A stretch of 64,000 bases of DNA from an uncultured Acidobacteriota bacterium (GCA_963723535.1 CAVRRE010000001.1:20765-84764); one strand, 5' to 3'; counted from the first letter of the stretch, positions 1 to 64,000 are shown. Numbers and translations are program-made. The notes: generated by a model from the letters alone, not told the origin.

Positions 1-800
<800 letters not shown>

Positions 801-806
801 GAGGCG

Positions 807-1393
807 TCAGGCCTCGATCAGGATGGCGCGGACGGGTGAGGCGTCGAGGTCCCGGAAGCGCAGGGGCAGGGCCACGAGCTCGTAGTCCCCGTCGGGTACG
901 ACTGCGAGGTCGAGGTCCTCGAGCAGCGCCACGCCGCGCGAGAGGAGCGCCCGGTGCGCCGGCAGATCCTCCGCGTCTTCCGGGTCGATCGAGGCGCCGT
1001 CGGTGCCGACGAGCATCGCGCCGGCCTCGGCGAGGCGGATCGCCGCCAGCGGCGAAAGGAAGGCCGGGCGCCGCTTCGGAAGAGGACACGCTGCGCGCGC
1101 AGGCTCTTCGGCGGCAGGGCGTCGGGCCCGACCTCGCCGATTCCCGGAAGCGCCACGACCCGCGCCGGCCCGAGGTAGGCCGCGAGCGGAGCCTCCGCGA
1201 TGGCCTTCCCGTCCTCGAAGAGATGGCTGGGCGCGTCCGCGTGCGTGCCGAGATGCGCGCTCATCGTGAAGCACGTCGAGCCCCAGGGAGCCCCTACGCC
1301 CAGACGAGCCGTCTCCCGCCAGGAGAACCCCACGTCCCCGGGCCACGCCGGCGTCTCCTCCGAGATCGTGCGCGAGATGTCGTAGATCTTCAC
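807..1393 (-). CDS. kynB: Cyclase family protein (kynurenine formamidase-like), one frameshift near 1080
   Basis: N-terminal half MKIYDISRTISEETPAWPGD...HLGTHADAPSH is in frame 818..1765. C-terminal half VGTDGASID...H..LL...LEDLDL..V.DGDYELVALPLR...DASPVRAIL is in frame 807..1436. The GTG start overlaps the upstream stop. Confidence 0.8.
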
Positions 1394-1845
1394 CGCATCC
1401 GCCGCACGGTCTTCTGCTCCGCGTAGCGCTCCGCAACGTGGGGATCGTAGCCCTTGTGGCGCGGATTCACCGGCACCTCGCGGTACTCGGCGTCGCACCG
1501 ATAGCAGATCGTCACGGGACGGATCCGCGAGGCGACGACCCAGTCCACGACGACCGAGACCAGCAGAACCGGCGTGAACCAGATCCAGCCGGCCTTCCAA
1601 CCCACGAGCAGCGCCACCGCCAGGGAGGCCGCCATGATCAGGCAGCCGAGCCGCTGGTCGAAATCCTTCTGGAGAAAGAACGCGCGGTTCTGGCAGTACG
1701 CGCAGATCTCGACGCCTTCGCCGCCGAGGACCCCGTCGAACGCCGCCTGGTACGCGCGGCCGCACTTCTCGCAGGCGAAGGCGCCCGATTCCCCGGCGTG
1801 CTCCTTCGCCGTCAGACAGGCCGGGCAGTAATAGCGAACCCGCAT
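1390..1845 (-). CDS. Hypothetical zinc-ribbon membrane protein
   Basis: Four CxxC pairs (CPAC, CEKC, CAYC, CYRC) flank two hydrophobic helices; ORF is operon-packed. Confidence 0.7.
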   Translation of the reverse strand: MRVRYYCPACLTAKEHAGESGAFACEKCGRAYQAAFDGVLGGEGVEICAYCQNRAFFLQKDFDQRLGCLIMAASLAVALLVGWKAGWIWFTPVLLVSVVVDWVVASRIRPVTICYRCDAEYREVPVNPRHKGYDPHVAERYAEQKTVRRMR

Positions 1846-1854
1846 CGACGCGTT

Positions 1855-2613
1855 CTAGGCCGGAAAGCCCGTGGCGACCGTCAGGTAGGAAGAGAGCAGC
1901 TCGCCGATCAGCACGAAGATGAGAGCCACGTACAGGAGGCCGGTGGCCGCCTGATTCGACTTGAGCTCGGCCGTCCGCCAGATGAAGTACGAGAGCGCGA
2001 GCGGGCCCGCAATGCCCCAGAGGACCCGGAACAGAAAGAACAGCGCGTCTCGTTCGAGGGACAGGAGAGTTTGCACGCCTTCGGTGTTGCGTTGCGCGGC
2101 CATCGCGACGGCGAGGTACACGGTCCGGAAGATCGCGAGGCCCGCAAACAGTGCCGCGCCGCGAGCCAGAAGCGCGAACGGAATCGACCGGGAAACAAGA
2201 TACCAGTGGCCGAGGTTCATGATCACGAGCACGGCGCCGAAGAAGAGCCCTCCGGCGAGCGCCCCGACCACGGTCCAGGCGTCCCCGGCCTCGCGGGGAG
2301 CTACGAGGGCGACGCGCCCCAGTGCCCAGAAGGAGCCGGCCGCTGCCGCCGCGAGAAGGGGCCGGGCCCGGCCGGCCTGGCCGGCGTGGGCGGCGAGCGT
2401 GTAGAGCACCAGTAGAGCCGTGCTGGCTGCGAGAACGGGAAGCGGCAGGCCCGGCGGCCGTACCAGCAAGGCGAGCCCCGCAAAGATCGCCGCGAGGCTC
2501 CCGTGGAGGGTAAAGAAGCCTCGCCCGAGGACACTCGGCGGAAAGAAGAGCAGCAGGAAAGCCGTGCCCGCGCAGGCTTCCAGCAGGAAGAGTCCCAGAC
2601 CCGACAGCGCCAT
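1855..2613 (-). CDS. Polytopic membrane protein (NLGHWYL motif), function unknown
   Basis: 252 aa with about 8 hydrophobic segments; the MNLGHWYL motif resembles a conserved uncharacterised family. Confidence 0.75.
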   Translation of the reverse strand: MALSGLGLFLLEACAGTAFLLLFFPPSVLGRGFFTLHGSLAAIFAGLALLVRPPGLPLPVLAASTALLVLYTLAAHAGQAGRARPLLAAAAAGSFWALGRVALVAPREAGDAWTVVGALAGGLFFGAVLVIMNLGHWYLVSRSIPFALLARGAALFAGLAIFRTVYLAVAMAAQRNTEGVQTLLSLERDALFFLFRVLWGIAGPLALSYFIWRTAELKSNQAATGLLYVALIFVLIGELLSSYLTVATGFPA

Positions 2614-2641
2614 GAGGCGCCGATTCTAACCGCTGAGCCGG

Positions 2642-3495
2642 CTACTCTTCGAACAGGTAGAAGAACGAACCGTCGTTCGTCGTGTTGTCGAGCTGGACCA
2701 CGTATGCGGAGATGTACCAGTCGGCTCGCTGGGCTTCGGCTTTGATCAGAAGCGTCGTCGTGGACGGCGGGATCGCCGCGTCATTGAAGATGTTGTTGAG
2801 CTGTGCGACTTCGTTGGCTTCGAGATCGTGGCCGATGACGCTGCTCAGAAAGAACTGCTTGAGCTGCACCCCGCTCGACCCGTCGTAGTACGTGATCCGC
2901 ACGTCGGTCGGCCGGCCCCCGCACGTCCCCTGGTTGACGATGCCGAGGTTGGCCCGCGTGTTGCCGTCGTTGCCGAGACGCGCCGTTCCGTCCCCCGCCA
3001 AGAGCGCCCGGAATCGCGTCCCGACCTCGCAGAAGCAACGGCCCTCGGTAGGCGAATCCCAGCGTCCCGCCGCCCGTCGCCGGGCTGTACGTCCTCGCGA
3101 CGGCGCCGGCCTCGACCCGGATGTCCAGCCCGTCGAACGTCACGAGCAGCGTCCCGAAGAGTCCCGAGCTCGGCGTCCGCGGGGCGGATCGCACCGGCAT
3201 TCTTGAACTCCTGGATGATGTCGTCGAAGAAGCGTACCTGCTTTGGCCCAAGCGACGGACTCACCGTCAAGGTCGCGATCTGGAACGACCCGTCCGCCGG
3301 TGAACGGTAGGAGAACTCCATCACTATCGGCGTCGTGATGGTTTCGTTGCCGTTGGTGAGCGTGATCGACGTTCGGTAGAAGGTCGCGCCCTGGATTTGC
3401 GTCACGACTGGGACGTTGCGGGTCTCGGCGGACTGGGCGACGGTCGAGAGAATGGCAGGAACGAGGGCAAGGAGGAGAACGGCACGCGGTCTCAT
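2642..3495 (-). CDS. Secreted hypothetical protein, frameshifted
   Basis: Signal peptide MRPRAVLLLALVPAILSTVAQS. Beta-rich coding-like segments are spread over frames 2845..3495, 2781..3251 and 2642..3001. Confidence 0.65.
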
Positions 3496-3507
3496 GGCAG
3501 GCTCCTT

Positions 3508-4143
3508 TCAGATCGAGCGGATGACCTCCGCGATCCGGTCGACGGAGCCTATCAAACCGTGGTCGCCGCCCGGTATCGAGACGAACCGCGAGCCCGGCGC
3601 CAGCCGACCCGACGCCTCCCACCGCTTCCAGGTTTCCTCGACGCCGGAGAAGGGGACACTCTCGTCCTCCTCGCCCATGATCGCGACGACCGTCTGAGGC
3701 GGCGGATCCCGGTCGACGCCGTTTCCGGCCATCTGGTCGAAGAACCGGCGGTGAATCTCGAGCTCCCTCCCCTGCCCGTGGTGGAAGAACCGGACCGGGT
3801 CGCCCGGCGCCAGCTTCTCGATCCAGCGCCGGCCGAAGCCAAGGGCGGGAGCCACCAGGACCAGCGGGGCCGCGAAGGCTCCCTCTCGGGCCGCCGCCAG
3901 GGCCACCAGAGCCCCCAGCGAGCTCCCGACGACGACCTGGGGCCGCTCCGCCACGGCGGCCCGAACCGCCTCGGAAACGATTGCCTCGAAATCCAGCTTT
4001 CCGAAGGAGGGCCGATTCAGGTCCGGCGCCGCCACCCGGTACCCCTCCGGCTCCAGCGCCTCCCGCAGGAGGGTGACCTTCCGCCCCGCCGGCGACGACG
4101 CGAAGCCGTGAAGATAGAGGACGGTCCGCATGCGGCGAACCAT
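3508..4143 (-). CDS. YqiA/YcfP-type alpha/beta hydrolase (esterase)
   Basis: YLHGFASSP, nucleophile motif GSSLG, and DH near the C-terminus. Confidence 0.85.
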   Translation of the reverse strand: MVRRMRTVLYLHGFASSPAGRKVTLLREALEPEGYRVAAPDLNRPSFGKLDFEAIVSEAVRAAVAERPQVVVGSSLGALVALAAAREGAFAAPLVLVAPALGFGRRWIEKLAPGDPVRFFHHGQGRELEIHRRFFDQMAGNGVDRDPPPQTVVAIMGEEDESVPFSGVEETWKRWEASGRLAPGSRFVSIPGGDHGLIGSVDRIAEVIRSI

Positions 4144-4160
4144 ACCCCCGCGAGGCAGGA

Positions 4161-4274
4161 TCAGAACATGAACGGCAGGATGCGGTCCTTAGGGTGGATG
4201 CGATCGGGATGTGGCGGGGGCGCGTGGCGCCGCTCTCTGCTGAAGAGAGAGAGCAGCCAGCGCCAGAATCTCAT
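4161..4274 (-). CDS. Unannotated 37-aa peptide MRFWRWLLSLFSRERRHAPPPHPDRIHPKDRILPFMF
   Basis: ATG at 4274 overlaps the TGA of the upstream TPR gene (ATGA). The ORF fills the gap before the hydrolase gene almost exactly. Confidence 0.6.
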   Translation of the reverse strand: MRFWRWLLSLFSRERRHAPPPHPDRIHPKDRILPFMF

Positions 4275-5741
4275 AGCTTGCCGTCTTCGCGCATGAGCTG
4301 AAGTTGCTCACGAAGCTGACGAAGCGCCTCAGGGTTAGCCTGCTGACGTTCAATGGCCTCCCGAAGAATTGATATCGCTGCGACCGCCTCTTGAGTAAGC
4401 CAGTGACTCTCGATGATTGGCAGAGCCGCGAGAACCTCGGAGACCGCCTGCCGTGAGCGGCCGGCCAACAGTAACGTTTCCGCGATCACGACGCGCAAGT
4501 AGGCGGCCAGCCCGGCCATCCCCGCGGTTTCATATGACACCGCACTAGTCACATACGCGGCTATCGAGGCCTCGAGATCGCCGTGGTCGCGTAGCAACTC
4601 CCCGGCGGCTCGCCTGCGCGAGGGCCACACCGAATGCCGACCCCGACACTTGAGCAATTCGATAGGCTTCGTTAGCCAGCCGAAGGGCTTCAGTGAATTG
4701 TCCCTGGCACCCCAAGATCTGAGCACTGTTCGAAACCGCAAGGCTTGCCAGCCCCAGGACGTCCTCAGCGCCCGCTTGCGCTCGGACCTCACTGAAGACG
4801 CAGAGCGCTCCTTCAAATTGTCGGGTCTCCTTGAGTATTAGACCCTTGAGGTACCGCGCCTTAAGGGCGTTCTCTACCATGCCGAGCTGCTCGAACTTGA
4901 ATATCAACGGGTCGATGCGGTTCAACGCTGGAGAGTAAGAACCCTCCATGTATAAGTTGGTTATGTGTCGATGATCCAGGATGGCCAACAAAGGCTCGGA
5001 CCCGCGGCACTTCGCGATGTGGGAGTCAACTCGGTCGAACCACGTCGGCAGGTTTTCCCTGTGTTGCATCCCAAGCTTGGCACCCAAGGTCAAAAGAGCG
5101 GCACTAGCTGCTAAGTAATGGACGAGTTCGCTGTCGAGACCAGCGTCGATAGCCCTCGAGTCGATCCATTCGTAGAGCGCCTCACCCTCCTGCTCACCAT
5201 CCGCGGGACGCATGTTTCGGCGGTACTCGAGGCGATCATACGCAGTGAGCAGCACACACTCGTCGGTTAGGTACCTCTCGTTCAAGTCGCGAGACCGGTT
5301 GCGCGGAGGAATCGCCATGAAGTCTCGAACGTGCTCCTGCTCGAGCGTGTGCTGGGTGCACCGACGCTGCCACACTTGGGCTGCCAGGTAATCCCCAGCA
5401 AGCCGGCACTGGTTCCAGGCAAGGAACGCCAAGCGTGCAAGCATCCAGGCCTTCTCGCCGAACTCATCGACCAAGCTGATCGTCGACACGAATTCGTAAA
5501 CATGACCAATATCGGCAAGGTACTCTCGAGACTCCGTATTCCGACCGCGGTCCAGCAGCTCAATAGCAGCATGGAGAACGTCTTCAGTGTCGTTGCCCAA
5601 TTCACCAGCAGGGTCTCTCCGCATCGACGTTCTGAGCCGTTCGACCAGATCAGCGGCCCGGCGGAAGAACTCCTCCTTGGACGGGCCGCTCGGGAGTCCG
5701 AGCTCTTCCGCATTCTCGAGCCAAGCACGGATTGCAGGCAC
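4271..5741 (-). CDS. TPR-like alpha-helical repeat protein (module 1), frameshift near 4610
   Basis: ORF 4545..5741 continues as AAGELLRDHGDLEASIAAY...EDGKL in ORF 4271..4816. TPR-like helices (ALKARYLKGLILKETRQFEGALCVF). C-terminus is clearly paralogous to 6238..6471. Confidence 0.75.
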
Positions 5742-5745
5742 GAAA

Positions 5746-6055
5746 TCAGAGGTCCGGAGAATCGTCGGCCTCCTTTCCGAGCATCTTCTCGGTCGGGCCT
5801 CCGAGCCCCCATCTCTCCGCGAGATTGGATCTCCGGATCGCCCGCCGTCGGTAGTTAATGGATAGGTGGTCCACGACCTGTATCAGCCAGGCCTTCGGGT
5901 TTCCGCTAGCCTTGAGTTTGGTCAGAGCCAGGACAAACGCGTCCTGGACGATGTCTCTCGCGTCTTCTAGTAACAGCCGATGCTTCCAGGTGGCGCGCCG
6001 CACCAGAGGCAGGTAGATCTCGGCGGTAAAAGGCCTCCAGGTCGCTGTCGGACAT
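5746..6055 (-). CDS. Small sigma-70 region-2-like protein (no region 4), frameshift near 6023
   Basis: Reconstructed MSDSDLEAFYREIYLPLVRRATWKHRLLLEDARDIVQDAFVLALTKLKASGNPKAWLIQVVDHLSINYRRR matches the ECF sigma region 2 pattern (DA.DIVQDAF...AWL......N..R). Alternative start at 6118. Confidence 0.65.
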
Positions 6056-6194
6056 CGGGCCGCGCGTCACGTCGCCAGTACCGCTGGCGGAAACGCCCCG
6101 CCTGACCCGTGTCGGCATCCCAATCCCCCTTTCTGGGGATTCAGGAGCGAGCCCTTACTTACATATTGTCACGAGCAACAGCCATAAAACAGGA

Positions 6195-6214
6195 CGACCC
6201 CCTTTCGGGGGTCG
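6195..6214 (-). terminator. Putative terminator hairpin with GAAA tetraloop downstream of the module 2 TPR gene
   Basis: Minus strand CGACCCCC-GAAA-GGGGGTCG (8 bp perfect stem) followed by TCCTGTTTT. Confidence 0.5.
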
Positions 6215-6237
6215 CAGCTGTCGAAGCGAGCGAGTGA

Positions 6238-7353
6238 CTAGCTGGCCGTTTGGAGGTACTGGCGGAGCTCAGAGAGCGCCTTGGGGTCGGTCTTCCGCTG
6301 CCTAACCGATTCCTGGAGAAGCACAACTGCGGCAAAGCCTTCAGGAACCATCTGCTGTTCGTTGATCGTAGGAAGTGCTGCCAGAAGCTCCCACTCAGCT
6401 TCACGAGGGCGCCCGGCTTCCAGTAGCGCTTCGGAAAGGACGACTCGCATGTAAGCCGCCCGCGTCTGCATCCCTAGGCTAACGAGGTCGCCAACAGACT
6501 CGCGATAGGCATCGATGGCGGCGCTACTGGCCCAGTTGGTGCAACATTTCGGCGACCAACCCCTTGAGATCCGCGAGCATTGAGTATCGCTGAGCAGCTC
6601 TCGAGCAACGGCTGGGCGGCCCTGTATGCGGCTAGAGCCTGCTCCTGGTCTCCCTCCTGCGAACGGATGTTACCGAGAGTCAACATAGCCATTCCGCGAA
6701 GGGAAGTCTCTGAAGCGAACTCCGGACCGGACAACATGCTCTGAAGGCGGGCAGCCGCCTCACCGGTCCGACCCAGCTCCTTCAGACTCATCGCTTGCAG
6801 AAGGTGGCACTTCCCCAACTCAGCGTACAACCCGAGCTTTTCGAACGTGAGAGCGACCGACGGAAGAAGCTCAAGGACATCGTTGTATCGGCCCATGTCG
6901 TAGCGAAGGCTCAGGCGAGCATACGCAACTCTGGCGAGGCTAGGCGTCGGGTTTATGGTGTGGCGGAAGCTCGCATCGGCTCTGTCGAGCCACAAATCTG
7001 TCTCGGCATTCTGACCGAGAAGTCGGCATGCGCTGCCGGCGAGAAGTGCGCTCTCGCCCAAGAAAAAGTCACGCTCGTCGAAGTATCCCAGGCTCTGCCC
7101 CTGACCGCTCACCCAAGCAAAGATTCGTCCCGCCTCAGAAAGAACGTCGGAGGGGTTCGAATTGACGCGCTCCCGGAGAAGGCCGCAGATCGCAAGGAGG
7201 ACGTCGAGATCACGATAGGAGCCTTCAGCATCGAGACCTCTGCCGTTCCTCTAAAGCTTAGCGAGGTAGCTCTTCGCGGCGAGCGACGCGTCCCCCGGGG
7301 ACCTCCTGCGAGGCCCGAACCGGGAAACGGAGGATACGGGCTTGCTCAGGCAT
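6238..7353 (-). pseudogene. TPR-like protein (module 2), paralog of 4271..5741; about 3 frameshifts and one in-frame TAG (pseudogene or assembly errors)
   Basis: Starts MPEQARILRFPV at 7353 and has TAG at 7251-7253. It continues into ORF 6474..7112, then ...DAYRESVGDLVSLGMQTRAAYMRVVLSEALLEAGRPREAEWELLAALPTINEQQMVPEGF. Confidence 0.55.
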
Positions 7354-7771
7354 CGACCTTCGGAACTCGTAAAGCTGAAGGCTGCGAGAAAAGTCGTGCG
7401 CGACGTCAGAAGGTTCCCGCTTGAGGATGCTCTCGAGCTTTGCATCGGCTGACCTCACGCCGCTATCCACGACGTAGCGCTGATACTCCCGCGCGAACTG
7501 ACAGCACGCGACAAGAAGAAAGGGACGGTTGTCTCTCGGCGAGGCGCCCGGCCGATAGCAGAAGCGGCGGAACCAAACGAAGAGATCCTTCTCGAGCTCC
7601 GTCGCTTCCTGCTCGGACATGCAGTAGTGCGAAACGAGAGCGATGTGGATGAGTCCCAAGCGTCTCTTGAAAGACGGACTCGATTTCATTTTCGAAGAGC
7701 GATTCCGCAGATTGTGCGGGCGAGTCGTCAGGTATTTCCATCTGCTGCTCCTCGAAAGTTGCAGCAATCAT
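7350..7771 (-). CDS. Small degenerate sigma region-2-like protein (module 2), frameshifted
   Basis: Joining frames 7463..7771 and 7258..7767 gives ...LGLIHIALVSHYCMSEQEATELEKDLFVWFRRF...FLLVACCQFAREYQR. It has the same position and helix pattern as 5746..6055. Confidence 0.45.
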
Positions 7772-8078
7772 AGTACTTTGTGCAGATAAAGCAATAGCCT
7801 CCTGCCCAATCGGGCAGCAGGCAACAAAGCATTACTGCTCAGCCAGTTAGATGGTGTTAGGCTGGAACGCCCAGCTCTGAGGTTAGTCAAGGTACCCACC
7901 TTTCGCCAAAAGCCCGGGCCCAATGCCCAGGCGAAAAACCTGAACCAATGGCCAGCGTGGTGACGAAGAAAAAGCCCTGCAAAATGCCAGGCTTCGCCCC
8001 TTACGCCAGCTCCAATCTCAGGATTCCCACCTTCTGGTACAGGCCGCCGCGCGGCCTGAATAAACGAATCACGTGTAT

Positions 8079-8115
8079 TTCATCACAATCAGAATCAGAG
8101 GGTGTCAAGTTTTTT
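8079..8115 (-). promoter_or_regulatory. Putative sigma70 promoter of the island
   Basis: Perfect TTGACA (8103-8108) preceded by an A-tract (UP-like); the -10 element is weak (TGATGA/GATGAA). Confidence 0.4.
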
Positions 8116-8168
8116 TGGCACCCCCCGGCCGGGAGGCGCCTGAAGGGGCCGGGAGGCCCCTACCGGCC

Positions 8169-9691
8169 CTATCCGCGCTGGAGGAGGACCCGGATCAGGC
8201 GGTCCTGGTAGGCGTGGCCGCGGCTTTCGGTGACGCGGGGGCCGTTCAGGAGGATCGCGAAGGCGTAGGTCTTGCCGGAAGGGGCCTGGGCGTAGCCGGC
8301 GAGGGTGGAAACACCGTTCAGGGTGCCCGTCTTGGCCGAAACGAGCCCGCGGCTCCGGCTGTCGTTCAGGCGGTGCCGGAGGGACCCTTCCGACTCCCCC
8401 GACACGGCCAGCGTGGACCGCCAGAGGGCCCCCTGGGGGTGGCGGTTCATCGCCCGCAGGAACTGGACGAGATCCGTGGCGGACACGCGGTTGCCCGAGG
8501 AGAGGCCGGAACCGTCGCGGAGCTCGAATCGCGCGGCCTCGAGCCCGAGCCCGCCCAGGAACTGACTCGCGAGGCTCAGCGCGCTGTCCCAGGTCCCCCG
8601 GCCCGACTTCTCGTACGCCAGCGTCTTGAAGATCTGTTCCGCGTAGAAGCTCTGGCTGCGCTTGTTCGCGATCGAGAGCGTGGGAATGATGTCCGACTCG
8701 GTCGACGCAACGAGGATCCACGCGTTGTCCGCTGGCGCCGGCCGTTCGACGACACTGCCGGTGAGCTCGATGCCGGCCGCCTTCAGGCGGCTCTTGAGCG
8801 CCGCGCCGAAAAACTTCGGCGGGTCGTCGATCGAGAGTGGGGTCGCCCAGCGGAAATAACGGTTCGGCACGGTGCCGGAGACCGTGACGAGGTCGGAACC
8901 GCTCGGACGCGACACGGCGACGCGGATCTTGCCCGTCTTGCCGACCGTGCGCGCGCGGCTGAGGCTCTGGACGATGTCGGTGTCGGGGTCGATCGTCACG
9001 TTCGCGGGAGAGCCGGGCAGCGCGCCGCGTCCGACCGAGACGACCACGACATTGTCGTTGTAGGAGAGGGCCGAAATCAGGGGCCTGGTACCAGTGCGAA
9101 TCGCGGCTCGGCGGCCAGTCGGGATGGCGGTATTCCTCGTCGAACGAGCTCGCGTTCAGGATCAAGATCGCCGGTCACCCGCAGAATCCCGGCCTGCCGC
9201 AGGCCGGCGGCCCACTTGTCGAAAATCGCGAAGACGTCGTCGTCGTAGAAGCGCCCGGAGATGTTCGGGTCCCCTCCCCCGACGACCAGGAGCGAGCCCA
9301 GGAGGTTGCCGTCGCGGATCTCGCCCCGGCGCCAGAACGTCGTGCGGAACTTGTAGGAGGGCCCCAGATAGTGGAGCGCGGCCGCCGTCGAGATCATCTT
9401 CGTGACCGAGGCGATCGTCTCGCGCGTCGAGGCGTCCTTCTCGAAGATGGTCTCGCCGGTCTCCAGATCGGCCACCGCGATCGACACGCCGCCCTTCCTG
9501 GCGGGCGGCCGCAGAGCGGCCTGCTCGAGCGCGGCCTTCAGCGAGGACGGCTGCGCGACGGTGGTCGTGTTCGTCGAGCGGCCGCGGGATTGGGTCGTCG
9601 AAGCCGCGAACAGGCCCGGCGGAGCGAGAAGGAAGGCGGCGAGAAGAGCCGCGACCGGGGTGTGCCAGCGAACGGCTCTCGTCACCCGCAA
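8169..9691 (-). CDS. dacB: D-alanyl-D-alanine carboxypeptidase/endopeptidase (PBP4), frameshift near 9080
   Basis: ASVTK (SxxK), LLVVGGGDPNI, SQSFYAEQ, DGSGLS and KTGTL motifs. Confidence 0.9.
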
Positions 9692-9705
9692 ATTATAATC
9701 GAGCG

Positions 9706-12100
9706 TTGCGCTTTGACGAAGAATCCCGCGCCTTCGAGATCTCCGTACGCGAGCTCGCGGAAGACGAAGGGTTCCGCCGCGTCGGGTTCGACCGCGGCGA
9801 CGGCTGGAGGCGCCTCGGTCTGGGGTCCCAGATCCACGCCCGCGTCCTCGGCGAGAGACAGAACGCCTTCCCCGCCTACCGGTGCGAGGTCCACCTGGAG
9901 GCCCGCATCCCGGTCGAGGACTGGACGGCCGTTCTCACGGGCCGGCTGGATGGCTGCATCGAGCGTGAGCCGGGTCACTGGCTGATCGAGGAGCTCAAGT
10001 CGACGAACCTCTCCGTCGACGGCGTCCGCCCCTCCGGCTACGCCTTCGAGCGGGACCGCCGCCAGCTCCTCGGGTACTGCTACCTCTGGAAGCGCCTCGG
10101 CCACCTCCGGGTCACGGGCGCTCTGGTCTATATCGACATCGAGACGGGCGAGGAGCTCTCCCTCCAGGTGCCCTACGAGGAGGACACCGAGCGCGAGGTC
10201 GAGAGGCGCCTCGCCCGTGCGCTCGGCATCTGGCGCGCCGAAAAGGTCGTCCGGACTCCGAAAGGCCAGGGCGGCCGAACGGCTCCCCTTCCCTCACACG
10301 GCTCCCCGACCGGTCCAGGAAAAGATCATCGAGGCCGTCCGGACCGCGGTGCGCAACGGCGAGAACCTGCTGGCCGAGGCCCCCACCGGCTCCGGCAAGA
10401 CGGCCGCGGCGCTTCACCCGGCCCTGGCCGAGGGGCTTTCCTCGGGGCGCCAGGTCGTCTTCCTGACCTCGAAGACTCTCCAGCAGAAGATGGCCGTCTC
10501 CTCGCTCGTGGCCATGAACGAGCGGGCGTTTCACACCGTGCAGGTCCGCGCCAAGGATCGGATGTGCGCCAACGACCGCATCATCTGCCACGAGGACTTC
10601 TGCCGGTTCGCCAACCGGTACCCGGAGAAGATGGAGCGCTCGAACCTTCTCGGGCGTCTCCGGGACAGCTACTCGCACTTCGACCCGGACACCGTCTTCG
10701 AGGAGGCGCGGCGCGAAGAGGTCTGCCCGTTCGAGGTGCAGCTCGAGCTGGCCGGGCGAGCCGACGCGATCGTCGCCGACTACAACTACGTTTTCGAGCC
10801 CGCCGCCGCCCTCCGCCATCTGACCGGCGAGGACCTCCGCGAGGTGGTCCTCCTGATCGACGAGGCCCACAACCTGCCCGACCGCGCGCGCCAGATCTTT
10901 TCGCCGGAGATCCTCTCCGAAGACCTCGCGGCGCTCCGCAACCGGCTGGCGCTGCAGCCGGGCGAGCTCTTCGCCGACATCCTCGTCGCGGTCGAGGCCC
11001 TCGACGGGATTCTCGAGAGCGTGGCCGAGGAGCTGCCGGAGGGCGAGGCGATCGCCGAGATCGAGCCCCCGAGAGACGCGATCCTCGAGCTCCGGGCGGC
11101 CTGGGAGTCCAGCCTGATGCGCTACCTCGCGTGGAAACGCGAGACCCGCCTCGCGCTCGTCGACGATCCCGTCCTCGATTTCCACTTCACGCTGCAGCGC
11201 TTCGCCGCGGTCCTCTCGATGTACGGGCCGGACTTCACGGCCGTCGTCGAGCGGCGTTCGACCGGCGTCCGCTTGGCGCTGGTCTGCCTCGATCCGGCGC
11301 GCTCCCTGGCGCCGATCTTCCGGCAGGTCTCCTCGACCGTGCTTCTCTCGGCGACCTTGAACCCCCCCGAGGCGATCCGCCGCGTCCTGGGCCTCGAGTC
11401 CGAGCGGACCTCCGCGATCGCTCTGCCGCCGCCCTTCCCGCCCGAGAACCGGAAGGTCATGATCGTCCCGTCGGTCCGGACGACGTATACGGCCCGCGAA
11501 CGCAACTACGGCCGGATCGCGACGCTGCTCGCCGAGATGTCCGACGCCCACGGCGGCAACGACCTCGTCCTCTTTCCCTCGTACCGCTTCCTGACGGCCG
11601 TCGCCCAGCGGATGCCCGAAACGCGCTCGCGCCTGCTCGTGCAGCGTTCCGACCTGACCGCCTTCGAGCGGCAGCAGCTTCTCGAGGCGCTCGAATCGCC
11701 TCCGCCGGGCGGCACGCTCCTCTTCGCGGTCTCCGGCGGAATGTACGCCGAAGGGGTCGACTATCCGGGAGACCTGCTCTCGGCGGTCTTCGTGGTCTCC
11801 CCGGCGCTCCCCCAGGTCTCCTTCGAACGCGAGTTGCTCCGACGGTACTTCGAGGAAAACGAAGAGGCGGGCTTCGACTACGCCTACCTGCAGCCCGGGA
11901 TGACCCGCGTCGTCCAGGCGGCGGGCCGGCTCATCCGAAGCGAGCACGACCGCGGCGTGATCGCGCTTCTCTGCGCGCGTTTTCTCGAGGAGCCCTACGC
12001 CAGCCGGCTGCCCCGCGACTGGTATGAGGAAAGCCCGAGCGAGCTCGTGACGCGGAAGCCGGCCGACGAGATCCGCGAGTTCTTCGCCAGGTACGCATGA
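9706..12100 (+). CDS. PD-(D/E)xK nuclease fused to a DinG/XPD-family Fe-S helicase, frameshift near 10260
   Basis: N-terminal GRLDG...IEELKS nuclease motif; APTGSGKT, Cys cluster (MC...IC...FC...CPFE), IDEAHN, SATL and QAAGRLIRSEHDRG. Confidence 0.88.
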
Positions 12101-12543
12101 CCAACCCCTACACGAAGAAGCGCATGCCCCGGGTGACCGTCGATTCGTGGGTGCGCGACCGCAAGGGGCGCGTCCTGCTCGTCCAGCGCGCGCGGCCTCC
12201 GTTCGAAGGTCGCTGGGGCCTCCCCGGGGGGTTCTGCGAGTGGAAGGAGACGACCGAGGCCTGCTGCGCCCGTGAGACCCGCGAGGAGACGGGCCTGCGG
12301 GTGAAAGTCGGCGAGCTTCTGGGCGTCTACTCGAAGTCCGATCGCGATCCGCGCGGCCACAACGTCACCGTGCTCTATCGTTGCCGCCCGAGCTCGGGCC
12401 GCCTCGTCGGCGGCGACGATGCGGCCGACGCCCGCTGGTTCACGCCAAGGGAGATCGCGAAGCTCCGCTTCGCCTTCGACCACCGCCAGATCGTGATGGA
12501 GCAGCTCGCCTCCGATCGGCGGCGGCGCCGCCGGCGCGGCTGA
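12097..12543 (+). CDS. NUDIX hydrolase
   Basis: Nudix box GGFCEWKETTEACCARETREETG; RDPRGH motif. Confidence 0.9.
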   Translation: MTNPYTKKRMPRVTVDSWVRDRKGRVLLVQRARPPFEGRWGLPGGFCEWKETTEACCARETREETGLRVKVGELLGVYSKSDRDPRGHNVTVLYRCRPSSGRLVGGDDAADARWFTPREIAKLRFAFDHRQIVMEQLASDRRRRRRRG

Positions 12544-12558
12544 CGTTCGCCGCCGCCG

Positions 12559-13650
12559 TCAGTCCCGACGCGCCCGCGTCGCCTCGATCCGGCCCGTCTC
12601 GAGACTTGCCGAAAAGGCGCGCGTCAGGAGTCCCTCGTCCGTCACCGCCCATACGGTGTACCGGTAGAACGTCTCCGCCGCGGCGGAGGTGTCGACGAAG
12701 GCATACCCGAAGGCCTCGGACGAAGACTCGGAGGACGGCACGACCTCGGGGCCGGCGCGCAGGATCCGCCCGTCGGGCGAGACCTCTTCGCGAAAGATGG
12801 CCCACCCGCGGAGCCCCGCATGCGACGCCGTGGACCAGATCAGCCGGGGCCCGCTCGTCGCCGCCTCGGCGCGAGCCTCGAGCCGCCAGAACGGCGCGCC
12901 GGACTCCCGCGTGCATTCGACCGGCGCTTTCAGCTCGCGCGTGCCCATCTCGCTCCCCGCGACGAGGAAGTCGATGCGCGACACCCCGGCGAGCGGAATC
13001 GTGCGCCGGTCGCCGGCCGCGAAGAACACGACGTCGGGCGGCAGACCCGCGTCGTCGTAACGCACGACCGCCGCGCCGTCCCCGCCGTCCGGCGGCCAGG
13101 CGAGCCGGAGCGCTTCGGTCTCGCCCTCGGGCAGAAAGGACCGGTGCCGGACCGACATCGGGGCGGGAGGAGCCGCGTCGAGGGCACCCGCCTCGAGGTC
13201 GAAGAGCCTCAGGCGCGAGGGCGAGGCCTCCGCCCAGAGGGTCGCGTAGAGTCGAGCCGCCGCGCGAAGCAGCGCCCGGCCGTCGTTCCGCGCCGCATCC
13301 GCGACGAGTCGCGACAGCGCCCGCCGGGGCGTCTCGCCCACGCTCGCGGCCTCCTCCGCCGCCCGGCGTTTCAGACCGGATTCACCGGAACCCAGAACGA
13401 CCTCCTGGACCCAGAGCCGGCCGAGCTCGCGCGGATGCGCCCGAAAGTCGAGAAGCGCCGCCGCCGCGAGCGTTTCGAGGGCCGACGTCTCGCCGGCCGC
13501 TTCGAGCCGGCCCAGATAGGCGCCGACGGCCTCTTCCATGAAGGCGCTGTCCGGAGCCGGCGCGGGACTCGCGGCTGCCGCATGCGAACCGGGCACCGCC
13601 GCCAGGAGCATCCCGGCGAGGAGGAGGCCGGACGACCGGTTTCGGAGCAT
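12559..13650 (-). CDS. Secreted hypothetical protein
   Basis: Signal-peptide-like start MLRNRSSGLLLAGMLLAAVPGSHA; long ORF with coding-like composition. Confidence 0.6.
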   Translation of the reverse strand: MLRNRSSGLLLAGMLLAAVPGSHAAAASPAPAPDSAFMEEAVGAYLGRLEAAGETSALETLAAAALLDFRAHPRELGRLWVQEVVLGSGESGLKRRAAEEAASVGETPRRALSRLVADAARNDGRALLRAAARLYATLWAEASPSRLRLFDLEAGALDAAPPAPMSVRHRSFLPEGETEALRLAWPPDGGDGAAVVRYDDAGLPPDVVFFAAGDRRTIPLAGVSRIDFLVAGSEMGTRELKAPVECTRESGAPFWRLEARAEAATSGPRLIWSTASHAGLRGWAIFREEVSPDGRILRAGPEVVPSSESSSEAFGYAFVDTSAAAETFYRYTVWAVTDEGLLTRAFSASLETGRIEATRARRD

Positions 13651-13733
13651 CTTGTGAGGGTAGCCGCCCGCACGCGGGCCCGTCAACTCGTTTACGGAAG
13701 TCGGGCTCCGGACGTCGCCTCTCCGAGGCGCCT

Positions 13734-14585
13734 CTACTTCTTGGCCTTCGCTTCCTTCGCTTCCTTCGTGTCCTTCGTGTCCTTCGTGTCCTTGGCGACC
13801 GCGGCCTTGGCGGTCCCCTCCGGAATGCGGACGAACACGACCGTGATGTTGTCGACGCCGCCCTTCTCGTTGGCGAGGTCGACCAGATCCTGACAGAGGC
13901 TCTCGGCGTCCTTCTTGTCATCGACCGCGACGCAATCGCGGATCTCTTCGTCCGAGAGCATCGTCGTCAGCCCGTCGGAGCAGAAGAGGAAGGCGTCGCC
14001 CGGCAGGAACTCCATTTCCCGCAGGTCCGGCGCCACCGAGGGGCCCCCGCCGAGAGCCCGTGTGACGACGTTCTTCAGAGGGTGGGTCTTGGCCTCCTCC
14101 TCGGTGAGGATCCCGGCCGAGACCTGCTCGTGCACCCAGGAATGATCGTCGGTCAGCCGCTTCAGCTCGCCGTTCCGATACAGGTAGGCCCGGCTGTCGC
14201 CGACGTGGGCGAGCGAGAGGATCTTCTCGTTCAGAAGACCGGCCACCACGGTCGTGCCCATGCCCTTGAGCCACGGCTGCGCGGCGACGGCCGACATGAC
14301 CCGCTCGTTGGCCTTCTCGATGGCGATCGCCAGGCGGTTGCTGTTGAAGAGGAGCTCATGGTTGTACTTGAACGGCCAGGTCGCCTCTTCCTTCTGGCGC
14401 GTGGCCGCGATGAACTCCCCGATCGTCTCGACGGTGATCTTCGCCGCGACCTCGCCGGCGGCGTGGCCGCCCATGCCGTCCGCGACGATGAAGAGGCCCT
14501 CGGCTTCGTCGAGGGCGTAGGCGTCTTCGTTGTGCTTGCGCTTCTTGCCGACGTCGGTGAGGCCGTATGCTTCGATCTCGCTCAT
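13734..14585 (-). CDS. PP2C-family (Stp1/IreP) Ser/Thr phosphatase
   Basis: TDVGKKRKHNED, VADGMGGHAAGEVA, HVGDSRAY, LFCSDGL and GGVDNITV. Confidence 0.95.
   Translation of the reverse strand: MSEIEAYGLTDVGKKRKHNEDAYALDEAEGLFIVADGMGGHAAGEVAAKITVETIGEFIAATRQKEEATWPFKYNHELLFNSNRLAIAIEKANERVMSAVAAQPWLKGMGTTVVAGLLNEKILSLAHVGDSRAYLYRNGELKRLTDDHSWVHEQVSAGILTEEEAKTHPLKNVVTRALGGGPSVAPDLREMEFLPGDAFLFCSDGLTTMLSDEEIRDCVAVDDKKDAESLCQDLVDLANEKGGVDNITVVFVRIPEGTAKAAVAKDTKDTKDTKEAKEAKAKK
13746..13791. repeat. 9-bp tandem repeats encoding DTK x3 and EAK x2 in the phosphatase tail
   Basis: CTTCGCTTC x2 followed by CTTCGTGTC x3. Confidence 0.7.
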
Positions 14586-14594
14586 CGCGGGCGC

Positions 14595-15218
14595 TTACTC
14601 CTTGCCTGCCCGCTGCACTCGAATCTCTTCGAGGGCCTTCCGCGCGTCGGCGGCCGAGGGGTCCCACCGCATGGCTTCCTGGTAGGCCTTCTCGGCCTTC
14701 AGCAGGAGGCCGGCCTGCCGGAAAATCGCGCCGGCGTCCTTGAGAAGGCCGCCGTTGTGGGGCTCGATCGACAGTGCCGCCTCGATCGCCTTCACCGCCG
14801 CGCGCATGTCACCCGCCCGCGCCGACGCGAGCCCGAGGTAGTGCTGGGCCTTGACGTCCTTGGGATTGCGCCCCGCGGCGAGCTGGAAGTTGCCTGCGGC
14901 TTCCGTGTACTTGCGCTCCTTGTAGGCCGCGATGCCCTGGTTCACGTAGTTCGACGCGACCGCGTCTCCGCCGACCTCGGGCGCGCTCCTGGCGGCGGCC
15001 AGATCGAAGTCGTAGGACCGCCGCCGATCGGGACTCGTCAGGACGTTGACGGCTTCGGTCAGGTCCTGGAACTTGGACTCGGCCTCCGCCTTGCGGGCGG
15101 CGGGAGCGCGGTCGGGGTGAGCCTCGCGCGCGAGCGTTCGAAAGCGCTCTCGAATCTCGGCTTCGCTGGCATCCCGTGCCACGCCGAGGAGCACGTAGTA
15201 ATCGACTTCGCGAGACAT
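14595..15218 (-). CDS. DnaJ-domain plus TPR protein
   Basis: DYYVLLGV...HPD J-domain followed by three TPRs. Confidence 0.9.
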   Translation of the reverse strand: MSREVDYYVLLGVARDASEAEIRERFRTLAREAHPDRAPAARKAEAESKFQDLTEAVNVLTSPDRRRSYDFDLAAARSAPEVGGDAVASNYVNQGIAAYKERKYTEAAGNFQLAAGRNPKDVKAQHYLGLASARAGDMRAAVKAIEAALSIEPHNGGLLKDAGAIFRQAGLLLKAEKAYQEAMRWDPSAADARKALEEIRVQRAGKE

Positions 15219-15315
15219 CAGTGTGGGAACCTCGAGTGAGCCGCGGAGCTTTTCAACGAAGGGTAACATACGAGAAAGCCCGTTCCCCGGCAAGCGCCCC
15301 GGGCCGCAAGCCGCT

Positions 15316-16407
15316 CTAGCCGCGCTTTTCGGTCAGCAGATTCTTCGCCATCAGGCGCACGCCCTCGGGGAGGTTCCGATCCCTCCCGATGTTGCGCAGG
15401 TCGCGCAGGCCGAGGTATTTCACGAGCGGCAGCGTGATGGACAGAGGCACCGCGGGGTTGGTGACCAGGGCCAGCTGGATCCGGGGTTTCTTGATCCACT
15501 CGCGGGTGGACGCGATCTCCAGGAAGATCTCCGTCCCCAGGTGGCGCATGGCGCAGAACCCTTCGATCTCCGCCTGGGTGACCGATTCGCACGAGAGCAC
15601 CGCCATGCTCACGATCTTGTTCGCGTCGGCGATGAGGATGCGGCGCTCTTCCTTGTTCCCCTTCTGGGCCAGCTCCACTTTCTCCTTGGCGGTCATCGTC
15701 GAGATGCGCCTGTACATCGCCGAGAGGTTCGCTTCGATCGCCGCGCTGTCCGCTTCCTCGTCCAGCGCGGCGCCCCCCTCCGAATCGGCGCCCTCGGCGG
15801 CCTCCTCGAAGACGACGCCCTCGGCCTCCTGGCGAGCCTGGCGTTCCTCTTCCTCCCGGCGGAGGCGCTCCTGCTCCTTCCGGCGCTTGTCCTTCTCGAA
15901 GAATTCCTCGCGCAGCTCCTCCAGCCGCCGGTGCCCGTCGGCCGTGAGATTGGGGTTGCCGTACAGGGCCTCGATGAGCGCCGGCTGGCGAAGCAGCCTC
16001 ACCTGGTTGACGATGAGCGCTTCCTGCGGCGCGCCGGTCACCTCCCCGGCCAGGCGCAGCAGCGTGTCGTCGGAGACTCCCGCGTGACGGATGATCCGCT
16101 CCAGCACGAAGTGGTCGTCGCTCGCGCGGCTGACCACGTCGAACTCGCGCTCGGTAGGCGAGCCCTCGTCCAGGAAGCGAACGACGTCGTCGGGGGGCAC
16201 CCGCGCGAACGTTTCCCGCGCGGGGCCCACGATCTCGGGATCCTCGTCCGTCATGACTGCGAGCAGCGCCCGCATGCGGTCGTCCCGCTCGAGCGGCAGC
16301 AGGCCGCGCGCCGCGAAGAGGCGCAGCTCCCGGGGCGAGTCCGGAGACCGGACGATCGCGACGAGATCCCGGGGCTCGGCTGTCGTCGGTGGGTCGCGCT
16401 CGACCAA
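15316..16407 (-). CDS. Conserved hypothetical helical-repeat (LRV-like) protein
   Basis: Repeats such as AVLSCESVTQAE and LALVTNPAVPLSITL; acidic linker. Confidence 0.75.
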   Translation of the reverse strand: MVERDPPTTAEPRDLVAIVRSPDSPRELRLFAARGLLPLERDDRMRALLAVMTDEDPEIVGPARETFARVPPDDVVRFLDEGSPTEREFDVVSRASDDHFVLERIIRHAGVSDDTLLRLAGEVTGAPQEALIVNQVRLLRQPALIEALYGNPNLTADGHRRLEELREEFFEKDKRRKEQERLRREEEERQARQEAEGVVFEEAAEGADSEGGAALDEEADSAAIEANLSAMYRRISTMTAKEKVELAQKGNKEERRILIADANKIVSMAVLSCESVTQAEIEGFCAMRHLGTEIFLEIASTREWIKKPRIQLALVTNPAVPLSITLPLVKYLGLRDLRNIGRDRNLPEGVRLMAKNLLTEKRG

Positions 16408-16425
16408 GGGAGGTAGGGCCGCGCG

Positions 16426-17211
16426 CTAGCTCTGGGTCAGGCGCGGGCCCGGCACCGGCCGGTCGCGCACGACCTGGCCCGCGCTCCCGAGGGGCTCCAT
16501 CGCGCGGCCATCGACGGTGACGCGGACGCCGCCCGCGTTGCCGAGCGTGATCCGGAACCCTTCGCGCGCTTCGAACTGGTGCTTCGAACCGCGCCGGATC
16601 AGACCCGAAAAGATGCGGGCGCCGTCCGCGGAGACTTCGGTCCACGAATCCTGCTCGAACTCGAGCACCATCGAAACCCCGGTCGCCGCCGGAGACACCA
16701 CGGGGGCCGGAGCGGGAGCTTCGTCCTGGATCGCGGGAGCCGGGCCCGGCGAGACCGCCACGTTCTTGAAGCTGACGGAAGCCACGGGGCGCGCCGCTAT
16801 CGTCGCATTGGGCGTCGAGCGGCGCTCGGGCTTCGCGATCAGCCCGAGCAGAAGCAGCACCCCGGTCACGGACACGACGATCGCGCCCGCGGTCCCGCGC
16901 CGGCCGCGAAACAGGGCCTTCAGCCCCCGGCGTTTCGAGGCGCCCCCGTCGCGGCCGCGATCGGGCGCGACGTCCGCCAGATAGGCATTGATCATCTCGT
17001 CGGGGTCCAGGCCCAGGTGGCGCGAGTAAGCGCGAATGAAGCCGCGCGTGAAGACCGGAGCGGGAAGCTTCTTGACGTCGCTCGACTCGAGGGCGGTCAG
17101 GAGGCGAATGGAGATCTTTGTCGACGCCGAGATCTCATCGAGCGAGACTTCGCGGATGAGCCTCTCCCGGCGGAGTTCTTCCCCGAAAGTGAGGTCCGAT
17201 TTCTCTCCCAT
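16426..17211 (-). CDS. rodZ: RodZ-like HTH/TM/DUF4115 protein
   Basis: GEELRRER...SLDEISASTKISIRLLTALE...FTRGFIRAYSRHLGLD, one TM helix, C-terminal GNAGGV. Confidence 0.85.
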   Translation of the reverse strand: MGEKSDLTFGEELRRERLIREVSLDEISASTKISIRLLTALESSDVKKLPAPVFTRGFIRAYSRHLGLDPDEMINAYLADVAPDRGRDGGASKRRGLKALFRGRRGTAGAIVVSVTGVLLLLGLIAKPERRSTPNATIAARPVASVSFKNVAVSPGPAPAIQDEAPAPAPVVSPAATGVSMVLEFEQDSWTEVSADGARIFSGLIRRGSKHQFEAREGFRITLGNAGGVRVTVDGRAMEPLGSAGQVVRDRPVPGPRLTQS

Positions 17212-17239
17212 GCACTTCTCCCCGGTCGGACTTCTCATG

Positions 17240-17896
17240 CTAGCCCTCGGGTGACCTCTCCGCAAGCACTCTCTCCGCACAGGCCTTGAGCAGTGCCGGG
17301 GTGCGCGGGGACTCTCGGACGCCGCGGAGGTCGTCGAGGCTGGCCCGGGTCAGAAGCGACAACCCGAGAGACACCGGCAGGTTCGGGTTCCGCAGGATCG
17401 CGCTCCGGACGCCCGGGCGCGCGCCCCATCGAGGGTGCTCGGCCAGAAGCGCGAGCGATTCGGGGCCGGCGCCGCGGGAGATTGCGGCCTGGATCACATC
17501 CGCCTCGATGGTGAAGCGGTTTTCGAGGACGGAAGCGAGGACGCGCGGGTCGGGGTCGAGCCGCAGGACGAGGAGAGTGCCCCTCCCGACGTTGCGGGCC
17601 AGGTCCACTTTTTCGGAAATCGCCATCTCGGAAAGGCGCCGCAGGAGGTCCTGGTCCGCCGCCCGCCGTATGGCCGGATGCACGCGAGCGTCCGCCGACA
17701 GGTGCGCCAGGTCACGCCAGAAGAGCGTCGCGACCAGCGCGAGCGCGTCCGTCCGCGGCGTCTTGGGATGAGCGGCCAGCGCCATCCGCACGGCATGGTG
17801 CTTCCGCACGGCCCGATCGCCGAGGATCTCCGCCAGCGTTTCGGAGGAGAGATTGGCCCTTCGAAGGAGCTTCAGGCACTCGCCCTCGGTTCTCAT
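17240..17896 (-). CDS. Conserved hypothetical helical-repeat protein, similar in style to 15316..16407
   Basis: ALAAHPKTP and [14 protein letters not shown] repeats. Confidence 0.7.
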
Positions 17897-18702
17897 GCGG
17901 TCGCCCGGGTTCTGCGGCAGGCCTCGACCAGGCTCCGGGCCAGCGCCTCGACCGCCCCGATGCGCTCCGCCCCGGCGTCTTCCGCGGCCGCGACGAGCGC
18001 GGAGCCCACGACGACGCCGTCCCCGAGCCGGGCAGCCCGCCGCGCGCTGTCCGGTGTCGAGATCCCGAACCCGATCGCGATGGGCAACTTGCCCGCGGCT
18101 TTACGAGCCCGCTCGACGGTCTGCCGCAGGTCCGCCGGAAGTGCGGCGCGGGCGCCCGTCGTTCCGCGCCGCGACACGACGTAAAGGAACCCGCTCGAGA
18201 GCCGGGCGGCTTCGCGCATCCGCTCGCGAGGAGAAGTCGGTGACGCGAGAAAGACGGTATCGAGTCCCGCGCGACGGAAGGGCCCGATGACCGGCGAGGC
18301 CTCTTCCGGAGGCAGATCCGTCAGGAGGGCGCCGTCGAAGCCGGCCGCGGCCGCCCGCCGTGCGGCCCTCGAAACCCCCATGCGGTGCACGGGATTCAGG
18401 TAGGTGAAGAGGACGAGTGCGAGACGGGTCTCCCGCCGGATGCGCTCCGCGATCGCGAAAACCGTCTCGAGCGTGGTCCCGCCGGCGAGCGCCCGGGAGG
18501 CGGCCCTCTGAAGCACCGGGCCATCGGCGATCGGGTCCGAGAACGGAACGCCGAGCTCCAGCACGTCCGCGCCGGCGCGCTCGAGCGCTTTCGCGAGATC
18601 GACCGTCGCGCGCGGCGTGGGGTCGCCCGCGGTGAGGTACGCGATGAAGGCCGCGCGGCCCTCGCCCCGGGCGCGCTCGAAGGCGCCGAGGAGGCGACTC
18701 AT
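17893..18702 (-). CDS. trpA: Tryptophan synthase alpha
   Basis: [29 protein letters not shown] and VVVGSALV. Confidence 0.95.
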
Positions 18703-19902
18703 GGCTTCGCTCTGGCGCTCGCCTTCGGCTCGCCGAGGGCGCGGACGACCTCGTCGAGGTCCTTGTCGCCGCGGCCGGAGAGGTTGACCAGAATCCACCG
18801 CGAGCGACGCCACCTGCTCGCGAGCCCTGCGGCAAAAGCGACCGCGTGGGCCGACTCGAGCGCCGGCAGGATGCCCTCGGTCTCGCAAAGAAGCCCGAAG
18901 CGCATCCAGGGCCTCCTGGTCCGACACTCTGGTGTAAGCGACCCGCCGCGCGTCGTGGAGCGCGGCGTGCTCGGGGCCCACGGCCGGGTAGTCGAGACCG
19001 GCCGAGATCGAGTGCGTCGAGAGCGTCTGCCCCGCCGCATCCTGCAGGAGCATCGTCCGCGTGCCGTGAAGGACGCCGACCGACCCTCCCGAAAACCGCG
19101 CCGCGTGATCGCCCGGACGGTCGCTCCTCCCCCCGGCCTCGACACCGTAGAGGGCGGAGCGCGAGCGCAGGAAAGCCGAAAAGATGCCGATCGCGTTCGA
19201 ACCGCCGCCCACGCAGGCGACGACGGCGTGCGGATCGCGGCCGGCGAGCCGGCGGAACTGGCGCCGCGCTTCCCGTCCGATCACGGCCTGAAACTCGCGC
19301 ACCATCGTCGGGTAGGGATGCGGGCCCAGCGCCGACCCGAGGACGTAGTGGGTCGACCCGACGTTTTCAGTCCAGTCCCGCATCGCCTCGTTGATCGCGT
19401 CCTTGAGGGTCTTCGAGCCCGCGTCGACGCCCACGACCTCGGCCCCCAGCAGGCGCATGCGCGAGACGTTCGGCGCCTGACGCGCCATGTCGGTCACGCC
19501 CATGTAGACGCGGCACGTGACGCCGAGCTTCGCGGCCGCGGCGGCCGTCGCCACGCCGTGCTGGCCGGCGCCGGTCTCGGCCACGACCCGCTCCTTGCCC
19601 ATGCGCCGGGCGAGGAGGACCTGGCCGAGGGCGTTGTTGAGCTTGTGCGCGCCGGTGTGGAGGAGGTCTTCCCGCTTCAGCGCGATCCGCGCTCCCCCGA
19701 GGCGCTCGGCGAGGCGATCCGCGACGGTCAGCGGCGTGGGCCGCCCCGCATAGGTGCGGAGCAGCTCGTCGAGCTCCGCTCGGAACCGGCGGTCGCGCCG
19801 GAACCGCGTGAACGCCCGATCGAGCTCGTCGAGCGGCGCCATGAGCGTCTCGGGAGCGAAGCGCCCGCCGTACTCGCCGAAGTACCCCTTGCGCCTAGGC
19901 AC
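18699..19902 (-). CDS. trpB: Tryptophan synthase beta, frameshift near 18900
   Basis: [52 protein letters not shown] and [10 protein letters not shown]. Confidence 0.95.
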
Positions 19903-20509
19903 GGTCGGCCCGCCGGACGGCCTCGAAGAACCGCTCGAGCTTGCGCCGGTCCTTGACTCCCGGCGCGCTTTCGACGCCGGAGGCGACGTCGACGCCTTCG
20001 GGGCGGAGCCGTCGAATGACCTCGCCGACGTTTTCGGGATCGAGGCCCCCGGCCACGAAGGCAGGCACCGGGAGCGGTCCGATCCGCTCGAGGGCCGCCC
20101 AGTCCGGCGCCTGGCCCCGGCCGGCGCTCGAGTCCCAGAGCACCGCCCGGCAACGCGCGAGGATCGGGGCCGGCGGCAGGCCCGCCCGGCCGGACTCGAC
20201 GGGCACAGCGGGCACGAGGTCGGCCTCGAGCCCCTCGAGGTCCTCGGCGCCGACAGGACGGTGAAGCTGGACGATTTGGAGCGCGGCCTCGCGGACGGCG
20301 CGGGCCACGTCCTCGCGCGATTCGGTCGCGAAGACACCGGCTCGCAGGACGCCCGCCGGCGCCCGGCTCGAGATCTCGCGCGCCCGCTCGAGCGTCAGCC
20401 GGCGCGGCGACGAGGCCACGAAGTTGAAGCCCAGGATCGACGCTCCGAGCTCGCAGGCGGCGGAGACGTCCTCGCTCCGCGTCAGGCCGCAGATCTTGAC
20501 GAAGGTCAT
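19895..20509 (-). CDS. trpF: Phosphoribosylanthranilate isomerase
   Basis: [20 protein letters not shown] and [16 protein letters not shown]. Confidence 0.95.
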
Positions 20510-21279
20510 CCCCGGAGCGCCCTCAGGAACTCCTCCGGATCCTCGGACCGCAGGAGGTGCTCGCCGACCAGGAAGGCCCGGTAGCCGGAGGCCGCGAGAC
20601 GCTCCAGGTCGGCGCGCCCGCGGATCCCGCTCTCGGCCAGCGGGACCGGTCCCTTCGGGAGCCTCCGGGCGAGCGACTCCAGGCGCCCGATGTCGGTCTC
20701 GAAGGTCTCGAGGTTGCGCGCGTTGACCCCGATGACGTCCGGTGCCACGGCCGCCGCCCGGTCGATCTCGGCTTCGTCGTGCGTCTCGACGACGACCGCG
20801 AGGCCGCGCTCCCTCGCGCCGCGGGCGAGCGAGGCCAGCTCGCCATCCGAGAGCGCGAGAACGATGAGAAGCACGGCGTCGGCGCCGAGCGAGACCGCGA
20901 AGTCGAGCTGCCGCTCGCTCACCACGAAGTCCTTCATCAGGACCGGAAGGCCCGAGATCTCTTTCGCCCGCGGCAGCCAGCCCGGCCTGCCTCCGAAATG
21001 GTCCTCTTCGACGACGACGGAGATCGCCGCGGCGTGTCCGCGCCGATAGAGCAGCCCGAACGTCTCGACCTTTCCGTCCGCGCCCGGAAGGATCTCTCCG
21101 GCCGACGGCGACTTCGCCTTGATCTCGGCCACGATCCGGTACCCGGGCTCGGACAGCGACGCCACGAAACGGGCGCCGTCGGTCGGCCGGCGCGGCGCCT
21201 CCACGCCGACTCCCGAATACTCGCCGCGCGTGAGTCTCGCCCGCTTGTCGGCCAGGATGCGCTGGAGAACGTCGCTCAT
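20506..21279 (-). CDS. trpC: Indole-3-glycerol phosphate synthase
   Basis: [35 protein letters not shown] and AESGI. Confidence 0.95.
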
Positions 21280-22280
21280 GCGGCGGCCGTCGCCTCCCGC
21301 AGGGACTCGAAGCTCCGCCGCGCATCGCCCGAGTCGATCGCGGTACGCGCCCGCTCGTAACCTTCCGGCAGGTTCCTCGCCCGGCCCTCGACCACGAGGG
21401 CCGCCGCCACGTTCAGAAGCACGGCCTCGCGCCGCGGGCCCGGCTCGCCCTCGAGCAGCCGCGCCAGCATCGCCGCGTTCGCCGCCGCGTCGCCTCCGGC
21501 GAGCGCCTCGACCTCGACCCGGGCCTGCCCGCAGCGCTTCGGCCTCGAGCCGCCACGGGCGCGTCCAGCCGTCTTCGACCTCGACGCCGAACGCGGCGAC
21601 TCCGGGCGTGAGCTCGTCGAGCCCGTTCTCGGAGTGAAAGACGATGGCGCGCTCGTTGCCGAGCGCCGCGAGCGCGTCGGCGAGCAGGCGCGTCAGGTCC
21701 GGCCGGCCGACGCCGATGAGCTGGCGCGTCGCGCCCGCCGGGTTCGCGAGCGGTCCGAGAGCGTTGAAGATCGTGCGGATGCCGAGCTCGCGGCGGACCG
21801 TACCGAGCTCCTTCATGGCCGGGTGAAACGACGGCGCGAAGAGGAAGACGAGACCCGTCTCGTCCAGGATCCGGCCCGCTCGATCAGGCTCGAGCTCGAC
21901 CGGGAGCCCGGCCGCCGCGAGCACGTCCGCCGAGCCCACCCGCGAGGAGATGGATCGGTTGCCGTGCTTCGCCACGGCGGCTCCCGCTCCGGCCGCGACG
22001 ATCGCCGTCGCCGTCGAGAGGTTGAAGAGGTCGCGGCCAAGCCCGCCCGGACCGCACGTATCGAGCAAGGGCGAGCGGCGCGTCGAGACCCGCCGCATCC
22101 GGCTCCGGAGCGCCGCCACCGCTCCCGCGATCTCCTCGGCCGTCTCGCCGCGGGTCGCGATCCCGAGAAGGATCGCGCCCTTCTGCGCCTCGGTCGCCTG
22201 GCCGTCCATGAGATCTCCGAAGGTGGCCTCCGCGAGCGGACGCGGCAGGGTCCGCCGCGCGGCCACGGTCTCCGGGTCAT
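21276..22280 (-). CDS. trpD: Anthranilate phosphoribosyltransferase, frameshifts near both ends
   Basis: DTCGPGG...[42 protein letters not shown] and GLDE. Confidence 0.92.
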
Positions 22281-22287
22281 GGTCGCC

Positions 22288-22392
22288 TGTGGGGCGGGGC
22301 TCGCCCCGCAACGGGCGCAGTCCGACCAAGGACGACCACGGCAGTAGGAGGCGCCGTCCGAAGGACGGCGACAACCCAGGGCCGCCCCTACA
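22288..22392. repeat. REP/REPIN- or MITE-like 105-bp element between trpG and trpD
   Basis: Terminal inverted repeats TGT(A)GGGGCGG ... CCGCCCC(T)ACA; internal GTGG/GTAG-headed palindromes (GCGGGGC-TC-GCCCCGC and CGCCGTCC-GAA-GGACGGCG). Confidence 0.45.
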
Positions 22393-22976
22393 TGCCGGAA
22401 GGCGTATGAGGCCAGCCTCAGAAAGTTCGCCAGGATTCGGTCGCCCTCCGGCGTCAGCACCGACTCCGGATGGAACTGGACGCCGAACGCCGGAAGCGAC
22501 CGATGCGCGAGGGCCATCACGAGCCCGTCCTCGCTTCGCGCGACGACGGCGAGCTCGGCCGGAAGGGTTTCCTCGCGAACCACGAGGGAATGGTATCGCC
22601 CGGCTTCGAAGGGCTGCGGCAACCCGTCGAAGAGTCCCGTGCCCGCGTGCGAGATCCTCGAGCTCTTGCCATGGCGCGGCGTCGGGGCGCGCTCGATGGT
22701 GCCTCCGTGACGGGCGGCGAGCGCCTGGTGTCCCAGACACACGCCGAGCAGCGGCACTCCCGCGCGCTCGGCCTCCGCGATCATCGGAATCGTTCGCCCC
22801 GCGCTCTCGGGCCGGCCCGGTCCCGGCGAGATCACGACCGCGCGGGGCCGCAGCGAGACGACCTCGTCCGGCTCGAAGCGATCGTTGCGCGCGACCCGGA
22901 CGTCGGCGTCCAGCCTGCCCAGGGCCTGGACGAGGTTGAACGTGAACGAGTCGTAGTTGTCGACCACGAAGATCAT
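22390..22976 (-). CDS. trpG: Anthranilate synthase component II (glutamine amidotransferase); stop position uncertain
   Basis: DNYDSFTFNL, ISPGPGRP, LGVCLGHQ, RYHSL and QFHPES. Confidence 0.92.
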
Positions 22977-24448
22977 GCGAACCACTCGCGCGCCAGGTCG
23001 ATCGCGCGAAAGAGCGCCGCGGCCTTGGCCTCGGCCTCGGCGTATTCCTTCTCGGCGACCGAGTCCGCGACGATGCCGGCCCCGGCCTGCACGCGCCAGA
23101 GCCCCCCCTCGACGACCGCCGTCCGGATCGCGATGGCCAGATCGCAGTTGCCGGCGGCGTCGAAGTAGCCGACAGCGCCGCCGTAGATCCCGCGCCGGCA
23201 TGCCTCCAGCGCATCGATCAGCTCCATGGCCCGGATCTTGGGCGCGCCCGTGAGCGTGCCCGCCGGAAAGCATGCGGCGAGCGCATCCGCCGGACCCGCG
23301 CCCTCCCGGAGGCGCCCGCGGACTTCGGAGACCAGATGCTGGACGTGGGAGAACTTCTCGACGTCGGCGAAGCGCGCGACCTCCACCGTCCCGACCTCGC
23401 AGACTCGCCCGAGGTCGTTGCGCGCCAGGTCCACGAGCATGACGTGCTCCGCTCGCTCCTTGGGGTCCTCCCTCAGGCGCTCCGCGAGCGCGTCGTCCTC
23501 CGACCTCGACTTTCCGCGGGGCACCGTGCCTGCGATCGGCCGCGTTTCGACCTGGCGCCCCCGGCAGCGGACGAGCATCTCGGGCGACGAGCCGAGGACG
23601 GTCGCTTCGCGGGTCTCGAGAAAGTAGAGGTACGGCGAAGGGTTGAGCGCGCGCAGCGCCCGGTACACGTCGAACGGGTCCACCGCGAGCCGGGCCGTCC
23701 AGCGCTGCGAGATCACGGCCTGGTAGACCTCTCCCTCCGCGATGGCCTCGCGCGTCGCCGCGACGGCGTCGAGGAAACGTTCGCGCGCCATCGCCGGAAC
23801 GAAGCGCACCTGCTCCGCGCGGCAGGCGGACGCGGGCGGGTCGGGCGCGGCGAGCAGCTCCTGGAGGCGATCGAGTCGGAGGATCGCGTCCGTGACCGTG
23901 CGCTCGACCTCGCCGTCGGAGCCCGCATCGAGCGTCGTCAGCAGAAGCACCCGCTGTCTCGGATGGTCGAAGGCCACGACCGCATCGAAGAGAAGAAAGA
24001 GCGCGTCGGGAATTTCGCCTTCTCGAGGCTGACGGTCCGGGATCGCCTCGAAGAGCCGCACGGCGTCGTAGGAGAGATAGCCCACCGCGCCCCGCGAGAG
24101 CGGCGGCAGCTCCGGATCCGCGAGAAACTCGTCCGGCCGGGCCAGGCGCTCGAGCGCCGCGAGCGGAGGCTCCTCCACGACCTCGCTCTTTCCTCCCCGC
24201 TCGAGACAGGTCTTCCCGTCGCGCACGGTCAGCCGCGCCGAGGGATCGACGCCGAGGAAGGTGTAGCGCGCGACCGCCTCGCCGCCCTCGACGCTCTCGA
24301 AAAGGAAAGCCTCGCGGCCGGGGCCGCGCATGCGCTGGAAGAGCATGACCGGCGTCACCAGGTCCGACGGAAACACCCGCGCCACCGGCACGCGCCGGCC
24401 GGTCCTCGCCCGCCCGAGAAAGTCGGCTCGCTCAGCGGCCCGCCTCAC
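22973..24448 (-). CDS. trpE: Anthranilate synthase component I
   Basis: NPSPY, GSSPE, PIAGT, KERAEHVMLVDLARNDLGR, FPAGTLTGAPK and QAGAGIVADS. Confidence 0.95.
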   Translation of the reverse strand: MRRAAERADFLGRARTGRRVPVARVFPSDLVTPVMLFQRMRGPGREAFLFESVEGGEAVARYTFLGVDPSARLTVRDGKTCLERGGKSEVVEEPPLAALERLARPDEFLADPELPPLSRGAVGYLSYDAVRLFEAIPDRQPREGEIPDALFLLFDAVVAFDHPRQRVLLLTTLDAGSDGEVERTVTDAILRLDRLQELLAAPDPPASACRAEQVRFVPAMARERFLDAVAATREAIAEGEVYQAVISQRWTARLAVDPFDVYRALRALNPSPYLYFLETREATVLGSSPEMLVRCRGRQVETRPIAGTVPRGKSRSEDDALAERLREDPKERAEHVMLVDLARNDLGRVCEVGTVEVARFADVEKFSHVQHLVSEVRGRLREGAGPADALAACFPAGTLTGAPKIRAMELIDALEACRRGIYGGAVGYFDAAGNCDLAIAIRTAVVEGGLWRVQAGAGIVADSVAEKEYAEAEAKAAALFRAIDLAREWFA

Positions 24449-25923
24449 GCGCGCCCGTCCCGCAGGATCGAGGTCACTTCGTCGAGCGTCACGCCCTCGA
24501 GGCCGAAGAGCTGCGCCTGGCGGACGGCCTGCGCCGCGAACATCTGCAAACCTTCGACGACGGGGCATTTTGCGGCGCGCGCCGCCCGGACCGTCGAGGT
24601 CTCCCGCCCGTCCCGCCGGTAGACACAGTCGAAGACGAGGGGATTCGGTTCCAGGAGGCTCGGCGGAATCGCCGGGGGGTCGTCGTCCTTCCAGCCCAGA
24701 GGCGTCGCGTTGACGTAGAGGTCCGCCTCGCTCGCGGCCAGATCTTCCCAGGCGAGTGAATCCACGCGCATCTCCTCCGCGAGTCGGTCCGCTTCCGCGT
24801 CGCGGCGGGCCGTCACCATGACCTCGTAGCCCAGCCGCCGGGCGGCCACGACGACGGCCCGCGCGGCGCCTCCCGCTCCCAGGACCACGGCGCTGCGTCC
24901 CTCCCCCGTTCCGTGGTCGGCGAGGGGGTCGAAGACTCCGTCGACGTCGGTGTTCTCGGCTCGCCACCCGGTCCGCTCGCGCACGAGCGTGTTGGAAGCA
25001 CCGATCCGCCGCACGTCCTCCGAGGGAGCGCCGACACGCGCCGCCTCCAGCTTCCAGGGCTGCGTTACGGCGAAGCCCCGCGCGGGCGGATCGAACGCGA
25101 TCTCGTGAGGCCTCTCCCGGCGGAAGTCGGACACCTGGAACGGAAGGTAGAGGTACGGAAGATCGCGGGCCCGGAAGAGCGCGTTGTGCAGGAAGGGTGA
25201 AAGCGACCGCGCCGTGCTTCCGGCGAGCACGCCGTAGAGCGCCTCGAGCGGGCGCGGGCGGTTCACCTCGTAGATCGAGAGCAGATCGCCGATCGGCACC
25301 TGCCCCGGCGCCGTCTCCCGCTCGACCGGCCCGTAGACGAGGGCAGCGCCGAAGAGCGCCGAAAGGACCCGACCGGGAGCGCTCGCCGGTCCCATCGGAA
25401 AGATCGCCGCGGCGCCGTCGCGGGCGTCCCTCTGCAGCTCCGCGATCCGGAGGCTCCCGGCGACGTCGGGGACGCCGGCCACGAGTTTGACGGCCCGGGC
25501 GCGCGCCTGCGCGCATCGCCGAGACTTTCGCGTCCCAGTCCGCCGGCAGGGAGAAGGGCGAGTGCAGAGACACGATCACGCGCTCGCGCTCGGGGAATCG
25601 GCCGGGATCCGAGAGCAGGCCCCGCGCGTACTCGACGTCGACCGTCGCTCCCGCGGCGTAGCTCTCCTCGACGAGGCGCGCGTACTCCTCGGCCGTGCCG
25701 CTGAAGTTGCCGCCCTCGGCAAGCGAGCGCCACGTGAGGATCACAGGGCGCGGGTCTGAGATCGAGCAACGTCGCGGGCGGGATCGGGCGATCCGCCGAG
25801 GTCCATCCGGAACTCGATCGCGTTGGCCGCCGCCGGGACGCGCGCGACCAGCCGCCTCGCGTCCTCGGCGTCTTTCGGCGCGAGCGAGGCGATGTACGCC
25901 GGAATCGGAAGGACTCTGTCCAT
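24445..25923 (-). CDS. aroE: Fused type I 3-dehydroquinate dehydratase / shikimate dehydrogenase (AroDE), frameshifted
   Basis: N-terminal IEFRMDL, TWRSLAEGGNF, VIVSLH, VKL and PMG...R dehydratase motifs. C-terminal SLSPFLHN, VTQPWK, GASNT, NTDVDG, LGAGGAARA and NATPLG motifs. Confidence 0.85.
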
Positions 25924-25930
25924 CGAAATC

Positions 25931-25961
25931 AAAAACCCCCGAGCCCTTCGGGCCGGGGGTT
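25931..25961 (-). terminator. Attenuator terminator immediately upstream of the aroDE start
   Basis: Minus strand AACCCCCG-GCCC-GAA-GGGC-T-CGGGGGTT-TTT; the U-tract ends 7 nt before the ATG at 25923. Confidence 0.85.
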
Positions 25962-26020
25962 CTCATTCTCTCGTCTGGTTTCGCCCCGCCCGAACGGATT
26001 CGGCAGGGCGCGACTTGGCC

Positions 26021-26068
26021 CTACCGGGTCTCCCGCCACCACCAGTTCGACGAGGAATGACGCGTCAT
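26021..26068 (-). CDS. trpL: trp operon leader peptide MTRHSSSNWWWRETR
   Basis: 15-codon ORF with three consecutive TGG codons directly upstream of the attenuator hairpins and the trp operon. Confidence 0.88.
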   Translation of the reverse strand: MTRHSSSNWWWRETR

Positions 26069-27298
26069 GGAGGGGCGATCATCCCGCCGGCGGGTGTGGG
26101 TGTCAAGGGAGGGGACGTCGGCGTCGCGGGAGGCCTTCGCCTTGTTGGCTTCGACGCTGCGGAACGAGAGCGGCAGCAGGAATTGCGCGGTCGGAGGCGG
26201 CGTCGCGCCTTCGAATCGAATCTCCATACCGCGGGCATCGGCTCGATAGACGTACTCCGCCGACGGGCACGCGGTCGACACAACGTTTCCCATTCGCGCG
26301 GGCCAACGCCCCTCGGCGTCCTGCTCTTTCGCCAGGCGGAGCCGCAGAATCTCCAGCGTGAGCTCTCGGTCAACAGCGAGCCTGGCGGCGCGCCGGACGG
26401 GATTCACCATGTTCGGGAGAGTGATTTCGCGGTAGTGCGTCACGCGCCTCGAGGGCCACGGGATCCGATGAGGGGAAGAGCTCCCGTTCGGCCAACTTCC
26501 AGATGCCCTCATCGTCCAGGCTGGCTCCCTCGCAGGGACCGAGCTTCTTGAGGCCGGCGGCGATCGCGGCCGGCGCCTTCCGCGCCGTCTCTTCCCACGG
26601 GTCGGTCGAGGGAAACAGGTTCCCAGGTTCCCTCGGTTCCGGATCGGACGCGTACGCATCGAGCATGTCGCTCCAGGATCGGTCGCTCGAGAGACGATCG
26701 ATCCACGGAGAGGAGAGCTCGGCAGCTTCCGAAGCACACCCGCTTGCCACCCACTCGACCTGGCCGCGATGAGCTGCATGATCAGCAGTGGCGCTTCCGC
26801 CGCGATGCGACCGAGCGACCAGGAGGCTTCGAGCAACCGCTCCGCTTCGATCTCGCGACCTTCGCGAGTCTCGACGAGGGCCGCCGCGAGAAGAACGCTC
26901 TGCAGACGGATCGACGGCGTGAGGGCGGGCGTGTTCACCGTGCCGTCTTTGTTCAGCTCGTCCTTCCCCCAGTCGGGCGCTTGACGCTCCAGCGCGAAGA
27001 CGACCGCCTCGAGCGCCTCCTTGCGCTCCTCGAGGTACCGCTTCAGAGTCTCCGGCGGTTCCCCGATCGACTCGTCGGGGATGGCGAGCTGAGACTCGAG
27101 CCAGGCCGCGGCGCCGGACTCGGAATAGGCGACGGAGGGGTCAGACGTCGCCGCCCTGGCGGCCTGCTCGAACGGGATCCCGAGCTCGCCCCCTCGCTCT
27201 ACGAGAACCTCTGCGGCGGCGTTTCGCTCGATCGGACGCTCGCCGACCGCCCCGGCCGCGAGCGCGAGAAGTCCGAGCAGACTGGCCGCGGGAATCAT
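26065..27298 (-). CDS. Secreted/membrane hypothetical protein, paralog of 27295..28518, frameshifted
   Basis: Signal-like MIPAASLLGLLALAAGA; C-terminal LRLAKEQDAEGRWP...CP...Y...FEG matches the neighbouring gene. Confidence 0.6.
26078..26106 (-). promoter_or_regulatory. Putative sigma70 promoter for trpL
   Basis: TTGACA-N17-GATGAT, with the trpL ATG 9 nt further on (near-leaderless). Confidence 0.6.
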
Positions 27299-28518
27299 TG
27301 AGGGCTCGGCGTGGGCGTCGGCGGCGGAGCGCTCCGGAAGGTCAGAGGCAGAATCAACCCTCGTTCGACGGCGGGAGCCCGACCTTCGAAGGCCAGGGTC
27401 ACGTCGCCCGAGGGGCTTCGCTGATACTTCCAGAAGCTCCCGGGACAAACGGACGATTCGAGATTCGCCGGAAGCGCCGGCCAGCCTCCATCGCGGGAGG
27501 CCGCCTTCTCGCTGCGCGCCTCAAGGACGAGCGCCGTCAGCTCGGCGTCGAGCAGATGGCGGTGCCAGCGATTCAGCCCGTCCAGAGAATTCTCGGAGCC
27601 CGTCGTCGCCATGATTTCGATCTCGCCGGGCTCGCTCCTCGCGGCGACTCTCCAGTTCCGGTCCAGATCCTGGCGGGTCCAGCCGCAGGGGTCGCGAGCC
27701 GCGAGACCCGCGACGAATCGGCGGTTGACCCGCGTCATGCCCCGCACACCCTCCAGCTCCTCGGCGTCGCTCGCCAGGTGCCAGGCGTCGTTCTGGACAG
27801 CGGCCAGGAAGGATTCGAAGAACGCTCGTCCTCGGAACCGTTCGACCCACACGGAAGCGGGCGAATCGACCTTGCGAAGCAGGCCCACGACCAGCCGCGC
27901 CGCGTTCTGGACGAGGATCTGCGAGACCATCTCCGGACGCGACGCCAGGCTCTGGACGAGGATCCACATGGCTTCGACCGTCTGGAGCGCGGCGTCGGGA
28001 TCCGGCCTTCGTGCCTCGTCGAGCGCTCGGGCGGCGAGAACGAGCTGGAGCCGCACCTGTCCCAGAACGTTGGGCGTCGGCGCATAGAGCCCGGCAGTCA
28101 CGTCGATGTCCCAGGCGATCTCGCGGCGACCGAGCGCGACGGCCACAATCGCGTCGAGCGTCGCCCCGTGCTCGGAGAGATAGCCCTTCACGGCCGCGCC
28201 CGGCGCATCGACGCGCTCGCTCGCGCCCTCCAGCTGCTGATCGACGTACTGGCGGATCGCCGGGGCAACAGCCTGGTAGGCCGTCGCGGCCGCCGCATCC
28301 GGATGGTCGCGACGCTCGTCCTTCGGCGCGAGGTCGATGCCGAGACGCGCCGTGAGCGCCTCCAGCTCCAATGCGACCCTCGAGGCCGGCGCTTTCGGAA
28401 AGGCGGTTGTGAATGCTTCGAACGAGGCGACCGGTCCGGGAGGCCGCCATTCCTCCGCGGGCGTCATCGGAACCAACAGCATCGACGACACGACGGCCGC
28501 GGCGACGCCTCGAAGCAT
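27295..28518 (-). CDS. Secreted hypothetical protein
   Basis: 407-aa ORF with signal peptide; C-terminal EARSEKAASRDGGWP...CP...Y...FEG. Confidence 0.7.
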   Translation of the reverse strand: MLRGVAAAVVSSMLLVPMTPAEEWRPPGPVASFEAFTTAFPKAPASRVALELEALTARLGIDLAPKDERRDHPDAAAATAYQAVAPAIRQYVDQQLEGASERVDAPGAAVKGYLSEHGATLDAIVAVALGRREIAWDIDVTAGLYAPTPNVLGQVRLQLVLAARALDEARRPDPDAALQTVEAMWILVQSLASRPEMVSQILVQNAARLVVGLLRKVDSPASVWVERFRGRAFFESFLAAVQNDAWHLASDAEELEGVRGMTRVNRRFVAGLAARDPCGWTRQDLDRNWRVAARSEPGEIEIMATTGSENSLDGLNRWHRHLLDAELTALVLEARSEKAASRDGGWPALPANLESSVCPGSFWKYQRSPSGDVTLAFEGRAPAVERGLILPLTFRSAPPPTPTPSPQ

Positions 28519-28528
28519 GACCGAGAGT

Positions 28529-29929
28529 CTACGCCCGCTTCCACCTCGTGCCGGTCGGGCCGTCCTCGAGAACGATCCCCTTCTGCGCCAGCTCCCCGCG
28601 CAGCCGGTCGGACTCGGCGAAGTCGCGGCGCCGTCGCGCGGCGTTGCGGGCCTCGATCATGGCCTCGATGTCGGCGGACAGGGCGTCGTCCCTGGCGGGG
28701 AGGACGCCGAGGACCAGGTCCGCCTTCCGGATGGCGGCCGCGGCGGCGGCCGCTCCCGCCGAGTCGAGGGTGTTCTCGACGAGGGCCGCGTTGATCTCGC
28801 GCAGGAACGTGAAGAGGACACCCAGGGCCTCGGCCGTGTTGAGATCGTCGTCGAGGGCCGCGGCCCAGTCCGCCGAGAACTTCGCGGCGCGCTCGGCCGC
28901 CGGAAACGCGCCCGGCTTGCTCCCGCCCGAGGCCGCGGCCTCGTCGATCCGCAGGACCGCCGACCGGATGCGTTCGACGGCCGAGGCGGCTCCGGCGAGC
29001 GCCTCCCAGGTGAAGTTGAGCTTCTTCCGGTAGGGCACCGAGAGGAGGAGATAGCGCACGGCCACCGGGTCGTTCCGCTGCGCGAGGATGTCGTCGAGCG
29101 TGTAGAAGTTGCCCTTGGACTTCGACATCTTCTCGCCGTCGACGAGGAGATGCTCGCCGTGCATCCAGAGATTCACGAACTTCTCCCCCGTCGCGGCCTC
29201 GCTCTGGGCGATCTCGTTCTCGTGGTGCGGGAAGATGTTGTCCACGCCCCCCGTGTGAATGTCGAAGTGATTTCCGAGGTACTTCGCGCTCATGGCCGAG
29301 CATTCGATGTGCCAGCCCGGGCGGCCGGGCCCCCAGGGTGAATCCCAGGTCGGCTCACCCGGCTTCGCGGCCTTCCAGAGAACGAAGTCCTTGACGTCCT
29401 CCTTCTCGTACTCGTCGTCGGCCACGCGATCGCCGCGGCGCGCCTGCGAGAGGTCGATCCCGGAGAGACGGCCGTAGGTCGGGAAGGTCGAGATCCGGAA
29501 GTACACCGACCCTTCGGATTCGTAGGCGTGGCCGCGCTCGATGAGCTTCGCGATCATCGCGATCATCTCGGGGACGTGCTCGGTCGCGCGCGGGTACCGC
29601 TCCGCGCGCTCGAAGCCGAGCCGGTCGAGGTCCCGGAAGAAGAGGTCGGCGTACCCGCCCGTGAACTCGGCCAGGGACTGGCCGGCCCGCGCCGCTCCCT
29701 CGATCGTCTTGTCGTCGATGTCGGTCAGGTTCATGACCTGGGTGACCCGGAGGCCCTGTGCCTTCAGGTGCCGGCGCAGGACGTCTTCCCAGAGAAACGT
29801 CCTCAGGTTGCCGATGTGGGCGACGTTGTAGACCGTCGGACCGCAGGTGTAGAGACGGACGTGTCCCGGCTCGATCGGCACGAGAGGCTCGACCGTGCGT
29901 CCCAGCGTGTTGTGCGCCTTCAGCGTCAC
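28529..29929 (-). CDS. cysS: Cysteinyl-tRNA synthetase
   Basis: YTCGPTVY, HIGN, GRPGWHIECSAMS, FPHHENE and KMSKS. Confidence 0.97.
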   Translation of the reverse strand: MTLKAHNTLGRTVEPLVPIEPGHVRLYTCGPTVYNVAHIGNLRTFLWEDVLRRHLKAQGLRVTQVMNLTDIDDKTIEGAARAGQSLAEFTGGYADLFFRDLDRLGFERAERYPRATEHVPEMIAMIAKLIERGHAYESEGSVYFRISTFPTYGRLSGIDLSQARRGDRVADDEYEKEDVKDFVLWKAAKPGEPTWDSPWGPGRPGWHIECSAMSAKYLGNHFDIHTGGVDNIFPHHENEIAQSEAATGEKFVNLWMHGEHLLVDGEKMSKSKGNFYTLDDILAQRNDPVAVRYLLLSVPYRKKLNFTWEALAGAASAVERIRSAVLRIDEAAASGGSKPGAFPAAERAAKFSADWAAALDDDLNTAEALGVLFTFLREINAALVENTLDSAGAAAAAAAIRKADLVLGVLPARDDALSADIEAMIEARNAARRRRDFAESDRLRGELAQKGIVLEDGPTGTRWKRA

Positions 29930-30435
29930 CAGAGGCCCTTCTCTTTCTGCCGGCGGATCTTTCGCCAAGCCAGCTCGCGCTTCAAGCCCCGAAGGCGGTC
30001 CACGAACAGCATTCCGTTCAAATGGTCGGTCTCATGGCAAAGGGCGCGGGCGAGGAGCCCGGTCCCCTCGATCTCGCGGACGACTCCGGAGGCGTCGCCG
30101 GCCCGGACTCGGACACGCGCCGGGCGGACGACCTTCTCGGTCAGATCGGGGACCGAAAGGCAGCCCTCCTCCTCCTTCTGCTCGCCGCTGCTCTCGACGA
30201 CGACCGGGTTGACGAGGACGATCAGCTCGCCCGGATCCGCGCCGACGGAAAGATCGATGATCGCGATCCGCTTGTTCAGGCCGATCTGAGGAGCGGCCAG
30301 GCCGACTCCGGGAGCGGCATGACAGGTCTCCACCATATCGGCGATCAGGCCGGCGATCTCCTCGGCGCGCGGATCCACGTCGGCGTTTTCCGCGGTCAGC
30401 CGCGGATCGCCGTACCGCACGATGTCGCGGATCAA
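29926..30435 (-). CDS. def: Peptide deformylase
   Basis: GVGLAAPQIG, EGCLS and HETDHLNG. Confidence 0.95.
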   Translation of the reverse strand: MIRDIVRYGDPRLTAENADVDPRAEEIAGLIADMVETCHAAPGVGLAAPQIGLNKRIAIIDLSVGADPGELIVLVNPVVVESSGEQKEEEGCLSVPDLTEKVVRPARVRVRAGDASGVVREIEGTGLLARALCHETDHLNGMLFVDRLRGLKRELAWRKIRRQKEKGLW

Positions 30436-30600
30436 GCGGGAGGGCCCGCCGCAAGGCCGGAAAGGCGAGGCGCCGGCATGTCCTCCAGGGCGCGACCCGT
30501 GTCTCCCAGGCGTGACAGAACGTCTCGCTTCGCTTCTCGCCGGCCTTCCATAAGTGCTCGATTTAAAGCACATTCTTGCAACGGCGGCAAGGAGGGCGCG

Positions 30601-30616
30601 TGGCACGCGGCTCGCT
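30601..30616 (+). promoter_or_regulatory. Putative sigma54 (-24/-12) promoter
   Basis: TGGCACG-CGGC-TCGCT versus consensus TGGCACG-N4-TTGCW; 30 nt upstream of ATG 30647; AT-rich patch upstream. Confidence 0.5.
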
Positions 30617-30646
30617 ATCCTCGACGTACGGAGAAGAAGGAAAACG

Positions 30647-32876
30647 ATGAACGTCAAACGGTTCGCTCTTCTGGCTTCGTTGATCGCCTTCGCGGCCTCC
30701 CGGCCGGCGGCGGCGGATAACGGTCGAAGCGCGTACTCGTACGTCCGGGAGACGAGCGGCGAAGTCCTGGTCGTCTCTCCGTCGAACGGCGAGGTGCAGG
30801 CGAAGCGCAACCTCCCGATCTCGGCGGGCGACGAGATGAAGACCGAGGAGCCGGCCCGCGCCGAGGTGGCCCTGGCCGACGGCAACGTCCTTCACGTCGG
30901 AGGCGGCACGCGCATCCGGTTCGTTTCCCTCTCCGAGCAGCAGGGCTCCGACAGCGACGTCTCGGCGATCGACCTCTCGGACGGCTCGGTGATCCTCTCG
31001 GTGGTCGGGAGCGAAGAGCAGTCGGTCCCGCGCATCGATACGGCCGACGCCACGATCTACGCCAATAACGGCGCCCGCGTGCGCGTCAACGCCGACGTGC
31101 GGCGAGGAACCGGCGTCGTGGTCCGCGCGGGCTCGGTCGAGGTCAAGACGCGCTCGGGGTCCTACACCGTGCGCGCGGGCAACTATCTTCTCGTCCAGGG
31201 CGACCAGGAGCCGGAGATCGCGCGCGGCAGCTTCTCGCGCGACCGCTTCGACCTCTGGGCTGCGGACCGGCTGGAAGTCACCTACGACTCGCCCCAGGGC
31301 CCGTCGAGCCGATACGTCGAGGAGGAGTACGCGGCCGACGCGCAGACGCTGGATGGTTACGGGGACTGGGATTACAACAGCACGTATTCGAGCTACGTCT
31401 GGCGCCCCCAGGTCGCGGTCGGCTGGACGCCCTACTCCTACGGCTCCTGGTACTACACGCCGATCGGCCTGAGCTGGTGGTCGTACGACCCGTGGGGCTG
31501 GTATCCGTACCACTACGGCAACTGGTTCTTCGACGTCGGCTGGAACAGCTGGTGCTGGTCTCCGGGCTATGTCTACTCGCCCGCCTGGTGCTACTACGGC
31601 TACACGAACTCCTACTTCGGCTGGTGCCCCACGGGCTACTACGGCGGCTACTACGGCGGCAATTACCCGCAGCCGTACAACAACGCCGGCTGGGCCCGCG
31701 GCAACGTCGCATACGCGGTCAACGGGCGCTTTTCCACGCGCCAGGTGGACATGCGCGGCTGGAACTTCACCAGCGTGAACAACCTCGGAACCCGCGGTCG
31801 TCTGGACGTCGTACCGGGCACGCGTGTCGTCGACCGTCTCGGCAGCAATATCTCCGTATCCTCGCGTCCCATCGTGCTCTCGGAGCGCGGCGGCAACACG
31901 CGCGAAGCGCTCCGCGACTACGTCCGCGAGGCGCCGCGGATCGATCGAGACGGACGACGAACCCTCGGGACTCGGAACGCCTGGCGCCGTTCCTCGCCCG
32001 AGAGCGGCAGCTCCCCGACGCCACCGTGCAGGCTCTCCGCGAGCGGGCGGTTGTCGCCGAGCGCGGACGGCTCGCCGGGCCCGGCGCCTCCGAGATGATC
32101 CGCGGAGCGGCGGCGGAACCGTCGTGGACCGCGGTCGCGCGCCCCTGCAGAATGATTCGAGACGCCCCGAGAGCTTCGATCGCTCGCCGCGTTCGAGCGC
32201 CGAGCGCGGACGGACGATCGATCGGGCGGACCGACCGACGCGGCCGGAGACGACTTCTCCGGGAGGCCGCACGGCGGAGCGTCCGAGCTCGGACAGCTGG
32301 CGCGGCCAGCCTCAGGCCCGGTCGCTCGAGACGCGTCCTCAGATGGATCGCCAGGTCGAGCGTCCTCAGGTCGAGCGACCCGGCTCGGAGTGGCGGGGAC
32401 GCCCGGCGCCCGCGCCCTCGGATCGCGGATCGATCTCTCGCCAGCAGCCCTCGGATCGAGGCGCGCGGGACACCTGGAGATCGCGGCCCGACGTCCCGCC
32501 CGCGCAGCGCGTGATCGAAGGCTCGGTTCCGGGCCGCCGCCCGGCGCAGCGGGATCCGGCAGACGCCGGGCAGCGCCGTGGCTACGACCGGCAGGCCCCG
32601 GCGCCGCGCGACGGCGGCCGCCAGTACGCCTCTCCCCGGAACAGCGCGCCTCGCGACTACGCGCCGCGAGGAGACTCGAGCCCGGACCGCGGCCGAAGCT
32701 ACTCGCCCCCGTCGGGATCGGCTCCTCGCGAGTCCGCTCCGCGTTCATACGACCGGGCCCCGGCCCCGCGTTCGGCGCCGCAGGCCGCTCCTCCTCGGTC
32801 CGCGCCGGCCCCGCGAAGCGCACCCGCTCCGCGGAGCGCGCCGCCACCGAGCTCGGGGAGCCGGGGCCGCCCATAA
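30647..32876 (+). CDS. Secreted FecR-domain / DUF6600-like protein with Arg/Pro/Ser-rich tail, frameshifted
   Basis: Signal peptide, FecR-like region, Tyr/Trp/Gly-rich region (YGDWDY...YVWRP.V..GW.PY.YG.W...W...PWGW.PYHYG.W), APRSAP repeats in frame 31824..32876. Confidence 0.8.
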
Positions 32877-32907
32877 GACTTCTTCCCTGAGGTTTCCTCC
32901 TCTTCCC

Positions 32908-32938
32908 ACCGCGCCTTTCGGCGCGGTTCTTTTTTTTC
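32908..32938 (+). terminator. Rho-independent terminator
   Basis: ACCGCGCC-TTTC-GGCGCGGT followed by TCTTTTTTTT. Confidence 0.85.
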
Positions 32939-33001
32939 GGCCGCGGGAGCGGCCTGAAAAACCCGGCGGAAGGAGCCTCCCCACCCATAGAATTCGCGCA
33001 G

Positions 33002-33247
33002 GTGCGGCGCCTCCTCGAGATCCTCGGAAACGCCTTGTTCGTCTTCTACTGCACCACGGTGGGGATCTATCTCATCCTGCGTCCCTGGACCGCCCGCCCG
33101 GCCATCCCCGGCCTCTTCGGCTCGGGGTTTTTTCGCGGCTTCGTTTCGGGTCTCGGGCTCCTGCACCTGGCCGTGGGCGTCGCCGACCTGAGGGTTCTGT
33201 CGCGGGTCCTCCAGAACGGCCGGGCCACGCCGGAGAGGCCGGAGTGA
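33002..33247 (+). CDS. Small membrane protein
   Basis: 81 aa, two TM segments, stop overlaps the next start codon. Confidence 0.65.
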   Translation: MRRLLEILGNALFVFYCTTVGIYLILRPWTARPAIPGLFGSGFFRGFVSGLGLLHLAVGVADLRVLSRVLQNGRATPERPE

Positions 33248-33852
33248 AGGCGCTCTACGTGACCGACCGCAGGGCCGTCGGCGACGCGCGTTTCCTCGCG
33301 CTCCTGGCGGAGCTGGCCGGGGCGCCCGTGGCCGTCGAGCTGCGGGAGCGCGAAACCGAGGACCTGGAGGTTCTTCGGCTGGCGGTCCTCGCCCGCGAAC
33401 GCCTCGGTCCCGGCGTGCGCCTCTCGGTCAACCGCCGTTTCGACATCGCACTCGCGGCGGGCGCGGATGGCGTCCATCTGCCGTCCGAGGGACTGCCCCT
33501 GGATCGGGTCCGGGCGGCCACGCCCCGGGGGTTCTCGCTCGGCGTTTCGACGCACTCCGCGTCCGAGGCCACCTCCGCGATCGAGGCCGGCGCGGATGTG
33601 GTCGTTCTCGGGCCGATCTTCGACACCCCGTCCAAACGTTCTTACGGCGCGCCGCTCGGACCGGAGGCGCTCCGCGATCTGCCTCGCCGGGACACGCACT
33701 CGAGCGAGGTGCTCGTCATCGGCGGGATCGCGGAGGACAACCTCGACGCGCTCGAGCCCTATCGCGACCGAATCTCCGGCATCGCCGCGATCCGGCTCTT
33801 CCAGGAGGCCGCGAGCCCGCGCGCCGCGGCCGAGCGACTCGCCTCCCGATGA
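33244..33852 (+). CDS. thiE: Thiamine phosphate synthase (ThiE/TenI-like)
   Basis: LYVTDR, VNRRFDIALAAGADGVHL, GVSTHS, LGPIFDTPSK and IGGI. Confidence 0.8.
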   Translation: MKALYVTDRRAVGDARFLALLAELAGAPVAVELRERETEDLEVLRLAVLARERLGPGVRLSVNRRFDIALAAGADGVHLPSEGLPLDRVRAATPRGFSLGVSTHSASEATSAIEAGADVVVLGPIFDTPSKRSYGAPLGPEALRDLPRRDTHSSEVLVIGGIAEDNLDALEPYRDRISGIAAIRLFQEAASPRAAAERLASR

Positions 33853-35285
33853 GCGTTCGCGTCTCCGAGATCGCGGTCAAGGGGGCCCGGCGGATCCTGC
33901 CGGCGCTCGCCTTCCTCGCTCTCGTCTTCGGGGCCGTGCTCCTGCTCTCGAGCTTCGGCGTTCCGTTTGTGGACTCGAAGGACCGGAACTACGCCGCCTT
34001 CCTCGTCGGGCTCGCCGCGATTCTCCTGGCGACCCGCGTCGCCGACTTCCTGGTGTTCGAGGTCGGCTACCGCCTCAAGCGCGGCACGGCGGCACCGGAT
34101 CTCCTGCGTCAGATCGTCAGCCTGCTCCTCTTCGGCATCGCGCTGGGCGTGCTCTTCCAGGTGATCCTCCGCGCGAGCCTGCCCGCCCTCCTCGCGACGT
34201 CCGCCGTGATCACGGCCGTGATCGGCCTCGCGCTCCAGGAAACGCTCGGAAACCTCTTTTCGGGCGTGGCCCTGGCCCTCGAGCGGACGCTGCAGGTCGG
34301 CGACATGGTCCGTTCGGGCGAGACCATCGGCCTCGTGGAGCAGCTCTCCTGGCGGTCGATCAAGGTCCGCACGATGGAGGGCAACACGATCCTGATTCCG
34401 AACAGCGTCGCCAGCCGCGAGCGCTTCGAGGTCTTCCGGCGCGGCGGCGTCCCGATGGCGCGGATCCTGACCGTCGGGCTCGAGCACGACCTGGAGCCGG
34501 CCCGCGCCCGGGCCACGCTCGAGGCGGCGGCCCGGGACGCTCCGGGAATCGCCCCTCAGCCGCCCCCGATTGCGGTGCTCGACCGCTTCGAGGACTTCGC
34601 GACCGTCTACGCGCTCCGATACTGGCTCGAGGACTACTCCCGCTACATCGAGGTCGACTCGGAGGTGCGCCAGCGGGTCTGGTACGCGCTGGCCCGCGAG
34701 AGGATCCCGTTCGCCTACCCGGTGATCCGCCAGCATCAGTACGCCGCGGGCCCGCTTCCCCGGCCCGACCCCTCCCTCGCCGTCCGGGCCGCCGTCGAGA
34801 CCAGCGATCTGTTCGAGCCTCTCTCGAGCGAGGAGCGCGCGAAGCTCGTGGCCGGCGCTCGCCTGCTGCGCTTCGCCGTCGGCGAGACCGTCGTCCGCGA
34901 GGGCGAGCCCGGCGCGTCCATGTTCCTGATCGCCCGGGGGCGCGTCATGGTCTCCGCGCGCGGCGCGGGTGACGAGAGTCAGGGAGTCGCGAGCCTCGAG
35001 CCCGGATCGGCCTTCGGCGAGATCAGCCTCCTGACCGGCGAGCCGCGCCTCGCGACCGTGCGGACGACCGTCGAATCCGTCCTGATCGAAATCGACAAGG
35101 ACACGCTCGCCCCCATCCTGCAGGCGAACCCCTCCCTCGTCGACAAGCTCGACGCGATCGTTCTCGAACGGCGCCGCCAGACGGCCGGCCGTCTGGACCG
35201 CGCGCGAGGAGGGGCGGCGCACGAGACTGCTGTATCGATCCGCACGAAGATCGCTCGCTTCTTCGACCTCCGGGGGCTCGCGTGA
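33849..35285 (+). CDS. MscS mechanosensitive channel with C-terminal cNMP-binding domain
   Basis: GLALQETLGNLFSG, QVGDMV, IPNS; C-terminal VVREGEPG.SMF and FGEISLLTGEPR.ATV. Confidence 0.9.
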   Translation: MSVRVSEIAVKGARRILPALAFLALVFGAVLLLSSFGVPFVDSKDRNYAAFLVGLAAILLATRVADFLVFEVGYRLKRGTAAPDLLRQIVSLLLFGIALGVLFQVILRASLPALLATSAVITAVIGLALQETLGNLFSGVALALERTLQVGDMVRSGETIGLVEQLSWRSIKVRTMEGNTILIPNSVASRERFEVFRRGGVPMARILTVGLEHDLEPARARATLEAAARDAPGIAPQPPPIAVLDRFEDFATVYALRYWLEDYSRYIEVDSEVRQRVWYALARERIPFAYPVIRQHQYAAGPLPRPDPSLAVRAAVETSDLFEPLSSEERAKLVAGARLLRFAVGETVVREGEPGASMFLIARGRVMVSARGAGDESQGVASLEPGSAFGEISLLTGEPRLATVRTTVESVLIEIDKDTLAPILQANPSLVDKLDAIVLERRRQTAGRLDRARGGAAHETAVSIRTKIARFFDLRGLA

Positions 35286-35695
35286 CGCCGGGGGCGGTCG
35301 GCCTTCTGCTGGGCCTGGACCTGACCGAGGTCGACCGCATCGCCGGCGTCCTCGAACGTCACGGGGAAAGATTCCTCGCGCGCATCTTCCGCGAGGGAGA
35401 GATCCGTCGAGAGCGCCGCCACAAGCGCGCGTTCGCGGAGCACGTCGCCGGCCGCTTCGCTGCCAAGGAAGCCGCCATGAAGGCGCTCGGCCTCGGCTGG
35501 CGGGGCCTCGCGTTCCGCGACATCGAGATCGGCCGCGACGCGCGCGGAAAGCCGCTCGTCTCTTTTCACGGCAAGGCGCTGGTGCGGTCGCGCTCGCTGA
35601 AAGTGCTCTCGGCGGAAGTGACGATCACCCACGGCCGCGACATCGCCGCCGCCGTCGTCGCGCTCGTGACGGCCCCGAACGCCCACAAGGCGTGA
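35282..35695 (+). CDS. acpS: Holo-ACP synthase
   Basis: GLDLTEVDRI, AGRFAAKEAAMKALG, GKP and ITH. Confidence 0.92.
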   Translation: MTPGAVGLLLGLDLTEVDRIAGVLERHGERFLARIFREGEIRRERRHKRAFAEHVAGRFAAKEAAMKALGLGWRGLAFRDIEIGRDARGKPLVSFHGKALVRSRSLKVLSAEVTITHGRDIAAAVVALVTAPNAHKA

Positions 35696-35735
35696 CGCGG
35701 CCGTCCCGGCGCGCTTGGGCTAAACTGCGCCCGCG

Positions 35736-38633
35736 ATGAGCGAGGGATCCGACTACAAAAGCACGCTCAATCTGCCGCGCACGGACTTCCCGATGAAGGC
35801 CGACCTCGCCCGGCGGGAGCCCCAGCAGCTCGCCGCCTGGGAGGCGATGGGGCTCGAGGAGAAGCGCCGCGCCGCCGCGGCCGGACGGCCCCGCTTCATC
35901 CTCCACGACGGGCCGCCCGTACGCGAACGGCAACATCCACATCGGGCACGCGCTCAACAAGATCCTCAAGGACGTCATCGTCCGCAGCCGCGTCGATGAT
36001 GGGCTTCGACGCCCCCTACGTTCCGGGCTGGGATTGCCACGGTCTGCCGATCGAGCAGAAGGTCGACAAGAAGCTCGGCTCCAAGAAGAAGGACATGAGC
36101 GCCGTCGAGATCCGCCGCGCCTGCCGGGCCTACGCCGAGGAGTACATCGGCATCCAGCGCGAGGAGTTCAAGCGCCTGGGGGTCGGCGGGCTCTGGGACC
36201 GTCCCTATACGACGATGGCCTACCCGTACGAGGCCGTGATCGCCCGGGCCTTCGGCGGCGTCTACGAGAAGAACCTCGTCTACCAGGCCCTCAAGTCGGT
36301 GCGCTGGTGCTTCACCGACCGCACGGCGCTCGCCGAGGCGGAGCTCGAGTACGAGGAACGGCAGGATCCCGCGATCTACGTCGCGTTCCCGACCGACCTC
36401 TGGATCGCCGACAAGAACGTCCCGGCCGCCTTCCTGACCTGGACGACGACGCCCTGGACGATCCCCTCGAACCTCGCGATCGCCGTCCACCCGGACGAGT
36501 CCTATTCGTGGGTCGAGGTCGAGGGAGGTCAGCACTACCTCATCGCCGAACGGCTCGTCCCGCGCGTCGCCGAAGAGCTCGGCTGGAAGAACTGGAAGCG
36601 CGGGCCGCTCGTTCCGGGCCGCTCGCTCGAAGGCACCGTCTACGCCCATCCCCTCCCGCAGGAGTGCCGGGGCGAGCTCACGGCCGAAGAGGACGCGCGC
36701 TCGTTCCGCGTCATCCTCGGCGACCACGTCACCATGGACACCGGTACGGGACTCGTGCACACCGCGCCCGGCCACGGCGAAGACGACTTCCTCGCCGGGC
36801 AGCGGGAGAAACTTCCGATCCTCTCGCCCGTCGATGAGGCCGGACGGTTCACGACGGTGGCGAAGTACCGCGGGCAGAAGGTGCTCGACGCGAATCCGGC
36901 GATCGTCGAGGACCTCAAGGCCGTCGGCGCCCTCGTCGGGTACGACCCCAGGTTCCGCCACGAGTACCCGCATTGCTGGCGCTGCAAGAATCCCGTCATC
37001 TTTCGGGCGACGATCCAGTGGTTCGCCCGCCTCGACGAGCCGACGGCCGACGTCCGGCGCGGCGCCCTCGACGCGATCGCCCGCGTGAAGTGGATACCCT
37101 CCTGGGGCGAAGCCCGCATCGCCGGGATGGTCGAGAACCGCCGCGAGTGGGTGATCTCGCGCCAGCGGCGCTGGGGCTCGCCGATCACGCTGCTCTATGC
37201 CATGAAAGACGGCGAGCGCGCGGGGGTCTACCCGTGGAGAGACTCCCGTGAGGAGCTGCACCGTTTCTTCGAGCACCTCGCCGGAATCTTTCGCGAGGAG
37301 GGCGCCGACGCCTGGTACACCCGGCCCGCGGCCGACTTCCTGCCCCCGGGCGCCGACCTGCGAGGCTTCGCCCGCGAGGACTTCCAGGCGGAAACCGACA
37401 TCCTCGACGTGTGGTTCGACTCAGGGTGTCTCGCACATCGCGGTGCTGCGTTCCGGCGCGTGGCCCGAGCTCGTGAAGAGCGACTCCGCTTCGGGCCGCC
37501 CCGCCGACCTCTACGTCGAGGGGCACGACCAGCACCGCGGCTGGTTCCAGTCGTCCCTCCTGATCTCGGTCGCGCTTTACGGCGATGCGCCCTACGACGG
37601 CGTCATCACGCACGGGTTCGTCGTCGACGGCCAGGGGCGCAAGATGTCGAAGTCCCTCGGCAACGTCGTCGCGCCCCAGGACCTGATCCAGAAGTACGGC
37701 GCGGACATCGTGCGGCTCTGGGTGGCGAGCCTCGACTATCGCGACGACGACCCGATCTCCGAAGAGATCCTGGCCCGCTGCGGCGAGGCCTACCGGAAGA
37801 TCCGGAACACGGCGCGCTACCTGATCTCGAACCTCTACGACTTCGATCCGAGCGCCGACGCCCTCCCGCTCGAGCGTCTCCAGCCTCTCGATCGCTGGGC
37901 GCTCGGCGAGGCCCGGACCGTCGTGCGCCGGATCCTGGCGGCGTACGAGAGCTACGAGCTCCACGTGATCTACCATCAGCTCGTGACTTTTTGCGCCACC
38001 ACGCTCTCGGCGTTCTATTGCGACATCCTCAAGGACCGGCTCTACGCGTCCTCGGCGGCCTCGCCCGAGCGCCGGGCCGCGCAGACGGCGCTCTGGCGCA
38101 TCGCGCGCGCCCTCGCGGCCGCCATGGCGCCGGTCCTGCCGTTCACGGCCGAGGAGATCTGGGCCGCCCTTCCGGGAAAGAAGGAAGAATCGGTCCACCT
38201 GTCGCGTTTCGACGGGCTGGACGACCTGAAGGTCCCGGCCGACTCGGTTTCCGATGCGGCCTGGGAACGGCTGACCAAGTTGAGGGAAGAGGCCTCGGTG
38301 ATTCTCGAGCAGGCGCGGCGCGACAAGACCATCGGTTCGTCCCTCGAGGGCGCCATCGCGCTGTCGGGAAACGAGGCTCTGGACGCCGACCGCGCCGCCA
38401 CGGGAACCGCCGGCTCCGGCCTCGCCGACCTGTTCATCGTCTCCGAGATCGTCGAAGACGCGGGCGCCGATCCCGTCGAATGGCGTGAGTCCCAGGCCTA
38501 TCCGGGCGTCCGCCTCGGGTTCTTGAAGGCCCGGGGCCGCCGATGCGACCGCTGCTGGAAGGTGACGCCGGAAGCCGATCCGTCGGGCCTCTGCGATCGC
38601 TGTCGGGCAGTCGTCGGCGAGGTCGCGGCGTGA
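35736..38633 (+). CDS. ileS: Isoleucyl-tRNA synthetase (type 1), several frameshifts
   Basis: [60 protein letters not shown] and C-terminal CDRCW...CDRC. Confidence 0.95.
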
Positions 38634-39163
38634 CCACGAACCTGCGCGAGTCGACGCTCTACCGGGGCGCCTACCTGGCGGTTTCCCTCGCGGTCCTCTT
38701 CCTCGACCAGTGGACCAAGGGCATCATCACCCGCACGATGGACGTCCACCAGTCGAAGACGATCATCCCGAATGTCTTCGACCTCACCTACGTCCGCAAC
38801 AGCGGCGCGGCCTTCGGCCTTTTCGCTTCGGTCGACTCGGCCCTGAAGGCCGTGGTCCTCAACAGCGTCGCGGTCGTCGTGTTCCTCATCGTTTCGGCCT
38901 ATGCCCTGCGCTCCTCCCACAAGAGCGTCCGCCTGCAGCTCGGTCTGGCCCTCATCCTCGGCGGGGCCGTCGGAAACCTGCTCGACCGCGTCCGCTTCGG
39001 ATACGTCGTCGACTTCCTCGACTTCGCGGTATCGGGGCACCACTGGCCCGCCTTCAACGTGGCCGACTCGGCCATCTGCATCGGCGTCGCCGTTCTCTTC
39101 CTCGACATGCTCCGCCACGAGGAAGAGCCCAAGCCCGGTCCCGACGCCGCGCCGGGGGGATAG
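38630..39163 (+). CDS. lspA: Lipoprotein signal peptidase II
   Basis: DQWTK, NSGAAF, GAVGNLLDR, VVDF and FNVADSAI. Confidence 0.95.
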   Translation: MTTNLRESTLYRGAYLAVSLAVLFLDQWTKGIITRTMDVHQSKTIIPNVFDLTYVRNSGAAFGLFASVDSALKAVVLNSVAVVVFLIVSAYALRSSHKSVRLQLGLALILGGAVGNLLDRVRFGYVVDFLDFAVSGHHWPAFNVADSAICIGVAVLFLDMLRHEEEPKPGPDAAPGG

Positions 39164-39167
39164 CCTC

Positions 39168-39953
39168 ATTTTTCCGCGTCTCGTTCAAATCGGACAGTTC
39201 TACCTGCCGACCTACGGCGTCGTTCTGGCCATCGCCTACCTGACGGGCATCTGGCTGCTGCGCCGGAAGGCCCTCGCCGACGGCCTTCCCGACCAGAAGA
39301 TCCTGGACCTCGCGCTCTACATGCTGGCCTCCGCGATCCTCGGAGCGAAACTCCTCCTCGTCCTCGTCGAGTGGAAACGCTACGCGGCGAATCCGAAGGA
39401 CTTGATCGAGGTCGTCCGCTCGGGCGGGGTCTTCTACGGAGGCCTCATCTGCACGACGGTCGTATCGATCTGGTACATGAAGAAGAACGGCCTCCCGGCC
39501 TGGCGGATCGCCGACATGGGCGCGCCGTCGATCGCCCTGGGCGAGGCGATGGGACGCTGGGGCTGTTTCGCCGCCGGCTGTTGCTACGGCAAGGAAAGCC
39601 ACGGACCGTTCGCCGTGACGTTCTCGGACCCCTTCGCCCACGATGCCGTGGGCACTCCCCTCGGCGTGCCTCTCCATCCGACGCAGATCTACCTGTCTCT
39701 CAACGCGTTTCTGATTTTCCTGATCCTCCAGTGGGCTTACCGCCGCAAGACCTTCGACGGCGAAGTCTTCTGGCTCTACGTGCTTCTGTACGCGATCACA
39801 CGCGGGATCCTCGAGACATGGCGCGGCGATCTCGTGCGCGGCTTCGTGATCCCCGGAGTTCTCTCGACCTCACAGGCGATCGGGCTCGTCACGGCCGCCG
39901 CCGCCGGCGGGATGCTCTTCTATCTCTCGCGCCGGCAACGCGCCGAGGCCTAG
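39168..39953 (+). CDS. lgt: Prolipoprotein diacylglyceryl transferase; apparent ATT start
   Basis: (M)FPRLV..G, GGVFYGG, GRWGCF.AGCCYG and HPTQIY. Confidence 0.92.
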   Translation: MFPRLVQIGQFYLPTYGVVLAIAYLTGIWLLRRKALADGLPDQKILDLALYMLASAILGAKLLLVLVEWKRYAANPKDLIEVVRSGGVFYGGLICTTVVSIWYMKKNGLPAWRIADMGAPSIALGEAMGRWGCFAAGCCYGKESHGPFAVTFSDPFAHDAVGTPLGVPLHPTQIYLSLNAFLIFLILQWAYRRKTFDGEVFWLYVLLYAITRGILETWRGDLVRGFVIPGVLSTSQAIGLVTAAAAGGMLFYLSRRQRAEA

Positions 39954-39965
39954 CAGGTCGGCTCC

Positions 39966-40980
39966 GTGATTCGGCGGTTCCGGGTCGGCTCCCCGTCTGC
40001 CGGAACTCGTCTCGACGTCTTCCTCGTCGCGGCCTGCTCGGACATGTCGCGCTCCCGGCTGCAGAAGCTGATCGCCGAAGGGTCCGTCCGCGTCGACGGA
40101 GGCGCCGCGCGCCGGTCGCACGTCGTCCGCGCCGGCGAGGAGATCTCGGTGGACGTGCCCGAGCCCCGGGAGGTCGCTGTCGAGGCCGAGGACATCCCGC
40201 TGTCGATCCTCTACGAGGACGCGCACCTGCATCGCGATCGACAAGCCGGCCGGCCTGGTCGTGCATCCCGCGCCCGGCCACGCGTCCGGCACGCTCGTCA
40301 ACGCTCTTCTCCACTACGTTCGCGACCTCTCGGGGATCGGCGGCGAGCTGCGCCCGGGGATCGTCCATCGCCTCGATCGCGACACCTCCGGCGTTCTGCT
40401 CGTGGCGAAGACCGACCGCGCCCACCAGATGCTCTCGCGTCAGATGCGGCGCCGCACCCTTCGCAAGGAGTACCTCGCGCTCGCCGCCGGGGTTCCCCGC
40501 GTGCGCAAGGGCGAAGTCACCTTCGCGATCGGCCGCGATCCGCGCGACCGCAAGAAGATGAAGGCGTTCCGGCCCCTCGAAATCGCAGGCGAGCGCCCTG
40601 CCGGCGCCCGCGACGCCCGCACCCTCTACGAGATCGAGAAGGAGTGGCCGACGCTCGGACTGACCCTGCTTCGCTGCCGGCTCGTGACGGGACGGACGCA
40701 CCAGATCCGCGTCCACCTCGCGGCCTCGGGTCTGCCGATCGTCGGCGATCCCGGTGTACGGCCGTCCCCGCTATCCCCGCGTCGCCGACGAGGACCTCCG
40801 CCGCAGGCTGGCCGGGTTCCCGCGCCAGGCCCTCCACGCCGAGCGCGTCGAGTTCCATCATCCGGAGACGCAGGAGCTCGTCGAGATCGTGGCGCCTCGT
40901 CCGCCCGACATCGCCGGCCTGATCGCCGCCATCGACGAGGGCGCGGCGCTAGAGACACCGGGATACCCTTCGCCTCATGG
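39966..40980 (+). CDS. rluD: RluA/RluD-family pseudouridine synthase, frameshifted
   Basis: S4-like RLDVFL...SRSRLQKLI, HPAPGH..GTLVNAL, IVHRLDRDTSG, TGRTHQIRVH and QALHA. Confidence 0.88.
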
Positions 40981-41492
40981 CGAACGACACCGAGATCCTC
41001 TACGACGGCCGTCACCTGGTGCTTCTGCGGCGCAACGGCTGGGAGTACGTCGAGCATCGAACGGCCCCCGAAGCCGCCATGGTGGTCGCGCTCACGGAAG
41101 GCGGCGAGATCGTGCTCGCCGAAGAATTCCGTCCGCCCATGAACGCCCCGGTCGTCTCTCTTCCCTCGGGCCTGATCGGGGACGAAGGGCCGGAGAACGC
41201 GCTCGACGCCGCGCGCCGGGAGCTCGCCGAAGAGACCGGCTACGCGGCCGCGAGCTGGCGGCGTCTCGCTCGGGGACCGGGCTCGGCCGGCCAGAGCTCG
41301 GAGATGATCACGTTCTTTCTGGCGACCCCGGCCGTCCTCTCCGGCGGCCAGGCCGCTCACGACGTCGGCAAGATCCGTGTCCACGTCGTTCCCATCGCGA
41401 GCCTGCGCGAGTGGGCACGCGCTCGCGAGGCCGAGGGCTCGGTGATCGATCCCAAGATCTGGGCCGGCCTCTACCTGGCCGGACGCGGCTGA
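40977..41492 (+). CDS. NUDIX hydrolase (ADP-ribose pyrophosphatase-like)
   Basis: LPSGLIGDEGPENALDAARRELAEETGY. Confidence 0.85.
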   Translation: MANDTEILYDGRHLVLLRRNGWEYVEHRTAPEAAMVVALTEGGEIVLAEEFRPPMNAPVVSLPSGLIGDEGPENALDAARRELAEETGYAAASWRRLARGPGSAGQSSEMITFFLATPAVLSGGQAAHDVGKIRVHVVPIASLREWARAREAEGSVIDPKIWAGLYLAGRG

Positions 41493-41505
41493 GCGAACCG
41501 GGCGC

Positions 41506-42153
41506 CTACTTCAGCACGAGGTAGATCGTCATCCCGTCGCGCTCGAGCGCGACACGGTTCTCCTCGATCTTCGCCACGGTGAAGCCCTCGACGTAGGCGT
41601 CCGTCGCGACGATCCGGTCGTTCAGGAGGGCGCGAGGCTCCTCCTCCGACCAGACGATCCCGCCGAGCTCGATCCGCCGGCCTTCCGGGAGATTGACGAC
41701 TCCGACGTACGTGCGCCCGTCGTCCAGCACCGAGGCGGGCGGCGGGACTTCGACCACGCCCGGAGACGCGTCCTCGGCCTCGGGGATCGCGACCTTCGTC
41801 GGCCGGAGGCGCGTCGGCGCGGCCACGACCGCCGCCTCTGTCGGCAGCGGTGTCGGCGCCGCCGCCGGTGGAGACGTCGGAACCGCCGTCGGAGCCGGAA
41901 GAGCCGCCGCGCGAGACGGCGGAGGAGCTTCCGGGGCCGCGGCGTTCCACACCAGCCTTCCGAGGAAGGCGAGGACGACGACCGTACCGATTCCGGCGAG
42001 GGCCCGGAGGCTCGCGCGCACGAGGGCGCGGCGCTTCGCGAGACCCGCGTCGGGAAGGGGGGCGGGCGTCCACGGGCGCGCCGTCTCGCCCTTGGACCCT
42101 TCCTTCTGGCTCGCCTCCTGGGCGCGTTTGAGCGCTTCGTCGATCAGGCTCAC
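41506..42153 (-). CDS. ExeB/GspB-like membrane protein, frameshifted
   Basis: MSLIDEALKRAQ N-terminus, one TM helix, Pro/Ala linker, C-terminal LGGIVWSEEEPRALLNDRIV...TVAKIEENRV.L. Confidence 0.7.
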   Translation of the reverse strand: MSLIDEALKRAQEASQKEGSKGETARPWTPAPLPDAGLAKRRALVRASLRALAGIGTVVVLAFLGRLVWNAAAPEAPPPSRAAALPAPTAVPTSPPAAAPTPLPTEAAVVAAPTRLRPTKVAIPEAEDASPGVVEVPPPASVLDDGRTYVGVVNLPEGRRIELGGIVWSEEEPRALLNDRIVATDAYVEGFTVAKIEENRVALERDGMTIYLVLK

Positions 42154-42963
42154 GCGGCTTCGCCCTCCAGCTCCCGAATGGCCTGCCGCACCGCCCTCGC
42201 CCCGAGCTCGTAGGTGCCGTTGACGTAGCCGTAGAGAAGCGCCTTGTCGCAGACGGCGTTGATGAGCCGCGGCACGCCTCCGGAATACCTCTGGATGGTG
42301 CGAATCGCCCACGGCGAGAACGTCGGCCGTCCGTCGGCGCCGGCGACGCGCAGCCGGTGGACGATGTAGCGCTGGGTCTCGAACCGGTCGAGCGGGGCCA
42401 GGTGATAGCGCACGGTGATCCGCTGGCGGAGCTGCCGCAGCTCCTTGCGGTTGAGCTTTTCGCGAAGCTCGGGCTGGCCGATGAGCACGATCTGCAGAAG
42501 CTTGCGCTGGTCGGTCTCGAGGTTGGAAAGCAGGCGCACCTGCTCGAGCAGCTCGGGGTCGAGGTCCTGCGACTCGTCGATGAGGAGGACGACGTCGTGC
42601 CCGGCGGCGGCCTGCTTCCAGGAGGAAGCGGTTGAGGATCTCGAGGTAAGCCGACCGGTCGAGCTTCCGGGGCTCGAGGCCCAGCTCGGCCAGAATGGTC
42701 CGCATCAGCTGCGTCGCCGTGACCATCGGGTTCAGGATGAGCGCGGTCTTGTAGCTCGGCCCGAGCTCCGCGAGGATTGCGCGGCAGACGGTGGTCTTGC
42801 CGGCCCCGACCTCTCCGGTGATCTGGATGAAGCCCTTGCGTTCCCGGATCCCGAAGAGGACGTGGTTGAACGCCTCGCGATGTTTGTCGGAGAAAAAGAG
42901 GAACCGGGGGTCGGGCGTGATGTTGAACGGCGCCTCGCGGAAGCCGTAGAAGTCGTTGTACAC
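42150..42963 (-). CDS. ExeA/GspA-like AAA ATPase, frameshift near 42610
   Basis: MY.DFYGFREAPF.ITPDPRFLF, GEVGAGKTT, LIDESQ, LIGQPEL..L...LRQLRQRI and GGVPRLINAVCD. Confidence 0.88.
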
Positions 42964-43007
42964 CGCCCCGAAAGCTTACCGCCCTTCCGCGCGCGGCGCG
43001 CGGGCGG

Positions 43008-43813
43008 TCAGGAGGCCATCGCCAGCGGCCGGCAGTCGGCGCACGGGTGATAGCCGGCGGCGAGGGCCTCCTGGTCCGTGTGGAACGGGACCGTGTTCGA
43101 CTCCACGAGCGTCTCGATGCCCCCGCACGTCGGGTAGCAATAGTGCATTCCCTTCGAATTGCCGAGGTACCGCACTCTCGAAGTCGCGAGCCGGTCGAGG
43201 GTCTCCGGGTGGGCGCCCTCGATCTCCAGCAGCGTGCGCTTGTTCCGCGCGCCTCCGAGTGAGTACTTGCCGATCCTCCCGTCGCTTCGGACGACACGGT
43301 GGCACGGGATCAGAAGCGGCACCGGATTCTTCGCCAGCGCCGTGCCCGTCGCGCGCACCGCGTGGGGGTGCCCGATCTCCTTCGCGATCCAGCTGTACGG
43401 CCGGACTTCGCCCGTCGGGATCTCGAGCGCCTTGAGCAGCACCGCCCGCTCGAACTCGGAGAGCCCGCGCAGATCGAACCGCAGCTCGCGCCGGCCCTCG
43501 CCCTTGACGTTCCGCACCAGGGCGCGCACGGCCGCCGGAGGCACCGACTTCTCGGGATAGGCGCGCCGTCCCCAGCGCCGGGCGAACGCCCGCTCGAATT
43601 CCGCGCCGGCCTTCGCCCGCGTCACCATCGAGATGCCCGGCCTTGCTGTGCGCCACGAAGACGGGACCCAGCGGCGACTCGAGACGCCAGTACGCGTCGG
43701 CCAGGCCGACCCGCCGCAGCACCTCCGGCAGCAGCGTCTCGGGCGCCTTCGTACCGAGGGGATCGCCCGAAGGAGCCTTCGACACGGCCAGCGACTCTCT
43801 CACTCTTCGTCAC
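43008..43813 (-). CDS. ogt: Methylated-DNA-protein-cysteine methyltransferase with C-terminal Ada-type Zn domain, frameshifted
   Basis: FERAVL..ALEIP.GEVRPY..IA, NPVPLLIPCHRV; C-terminal YCYPTC...EALAAGYHPCADCRP. Confidence 0.88.
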
Positions 43814-44514
43814 AACCTCACCCCCTCCCGCCGAGACTCCGACAGAGCCTCGCGCAGGGCGTTGATTCCCCGATGCACGTTCGACTTGACCGTCCCGAGC
43901 GGCTGTCCGAGCACGGTCGCGACCTCCTCGAGACGCAGGCCTTCGACGTAGCGAAGCTGCAGCGCCGCCCGGTAGCGGTCCGGAAGGCCGGCCATCACGC
44001 CGGCGATATCCCTCCGCTCCCGCCTCTTCTCGTAGCGACGGTCGGGCCTCTTTTCCGGATCGTCCGGAGCCTCCCACGTCGCGTCGCTTCCCGGAGCGAT
44101 CGGATGATCCAGAGACACGGTCCGGAGCTTCTTGCCACGGAACCGATTTCTCGCCGTGTTCAGCGTGATCCGATAGAGCCAGGGCCGCAGGGCGAGGCCC
44201 CGGATGCGCTCGGCCGGATACGTCGCGAGCGCGCGGTAGGCCTTCACGAACGCGTCCTGGACGACCTCCTCCGCGTCTTCCCGCCGGGCCGTCAGCCGCA
44301 GCGCGTAGGAGTAGAGGCGGTCCTGGTAGGTGCGGACGAGCTCCTCGAAGGTCCCGTCGAGATCCTCGGCAATTCGTTCCCGGAGGCTTTCGTCGTGCGA
44401 CATCGACGTTCGCCCGCCCTTCCACTGCTCCGGCTGGCCCAGCACCAGCCGGAAACCCCCTCGCCCGGACGGCCACGCCGACATGCCGGCCTCGGGGATA
44501 CGTTCGCTCATCAT
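43810..44514 (-). CDS. ECF sigma-70 factor
   Basis: DAEEVVQDAFVKAY, WLYRITLNTARNR, LPDRYR and EVA..LG.PLGTVKSNVHRG. Confidence 0.93.
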   Translation of the reverse strand: MMSERIPEAGMSAWPSGRGGFRLVLGQPEQWKGGRTSMSHDESLRERIAEDLDGTFEELVRTYQDRLYSYALRLTARREDAEEVVQDAFVKAYRALATYPAERIRGLALRPWLYRITLNTARNRFRGKKLRTVSLDHPIAPGSDATWEAPDDPEKRPDRRYEKRRERRDIAGVMAGLPDRYRAALQLRYVEGLRLEEVATVLGQPLGTVKSNVHRGINALREALSESRREGVRL

Positions 44515-44569
44515 CGTGCCCTCCGCCGTTCATAGAAACACGGGCAAAGGGTCCGGGGTTGCAACGGCC

Positions 44570-45569
44570 TTACACCGGCGCCGCCTGGAGCCGCCGGGCG
44601 ATGGCGTCGGCGATCATGCCCGCGTGGTGGCGGCTGTTCTCGATGAAGATCCTCCCGACCTCCCGGCCGCCCAGGATCGCGCCGGCGAGATACAGCCCGG
44701 GGACGTTCGACTCGAGCGTTTCCGGCTCGTGGGCCGGGACCCGGTTCTCGCCCTCGAGCCGGATCCCGCAGCGCTCGAAGAGCGCGAAGTCGGGCTCGTA
44801 TCCGATGAGCGGAAAAACGGCGTCTGCCGCGATCCGCCTCTCGCCGTCCGGCGTGCCGATCCGGACGAAGTCGGGCCCGATCTCGAGGATCGACGACCGG
44901 AAAAACGCCCGGATCGCCCCGGCCGCGATGCGGTTCTCGAGGTCCGGCTTGATCCAGTACTTGACGCGCTCCGAGATCGCGGGCGCGCGGACCACCAGCG
45001 TGACGCGGGCGCCGTGGCGGTAGAGATCGAGGGCGGCCTCGGCCGCGGAGTTCTTCCCGCCCACGACGACCACGTCCCGATCGTGGAAGGGATATCCGGA
45101 CACGTAGCGCGCATGGACATGAGGCTGGGCTTCGCCGGGAACGCCGAGGCGTCGCGGATTCGGAAAGAAGCCCGTCGCGAGGATCGCCGCCGGCGCTTCC
45201 AGGCGCTCGGGGCCGCGCCGCCCGGCCGCGAAGACGACCACGCCGCCCCCCGGACGCGGCTCGACCCGCTCGACCGTCGTCTCCGGCCGCACGCGCACGC
45301 CGAACCGCTCGGCGACTCCGCGGTAGTAGGCCAGCGTCTCGAGGCGCGTCGGGTGGGCTTCCGGCGAGGCGAAGGGGACTCCGGCAATGTCGAGGAGGTC
45401 GCGCGTCGAGAACCAGCGCATCTCCTCGGGAAAGTGGTAGATCGAATCGAGCATCGCGCCGCGGTCCAGACAGACCGCGTCGATCCCTCGCCGGCCGAGC
45501 TCGATCGCGCAAGCGATCCCGGTCGGCCCGGCGCCGACCGACGATGACGGGCGCGTCCACGCCCGCCAT
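44570..45569 (-). CDS. ypdA: YpdA/Bdr-family FAD-dependent disulfide reductase, frameshifted near the N-terminus
   Basis: VGAGPTGIACA, SIYHFP..M.WFST...L.I, YY..VA, VVVGG.NSAAEAALDL and ETNVPG-like ESNVPGLYLAG. Confidence 0.8.
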
Positions 45570-45583
45570 TCTATCGGCGGGTA

Positions 45584-46532
45584 CTACAGCGACTGGATCC
45601 GCACCGAGCCTCCGCTCGTGTGCAGGCGGAGCGTGTTGCCGCCCTTGCCGAGAGTCCCCGTCAGGTGACCGCGCGAGATCTCGCCGCGCACCGCGAGGGG
45701 CAGGTCGGTCCGGACGGCGTTGCCCGTACGCCTCGATCGAGAGGTCGGCACCCGGATCGATCAGCACCTCGATGCCGCCGCCCGAGGTCGAGAGCGAGCC
45801 GCCGGACGAGTTGCCGCGGGTGAAGCTGGCCTCGATCCCGCCGCCCGAGGTATCGGCCTTGACGTGGCCGCCGGCCTCGACGATCCGGATCCCGCCACCC
45901 GACGTGTCCGCCTCGATGTCGCCGGTCACACGCTCGAGCTCGATCGAGCCGCCGGAGCTCTCGGCGCGGATCGGCCCCTCGATCTCGATCGCCTCGACGC
46001 CGCCGCCCGAGGTGTCCGCCGTGACGCGGCCCTTGATGTTCCGAAGGGAGATTCCGCCACCCGAGGTGTCGGCCGTGACGTCGCCGACGACGTCGGTGAT
46101 GCCGATGCCGCCGCCCGACGTGTCGGCGCGGACGGGGCCCTCGATGCGCGGAGATCGTGATTCCGCCGCCCGAGGTGTCGACCGAGACACGGGTCTGGGT
46201 GGGAACACGGACCTCGTACTGGACCTTGTCGCCCGAGCCCCAGAAAATGTCGAACTTGCGCTTCTTGGTGGCCGTGATCGAGACGAGGCCCGGGCTCTCG
46301 TCCCAGCGGAACGTCAGGAGCTCATCGAGGTCCTTGCGGCGTGAGGTGACGACGACGTGGACGTCCGGCTCGGAGGAGCCGACGAGGGTCACCTTCCCCA
46401 TGTCGGTGTCGAGGCGGAACTCCCCGCCGGGCGCGAGCTTGAGGGTCTTCTCGATGCGCATTTCCGCGAGGGCGGGCAGGGCGAAAGCGAGGGCGGCGGC
46501 AGCGGCCAGCGCCCGGAAAGTGTGGAATGCAT
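45584..46532 (-). CDS. DUF4097 beta-strand-repeat secreted protein, frameshifted
   Basis: About seven ADTSGGGI-type repeats; signal peptide. Confidence 0.85.
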
Positions 46533-46554
46533 GGATCCTCCCCCTGCATTCCAG

Positions 46555-46579
46555 TACGCAGGCCGCTGGGGGAGGTTCC
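46555..46579 (-). promoter_or_regulatory. Putative ECF-sigma promoter upstream of the DUF4097 gene
   Basis: GGAAC-N16-CGTA, then GGAGG RBS and ATG at 46532. Confidence 0.6.
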
Positions 46580-46656
46580 GGACTCTTGACACGGCCCCAA
46601 GTCCTCTCTCGAGTTAGCCGTACGTCCGGGACGGGGATTTCTGACCCGGGAGCCCG

Positions 46657-47208
46657 TCAGAAGCGCGAGATCCAGGCGGCGAACGCGGCGAGAAACGTCC
46701 GAAGGTGGCGGAGGGTGGCTTCGTGGGCGAGCCGGCCCTCGGCGTCGAATCGCTCCCCCGCACGGGCGATGAGGACATGCGGCTCCGGCATCACGTACAC
46801 CCCGCCGACCCCGTCGAGGGCCTGGCGCAGGGCGAGCTGCGCGCGGATGGTGGCTCCGTTCCCCGGCGTGGCGCCGATCATGCCGGCCGGCTTTCCCTTC
46901 AGAACCGACTGCCCGTCCGGACGGGAGGCCCAGTCGATCGCGTTCTTGAGCACTCCGGGAATGCTGTGGTTGTACTCCGGCGTGGCGATCAGCACGGCGT
47001 CGGACTCGGCGATCGCCCGCTTGAGGGCTACGACCGGAGGGGGGTCCCCGGCGCTCTCGACGTCTGCGTCGTAGGACGGGATCTCGGCCAGCCGCTCGAA
47101 AACCCGGATCTCGAGCTCCGCCGGCGCGAGCTCGATCGCGGCGCGCAGGAGAGCGCGGTTGTAGGAACCCTTGCGGAGGCTGCCGGCGATCCCGAGGACC
47201 CGGATCAC
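46657..47208 (-). CDS. NADPH-dependent FMN reductase
   Basis: GSLRKGSYNRALL and TPEYNHSIPGVLKNAIDWASR. Confidence 0.93.
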   Translation of the reverse strand: MIRVLGIAGSLRKGSYNRALLRAAIELAPAELEIRVFERLAEIPSYDADVESAGDPPPVVALKRAIAESDAVLIATPEYNHSIPGVLKNAIDWASRPDGQSVLKGKPAGMIGATPGNGATIRAQLALRQALDGVGGVYVMPEPHVLIARAGERFDAEGRLAHEATLRHLRTFLAAFAAWISRF

Positions 47209-47220
47209 CTCCCGAGCCTC

Positions 47221-48336
47221 TTAGGCGAGCGCCTGCTTGAGGGGTGTGTAGCCCTTGCCCTGGGCCTCGGCCACGGCGCGATAGGTGAGCTTGCCGCCGT
47301 AGGTGTTGACGCCCTCGGCGAGATGCGGGTTCTCCTCGGCGGCCCGCTTGACGCCCTTGTTGGCGAGCTCGAGGCCGTAGCGGAGGGTCGAGTTGGTCAG
47401 GGCAAACGTCGAGGTGCGGGCCACGGCCCCCGGCATGTTGGCGACGCAGTAGTGGATGACTCCGTCCACTTCGTAGACCGGGTCGGAGTGCGTCGTCGCC
47501 TTCGTCGTCTCGAAGCAGCCCCCCTGGTCCACCGCGACGTCGACCGCGACGGCGCCCTTCTTCATCTGCGAGATGAGCTGGCGCGTCACGAGCTTGGGCG
47601 CGGCGGCGCCCGGAATCAGGACCGCGCCGATCAGGAGGTCCGCGCGGCGGCAGCCCTCCTCGAGAGTGACGGGGTTGGAGGCGATCGTCTTGACCCGGCC
47701 GAGGAAGATGTCGTCGAGCTCGCGCATGCGATCGGGCGACATCTCGAGAATCGTGACGTCGGCGCCCATGCCGGCGGCTACCTTGGCCGCGTTCGTGCCC
47801 ACGACTCCCCCGCCGATGATCACGACGTCGGCCGGCGGCACGCCCGGCACGCCCGAGAGCAGAACGCCCCGGCCGCCGTTGGACTTCTGAAGGTAGTACG
47901 CCCCGACGTGAACGCTCATGCGGCCGGCGACCTCGGACATCGGCGTCAGGAGAGGCAGGGAACCGTTCGAGGCCGTGATCGTCTCGTAGGCCACACCCGC
48001 CACCTTGCGCTCGAGGAGCATGTCCGTCAGCGCCTTCGCCGGCGCCAGGTGCAGGTACGTGTAGAGGATCTGTCCTTCCCGCAGGCGCTGGTACTCGGGG
48101 CCGACGGGCTCCTTGACCTTGACGATCATGTCGGCCTTGGCGAAGACCTCGTCGGCCGTGCCGAGGATCTTGGCCCCGGCGCCGACGTACTGCTCGTCGG
48201 GGATGCCCGAGCCTGCGCCCGCGTCGTGCTCGACGTACACGGTGTGTCCCGCCGAGGTCAGGGCTTTCACGCCCGCCGGCACCATGCCGACGCGGTTCTC
48301 GTTGTCCTTGATCTCCCGGGGAAGCCCGACGATCAT
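47221..48336 (-). CDS. ald: Alanine dehydrogenase
   Basis: [46 protein letters not shown] and VANMPGAV. Confidence 0.97.
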
Positions 48337-48361
48337 GCCCGCTCCTCCGCTTCGCCGCCCT

Positions 48362-49867
48362 TCAGTGCGTGTCGATCTGCGCCTTCTGCAGCTTGCCCGA
48401 GAAGTCGACGTAGATCGACTTCCACTCCGTGAAGACGTCGAGGCCGGCGATGCCCGCCTCGCGGTGGCCGTTGCCCGTGTCCTTGATGCCGCCGAAGGGC
48501 AGGTGCACCTCGGCGCCGATGGTCGAGGAGTTCACGTAGAAGATGCCGGTCTCGAACTCGCGCATCGCGGTGAACGCCTTGTTGACGTCCTGCGTGTAGA
48601 TGGAGCCGGAGAGGCCGTAGGCGACCGAGTTCGCGACGCGGATCCCCTCCTCGAGCGAGCCGATGGGCACGACCGTCGTCACCGGCCCGAAGATCTCCTC
48701 GGCCGCGACCCGCATCTTCATGTCGGCATCGGCGAAGACGGTCGGTTCATGGAACCAGCCGCGGGACAGATCCCCCGACGGCGAGCTTCGCGCCTCCGGT
48801 GACGAGCCGGGCGCCTTCCGCCTTTCCGATCTCGACGTACTTCGCCACGGTCTCGCGCTGCTTTTCGGAGACGCACGGCCCCATGTCGACGTTCGGATCG
48901 AGGCCGTTGCCCACGCGGAGCGCCTTCGACCCGCGCCGCGAGCTTGTCCAGGAACTCCTTGTAGACCGCCTTGTGGACGAGAAGACGCGAGGACGCCGTG
49001 CAACGCTGGCCGGTCGTGCCAAAGGCGCCCCAGACCGAGCCGTCGACGGCGAGGTCCACGTCCGCATCCTCCATGACGAGGATCGCGTTCTTGCCGCCCA
49101 TCTCGAGATGCAGCCGCTTGAAGGTCGGCGCGCAGGCCTGCGAGATCCTCCGGCCGACCTCGGTCGAGCCCGTGTAGGAGACGACCTTGACGTCCGGATG
49201 CTGGACGAGCGGATCGCCGACCTCCCCGCCCGAGCCCATGACCACGTTGAAGACCCCCGGCGGCAGGCCCGCCTCCTCGAAGACGCGCGCGAGCGCGACG
49301 ACCGAGGCGGGTGTGTCCGTCGCCGGCTTGATGACGATCGTGTTGCCGGCGATGAGGGCCGCCATGGACTTCCACGCCGGGATCGCCATCGGGAAGTTCC
49401 AGGGCGTCACGAACGCGCAGACGCCGACGGGCTGGCGAATGCACATGGCGAACTTGTTCGGAAGCTCCGAGGGCGTCGTGAAGCCGAACAGGCGGCGCCC
49501 CTCGCCCGCGGCGAGGAAGGCCATGTCGATCGCTTCCTGAACGTCGCCCCGCGTCTCGGCGAGGACCTTGCCCATCTCGCGGGTCATCAGCCGCGCGAGC
49601 TTCTCCTTGTCGCGCTTCAGGATCTCGCCCGCGGCATAGAGCACCTCGGCGCGCCGGGGCGCCGGCGTGTTCTTCCAGCCCGGGGAAGGCCTTCTTCGCC
49701 GCCGCGACCGCGGCGTCGACGTCCTGCTTGCCGCTCTTGGGGAACAGACCGACGATGTCGTCGCGGTCAGCCGGGTTCCGGTTCTCGAACGTCTGCCCGG
49801 ACGAGGCCGGGATCCACTTCCCGCCGATCCAGTTCTGCTGCGTCTCGACTGCGACTTCGGTAGCCAT
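48362..49867 (-). CDS. Aldehyde dehydrogenase family protein, frameshifted
   Basis: [28 protein letters not shown] and EEIFGPV. Confidence 0.92.
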
Positions 49868-50323
49868 TTACTTCTCCTCTGCTCTCTCTACCTGCACCGG
49901 AGCGGCCGCTTTGGCGGGCGGCGTCGCGGACATCGCGACGCTGCCCTGAAGCTGCGCTCCCTCGGCGATGACGACCTTGGGAGCGTGCACGTTGCCTTCG
50001 ACGGAGGCCGAAGCCAGCAGCTCCGCCCGCTCCTCGGCCCGGATCTGCCCGTACACCCGGCCGCCGACGATCACCGAGCGGGCGTGCACGTCGCCTCGGA
50101 CCTCGCCGGACGCCGCAATCGTCACCTTCCGATCGACCTTCGCGTTCCCTTCGAGGCGCCCCTGGATGACGATGTCCTCGTCTCCCTGCAGCTCGCCGAC
50201 GAACCGCGCGTTCGGCCCGATGACCGTGGTCGAGACGGGTCCCGCCGCCGGGGCGGCCCCCGGTGCGCGGTCCCCCGCCGATACCTGTCCCTGTGTGTTG
50301 TCGGACTTGCCGAAGATGGCCAC
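49868..50323 (-). CDS. Bactofilin (polymer-forming cytoskeletal protein)
   Basis: TVIGP...F.GEL....I.G.LEG...V.G.V.A..V...G.V.G...A.......G beta-helix. Confidence 0.9.
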
Positions 50324-50381
50324 CCACCCTCCGAGAGGCCGGCTAGTCTAACAAAAGGGGCCGGGACGGCCCCGCGAGGCG

Positions 50382-51369
50382 CTACTGCCTCGCCCGAACG
50401 ATCGGCCGCGCGACGTACCACTGATTCCCGAAAGCGTCGCGGATCGCGGCGGTGCGGTGGCCGTAGGGCTGGTCGGCCGGGGGCTGCATCGATTCGTCCG
50501 CCGGCGGCCAGCGCCCGCTCGTACGAGCGATCGACGTCGGCGACGTAGACGTAGAGCATGGCCGGAATCGCCGGGAACTCGCCGTGGGCCTCGCCGAGCT
50601 CGATCGCGGATCCCTGCAGCTTCATCACGGCGTGGCGAACGATGCCCGCAGGGTCGGCGTGGCGGCTGACCGTCTCGGCGCCGAAGGCCTTCTTCGCGAA
50701 GGCGAGCAGGCCGTCCACGCCGTGGATCTGAAGGAAGGGCGTCACGCTCCGGAGCCCCTCCGGCACGTGCGAGGGTCCCGCCTTGTGCGTCGCGATGTAC
50801 CAGGTGTTCCCGAAGGGGTCCTTCACGCCGGACTCGCGATCGCCGTAGAACTGGTCGGTCGGCGGGAAGACGGCGCTGGCTCCCTCCTCGACAGCGCGAC
50901 GGAACGTGGCGTCGACGTCGGGAACGTAGAAGTGGAGCGCCGCCGGGGTCTCGGGGAACGGCATGCCCGCGAACCCGCCCATCATGACGTGCGCATCGCC
51001 GATTCGGACCTCGGCGTGGAAGCCGCCGGCGTCGACCGCGCCCTTGTGAATCACCTCGGCGCCGAAGGCCCGCTGGACCCAGCCGAAGAGCTCCGGGGCT
51101 CGCTCGATCACGAGGTACGGGACGACGGAGGGCGAGCCGGGCGGCGCACTCTCGACCGGCGGTTCTTCGCCGGCCTCGCGCTTGCCGCTCACGAGGTCCG
51201 CCTTCAGGCGCGCGCGGAACTCTTCCCCGGGGAGGCCCAGCAGGTGCGCCGCGATGCTTGCGAGGTCGCGGACCTCCTCGCCCACGTCGGCAGGCATCGC
51301 CTGGCCGGCGACGATGGCCGACAGGGCGGCCTCCAGCTCGTCTACTTGTCGCCGTTCGCGCTCAGACAT
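50382..51369 (-). CDS. Tandem VOC/glyoxalase protein with N-terminal anti-sigma-like helices, frameshift near 50505
   Basis: Two VOC domains (HAEVRIGD..MM...P.DQFYGDR..GVKDPFGNTW; HA.M...GS.IELGEA). Confidence 0.8.
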
Positions 51370-51925
51370 GGGAGTCCCTCATGCGTTCCCGAAGCGTCTG
51401 CAGGGCGCGAAACTGGAGCTGCTTCACGGCGCCCTCCGAGCGCCCCAGGGCCTCGGCGACCTCGCGAATGCTCTTCTCCTGCGCGAACCGCAACTGGATG
51501 ACCCGGCGCTGATCCGCCGGCAGGACGGCGACGTTGCGAAAGACCTGAGCCCGCCGGTCCGCGTCCTCGATCGCGTCCTGCTGGGGCGGATCGGCCGGGG
51601 GCAGCTCCTTCTGTTTCGCCTCCCGTCGATAGTGGTCGGAGATGGCGTTGGATGCGATCCGGAAGAGCCAGGCGGCGAAGGGCACGCCTCGCCACTCGAA
51701 CTTCGGAAGGTTCTCGAGCGCCTGGTGGAACGTCTCGGCCGTGATGTCTTCGGCCTCGGCCCGGCTGCCGACCCGGCGGGAGACGTACGCATAGATTCGA
51801 TGGAAGTGGCCGTCGTAGAGCGCGGCGAAACGGGACGGATCGCGCTTCGCCTCTTCGATGAGGCGCCGCTCGGCTTCCCCGTCCGGTCGGTTCGCTGCAT
51901 GCGCGTCCGCGCGCGGATCCGCCAT
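51362..51925 (-). CDS. ECF sigma-70 factor
   Basis: FAALYD.HF.RIY, AEDITAETF, PFAAWLFRIASN and EVAEALGRSEGAVKQLQFRAL. Confidence 0.93.
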   Translation of the reverse strand: MADPRADAHAANRPDGEAERRLIEEAKRDPSRFAALYDGHFHRIYAYVSRRVGSRAEAEDITAETFHQALENLPKFEWRGVPFAAWLFRIASNAISDHYRREAKQKELPPADPPQQDAIEDADRRAQVFRNVAVLPADQRRVIQLRFAQEKSIREVAEALGRSEGAVKQLQFRALQTLRERMRDSHV

Positions 51926-51960
51926 GATCCGCAGGGTATAACCGCGACGCTAAGGAGAAG

Positions 51961-52419
51961 TTACGAGGCGGTCGCGGAGAACGGGGGCGGCGTCAGACCC
52001 TCGGGATGCCACGCTTCGTACCGCCGCTCGGCCGAAACCAGGAGATCTTCGAGCCGCTCGAGCATCTCGATCACGTGCGTGGGGCCTTCGACGACGCGAC
52101 AGGAGAACGTCACCGTGCCGCGCCCCCGATCGAGCGGGAACATGCGCGCCAGGCCGGCGTGGTCGCAGGCGGCCATATAGGCCGCCTGCCAACCCGCGCC
52201 GGGCCGACCGGTCAGCGAGACCGTGTAGCGGGTGTGCGTTCCGGCCGGCTCGCTCCGCAACGTGGCGTGATCGAGCCGCACCGGATCGGACGCCTGGCCG
52301 CTCACCGAGGTCGACATTCTTCCTGATCCCTCCGAGTACAGTTCAGGGGCAAGAGCGGGGCCAACCGCCCAGGTGCTTGATTCCATGAGACTTCGCGTCT
52401 CGCCCAGCTCTTCCGTCAC
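51961..52419 (-). CDS. Hypothetical protein
   Basis: ORF with coding-like composition; start uncertain (possibly 52317). Confidence 0.5.
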   Translation of the reverse strand: MTEELGETRSLMESSTWAVGPALAPELYSEGSGRMSTSVSGQASDPVRLDHATLRSEPAGTHTRYTVSLTGRPGAGWQAAYMAACDHAGLARMFPLDRGRGTVTFSCRVVEGPTHVIEMLERLEDLLVSAERRYEAWHPEGLTPPPFSATAS

Positions 52420-52467
52420 GGCGGAAGCGTTACCGGTCGTAACAGATCGCCTGTCCCTCCGAACAGG

Positions 52468-52675
52468 TCAATCGGAAGCCGCGGGCACGATCGGCACGAA
52501 GGCGTCGCACTCCCGCACGGGCTGCGGAGGGTAGAGCTTCAGGATCGGGCAGCGAATGAAGACCGAACGCTCGGTGCGGATGTAGCGCGGAGGCGCCGCG
52601 CAGCGATGGCAGAGGCTGCCGGGGAACGGCAGCCCCTTCGTTCTCGTCCTCCGCCTCGGGGTCCGGCGGGATCAC
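52468..52675 (-). CDS. Small Cys-rich hypothetical protein, frameshifted
   Basis: Reconstructed ...PFPGSLCHRCAAPPRYIRTERSVFIRCPILKLYPPQPVRECDAF...; GTG overlaps the M13 peptidase stop. Confidence 0.45.
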
Positions 52676-54730
52676 CAGACGAGGACCCGCGCCTCCGGAG
52701 CGAGGTACAGCTTCGTGCCCGGCCGCACTCCGAAAGCGGCGTACCAGGCGTCGAGGTTTCGCACCGTGTCGGCGCGGAACTCTCCCGGGGCGTGGCTGTC
52801 CGTCATGAGCGAGGTGCGCAGCGCCTCGGGCCTCTCCTTGACGCGCCAGGCCTGACCGAAGCCGATGAAGAAGCGCTGGTCGGCCGTGAAGCCGTCGAGA
52901 TCCGGGAAGCGGCTTCCCCGCGTAGGCGATCTTGTAGCCGTCGTAAGCGGCCGAGACGCCGGCGACATCGGCGATGTTCTCGGAGAGCGTCAGCTTGCCG
53001 TTGAGATGGACTCCCGGCAGCGGCTCGTACGCGTTGTACTGCGCGACGAGCCGCTCGGCCGCGGCGTTGAAGTGCGCGAGGTCTTCCTTCGTCCACCAGT
53101 TGGCGAGGCGGCCCTGCGCGTCGAACTGCGCGCCCTGGTCGTCGAAGCTGTGACTGATCTCGTGGCCGATGACCGAGCCCATCGCGCCGTAGTTGCGGAT
53201 CGGATCACCGCCCGGGTAGTAGAACGGCGGATTGAGAATCGCCGCCGGAAAGTTCATCGCGTTCTGCAGCGGCAGGTTCACCGCGTTCGCGGTCTGCGGC
53301 GTCATGCACCACTCTTTCCGGTCCACGGGCTGGCCGAGCTTGGCGAGGCTGCGGCGGTAGGTGAAGAGCTCCGCCCGCTGCGCGTTGCCGAGAGCGTCGT
53401 CGCGGCGGATCTCGAGGCCCGAGTAGTCGATCCACTTGTCCGGATACCCCATGCCGACGTAGAGCGTACCGACCTTGGCGAGGGCCTTCTCTTTCGTGGC
53501 CGGCGACATCCACTCGAGCTTCTCGATCCGGCGCTCGAACGCCGCGACGATGTTCCGGACCATCTCGTCGGCCTGCGCCTTGTCCTCGGCCGAGAAGTGC
53601 TTCTCGACGTAGAGGCGGCCTACGGCGTCTCCGAGAGAAGCGCTCGTCGCACTGACCGGCCGCTTCCAGCGGTCCCGCTGCTTCTGCACGCCTCCCAGCG
53701 CCGTCCCGTAGAAGCGGAACCTCTCCTCGGCGAAGGCGGCGGGCAGCAGCGGCGAGGCGCGGTCGACCGCGTGGTAGGTCAGGTAGTCCTTCCAGACGTC
53801 GAGCGGCTCCTTGCCGGCGAGCGCCGCGATGCCGGTGACGGCGCCCGGATGCCAGACCATGATCATCGGCTGGCCCGAGAGGCCGGCGGCCTCGAAGTAG
53901 GCCGCCCAGTCGAGCCCGGGCGCCTTCGCCGCGAACTCGCGCAGATTCCACGGGTTGTTCGCCTTGTGCACGTCGACCGAGTCGGTGCGGCTGACATGCG
54001 ACTCGGCGATGCGGCGCTCGAGCTCGTACACGCGGGCGCCGCGGGCGTCGGCGTCACGGAACGCTCGCGAGCTTCAGGACGGCGACGACGTGGGCCTTGT
54101 ACTTGGCCTGGAGCTCGACGGCCTTCGCGTCGGTGTTCAGGTAGTTGCCCCGATCCGGCATGCCGAGCCCGCCCTGGAGCAGGTACGGCACGTAGCGGCT
54201 CGCGTCCGCGAAACCGGGAGCCGCCCAAAGGCCGAGCGGGCGGTCGGTGTAGAAGTCAGTGCAGTTGAGCGCGTCGACAGTCGGCGCGCAGCCCGTTGCC
54301 GAGGACGCGCGCGAGCCCGCTTGATCGCTGATGGCCGCGATCGCGTCCAGCTCCGCCTTCAGGGGTGAGAGCCCGCGCTTCTCGATCTCCGCTCTCGTCC
54401 ATGTAGGCGTCGTAGATACGCGCCGACCATCGCGGCCGACGAGTCGGTCGGGGCACCCGCCTTTCCGACGTTCTGGATGAGGTCCACCGTCCGCTTCTCC
54501 ACCATCTCGTCGACCAGGGTGAACGAGGCGTAAACCGGCGCGGTCCGCCGGAATCTCCGTCGTCTTCATCCAGCCGCCGTTGGTGTAGGCGTAGAAGTCG
54601 TCGCCGGGACGGATCGCCCGGTCCATGCTGGCGACGTCGACGGCCGGGCGCCTTCGGCCGGGACTCGGCGGCGAGCCACGGCGCCGATCCCGAAGGCCAG
54701 AATCAGGAGCGGCAGCCAGGGCCGCTTCAT
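52672..54730 (-). CDS. M13-family zinc metallopeptidase (neprilysin/PepO-like), several frameshifts
   Basis: PGDDFYAYTNGGW, ANAVN, FPAAIL.PP, IGHEISHSFDDQG, ENIAD, FF..F.Q.W and HAP. Confidence 0.92.
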
Positions 54731-54949
54731 TTGGTTTCTCAAGAATCCCTCGCTTTCATCCGCGCGTCCGGCCGCCCGAACGGGCCAACAGACTACCGTC
54801 CCCCGGCGGGCCGGCGAGCACGAAAACCGCACGGTTCTTGCCGACTTCTTGGCTCCGCGACGGCGGGCCAACCGTGATTAAGTCGTCGAACTTCTCGAGA
54901 ATACCGCGCACCGCGATCGAAGCCGTCCCGTGTCGCCCTCGCCGGATCC

Positions 54950-56234
54950 ACCGGAATCCGGTGGCGCGTTCTGGGCCTCATCGTCCTCGCGAGCTTCGTG
55001 GCCTATCTGCTCCGGACGAACATGTCCGTGGCGGGCGAACGCATGATGGCCGAGCTCGGCCTGACGCAGGTGCAGCTCGGCGTCGTCCTTGCCGCGTTCG
55101 CGTGGGGCTACGCGGCGTTCCAGTTTCCCGGCGGCGTCTGGGGGGAGCGCATCGGGGCGCGCCGAGCCATTTTCCTGGCCGCGCTCGCCTGGGGAACCTG
55201 CAACCTCGCGATCGGGCTCGTCCCCGGCGCGGGGAAAGCTCCCCTCGCCTTCACGATGGGCATCCTGATCGTCCTGCGAGCGCTGATGGGGATGACGCAG
55301 GCCCCCTTCTACCCCGTGACCGGAGGAGCGCTGACCTGCAACTGGTTCCCGGTCTCGGGATGGGCCCTCCCCAGCAGCCTCAGCAACGTCGGGCTCACGC
55401 TCGGCGCCGCGGCAACCGGTCCGCTCATCGCCTGGCTCATGGTCCGCTTCGGCTGGCGAATGTCGTTCGTCCTGACGGCCCCGATCGCGTTCCTGCTCGC
55501 GGCCGTCTGGTGGTGGTACGTCCGGGACCGCCCGGCGCGAGCACCGCTCGGTTCGGCCCGCCGAGCGCGCCTGGATCGACCGCGACCGGCCCGCGACGCT
55601 TTGCGATCCCTGCGCTCCGGGCTCGGCTCGGCAGGTCCTCCGCGATCCGCAGGTCCTGCTGCTCGCGGCGAGCTACTTCTGCAGCAACTACGTCTTCTAC
55701 TTTTTCTTCAACTGGCTCTACATCTATCTCGTCGAGCATCGCGGCCTGAAGATCCTCGAGGGTGGAATCTTCGCGGCCATTCCCTGGATCAGCGGCGCCG
55801 TCGGGGCCCTCCTCGGCGGGCTCGGCTGCGACTGGGTCTCGCGGCGTCGGGGAAAGCGGATCGCGCACCGCGTCTTCGGCGGAGTGGGCCTCGCGTTGTC
55901 GGGAGCGATGCTTCTCGGCGCCGCGTACTCCGCCGGCCCCGTCGGCGCCGTCGTCTTTCTCTCCCTCTGTCTGGGATTCCAGCAGATGACCGACGCCGTG
56001 TTCTGGTCGGCCGCCATCTCGGTTTCGGGCAAGCATTCGTCGTCGGCCAGCGGCGTGATGAACACCGGAGGCAACATCGTCGGCGGAATCGGGGCGCTTC
56101 TCGTGCCGCTGACGGTGCGGAGCTTCGGATGGCCGGCCGCCCTGGTGACCGGCACGGTGTTCGCGGGCGTCGGCGCGGTGTTGTGGCTCTGGATCCGCGC
56201 GGATCGCGAGTTTCCCGAGGAAACTGCGGCGTGA
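54950..56234 (+). CDS. MFS transporter (anion:cation symporter-like), frameshifted; start uncertain
   Basis: RW.VLGL......YL.R.N.SVA, G...AAF.WGYA.FQ.PGG, and GVMNTGGNIVGG. Confidence 0.85.
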
Positions 56235-56241
56235 GCATGAC

Positions 56242-57400
56242 GTGGACCGCGCGCGCCTGCGCGCCGGGCGCCTGGCGCGCCTCCAGGCCGAGATGCGGAG
56301 GCAGGGCGTCGAGGCCTGCCTGCTCTTCAACGACCCGAACGTTCGCTATGCCGTCGGCGCCTCGGCCATGCCGATCTGGAGCAACACGACGTTCGTCCGC
56401 TGCGCCCTGGTCCCCGCCGAGGGTCGGCCCATCCTCTTCGACTATCCGAATGCCGTGCATCTCTTCCGCGGCCTCGAGGCCGAAGTCCGGCCGATGCACG
56501 CCTGGGAGTTCTACGACGACACGGACTCCCGGGCGCGCGACATTCGCCCGGGAGGTCGTCGCGGCGCTGCGCGACCTCGGCGTCTCGCCGTCGCGGCTCG
56601 CCGTCGACCGTCTTGGCACGCCCGGCTTCCTCGCGCTCCAGCGGGAGGGAATCGCGATCGTCGACTCGGCGCCGGTCACGACCGCGGCCCGAGAGATCAA
56701 GACACCCGAGGAGCTGGCTCTCTTCGAATGGGGCGGCGGGATCGTCATGGAGATGCTCGAGAACTTCGAGCGCGCTATCGCGCCCGGCGTCCGGGAGCGG
56801 GAGCTCCTGGCGATCCTCTCCGAGACACTGCTGCGGCGCGGCGGCGAGCACCTCGCGACGAGCACCGTCTGCTCCGGCCCCAACACAAATCCCTGGCGTG
56901 CCGAAGCCACGGCGCGCGTGCTCGAGAACGGCGACCTGGTCTACGTCGACACGGACGCCGTCGCCGTGGAGGGCTATTTCTTCTGCGTGTCCCGCGCTTT
57001 TCTCTGCGGCGACCGTCCGCCGACGCCCGCCCAGCGCGAGGTGTACCGCGTCGCTCACGACTGGCTGCGTGCGCTGCGTGAGCTCATCCGGCCCGGCCTG
57101 ACCTGCAGCGAGCTCGCCGCGAAGGCGCCTCGCCTCCCGGCGAAGTTCATGCCGCAGCGCTACGAAGTCATGATCCACAGCATCGGCCTCGAGGAGGAGA
57201 GCCCGAGCGTCGCCTACCCCGAGGACCCCCAGCCCAACGGGGATCGGTTGATCCAGGAGAACATGGTCCTCGTCGCCGAGCTCTACTGCGGCGAAGTGGG
57301 CGGACGCGACGGCGTCAAGCTCGGCGACCAGCTCGTCGTGACGGCCGACGGCGTGCGGGACCTGGTCCCGTACCGGTATTGCGAGGCGCTGCTCCGCTGA
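56242..57400 (+). CDS. M24-family (pita-bread fold) enzyme, DddP/creatinase-like, frameshift near 56540
   Basis: RL...M...G...CLL...PNVRYA; RRGGE...SGPNTNPW; DTD; IHSIGL.EE.P.VAYP; E.Y.GEVGG..GVKLGDQ. Confidence 0.8.
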
Positions 57401-57410
57401 GCCTCCGCGG

Positions 57411-60400
57411 CTAGGCGAGCGACTCGAGCAGAGCCGCCGCGTCCATGAGGTCCGGGGTGGCGAACCCCTCCGTGTACGTGGAGTAGACGCTTTCCAGCGC
57501 CGCGCGGGCTTCGACGCTCCGACCCTCGGACTGCCAGAGGCGCGCGAGGCTCGTGGCGGCCCGAAGCCCCCAGCCCCGGCTCCCCTGGCGGCTGGCCGTC
57601 TCGATGGCGAGGCGGAAGCAGTCCTCGGCGGCTCGAAACTGTTCCGGCGCCTCCAGCGCGCAGGAGCTCCCCCTTGAGACGGTGGAGCTCGGCCTCCTGG
57701 CATCGCTCGTCCGTCTCTTCGCCGACCGCCAGGCCTTCGTCCAGCGCCCGCCGCGCGTCCTCGAATCGACGGGCGCGAATGAGGGCCTCCCCGAGCGTGC
57801 TGAGCTGGAAAGGAAGGGTCAATCGGGCCCCGCCGGCGCGGAAGGCTTCGTGGCCCTTCCAGAGAAAGGGCAGGGCGTCGTCGGGCTCCCCTTCGAGAAG
57901 CATGCCGGCTCCCTTGAAGAACGTGCCGGTGGCGTGCCAGAGCGCGAACGCCTGCTCCGAGGCGATTTCGATCTGTTCCTCGGCGGCCGCCCGGACGTCG
58001 GATCCGAAGCGGCAGAACACCTGGAGCCAGCACGTGTGATGGAGGGCGTAGGCCAGGCTGTAGGGGTGTCCGATCTCGCGGGCCAGCTGGCGCATCTCGA
58101 GGTTGAGCGCTCGGGCCCGGTCCGGGAAACCCAGGTGCCACAGGGAGACGGCGAGGTTGGAGCGGCAGGTCACCCCGGCGTTGTGGCTCGTGCGCTCCGC
58201 CCACAGTCGGGTTCGCTCACGGTCGTCGTACTCGGCCACGGCCGTCGCAAAGTTGTCCCGCGCGCCGGCGAAATCCGCGCGATAGAGCTTGGTCTCGGCC
58301 GACATGAAGAGGGCCTCCATGGAGATGCCCGGATCGTTGAGCCGACCGGCAAACTCCATACCCTCGGCCGCCAGATCCACGCACAGCCGAAGGTCGGCGC
58401 GCACCGTGTGCCACTCCCAGATCCCCAGCATGAGCGCGAACAGCTGCTCCGGCTGCCCGATGCGCTCGCACAGCTCGCGCGCCCGGCGAAAGACGGGACC
58501 GACCTCGGGCGCCGCATAGCCTCGAGAGGCGATGTAGGCCGTGCCCAGAGGCCCCAGCAGCTCCAGCTCTTCCCCGTCCCGCTTCGCGGATTCGGGCAGC
58601 GTCGCCAGAAGACCGACGCCGCGGCTCAGGTGACCGACCGCCTCGACCTCCGCGGAGCGCTCCCGCGACCGCAAACCGGCCTTCAGCCAGTAGCGGATCG
58701 CCCTCTCGGCGAGACCCGCCTCCGTGAAGTGGTGCGCGATCAGCTCCGGCGGCGTCTCGACGGTCTGGACGGCTCCCGCCTCCAGAACTTCGGCGATCCT
58801 CCGGTGGAAGTCCTGTCGCCTCTCCTTGACGAGCGAGTTGTACAGCGCCTCTTCCAGAAGGGCGTGCTTGAAGACGTAACGGCATTTGGGCGTGCGGCCC
58901 TTGGGATACAGGATGTCGGCCCGCACGAGCTTGCCCAGCTCGTCCTGGAGAAACGTCTCGTCCACGGACGCGACGGCATCCAGCATTTCGTAGCTGAACT
59001 CCCGGCCGAGCGCCGCGGCGATCTGGGCGACTTCCCGGTCTCCTTCCATGCGGTCCAGCCTCGCCATGATCAGGTCCTGGAGCGTCGAGGGGATTTCGCG
59101 CGGCAGAGTCGGCGGGAGCGTTCCGGAGCTCGGCTCGGCGAGATCGAAGGCTCCGGACTCCTGCAGCGTTCGCGTGTACTCCTCGACGAAGAGCGGCACT
59201 CCCCCGGTTCGGGCGTAGACCTGCTCGACGAGCGGCTCCGGCACGATTTGTCCCGTCTTCTTGCCCATCAGCTCGCCGACCTGGCGCTGCGTCAGGCTGG
59301 TCAGAGCGAGAGTCGTCTGGTGGGCGGCGGTCGGCCAGGCCGGCTGGAACTCGGGACGGAACGTCACCACGGTCAGGATCCGGTCGTGCAGTCCCTCCGC
59401 GAAGAACAGCTGGAGAAACTCGAGCGTGGACGCGTCCGCCCAGTGAAGGTCCTCGACGACGAAGAGGACGGGGCGCCGGCCGGAGCACGCTCGCAGCCAC
59501 TCGACGAAGGCCCGGAACGTTTCCTCCCTCTCTCGAATCGGCGGCAGGCCGAGCGGAGGAAAGCGCTCATCCGTGGGCAGCGACAGGAGCGACGCGAAGA
59601 GAGGCACGAGCTCGGGACGCGCCAGGTCGTAGTCCCCCAGATGGCGCACCAGGCGTTCGAACCGTGAGGCCGGTGCGTGCTCCAACCCGAGGCTCAAAAA
59701 CCGTTCGAAGAACTCGGTCGCAGGATAAAGACCCGTGTTCTGGAGGCGGCCCGAACAGCGCCACTCGACGACAGCCGGGTCGGCCACGGCGGAAGGAGCC
59801 ATCGACATCGGCGCATCGCTCGAGGGTGCCGCGCCCTCCTGCTCTCGAACGAATTGCTTCATGGTTTGCACGAGCCGGCGACTTGCCCAGGCCCGGCTCG
59901 CCGATGAGGAGCACGATCTGCCCGGCGCCTTCCCGCGCCCTCTCCCAACGGTCCTTCAGCAGCGTGATTTCGAGGTCGCGTCCGGTCAGCGGCGTCAGCC
60001 CCGCCGCTCCCACCGCCTCGAGCGGATTGCGGACCTCGGCGACGCCTTGAACCCGGTAGATCTCGATCGGCTGCGCCAGGCCCTTGATCCGCTGCTCGCC
60101 CGCGCGGGTGCAGTCGAATCGACTGCGGATCAGCCGATGCGTCGCGCCGCTGCAGACGATCCCTCCGACGACGGCGACGTCCTTGAGTCGGACGGCCACG
60201 TTGCGCGCCTCGCCCACCAGAGACATCGGCCCGGGCCCGCCCCCGACCACCGCCGGGCCCGTGTGCACGCCGACCCACGGCCCCAGCTCCAACCCGTCGG
60301 TGCCGCGGAGCTGTCCGGCGAGGGACTCCATCTCGGCGAGGAGCGCCACGGCGGTGTGCGCCGCGCGCCGAGCCCCGTCCTCGAAAGCCACCGGGTACCC

Positions 60401-61540
60401 GAAGCAGAGCAGGAGCCCGTGCTCGTCGCACTGAACGACGGTCCCCTCGAAGCGGCGCGCCGCCCGGTCGCAAGCCTGCTGAAAGCCGCGGAGCACGCGC
60501 GCCTGGTCCTCGGCATCGAGGCGCTCGAGATAGGCCTCGGATTCGAAGACCTCGCAGCCGCAAACGAGAACGGTGACCTGGCGGCGCTCGGCCTCGGGCG
60601 CGCCGCGGCGCGAGGACGGCGTCGGCGTCGGCCGGATCGCGATGACGGACGAGGCGCCGCCTCCGGACCTCGGCGGCCCGGACTGCACGACGCTCTCGGC
60701 GTCCGGGAAGGACGCCTGCTCGATGGCGACGACGATCTCCCGGGCCGTCTGGAAACGCTTCTGTGGCGCCTTCTCGAGGCACCGACGGACGATGCGGTCG
60801 AGGGCCGGAGAGATGCTGCGCCCGGATTCGGAGAGGTCGGCGGGTTCCTGGTGCAGGATCGCGGCCATGGTGTCCGCGGGCGTCTCCTTCCTGAACGCTT
60901 TGCGGCCCGCCAGCAGCTCGTAAAGGATCGTCCCGAACGCGAAAATGTCCGACCGGTGGTCCACGGAGTAGCCGCGCACCTGCTCCGGCGACATGTAACC
61001 CGCGGTCCCCATGATGGTGCCGGGTTCCGTGAGGTCCGGAGTCACCGCGCCCGCATCGCTCCCCGAGCGCTTCGCCAGGCCGAAGTCGAGGATCTTGATG
61101 TGGCCGTCCGGCAGGACGAACAGGTTGTCGGGTTTCAGGTCCCGATGGACGACGCCCTTCTCGTGGGCCGCGGCGATTCCCCTGGCAATCTGCAGCGCGT
61201 AGCTGAGGGCCTGCCCCTGCGGAATCGGGCCCGCGGCGAGTCGGGCGCGCAGAGTCTCCCCTTCCAGCAGCTCCGTGACGGCGTAGGAGATGCCGCCTTG
61301 AACGCCGAAGTCGAAGATCGAAAGAATGTTGGGGTGTGAGAGCGCCGCCACGGCGAGCGCCTCGCGCTCGAAGCGGGCCTGATACTCCCGGTTCCGTGCG
61401 ACGGGCGTCGGAAGGACCTTGACGGCGACGTCACGCCGAAGCTTGGGATCCCGCGCCCGATAGACCTCACCCATCCCGCCCGAGCCGATCCGGGACAGGA
61501 TCTGATACGGCCCCAGGCGCTTGCCTGCCGTGAAAGCCAT
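57411..61540 (-). CDS. Ser/Thr kinase - class III cyclase-like - STAND/AAA ATPase - TPR multidomain protein, frameshifted
   Basis: IGSGGMGEVY, HRDLKPDN, DFGLAK; RRQVTVLVC...FGYP..FED.ARRA; GEPGLGKS, VEDLHWAD.ST, GGVPLFVEE; C-terminal TPRs ending WGLRAATSLARLW. Confidence 0.88.
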
Positions 61541-61634
61541 TGGACGATCGTCGCCACCACTCTATCAACGGGAGGCGGCGCCCCGCCCCGAAAGCGCGGG
61601 AACGTCTTCGAACCTTCGCCCTTCTGTAGGTTCG

Positions 61635-62000
61635 CTAGGCTCCCGGCGGGCAAAACCGCCGGATCGCGCTCAGGAGCGCCGGGGGCGAGAGCGGCTTCTG
61701 GAAGAACAAATCACTTCCGAGCTGCTGCGCCTTCTCTTTCGCGCGTCCGTCCGCCGTCACCACGATCACGGGAATCGACGCCAGCTTCGGGTCTCTGAGC
61801 TGCTCCTCACGGAACTCGTACCCGTTCATGACCGGCATCATGATGTCCAGGAGGATGACGCAATAGGATTCGGCCTCGCGAAGGCGCTCCAGCGCCTCGC
61901 GCCCATTCTCGGCGGTCACCACACGATGCCCTGCCCCTTCGAGGATCAAGCGAAGCGCCTCGACCGTCGCGGCGTCGTCATCGACCAGCAGGACTTGCAG
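61635..62000 (-). CDS. Single-domain response regulator (receiver)
   Basis: LLVDDD, ILLDIMMPVMNG, VTA and KP; start approximate. Confidence 0.88.
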   Translation of the reverse strand: MQVLLVDDDAATVEALRLILEGAGHRVVTAENGREALERLREAESYCVILLDIMMPVMNGYEFREEQLRDPKLASIPVIVVTADGRAKEKAQQLGSDLFFQKPLSPPALLSAIRRFCPPGA

Positions 62001-63147
62001 AGTCTCCCCTTTCCGAAATCGGAAGCTCCAAAACGAATTCTGCTCCTCCGCCCGGCGGACTTTCCACCCAGATGCGGCCCCCGTGCGCCTCTGCGATCTG
62101 TCGAGCGATCCACAGCCCGAGACCGAGCCCTCCGTACGAAACCTCCGACACTCCACGCTCGAAGCGCCCGAAGATGCGCTCCCGATCGCCGGGCGCGACC
62201 CCGACGCCGTAGTCGCGGACACGCACACGCGCCGCCGCGTCGCTTCGCTCGACCCGGACTTCGATCGCTCCGCCCCGCCCGAACTTCGAGGCGTTGGAGA
62301 GGAGGTTCGTGACGACCTGGTCGAGAGTCGCCCGGTCCCATCGGCCGGTGACGGGCCCCGGCGCCGACAGCACGATCTCCGATCCGCCGACCGCGGCATC
62401 GTCGCGGATGCGGTCGATTGTTTCCCGCACGAGCTCGGTGAGCTCCATCGGGCTCGGCTCCAGCGAGAAACCGCCGGCCGCCATCCGGGCGACATCCAGG
62501 AGGCGATCCGTCAGACCGGCGAGGCGATCCACCTCCCGCTGTGCCTTCGCGACCATGGCCACCTTCTCGGAGCCCTGCAGAGACTGCGCCAGGTTGTAGA
62601 GCTGGAGCTTGAGGACGTTCAGCGGAGTGCGCAACTCGTGGCCGGCGACCGAAAGGAAGGTGTCGCGGATCTGGACACCCTGCTGGGCCTCGCGCAGGAG
62701 GCGCTCCCGCTCGGCCTCGGCTTCCTTTCGTCCGCTGATGTCGCGGGCGATCTTCGCGGCGCCCACGACCCGGCCGGCGGCGTCCTTGACCGGGGAGACC
62801 GAGAGGGAGACCGGTATCTTCCGTCCATCCTTCGAGACCCGGATCGTCTCGTAGTGGTCGACACGCTCTCCGCGTCGAATCCGGCCGAGGATCGACTCCA
62901 TGTCGTCGTGGCGCTCGGCGGGCATGAGCACGGAGATCGAGCGCCCTACGATTTCGTGCGCGGCGTAGCCGAACAGCCGCTCGGCGGCCGGGTTCCAGGA
63001 CGTGATGACGCCCTCCAGGGACTTCGCGATGATGGCGTCGTCGGAGGATTCGACGATCGCTTCGAACCGCCGGGCCCGCGAAATGACGGTCTCCGGGTTG
63101 GTCTCGTCGAGCGGATCCAGGTCCGGGTTCGGGAATATCTGTTCCAC
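61978..63147 (-). CDS. PAS-domain sensor histidine kinase
   Basis: SSDDAII.KSLEG.ITSWN.AAERLFGY, HELRTPL, NLLSNASKF, D.GVG and GLGLGLWI. Confidence 0.95.
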   Translation of the reverse strand: MEQIFPNPDLDPLDETNPETVISRARRFEAIVESSDDAIIAKSLEGVITSWNPAAERLFGYAAHEIVGRSISVLMPAERHDDMESILGRIRRGERVDHYETIRVSKDGRKIPVSLSVSPVKDAAGRVVGAAKIARDISGRKEAEAERERLLREAQQGVQIRDTFLSVAGHELRTPLNVLKLQLYNLAQSLQGSEKVAMVAKAQREVDRLAGLTDRLLDVARMAAGGFSLEPSPMELTELVRETIDRIRDDAAVGGSEIVLSAPGPVTGRWDRATLDQVVTNLLSNASKFGRGGAIEVRVERSDAAARVRVRDYGVGVAPGDRERIFGRFERGVSEVSYGGLGLGLWIARQIAEAHGGRIWVESPPGGGAEFVLELPISERGDSASPAGR

Positions 63148-63160
63148 GGTTGGCCGCTCA

Positions 63161-64000
<840 letters not shown>

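Follow-up and report, generated by a model that had tools for sequence, protein, structure and literature searches.

A conserved small open reading frame overlapping the end of a TPR gene in uncultured Acidobacteriota is predicted to encode a peptide partner of a sigma-region-2/TPR operon

Peptide signaling in Bacillota is underlain by pairs of genes that encode a TPR receptor and its cognate peptide, and the literature describes such pairs only there. The Phr peptides are made as products of 38–57 aa from genes that lie immediately 3' of rap, overlap its 3' end and are co-transcribed with it. The SHPs of the Rgg-SHP systems are ~22–35 aa in length, mostly hydrophobic, exported by PptAB and cut by Eep. 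TPR domains are also known to read free C-termini, as in Hop with EEVD-COOH and PEX5 with SKL-COOH, and SigO-RsoA of Bacillus subtilis provides a case of a stand-alone sigma region 2 protein that needs a second protein to work. In PlcR-PapR, the active form of PapR is the C-terminal heptapeptide ADLPFEF (PMC2441798, PMC6568020). RRNPP systems have been described only in Bacillota (Firmicutes) and their mobile elements (PMC10075063, PMC9765709), and our literature search for RRNPP systems in Acidobacteria returned nothing relevant. Here, we describe a well-supported micropeptide gene in an uncultured soil Acidobacteriota, which appears to be coupled to the gene of a TPR protein; this TPR protein is in turn paired with a fragment of a sigma factor.

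The window, by which we mean the whole stretch of 64,000 nt that was analyzed, comes from a genome with a G+C content of 69%. The features of the locus, all on the minus strand, are as follows.

3508–4131, minus strand: UPF0227/YqiA-type alpha/beta hydrolase gene, a neighbor outside the module
4161–4274, minus strand: 37-codon peptide gene (coordinates with the stop included), encoding MRFWRWLLSLFSRERRHAPPPHPDRIHPKDRILPFMF followed by TGA
4271–4274, minus strand: ATGA start/stop overlap of TPR1 and the peptide, in the context ctATGAgat
4271–4816, minus strand: TPR1 3' fragment, with genuine coding sequence from ~4610 to 4271, ending in ...QLQLMREDGKL and stop
4545–5741, minus strand: TPR1 5' fragment, 398 aa, ended by a frameshift
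5746–6118, minus strand: sigma-70 region-2-only mini-protein gene (Pfam Sigma70_r2), first cistron of the operon
6156–6174, minus strand: 19-nt element TCGTGACAATATGTAAGTA, upstream of the operon
6194–6215, minus strand: terminator-like hairpin separating the upstream TPR2 module from the operon

The predicted order of the operon is the sigma-2 mini-protein gene, then TPR1 (~500 aa), then the peptide as the last cistron. The sigma-2 mini-protein is ~120 aa in length, 55–80% identical across loci and always encoded directly upstream of TPR1, and the Shine-Dalgarno (SD) sequence and ATG of its gene at 6118 are conserved. The element TCGTGACAATATGTAAGTA, which is probably the promoter or operator of the module, lies ~45 nt before this SD and ATG. 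It was nearly invariant in 22 loci whose flanks otherwise cannot be aligned, and was unique in the source genome apart from its duplicate (see below). No terminator-like hairpin was found between TPR1 and the peptide gene. As a separate observation, two sites with four mismatches to the element, on contigs 4 and 9, likewise precede an SD and ATG. The tandem module upstream of the operon (6474–7771, minus strand) consists of a degenerate sigma-2-like mini-protein gene with no Pfam match and TPR2 (~390 aa); it ends with TAA and the hairpin and has no coupled peptide. Its counterpart in locus L096 is at 6988–8564, with a similar hairpin after TPR2. On contig 12, a third TPR paralogue shares this degenerate sigma-2-like segment and is likewise without the peptide, and no peptide paralogue was found next to either TPR2 or this third gene.

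The hydrolase gene downstream of the peptide probably starts at the ATG at 4131, not at 4143. A −10-like hexamer, TATGGT, is located at 4144–4139 (minus strand), 7 nt before that start, and TAT(G/C)(G/T)T was present 7 nt before the GTG or ATG of the hydrolase in nearly all loci of the genus, with or without the peptide. The hexamer looks like a promoter for a leaderless mRNA. In distant Thermoanaerobaculia the hydrolase gene directly follows exonuclease III, with neither TPR nor peptide. The conserved neighbors are the sigma-2 protein, the TPR proteins, the hydrolase and proteins without a family match; the module as a whole had no PADLOC match.

A sequence-only reading of the window had placed an ORF at 4161–4274 with its ATG overlapping the TPR1 stop as ATGA, and we found it exactly so: the ATG at 4274–4272 overlaps the TGA at 4273–4271 that ends the 3' part of the TPR1 gene. 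The peptide of the window begins with MRFWRWLLSLF, continues as a Pro/Arg linker and ends in KDRILPFMF-COOH, and 17 nt separate its stop from the first ATG of the hydrolase gene. The compositional features ascribed to it are present in the sequence, including a near-repeat (HPDRI/HPKDRI) that is common, beyond the window copy, only to its two closest relatives, L016 and L050. The peptide had no Pfam match, and the ORF is only partly unannotated, since the exact peptide and two orthologues are present in a public protein collection as unnamed or "hypothetical" singletons. Across the three codon positions, the G+C content of the ORF is 0.60/0.49/0.81. On its own, the ORF is no more than would be expected by chance in DNA of 69% G+C; the first 9 kb of the window has 95 ORFs of at least 30 aa. 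Openness was discarded as coding evidence because the remaining five frames of the peptide segment were open in 8–17 of 23 loci.

To obtain orthologous loci, the window TPR1 was used as a query, read through its frameshift. Full-length orthologues (30–43% identical) were found in the same genus, and 16 genomes from other genera in the order had none; an ORF of 33–39 codons was present at the same place in 11 of the 12 loci found with TPR1. Anchoring on the conserved hydrolase (~70% identical) gathered 80 named loci from uncultured Acidobacteriota of the class Thermoanaerobaculia. In 23 loci, the window included, the gap between TPR1 and the hydrolase gene is filled by an intact ORF of 33–39 codons; in all, we count orthologues of the peptide in ~24 loci. 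Four further copies (L017, L022, L026 and L039) were recognizable but frameshifted, all of them in "MFD" assemblies, which we take to be long-read MAGs prone to homopolymer errors. The copy in L018 has an internal TAG, and G212/L133 has a divergent copy with the end VPFLS.

Comparison of these loci revealed how the peptide is likely started and ended. Its start is an NTG whose TG forms the first two bases of the TPR1 stop, and in 22 intact overlapping copies the start codon was ATG (nine), GTG (10), CTG (two) or TTG (one), the TTG copy being that of L022 with its frameshifted peptide frame. The N of this NTGA is the wobble base of the last TPR1 codon, and ATG or GTG was present in 19 of the 22 copies, compared to an expected A+G share of 0.47 at such TPR1 positions. 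Pairing of the 17 nt upstream of the start with the anti-SD had a median energy of −7.7 kcal/mol, against −3.1 kcal/mol for a background of random positions in TPR1 (Mann-Whitney p = 1.8e-9). This SD-like signal arises from the codons for the conserved ...(E/G)(E/G)G.. end of TPR1, and the window copy has the weakest of all copies (−2.8 kcal/mol). Two loci from sister genomes, L023 and L033 (G006 and G023), were observed to have a CTGA overlap with a normal SD and no alternative in-frame start; these copies are either initiated or re-initiated at the rare CTG, or silenced. At the other end of the ORF, the stop directly follows the final hydrophobic residue in every copy, with TGA, TAA and TAG all in use.

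Within the ORF, several synonymous codons are used at the conserved Leu, Pro and Phe positions. The dN/dS of the peptide was 0.12 between the window and L016, 0.17 between the window and L050, and 0.20, 0.22 and 0.36 in the remaining diverged pairs (five pairs in all). The conservation that the sequence-only reading had proposed to look for in homologous loci is therefore seen, as the ORF is kept with synonymous-biased variation. The substitution pattern indicates that it is the amino-acid sequence of the peptide that is under purifying selection, and a search of window positions 3400–8200 gave no Rfam match. On the basis of these comparisons, we regard the ORF as almost certainly a real protein-coding small gene. 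Two other interpretations of the segment were tried and rejected. For a TPR1-peptide fusion made by programmed frameshift there was no conserved slippery sequence, and in-frame stops occur 1–5 codons 5' of the start in L024, L025 and L044. For the C-terminal peptide codons as a −35 box of the hydrolase gene, the distance to the −10-like element was found to vary.

The comparisons suggest that the peptide is translated from the NTG overlapping the TPR1 stop, aided by the SD-like sequence, and since both this start and the SD lie in the last TPR1 codons, the peptide would be made together with TPR1. Co-transcription, coupled translation and a strict linkage of the peptide with TPR1 are all indicated by the arrangement of the loci. 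The coupling to TPR1 that had been proposed for the window is therefore supported across orthologous loci, but is broken in the window as assembled. This is because TPR1 is split in this assembly by a single-base frameshift in a G/C run near 4601–4615, and ribosomes from the TPR1 start would halt at 4545. The sigma-2 mini-protein gene is likewise frameshifted in this assembly, near 6015–6030. The frameshifts in these two genes suggest homopolymer sequencing errors, not pseudogenes, as the orthologues are intact (463–519 aa for TPR1) and frameshifted peptide ORFs elsewhere were observed only in "MFD" assemblies.

A second copy of the peptide was found by tblastn 15 kb away in the same contig. 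It falls within a 17-kb stretch of the contig end that is duplicated in inverted orientation (C1:1–16973 versus C1:17340–34458; 83.8% identity, 2363 mismatches, 436 gap columns and a 366-nt spacer). Window positions 1–13694 correspond to C1:20765–34458, and the partner, C1:1–16973, lies outside the window. The duplication has patches of 97–99% identity, among them the TPR1/peptide segment. In the duplicate a 1-nt deletion kills the peptide frame after RERRH and TPR1 is full of stop codons, the other arm having many in-frame stops. Since the second copy is frameshifted and belongs to the duplication, it was not counted as independent support. The duplication could be an assembly fold-back, a two-strain chimera, or a real palindrome with gene conversion.

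The distribution of the peptide is narrow. A family HMM matched the 4-Mb source genome only at the 4161–4274 site and its duplicate. Among 401 genomes of the class, scores of 33–54 bits were obtained only in this genus (12 of its 24 sampled genomes), and matches outside the genus were partial and at noise level. The peptide was found only where a TPR1 orthologue was found, and genomes with only TPR paralogues have none. It is dispensable, as several TPR1-bearing genomes have lost the ORF or let it decay (G017/L019, L034, L021/L042 and G226/L134). In other genera, the sigma-2/TPR pairs terminate in TAA or TAG next to a convergent gene and are without the peptide, as in these two loci.

L040 (DASUAD010000148.1), 370–2161: sigma-2-only and TPR pair, away from the hydrolase, without a downstream peptide ORF
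L043 (JBHENW010000200.1), 481–2185: sigma-2-only and TPR pair, away from the hydrolase, without a downstream peptide ORF

Because other genera carry sigma-2/TPR pairs without it, the peptide would be an accessory modulator specific to this genus, outside the core of the module. The comparison of loci thus points to a gene that is new as a family, restricted to one genus of Thermoanaerobaculia, and that appears to be a genus-specific addition to an older two-gene module, in which it belongs to TPR1. We note that the peptide looks like a recent gene, possibly one born de novo in the spacer between TPR1 and the hydrolase gene.

The peptides of the family share both of their ends. The N-terminus has the consensus M-[RKST]-[LFI]-W-[RL]-x-L..., followed by an Arg-rich stretch, then a linker that varies in length and contains poly-proline in about half of the copies. 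The C-terminal consensus is [K/R/H][K/R/H]-[D/E]-x-[ILV]-[LV]-P-F-x-F-COOH, so that the acidic residue and following hydrophobic C-terminal block remarked on in the window copy are conserved across the family. Net charge ranges from +4 to +9. The longest uncharged runs have 5–13 residues, those of at least 10 being poly-Pro, and beyond poly-Pro no uncharged run was long enough for a signal peptide or membrane segment, as judged by a heuristic based on charge and the length of uncharged runs. An amphipathic N-terminal helix was also considered but not supported, as the hydrophobic moment was not significant compared to shuffled controls (mean z 0.76). The product is a very basic peptide of 33–39 residues that is probably disordered.

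The partner protein, TPR1, is predicted to have a fold suited to peptide binding. An AF2 model of the closest intact TPR1 orthologue (L050, 53.6% identical) had a pLDDT of 86.8 and a pTM of 0.81, and forms a single all-alpha solenoid of ~25 helices. In Foldseek the model matched generic TPR superhelices (APC subunits, LGN and OGT); the phage phi3T Rap bound to its pheromone was seventh (TM 0.57–0.60 on the target) and the anti-sigma factor DdvA 10th. A PDB profile search with TPR1 gave RapJ (4.7e-6) and NprR (8e-6) amid generic TPR matches. The Rap and NprR matches were no better than those to APC subunits, LGN and OGT, with TM-scores of 0.3–0.6. TPR1 may have a Rap-type helical bundle, and no HTH or sigma-4 domain was found in the first ~155 residues of five orthologues at E-values up to 10. 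Based on the model, TPR1 is a plausible peptide-binding scaffold, with generic TPR proteins ranking as high among its matches as RRNPP ones. Between the window and L050 the peptide is 84% identical and TPR1 53.6%, which fits a defined binding role for the peptide. Between the window and L016 (CAWAKL010000001.1) the TPR1 body is 33% identical, its last 45 residues 73%, the peptide 81% and the hydrolase 83%. With both L016 and L050 the conservation is mosaic, and TPR1 probably contains a recombination breakpoint.

We lean toward the peptide being a binding partner of TPR1. The wider hypothesis, in which the last cistron of the operon makes a peptide that binds TPR1 and so modulates the output of the sigma-2 protein, seems to us evenly balanced. 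In it, the C-terminal block of the peptide, with its free carboxylate, would dock in the concave groove of TPR1; docking would alter how TPR1 affects the region-2-only sigma-like protein that is its partner, and this in turn would change transcription. That the conserved motif ends exactly at the stop codon suggests that TPR1 recognizes a free carboxy-terminus. We place the docking in the groove because of this position of the motif, because TPR domains read C-termini, and by analogy with Rap-Phr and PlcR-PapR. The output of TPR1 is itself something we infer, as TPR1 has no HTH or sigma-4 domain of its own. Through translational coupling, the peptide and TPR1 would be made in about equal amounts. 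We favor a role within the producing cell, as opposed to one as a secreted signal, on the basis of the missing export signal, the coupled synthesis and an N-terminus that is conserved in sequence.

Several other explanations have to be set against binding to TPR1 within the cell. The peptide might be secreted, processed and re-imported as a pheromone in RRNPP-like quorum sensing, with its C-terminal 6–9 residues as the signal for cytoplasmic TPR1. In favor of this, the genes are arranged and overlap as in rap-phr, the hydrophobic block conserved at the C-terminus is similar to the LPFEF of PapR (PMC2441798), the dibasic-acidic motif that directly precedes this block might serve for processing, the middle region is as variable as a pro-region would be, and the C-terminal variants follow clades. 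However, we consider a pheromone unlikely: the peptide, with a charge of +4 to +9, carries neither a Sec, Tat or lipoprotein signal nor a hydrophobic h-region, the conserved neighborhood was found to contain no gene for an exporter, a protease or Opp, and W4 and L7 show an N-terminus conserved in sequence and not in character alone. The LPFxF core is also almost invariant across the genus, which leaves little signal specificity, and no RRNPP systems have been described outside Bacillota and their mobile elements (PMC10075063, PMC9765709). The likeness to SHP pheromones drawn in the sequence-only reading proved weak, as the peptide is strongly cationic, lacks an export signal and has no Rgg-type HTH receptor. 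That reading had also allowed for a membrane-active peptide or a RiPP-like precursor, neither of which fared well. A membrane-active, antimicrobial, toxin-like or proline-rich ribosome-targeting peptide for which TPR1 provided a chaperone or an immunity partner would account for the Trp and Arg-rich N-terminus, the Pro and Arg-rich linker, the high charge and the fast evolution of both TPR1 and the peptide. Such a role is very unlikely given that there is no hydrophobic run of at least 10 residues beyond poly-Pro, that the hydrophobic moment was not significantly above shuffled controls, that there were no PADLOC or Pfam matches, and that the peptide has no export route and shares its operon with a sigma-like regulator. 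The short precursor-like ORF, with its conserved C-terminal core and variable leader-like region, is also what a RiPP precursor modified by a dedicated enzyme would look like, but searches of eight to ten flanking genes with Pfam and NCBIfam revealed neither a transporter nor any maturase, whether radical-SAM, YcaO, lanthipeptide or other, making this the least probable of the explanations.

Another pair of explanations dispenses with the product altogether. If translation of the ORF, and not the peptide, controlled the downstream hydrolase, as a cis-acting leader, arrest peptide or coupling device, its position 17–29 nt upstream of the hydrolase start, the hairpin overlapping that start, the poly-proline runs in many copies (EF-P-dependent stall sites) and a length of 33–39 residues, close to that of the ribosomal exit tunnel, would all be understandable. 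Yet the hydrolase has its own conserved −10-like hexamer 7 nt 5' of its start whether or not the peptide is there, relatives without TPR1 have the hydrolase without any such ORF, the spacing from peptide stop to hydrolase varies from about 0 to 28 nt, poly-Pro is missing from about half of the family, and both termini are conserved as amino acids with a low dN/dS. We therefore give this control by translation little credence. There remains the case in which there is no gene, and the frame is open by chance or the conservation lies in the DNA or RNA, as a promoter or RNA structure. Open frames of similar size are everywhere in G+C-rich DNA and the second copy on this contig carries a frameshift, but the enrichment of SD and start codons, the fixed stop position with three different stop codons, the synonymous variation at a dN/dS of 0.12–0.36, the lack of an Rfam match and the variable distance of the C-terminal motif from the hydrolase −10-like element render it exceedingly improbable, and by these comparisons it appears to be largely refuted already.

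Should the peptide bind TPR1, it would represent a novel family of small proteins and a new type of input into the control of transcription, as part of a candidate peptide-TPR-sigma circuit; no such circuit is known in this phylum. It would also supply the "sigma-2-only plus TPR" modules of Thermoanaerobaculia, so far orphans, with a concrete ligand. A more far-reaching version, that Acidobacteriota, which are diderm, use a cassette like Rap-Phr or PlcR-PapR with a split, region-2-only sigma factor as its output in place of an HTH or a phosphatase, and sense the peptide or an LPFxF fragment of it between cells, we consider distinctly doubtful; if true, peptide quorum sensing would be wired directly to RNA polymerase. 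The analysis also indicates that genes of 30–40 codons in high-G+C metagenome-assembled genomes can feasibly be validated by comparison alone.

Of the described systems, those with TPR domains that read free C-termini, Hop and PEX5, are eukaryotic and their motifs are unrelated to the LPFxF tail. The likeness to SigO-RsoA concerns the operon context and not the peptide; no sigma-4 partner was found here, and the partner of the region 2 protein is instead a TPR protein with the peptide. Rgg-SHP is similar in the acidic residue before a hydrophobic C-terminal segment and in the lack of a classical signal peptide, but the Rgg receptor has an HTH, which TPR1 does not, and the peptide described here is Arg-rich with ~6 hydrophobic C-terminal residues. 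In PlcR-PapR of the Bacillus cereus group, as here, a small protein with a hydrophobic and aromatic C-terminal core is encoded just 3' of a TPR receptor, and the PapR7 sequence ADLPFEF can be set beside the motif [D/E]x[ILV][LV]PFxF, a resemblance in LPF that may be convergent or accidental. PlcR differs in its N-terminal HTH, and PapR is exported through Sec and trimmed, whereas the peptide here is without an export signal.

Rap-Phr resembles this locus in having a TPR protein with no DNA-binding domain and a transcription-related partner, and in the short co-directional ORF that adjoins the TPR gene and overlaps its 3' end. The active region of Phr is in its C-terminal part, and it is the C-terminal block that is conserved here. 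RapJ and the phage phi3T Rap were among the sequence and fold matches of TPR1, although they ranked no higher than generic TPR proteins. Phr has a Sec signal peptide, extracellular processing and Opp re-import, in contrast to the highly cationic peptide without a signal described here; the partner of Rap is a response regulator and not a sigma region-2-only protein; and the host belongs to the phylum Acidobacteriota, class Thermoanaerobaculia, whereas RRNPP systems were described in Bacillota. Overall, Rap-Phr and PlcR-PapR appear to be closer analogies to this locus than the SHPs.

Follow-up and report, generated by a model that had tools for sequence, protein, structure and literature searches.

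A conserved leader-peptide attenuator family, probably Trp-sensing and with a putative five-segment relay, ahead of aroDE-trp operons in uncultured Acidobacteriota

Results

The window analyzed here is a stretch of 64,000 nt, on the minus strand of which an attenuator-like element lies ahead of aroDE-trpEGDCFBA (Table 1). The first gene of this operon is an aroD-aroE fusion whose start ATG (25923) is found 7 nt 3' of a T tract; the trp block that follows spans 17896..24400 in the order trpE, G, D, C, F, B, A, and Pfam identifies in it anthranilate synthase I and II, TrpD, TrpC, TrpF, TrpB and TrpA. The window's aroD is split over three frames, with three single-base indels when compared to the closest relative (84% identity). 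As the source genome is an 18-contig assembly scored 66% complete, while the relatives are long-read MAGs, these indels are most likely assembly errors and not the mark of a pseudogene.

Table 1. Features of the attenuator-like element and the downstream operon, in the direction of transcription.
Feature	Position	Strand	Basis
-35 hexamer TTGACA	26101..26106	-	promoter scan
-10 hexamer GATGAT, without Shine-Dalgarno sequence before the leader ATG	26078..26083	-	promoter scan and sequence
trpL-like leader ORF MTRHSSSNWWWRETR, 15 codons, ATG at 26068, TAG stop 26021-26023	26021..26068	-	sequence
three tandem Trp codons (regulatory)	26036..26044	-	sequence and relatives
segment A CGGUAGGGCC (26018-26026 = CGGTAGGGC); holds the stop codon, pairs with B	26017..26026	-	folding
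segment B CGCCCUGCCG (26001-26009 = GCCCTGCCG); partner A or C	26001..26010	-	folding
segment C UUCGGGCGGGGCG (25984-25994 = TTCGGGCGGGG); partner B (anti-antiterminator) or D (antiterminator)	25982..25994	-	folding, covariation
segment D ACCCCCGGCCCGAA (25947-25958 = CCCCGGCCCGAA); terminator 5' arm and loop	25947..25960	-	folding, covariation
segment E GGGCUCGGGGG (25936-25946 = GGGCTCGGGGG); terminator 3' arm, with U5 tract (25931-25935)	25931..25946	-	terminator scan, folding
aroD-aroE fusion (3-dehydroquinase I + shikimate dehydrogenase), first gene of the operon	24445..25923	-	Pfam PF01487, PF08501
trpE	about 22973-24400	-	Pfam domains, ORFs
trpG	about 22418-22967	-	Pfam domains, ORFs
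trpD	about 21534-22266	-	Pfam domains, ORFs
trpC	about 20509-21267	-	Pfam domains, ORFs
trpF	about 19898-20500	-	Pfam domains, ORFs
trpB	about 18864-19752	-	Pfam domains, ORFs
trpA	about 17896-18681	-	Pfam domains, ORFs

Promoter and leader ORF

The two promoter hexamers are separated by a 17-nt spacer and form the sole sigma-70-like site within 25000-27500, a region where shuffled sequences lead to an expectation of 0.0 such sites. The arrangement is shared by relatives: of 76 distinct ones, 69 have TTGAC 35-40 nt 5' of the leader start, and at most loci 38-40 nt lie between the -35 hexamer and the start codon. In leaders of the window's own family (f1), of family f3 and of family f2, the gap between the -10 hexamer and the start codon is exactly 9 nt, again without a Shine-Dalgarno sequence, and this holds for f2 even though its sequence is otherwise different. 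Because only 9 nt separate the -10 hexamer from the ATG, the 5' untranslated region is expected to measure about 0-3 nt, so that the mRNA is probably leaderless or nearly so.

Among relatives the N-terminus of the leader peptide is free to vary, while the Trp run, the stop codon and what follows are conserved; the leader frame is disrupted in two of the first 20 relatives (L009 and L010). In the window, the mini-gene is hidden from the ORF list since a listed ORF of 475 aa (26021-27448) crosses the promoter and has the leader peptide as its C-terminal end. This arrangement could be taken to mean that there is no attenuator at all, that WWWRETR is simply the C-terminus of the upstream 475-aa protein and that the hairpin ahead of aroDE is the terminator of that gene; the window frame is indeed open for 499 codons up to the TAG. 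Among relatives, however, the open frame 5' of the leader ranges from 14 to >500 codons. At other loci the upstream gene is cysS, either in another frame or in the same frame and then ended by a stop of its own before the promoter; cysS is the neighbor in L007, L013 and all f2 loci. In about one third of the loci, an in-frame stop is present 14-37 codons 5' of the leader. In addition, the promoter is kept at a fixed distance from the ATG, and the codons of the leader track the downstream operon, not the upstream gene. The reading as a C-terminus is thus already contradicted, and we regard it as extremely improbable. As the upstream gene differs from locus to locus, the leader ORF is independent of its neighbors, and the fusion seen in the window is a matter of chance, given a stop-poor, GC-rich frame whose open length varies this widely.

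Segments, hairpins and predicted terminator

From the end of the leader ORF onward, the RNA is predicted to contain five segments, A to E, each of which could pair with its neighbor (A:B, B:C, C:D and D:E); D:E together with the U tract would constitute an intrinsic terminator. In the window, the terminator hairpin has a folding energy of -23.7 kcal/mol (z = -3.7) and is followed by U5, and for the region that extends from B through the U-tail the value is -46.6 kcal/mol (z = -4.5), with 0 of 200 shuffles folding as well. All four neighbor hairpins are stable in 71 of the 71 leaders that were folded. The mean energies are -19.1 kcal/mol for A:B (SD 1.6; window -16.9), -19.1 kcal/mol for B:C (SD 1.4; window -19.0), -21.9 kcal/mol for C:D (SD 2.9; window -19.0) and -22.0 kcal/mol for D:E (SD 2.9; window -22.4). 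A preliminary description of this stretch had proposed a TTGACA-N17-GATGAT promoter, a leader ORF with WWW, segments A to E with a U-tail, and a U-tailed D:E terminator 7 nt before the aroDE ATG; all of these are present on the minus strand at the positions it gave, and its remark that the ORF track conceals the mini-gene by fusing it to the upstream frame is likewise correct.

The predicted terminator is conserved across 84 aligned loci. It should be noted that the GGGGG in segment E is the sole Shine-Dalgarno-like sequence before aroDE, 8-12 nt 5' of the start codon (ATG or TTG) in the window and in relatives, and judging by this position it may serve as the aroDE Shine-Dalgarno sequence. 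Control could then be mainly or only translational, with D:E sequestering the GGGGG, C:D freeing it and the U tract being incidental; there is a precedent in mycobacterial Cys sORFs, which act by sequestration of the Shine-Dalgarno sequence (bioRxiv 10.1101/834739). A GC-rich stem directly 5' of T4-T6 is kept at nearly every locus, however, including the diverged ones of families f2 and f5, and this is the signature of an intrinsic terminator. We therefore consider purely or mainly translational control improbable. The transcriptional and translational layers are not mutually exclusive.

The pairing potential of the conserved segments was also assessed in alignments. For A:B, 97.5-97.8% of the alignment cells are paired, while the loop is variable. 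In a MAFFT alignment, A:B and C:D taken together have 94.8% of cells paired, as opposed to at most 58% when the partners are slid against each other, and they show 28 double-sided changes versus 14.4 in shuffles (0/500); in an alignment fitted to the competing terminator structure, the corresponding values are 30 and 15.5. Within C:D, the pairs next to the loop do vary, and they covary: between the 5' flank of C and the terminator loop, UA, GC, AU, CG and UG all occur. This covariation supports a C:D antiterminator that would be mutually exclusive with D:E through the shared segment D. In His-only copies, a G-to-A change in C is accompanied by a C-to-U change in D; the pair seems compensatory at first sight, but would need a shift in register, and we have not counted it.

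Within f1 and f3 the cores of the A:B, B:C and D:E stems are near-invariant, and covariation is thus silent about them, arguing neither for nor against. Such invariance is to be expected, as each segment has to fit two partners. The segments of f2 leaders differ widely from these (e.g. GCCGGCGGU / ACCGCCGGAC / GUCCGGAGGG / CCCCUCCGGAC / GGAGGGG), and a five-segment chain is again predicted there, with A directly 3' of the stop codon. We believe that this prediction from a diverged sequence is the best support for A:B and B:C. A hairpin of CGGG with CCCG between WWW and A was also considered; it has only 4 bp, is not consistently conserved, and was discarded.

One may ask whether the element instead follows an even-numbered, classical scheme, in which the Trp-codon stretch pairs with B in the manner of E. 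coli 1:2 and is masked by the stalled ribosome, A:B being irrelevant. In the window, UGGUGGUGGCG can indeed pair with CGCCCUGCCG over 10 bp, within a fold of -22.4 kcal/mol. But masking of this stretch would free B for C and favor D:E, which is to say that starvation would cause termination, the wrong sign. Moreover, leaders of the HHWHH, HPHHH, WYWYW and f2 types differ in their nucleotides at this place while A:B is kept, and as a conserved feature the pairing of the codon stretch with B was rejected, since it is missing from the His and Tyr variants and from f2. An even-numbered scheme is thus very unlikely in our view, and the five-segment chain starting with A remains the preferred description.

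Distribution among Acidobacteriota

Searches with the 190-nt leader region by blastn gave matches in 28 of 41 relatives. A strict three-part pattern, consisting of the A core, the B core and the C core, was run against one genome per species for 185,579 species and returned 67 loci, all of them titled Acidobacteriota or Thermoanaerobaculia MAGs. We also built a covariance model (R1) from 72 distinct leaders, which recovers diverged copies missed by the sequence pattern. R1 has matches in 67 of 401 genomes of the class, with bit scores up to 132, and recovers a single copy from almost every genome sampled in f1 and f3. In the sister family f2 it gave no match, and in the rest of the class and phylum only weak ones; f2, a third family within Thermoanaerobaculia, has the same architecture with a different RNA sequence. 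Overall, more than 80 loci have kept the ORF, the promoter spacing, the five segments and the terminator. These data support the view that we are dealing with a real, conserved and lineage-specific attenuator family.

No Rfam family matches the element at its gathering score; RF00513 (Trp_leader) has no such match in the window and was also absent from a permissive scan of 25850-26150 (E<=10). The best Rfam match was His_leader (RF00514), whose 17.1 bits (E = 1.4) fall short of the gathering score of 49, and no T-box, TRAP-site or known aptamer family was among the Rfam matches. Searches of the literature on attenuators in Acidobacteria gave no description, leader genes being mentioned only in statistical terms.

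Leader codons match the genes downstream

Downstream genes were assigned by tblastn with Pfam-verified queries, and leaders of different codon content were found in front of different genes (Table 2). For one locus of the HHWHH type (G145), the operon was verified in full as aroDE-hisZGDCBHAFIE-trpEGDCFBA.

Table 2. Codon content of leader ORFs and the genes that follow them.
Leader type	Group	Downstream genes	Extent
W-only (...WWWRE..R)		aroDE-trpE...	every W-only leader followed by 2.5 kb or more of sequence
HHWHH-type, e.g. MNMALPSVTHHWHHEVDR		aroDE-hisZ...	6/6
...WWRLEKRR	genus g8, two-copy genomes	aroDE-trp	
MSLAAVFLARHPHHHEVNG (HPHHH)	genus g8, two-copy genomes	hisZGDCB	
...WYWYWSDTR	family f3	aroDE-trpEGDCFBA, then a DAHP synthase	
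MRATSSWWWYCR	family f5, first type	aroDE-trpE	
F/Y/W-rich: ...FYRNSYYWF... and ...NWFYYGYYS	family f5, second type	DAHP synthase gene	
HWHGHH, HWHSHH, WHWHH	family f2 (missed by R1)	aroDE-his-trp super-operon	

Only a few separate evolutionary events, rather than dozens, lie behind the codon swaps, and all of them point one way. Conservation of the WWW codons and of the element in Acidobacteriota trp operons was among the points by which the preliminary description wished its interpretation to be judged. Both are borne out: the Trp run is kept among relatives, the swapped types match the content of their operons, and the >80 loci include those of f1 and f3.

The match between codons and operon content is, in our reading of these sequences, the strongest evidence that translation acts as the sensor. 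The choice between C:D and D:E could in principle be made by a trans-acting factor, such as a TRAP-like protein, uncharged tRNA (as in a T-box) or the ligand of a small-molecule riboswitch; we are aware of no specific point in favor of this. The lack of any Rfam family at threshold and of a T-box match speaks against it, as does the fact that the codon run of the small ORF is the only part that changes with operon content, an observation that speaks for translation as the sensor. A trans-acting factor is therefore hardly likely, whereas the element is very probably a Trp-sensing leader-peptide attenuator.

Folding states and the position of the ribosome

Folding of the leaders with segment A either free or masked shows how ribosome position could be passed on to the terminator. 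With A free and E not yet made, A:B + C:D is the fold in 71 of 71 leaders; with A masked, the full-length RNA of the window folds as B:C + D:E. The intermediate state, where A is masked and E has not yet been made, is more evenly balanced: B:C wins in 45 of the 71 leaders and C:D is the MFE structure in the other 26, and in the window itself C:D is marginally favored over B:C. As B:C and C:D are near-isoenergetic when A is masked, the model relies on B:C forming first during transcription; B:C should win over C:D, as C can find B while D still lies about 25 nt of transcription ahead. In the full-length RNA at equilibrium, the terminator state is preferred even when A is free (-51.3 vs -38.0 kcal/mol), a preference that classical attenuators likewise have. 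The antiterminator must thus act kinetically.

The spacings are consistent with a ribosome that reads out the leader. Counted from its first base, the last regulatory codon lies 12-18 nt (mode 15) ahead of segment A; counted likewise, the stop codon lies 10-15 nt (mode 13) ahead of B. The footprint of a ribosome reaches roughly 13 nt to the 3' side of the codon in its A site, again counted from the first base. With these spacings, a stall at the Trp codons would therefore leave segment A free, while a ribosome at the stop codon would mask all of A, right to the edge of B. A point against the model is that, in the window, a ribosome stalled at the third Trp codon would reach 1-2 nt into A.

Based on this, we suggest the following sequence of events; the order of folding, the masking by the ribosome and the response in vivo are what we infer from the folds and spacings above. 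The transcript would start with the ATG of the 15-codon ORF itself or no more than about 3 nt away from it. When Trp is plentiful, the ribosome would reach the UAG inside A and cover A up to the edge of B; B would be unpaired as C emerges, and B:C would form. D would then be left to E, the terminator would form, and RNA polymerase would halt 7 nt before aroDE. When Trp is scarce, the ribosome would stall at WWW, 12-18 nt 5' of A, and A would stay free. In this situation A:B would form first, C would stay free and take D as D emerges, and E would be without a partner, resulting in read-through into aroDE-trpEGDCFBA; the GGGGG of E, now freed, may serve as the Shine-Dalgarno sequence of aroDE. 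Since it is the terminating and not the stalled ribosome that would mask A, read-through is the predicted default of the RNA's own co-transcriptional folding, opposite to that of E. coli.

The stall/stop logic put forward in the preliminary description thus finds support in the folds (A:B + C:D when A is free and E not yet made), in the spacings and in the way the codons match the operon. Taking all of this together, a ribosome-mediated transcription attenuator that senses charged tRNA-Trp via a five-segment relay is the best explanation for the element and, we believe, a likely one; the specific five-segment switching logic, considered by itself, is fairly probable.

Discussion

With the element, the reach of leader-peptide attenuation widens to an uncultured class of Acidobacteriota that is covered neither by Rfam nor by the literature searched. 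It also represents an unusually clean natural experiment, in which a single scaffold has been fitted with codons for Trp, His, His/Trp, Trp/Tyr or Phe/Tyr/Trp in step with the gain and loss of the matching operon genes, and it shows how an attenuator is re-programmed upon operon fusion or splitting. A broader view would be that of an order-wide family, probably leaderless and of odd parity, in which the terminating ribosome is the effector and one scaffold has been re-coded repeatedly (W, H, H+W, W+Y, F/Y/W) while his, trp and aro genes joined or left a single aroDE-headed super-operon; we would give this view an even chance of being right. On the practical side, in GC-rich genomes the leader ORF is invisible to ORF callers when it is merged with an upstream frame, and R1 could be used to annotate it.

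In mechanistic terms, the element is most likely a ribosome-mediated attenuator of the same kind as the classical trp, his, leu and phe attenuators. With trpL of E. coli and Salmonella (RF00513) it has in common an ORF of few codons with Trp codons in tandem, an intrinsic terminator (predicted in the case of the element) ahead of the first biosynthetic gene, and an antiterminator and a terminator that exclude each other; in our model, as in E. coli, the outcome would be decided by the position of the translating ribosome. The differences are in the layout. RF00513 has four segments (1:2 / 2:3 / 3:4) with the Trp codons inside segment 1, whereas five segments are predicted here and the codons are located 12-18 nt 5' of A; in E. 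coli it is the stalled ribosome that masks, whereas in our model the stalled ribosome would mask nothing and the terminating ribosome would mask A. Unlike in E. coli, the ORF has no Shine-Dalgarno sequence and starts 9 nt after the -10 hexamer, the first gene of the operon is aroDE, and there is no match to RF00513.

This difference has a consequence that sets the two systems apart. An untranslated E. coli trp leader super-attenuates. For the element described here, the odd-numbered relay predicts the opposite, i.e. that abolishing translation of the leader leads to read-through and not to super-attenuation, because the masking ribosome would be the terminating one.

The preliminary description had seen in the element one more relay step than in E. 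coli. This is right as far as the count of five segments versus four is concerned, but a longer relay as such is already known: the Salmonella his leader has six segments (A:B, C:D and E:F versus B:C and D:E), with the His codons inside the first. Given that multi-step relays of this type exist, the extra step is a variant and not a new principle, and the unusual trait is the odd number of segments and not the relay itself. With the his leader of Salmonella and E. coli (RF00514) the element shares a chain of neighboring helices, which would here too relay the ribosome position in several steps to a distal terminator, and relatives of the element bear His-codon leaders on his operons. The number of segments in RF00514 is nonetheless even (six) as opposed to five here, and the 17.1 bits against 49 do not indicate homology.

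Parallels are also found in Actinobacteria. According to Neshat et al. 2014 (summarized in PMC11802643), C. glutamicum has a trpL with Trp codons on trpEGDCFBA, and its DAHP synthase operon is headed by an aroR leader with Phe-Tyr-Phe; in actinobacterial trp attenuators the segments that have multiple interactions are highly conserved (PMC1262725). The F/Y/W-rich leaders before DAHP synthase in family f5 are a counterpart to aroR. However, the two belong to different phyla and have no sequence relation, and in the case presented here one scaffold serves trp, his, his+trp and aro+trp operons, with aroDE at the head. In mycobacteria, leaderless polycysteine sORF attenuators work at the level of translation, where they unmask a ribosome-binding site (bioRxiv 10.1101/834739). 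Like these, the element has a sensory sORF, predicted to be leaderless, as the first cistron, and stalling at codons for the end product would control the operon; in the mycobacterial case the stalled ribosome blocks a structure, whereas here there is a U-tailed terminator and, by prediction, a stalled ribosome would leave the structure untouched. The layout thus stands apart from RF00513 and RF00514 in its odd number of segments, in codons that lie 5' of the first segment, in masking by what is predicted to be the terminating ribosome, and in an ORF that is probably leaderless.

Translation start and reading frame of aroDE

The stretch from the terminator to the start of aroDE contains no Shine-Dalgarno sequence, either in the window (25921-25946) or at the homologous sites in relatives. 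In the window and relatives alike, the GGGGG of the terminator 3' arm lies 8-12 nt upstream of the aroDE start codon, which in many relatives is TTG. This GGGGG may itself serve as the Shine-Dalgarno sequence of aroDE; if so, antitermination would unmask the aroDE ribosome-binding site as well.

Alignment with the closest related locus, L002, shows that the aroD-aroE region of the window is spread over three reading frames by three single-base indels. Since the genome is an 18-contig assembly with a completeness score of 66%, the indels most likely stem from errors in long-read assembly, not from a pseudogene.

Upstream of the leader lie two tandem paralogous ORFs, neither with a Pfam match. 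The central part of the longer one appears out of frame relative to the shorter. In the window, the frame of the 475-aa ORF traverses the trp promoter and has its stop codon in common with the leader.

Features in the window and super-operon loci in relatives
Feature	Location	Strand	Remark
Single-base indels (n=3), inside aroD	window ~25796, ~25757, ~25511	minus	relative to L002 (84% identity)
Paralogous ORF, 475 aa	26021-27448	minus	upstream of leader, tandem with 407-aa ORF
Paralogous ORF, 407 aa	27295-28518	minus	upstream of leader, tandem with 475-aa ORF
L127	G145:C3:276100-296099		16-kb super-operon
L150-L152	family f2		16-kb super-operon

Leader variants and operon contexts in relatives

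The leader ORF is broken in two relatives, at L009 (genome G001) and L010 (G021). In one, an early TAA is accompanied by an insertion; in the other, the ATG and the WWW codons are out of frame with each other by 1 nt. At both loci the RNA scaffold is intact. These disruptions could be assembly errors or could reflect decaying leaders. At L083 (contig DASWIB010000176.1) the leader, MTRPLRSIAHHGHHQGNR, has Gly in place of the central Trp, and hisZ follows directly without aroDE, on a short contig that ends before any trp genes could show.

More distant relatives of the window's scaffold, with F/Y/W-rich leader peptides, precede a DAHP synthase gene at L131 (G410:C38) and L132 (G272:C97), where ~100 uncharacterised codons are also observed ahead of that gene. 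At L128 (family f3), a WYWYW leader accompanies an aroDE-trp operon that ends with DAHP synthase.

Three genomes (G242, G238 and G411) hold two scaffold copies (L135, L137, L139 versus L136, L138): a His-only HPHHH leader precedes hisZGDCB without aroDE, and a WW leader precedes aroDE-trp.

At L127 and L150-L152, a single leader that combines His codons with Trp codons stands before aroDE-hisZGDCBHAFIE-trpEGDCFBA. Because two families of the order carry this aroDE-his-trp super-operon, this gene order may be ancestral, with the aroDE-trp operon of the window derived from it.
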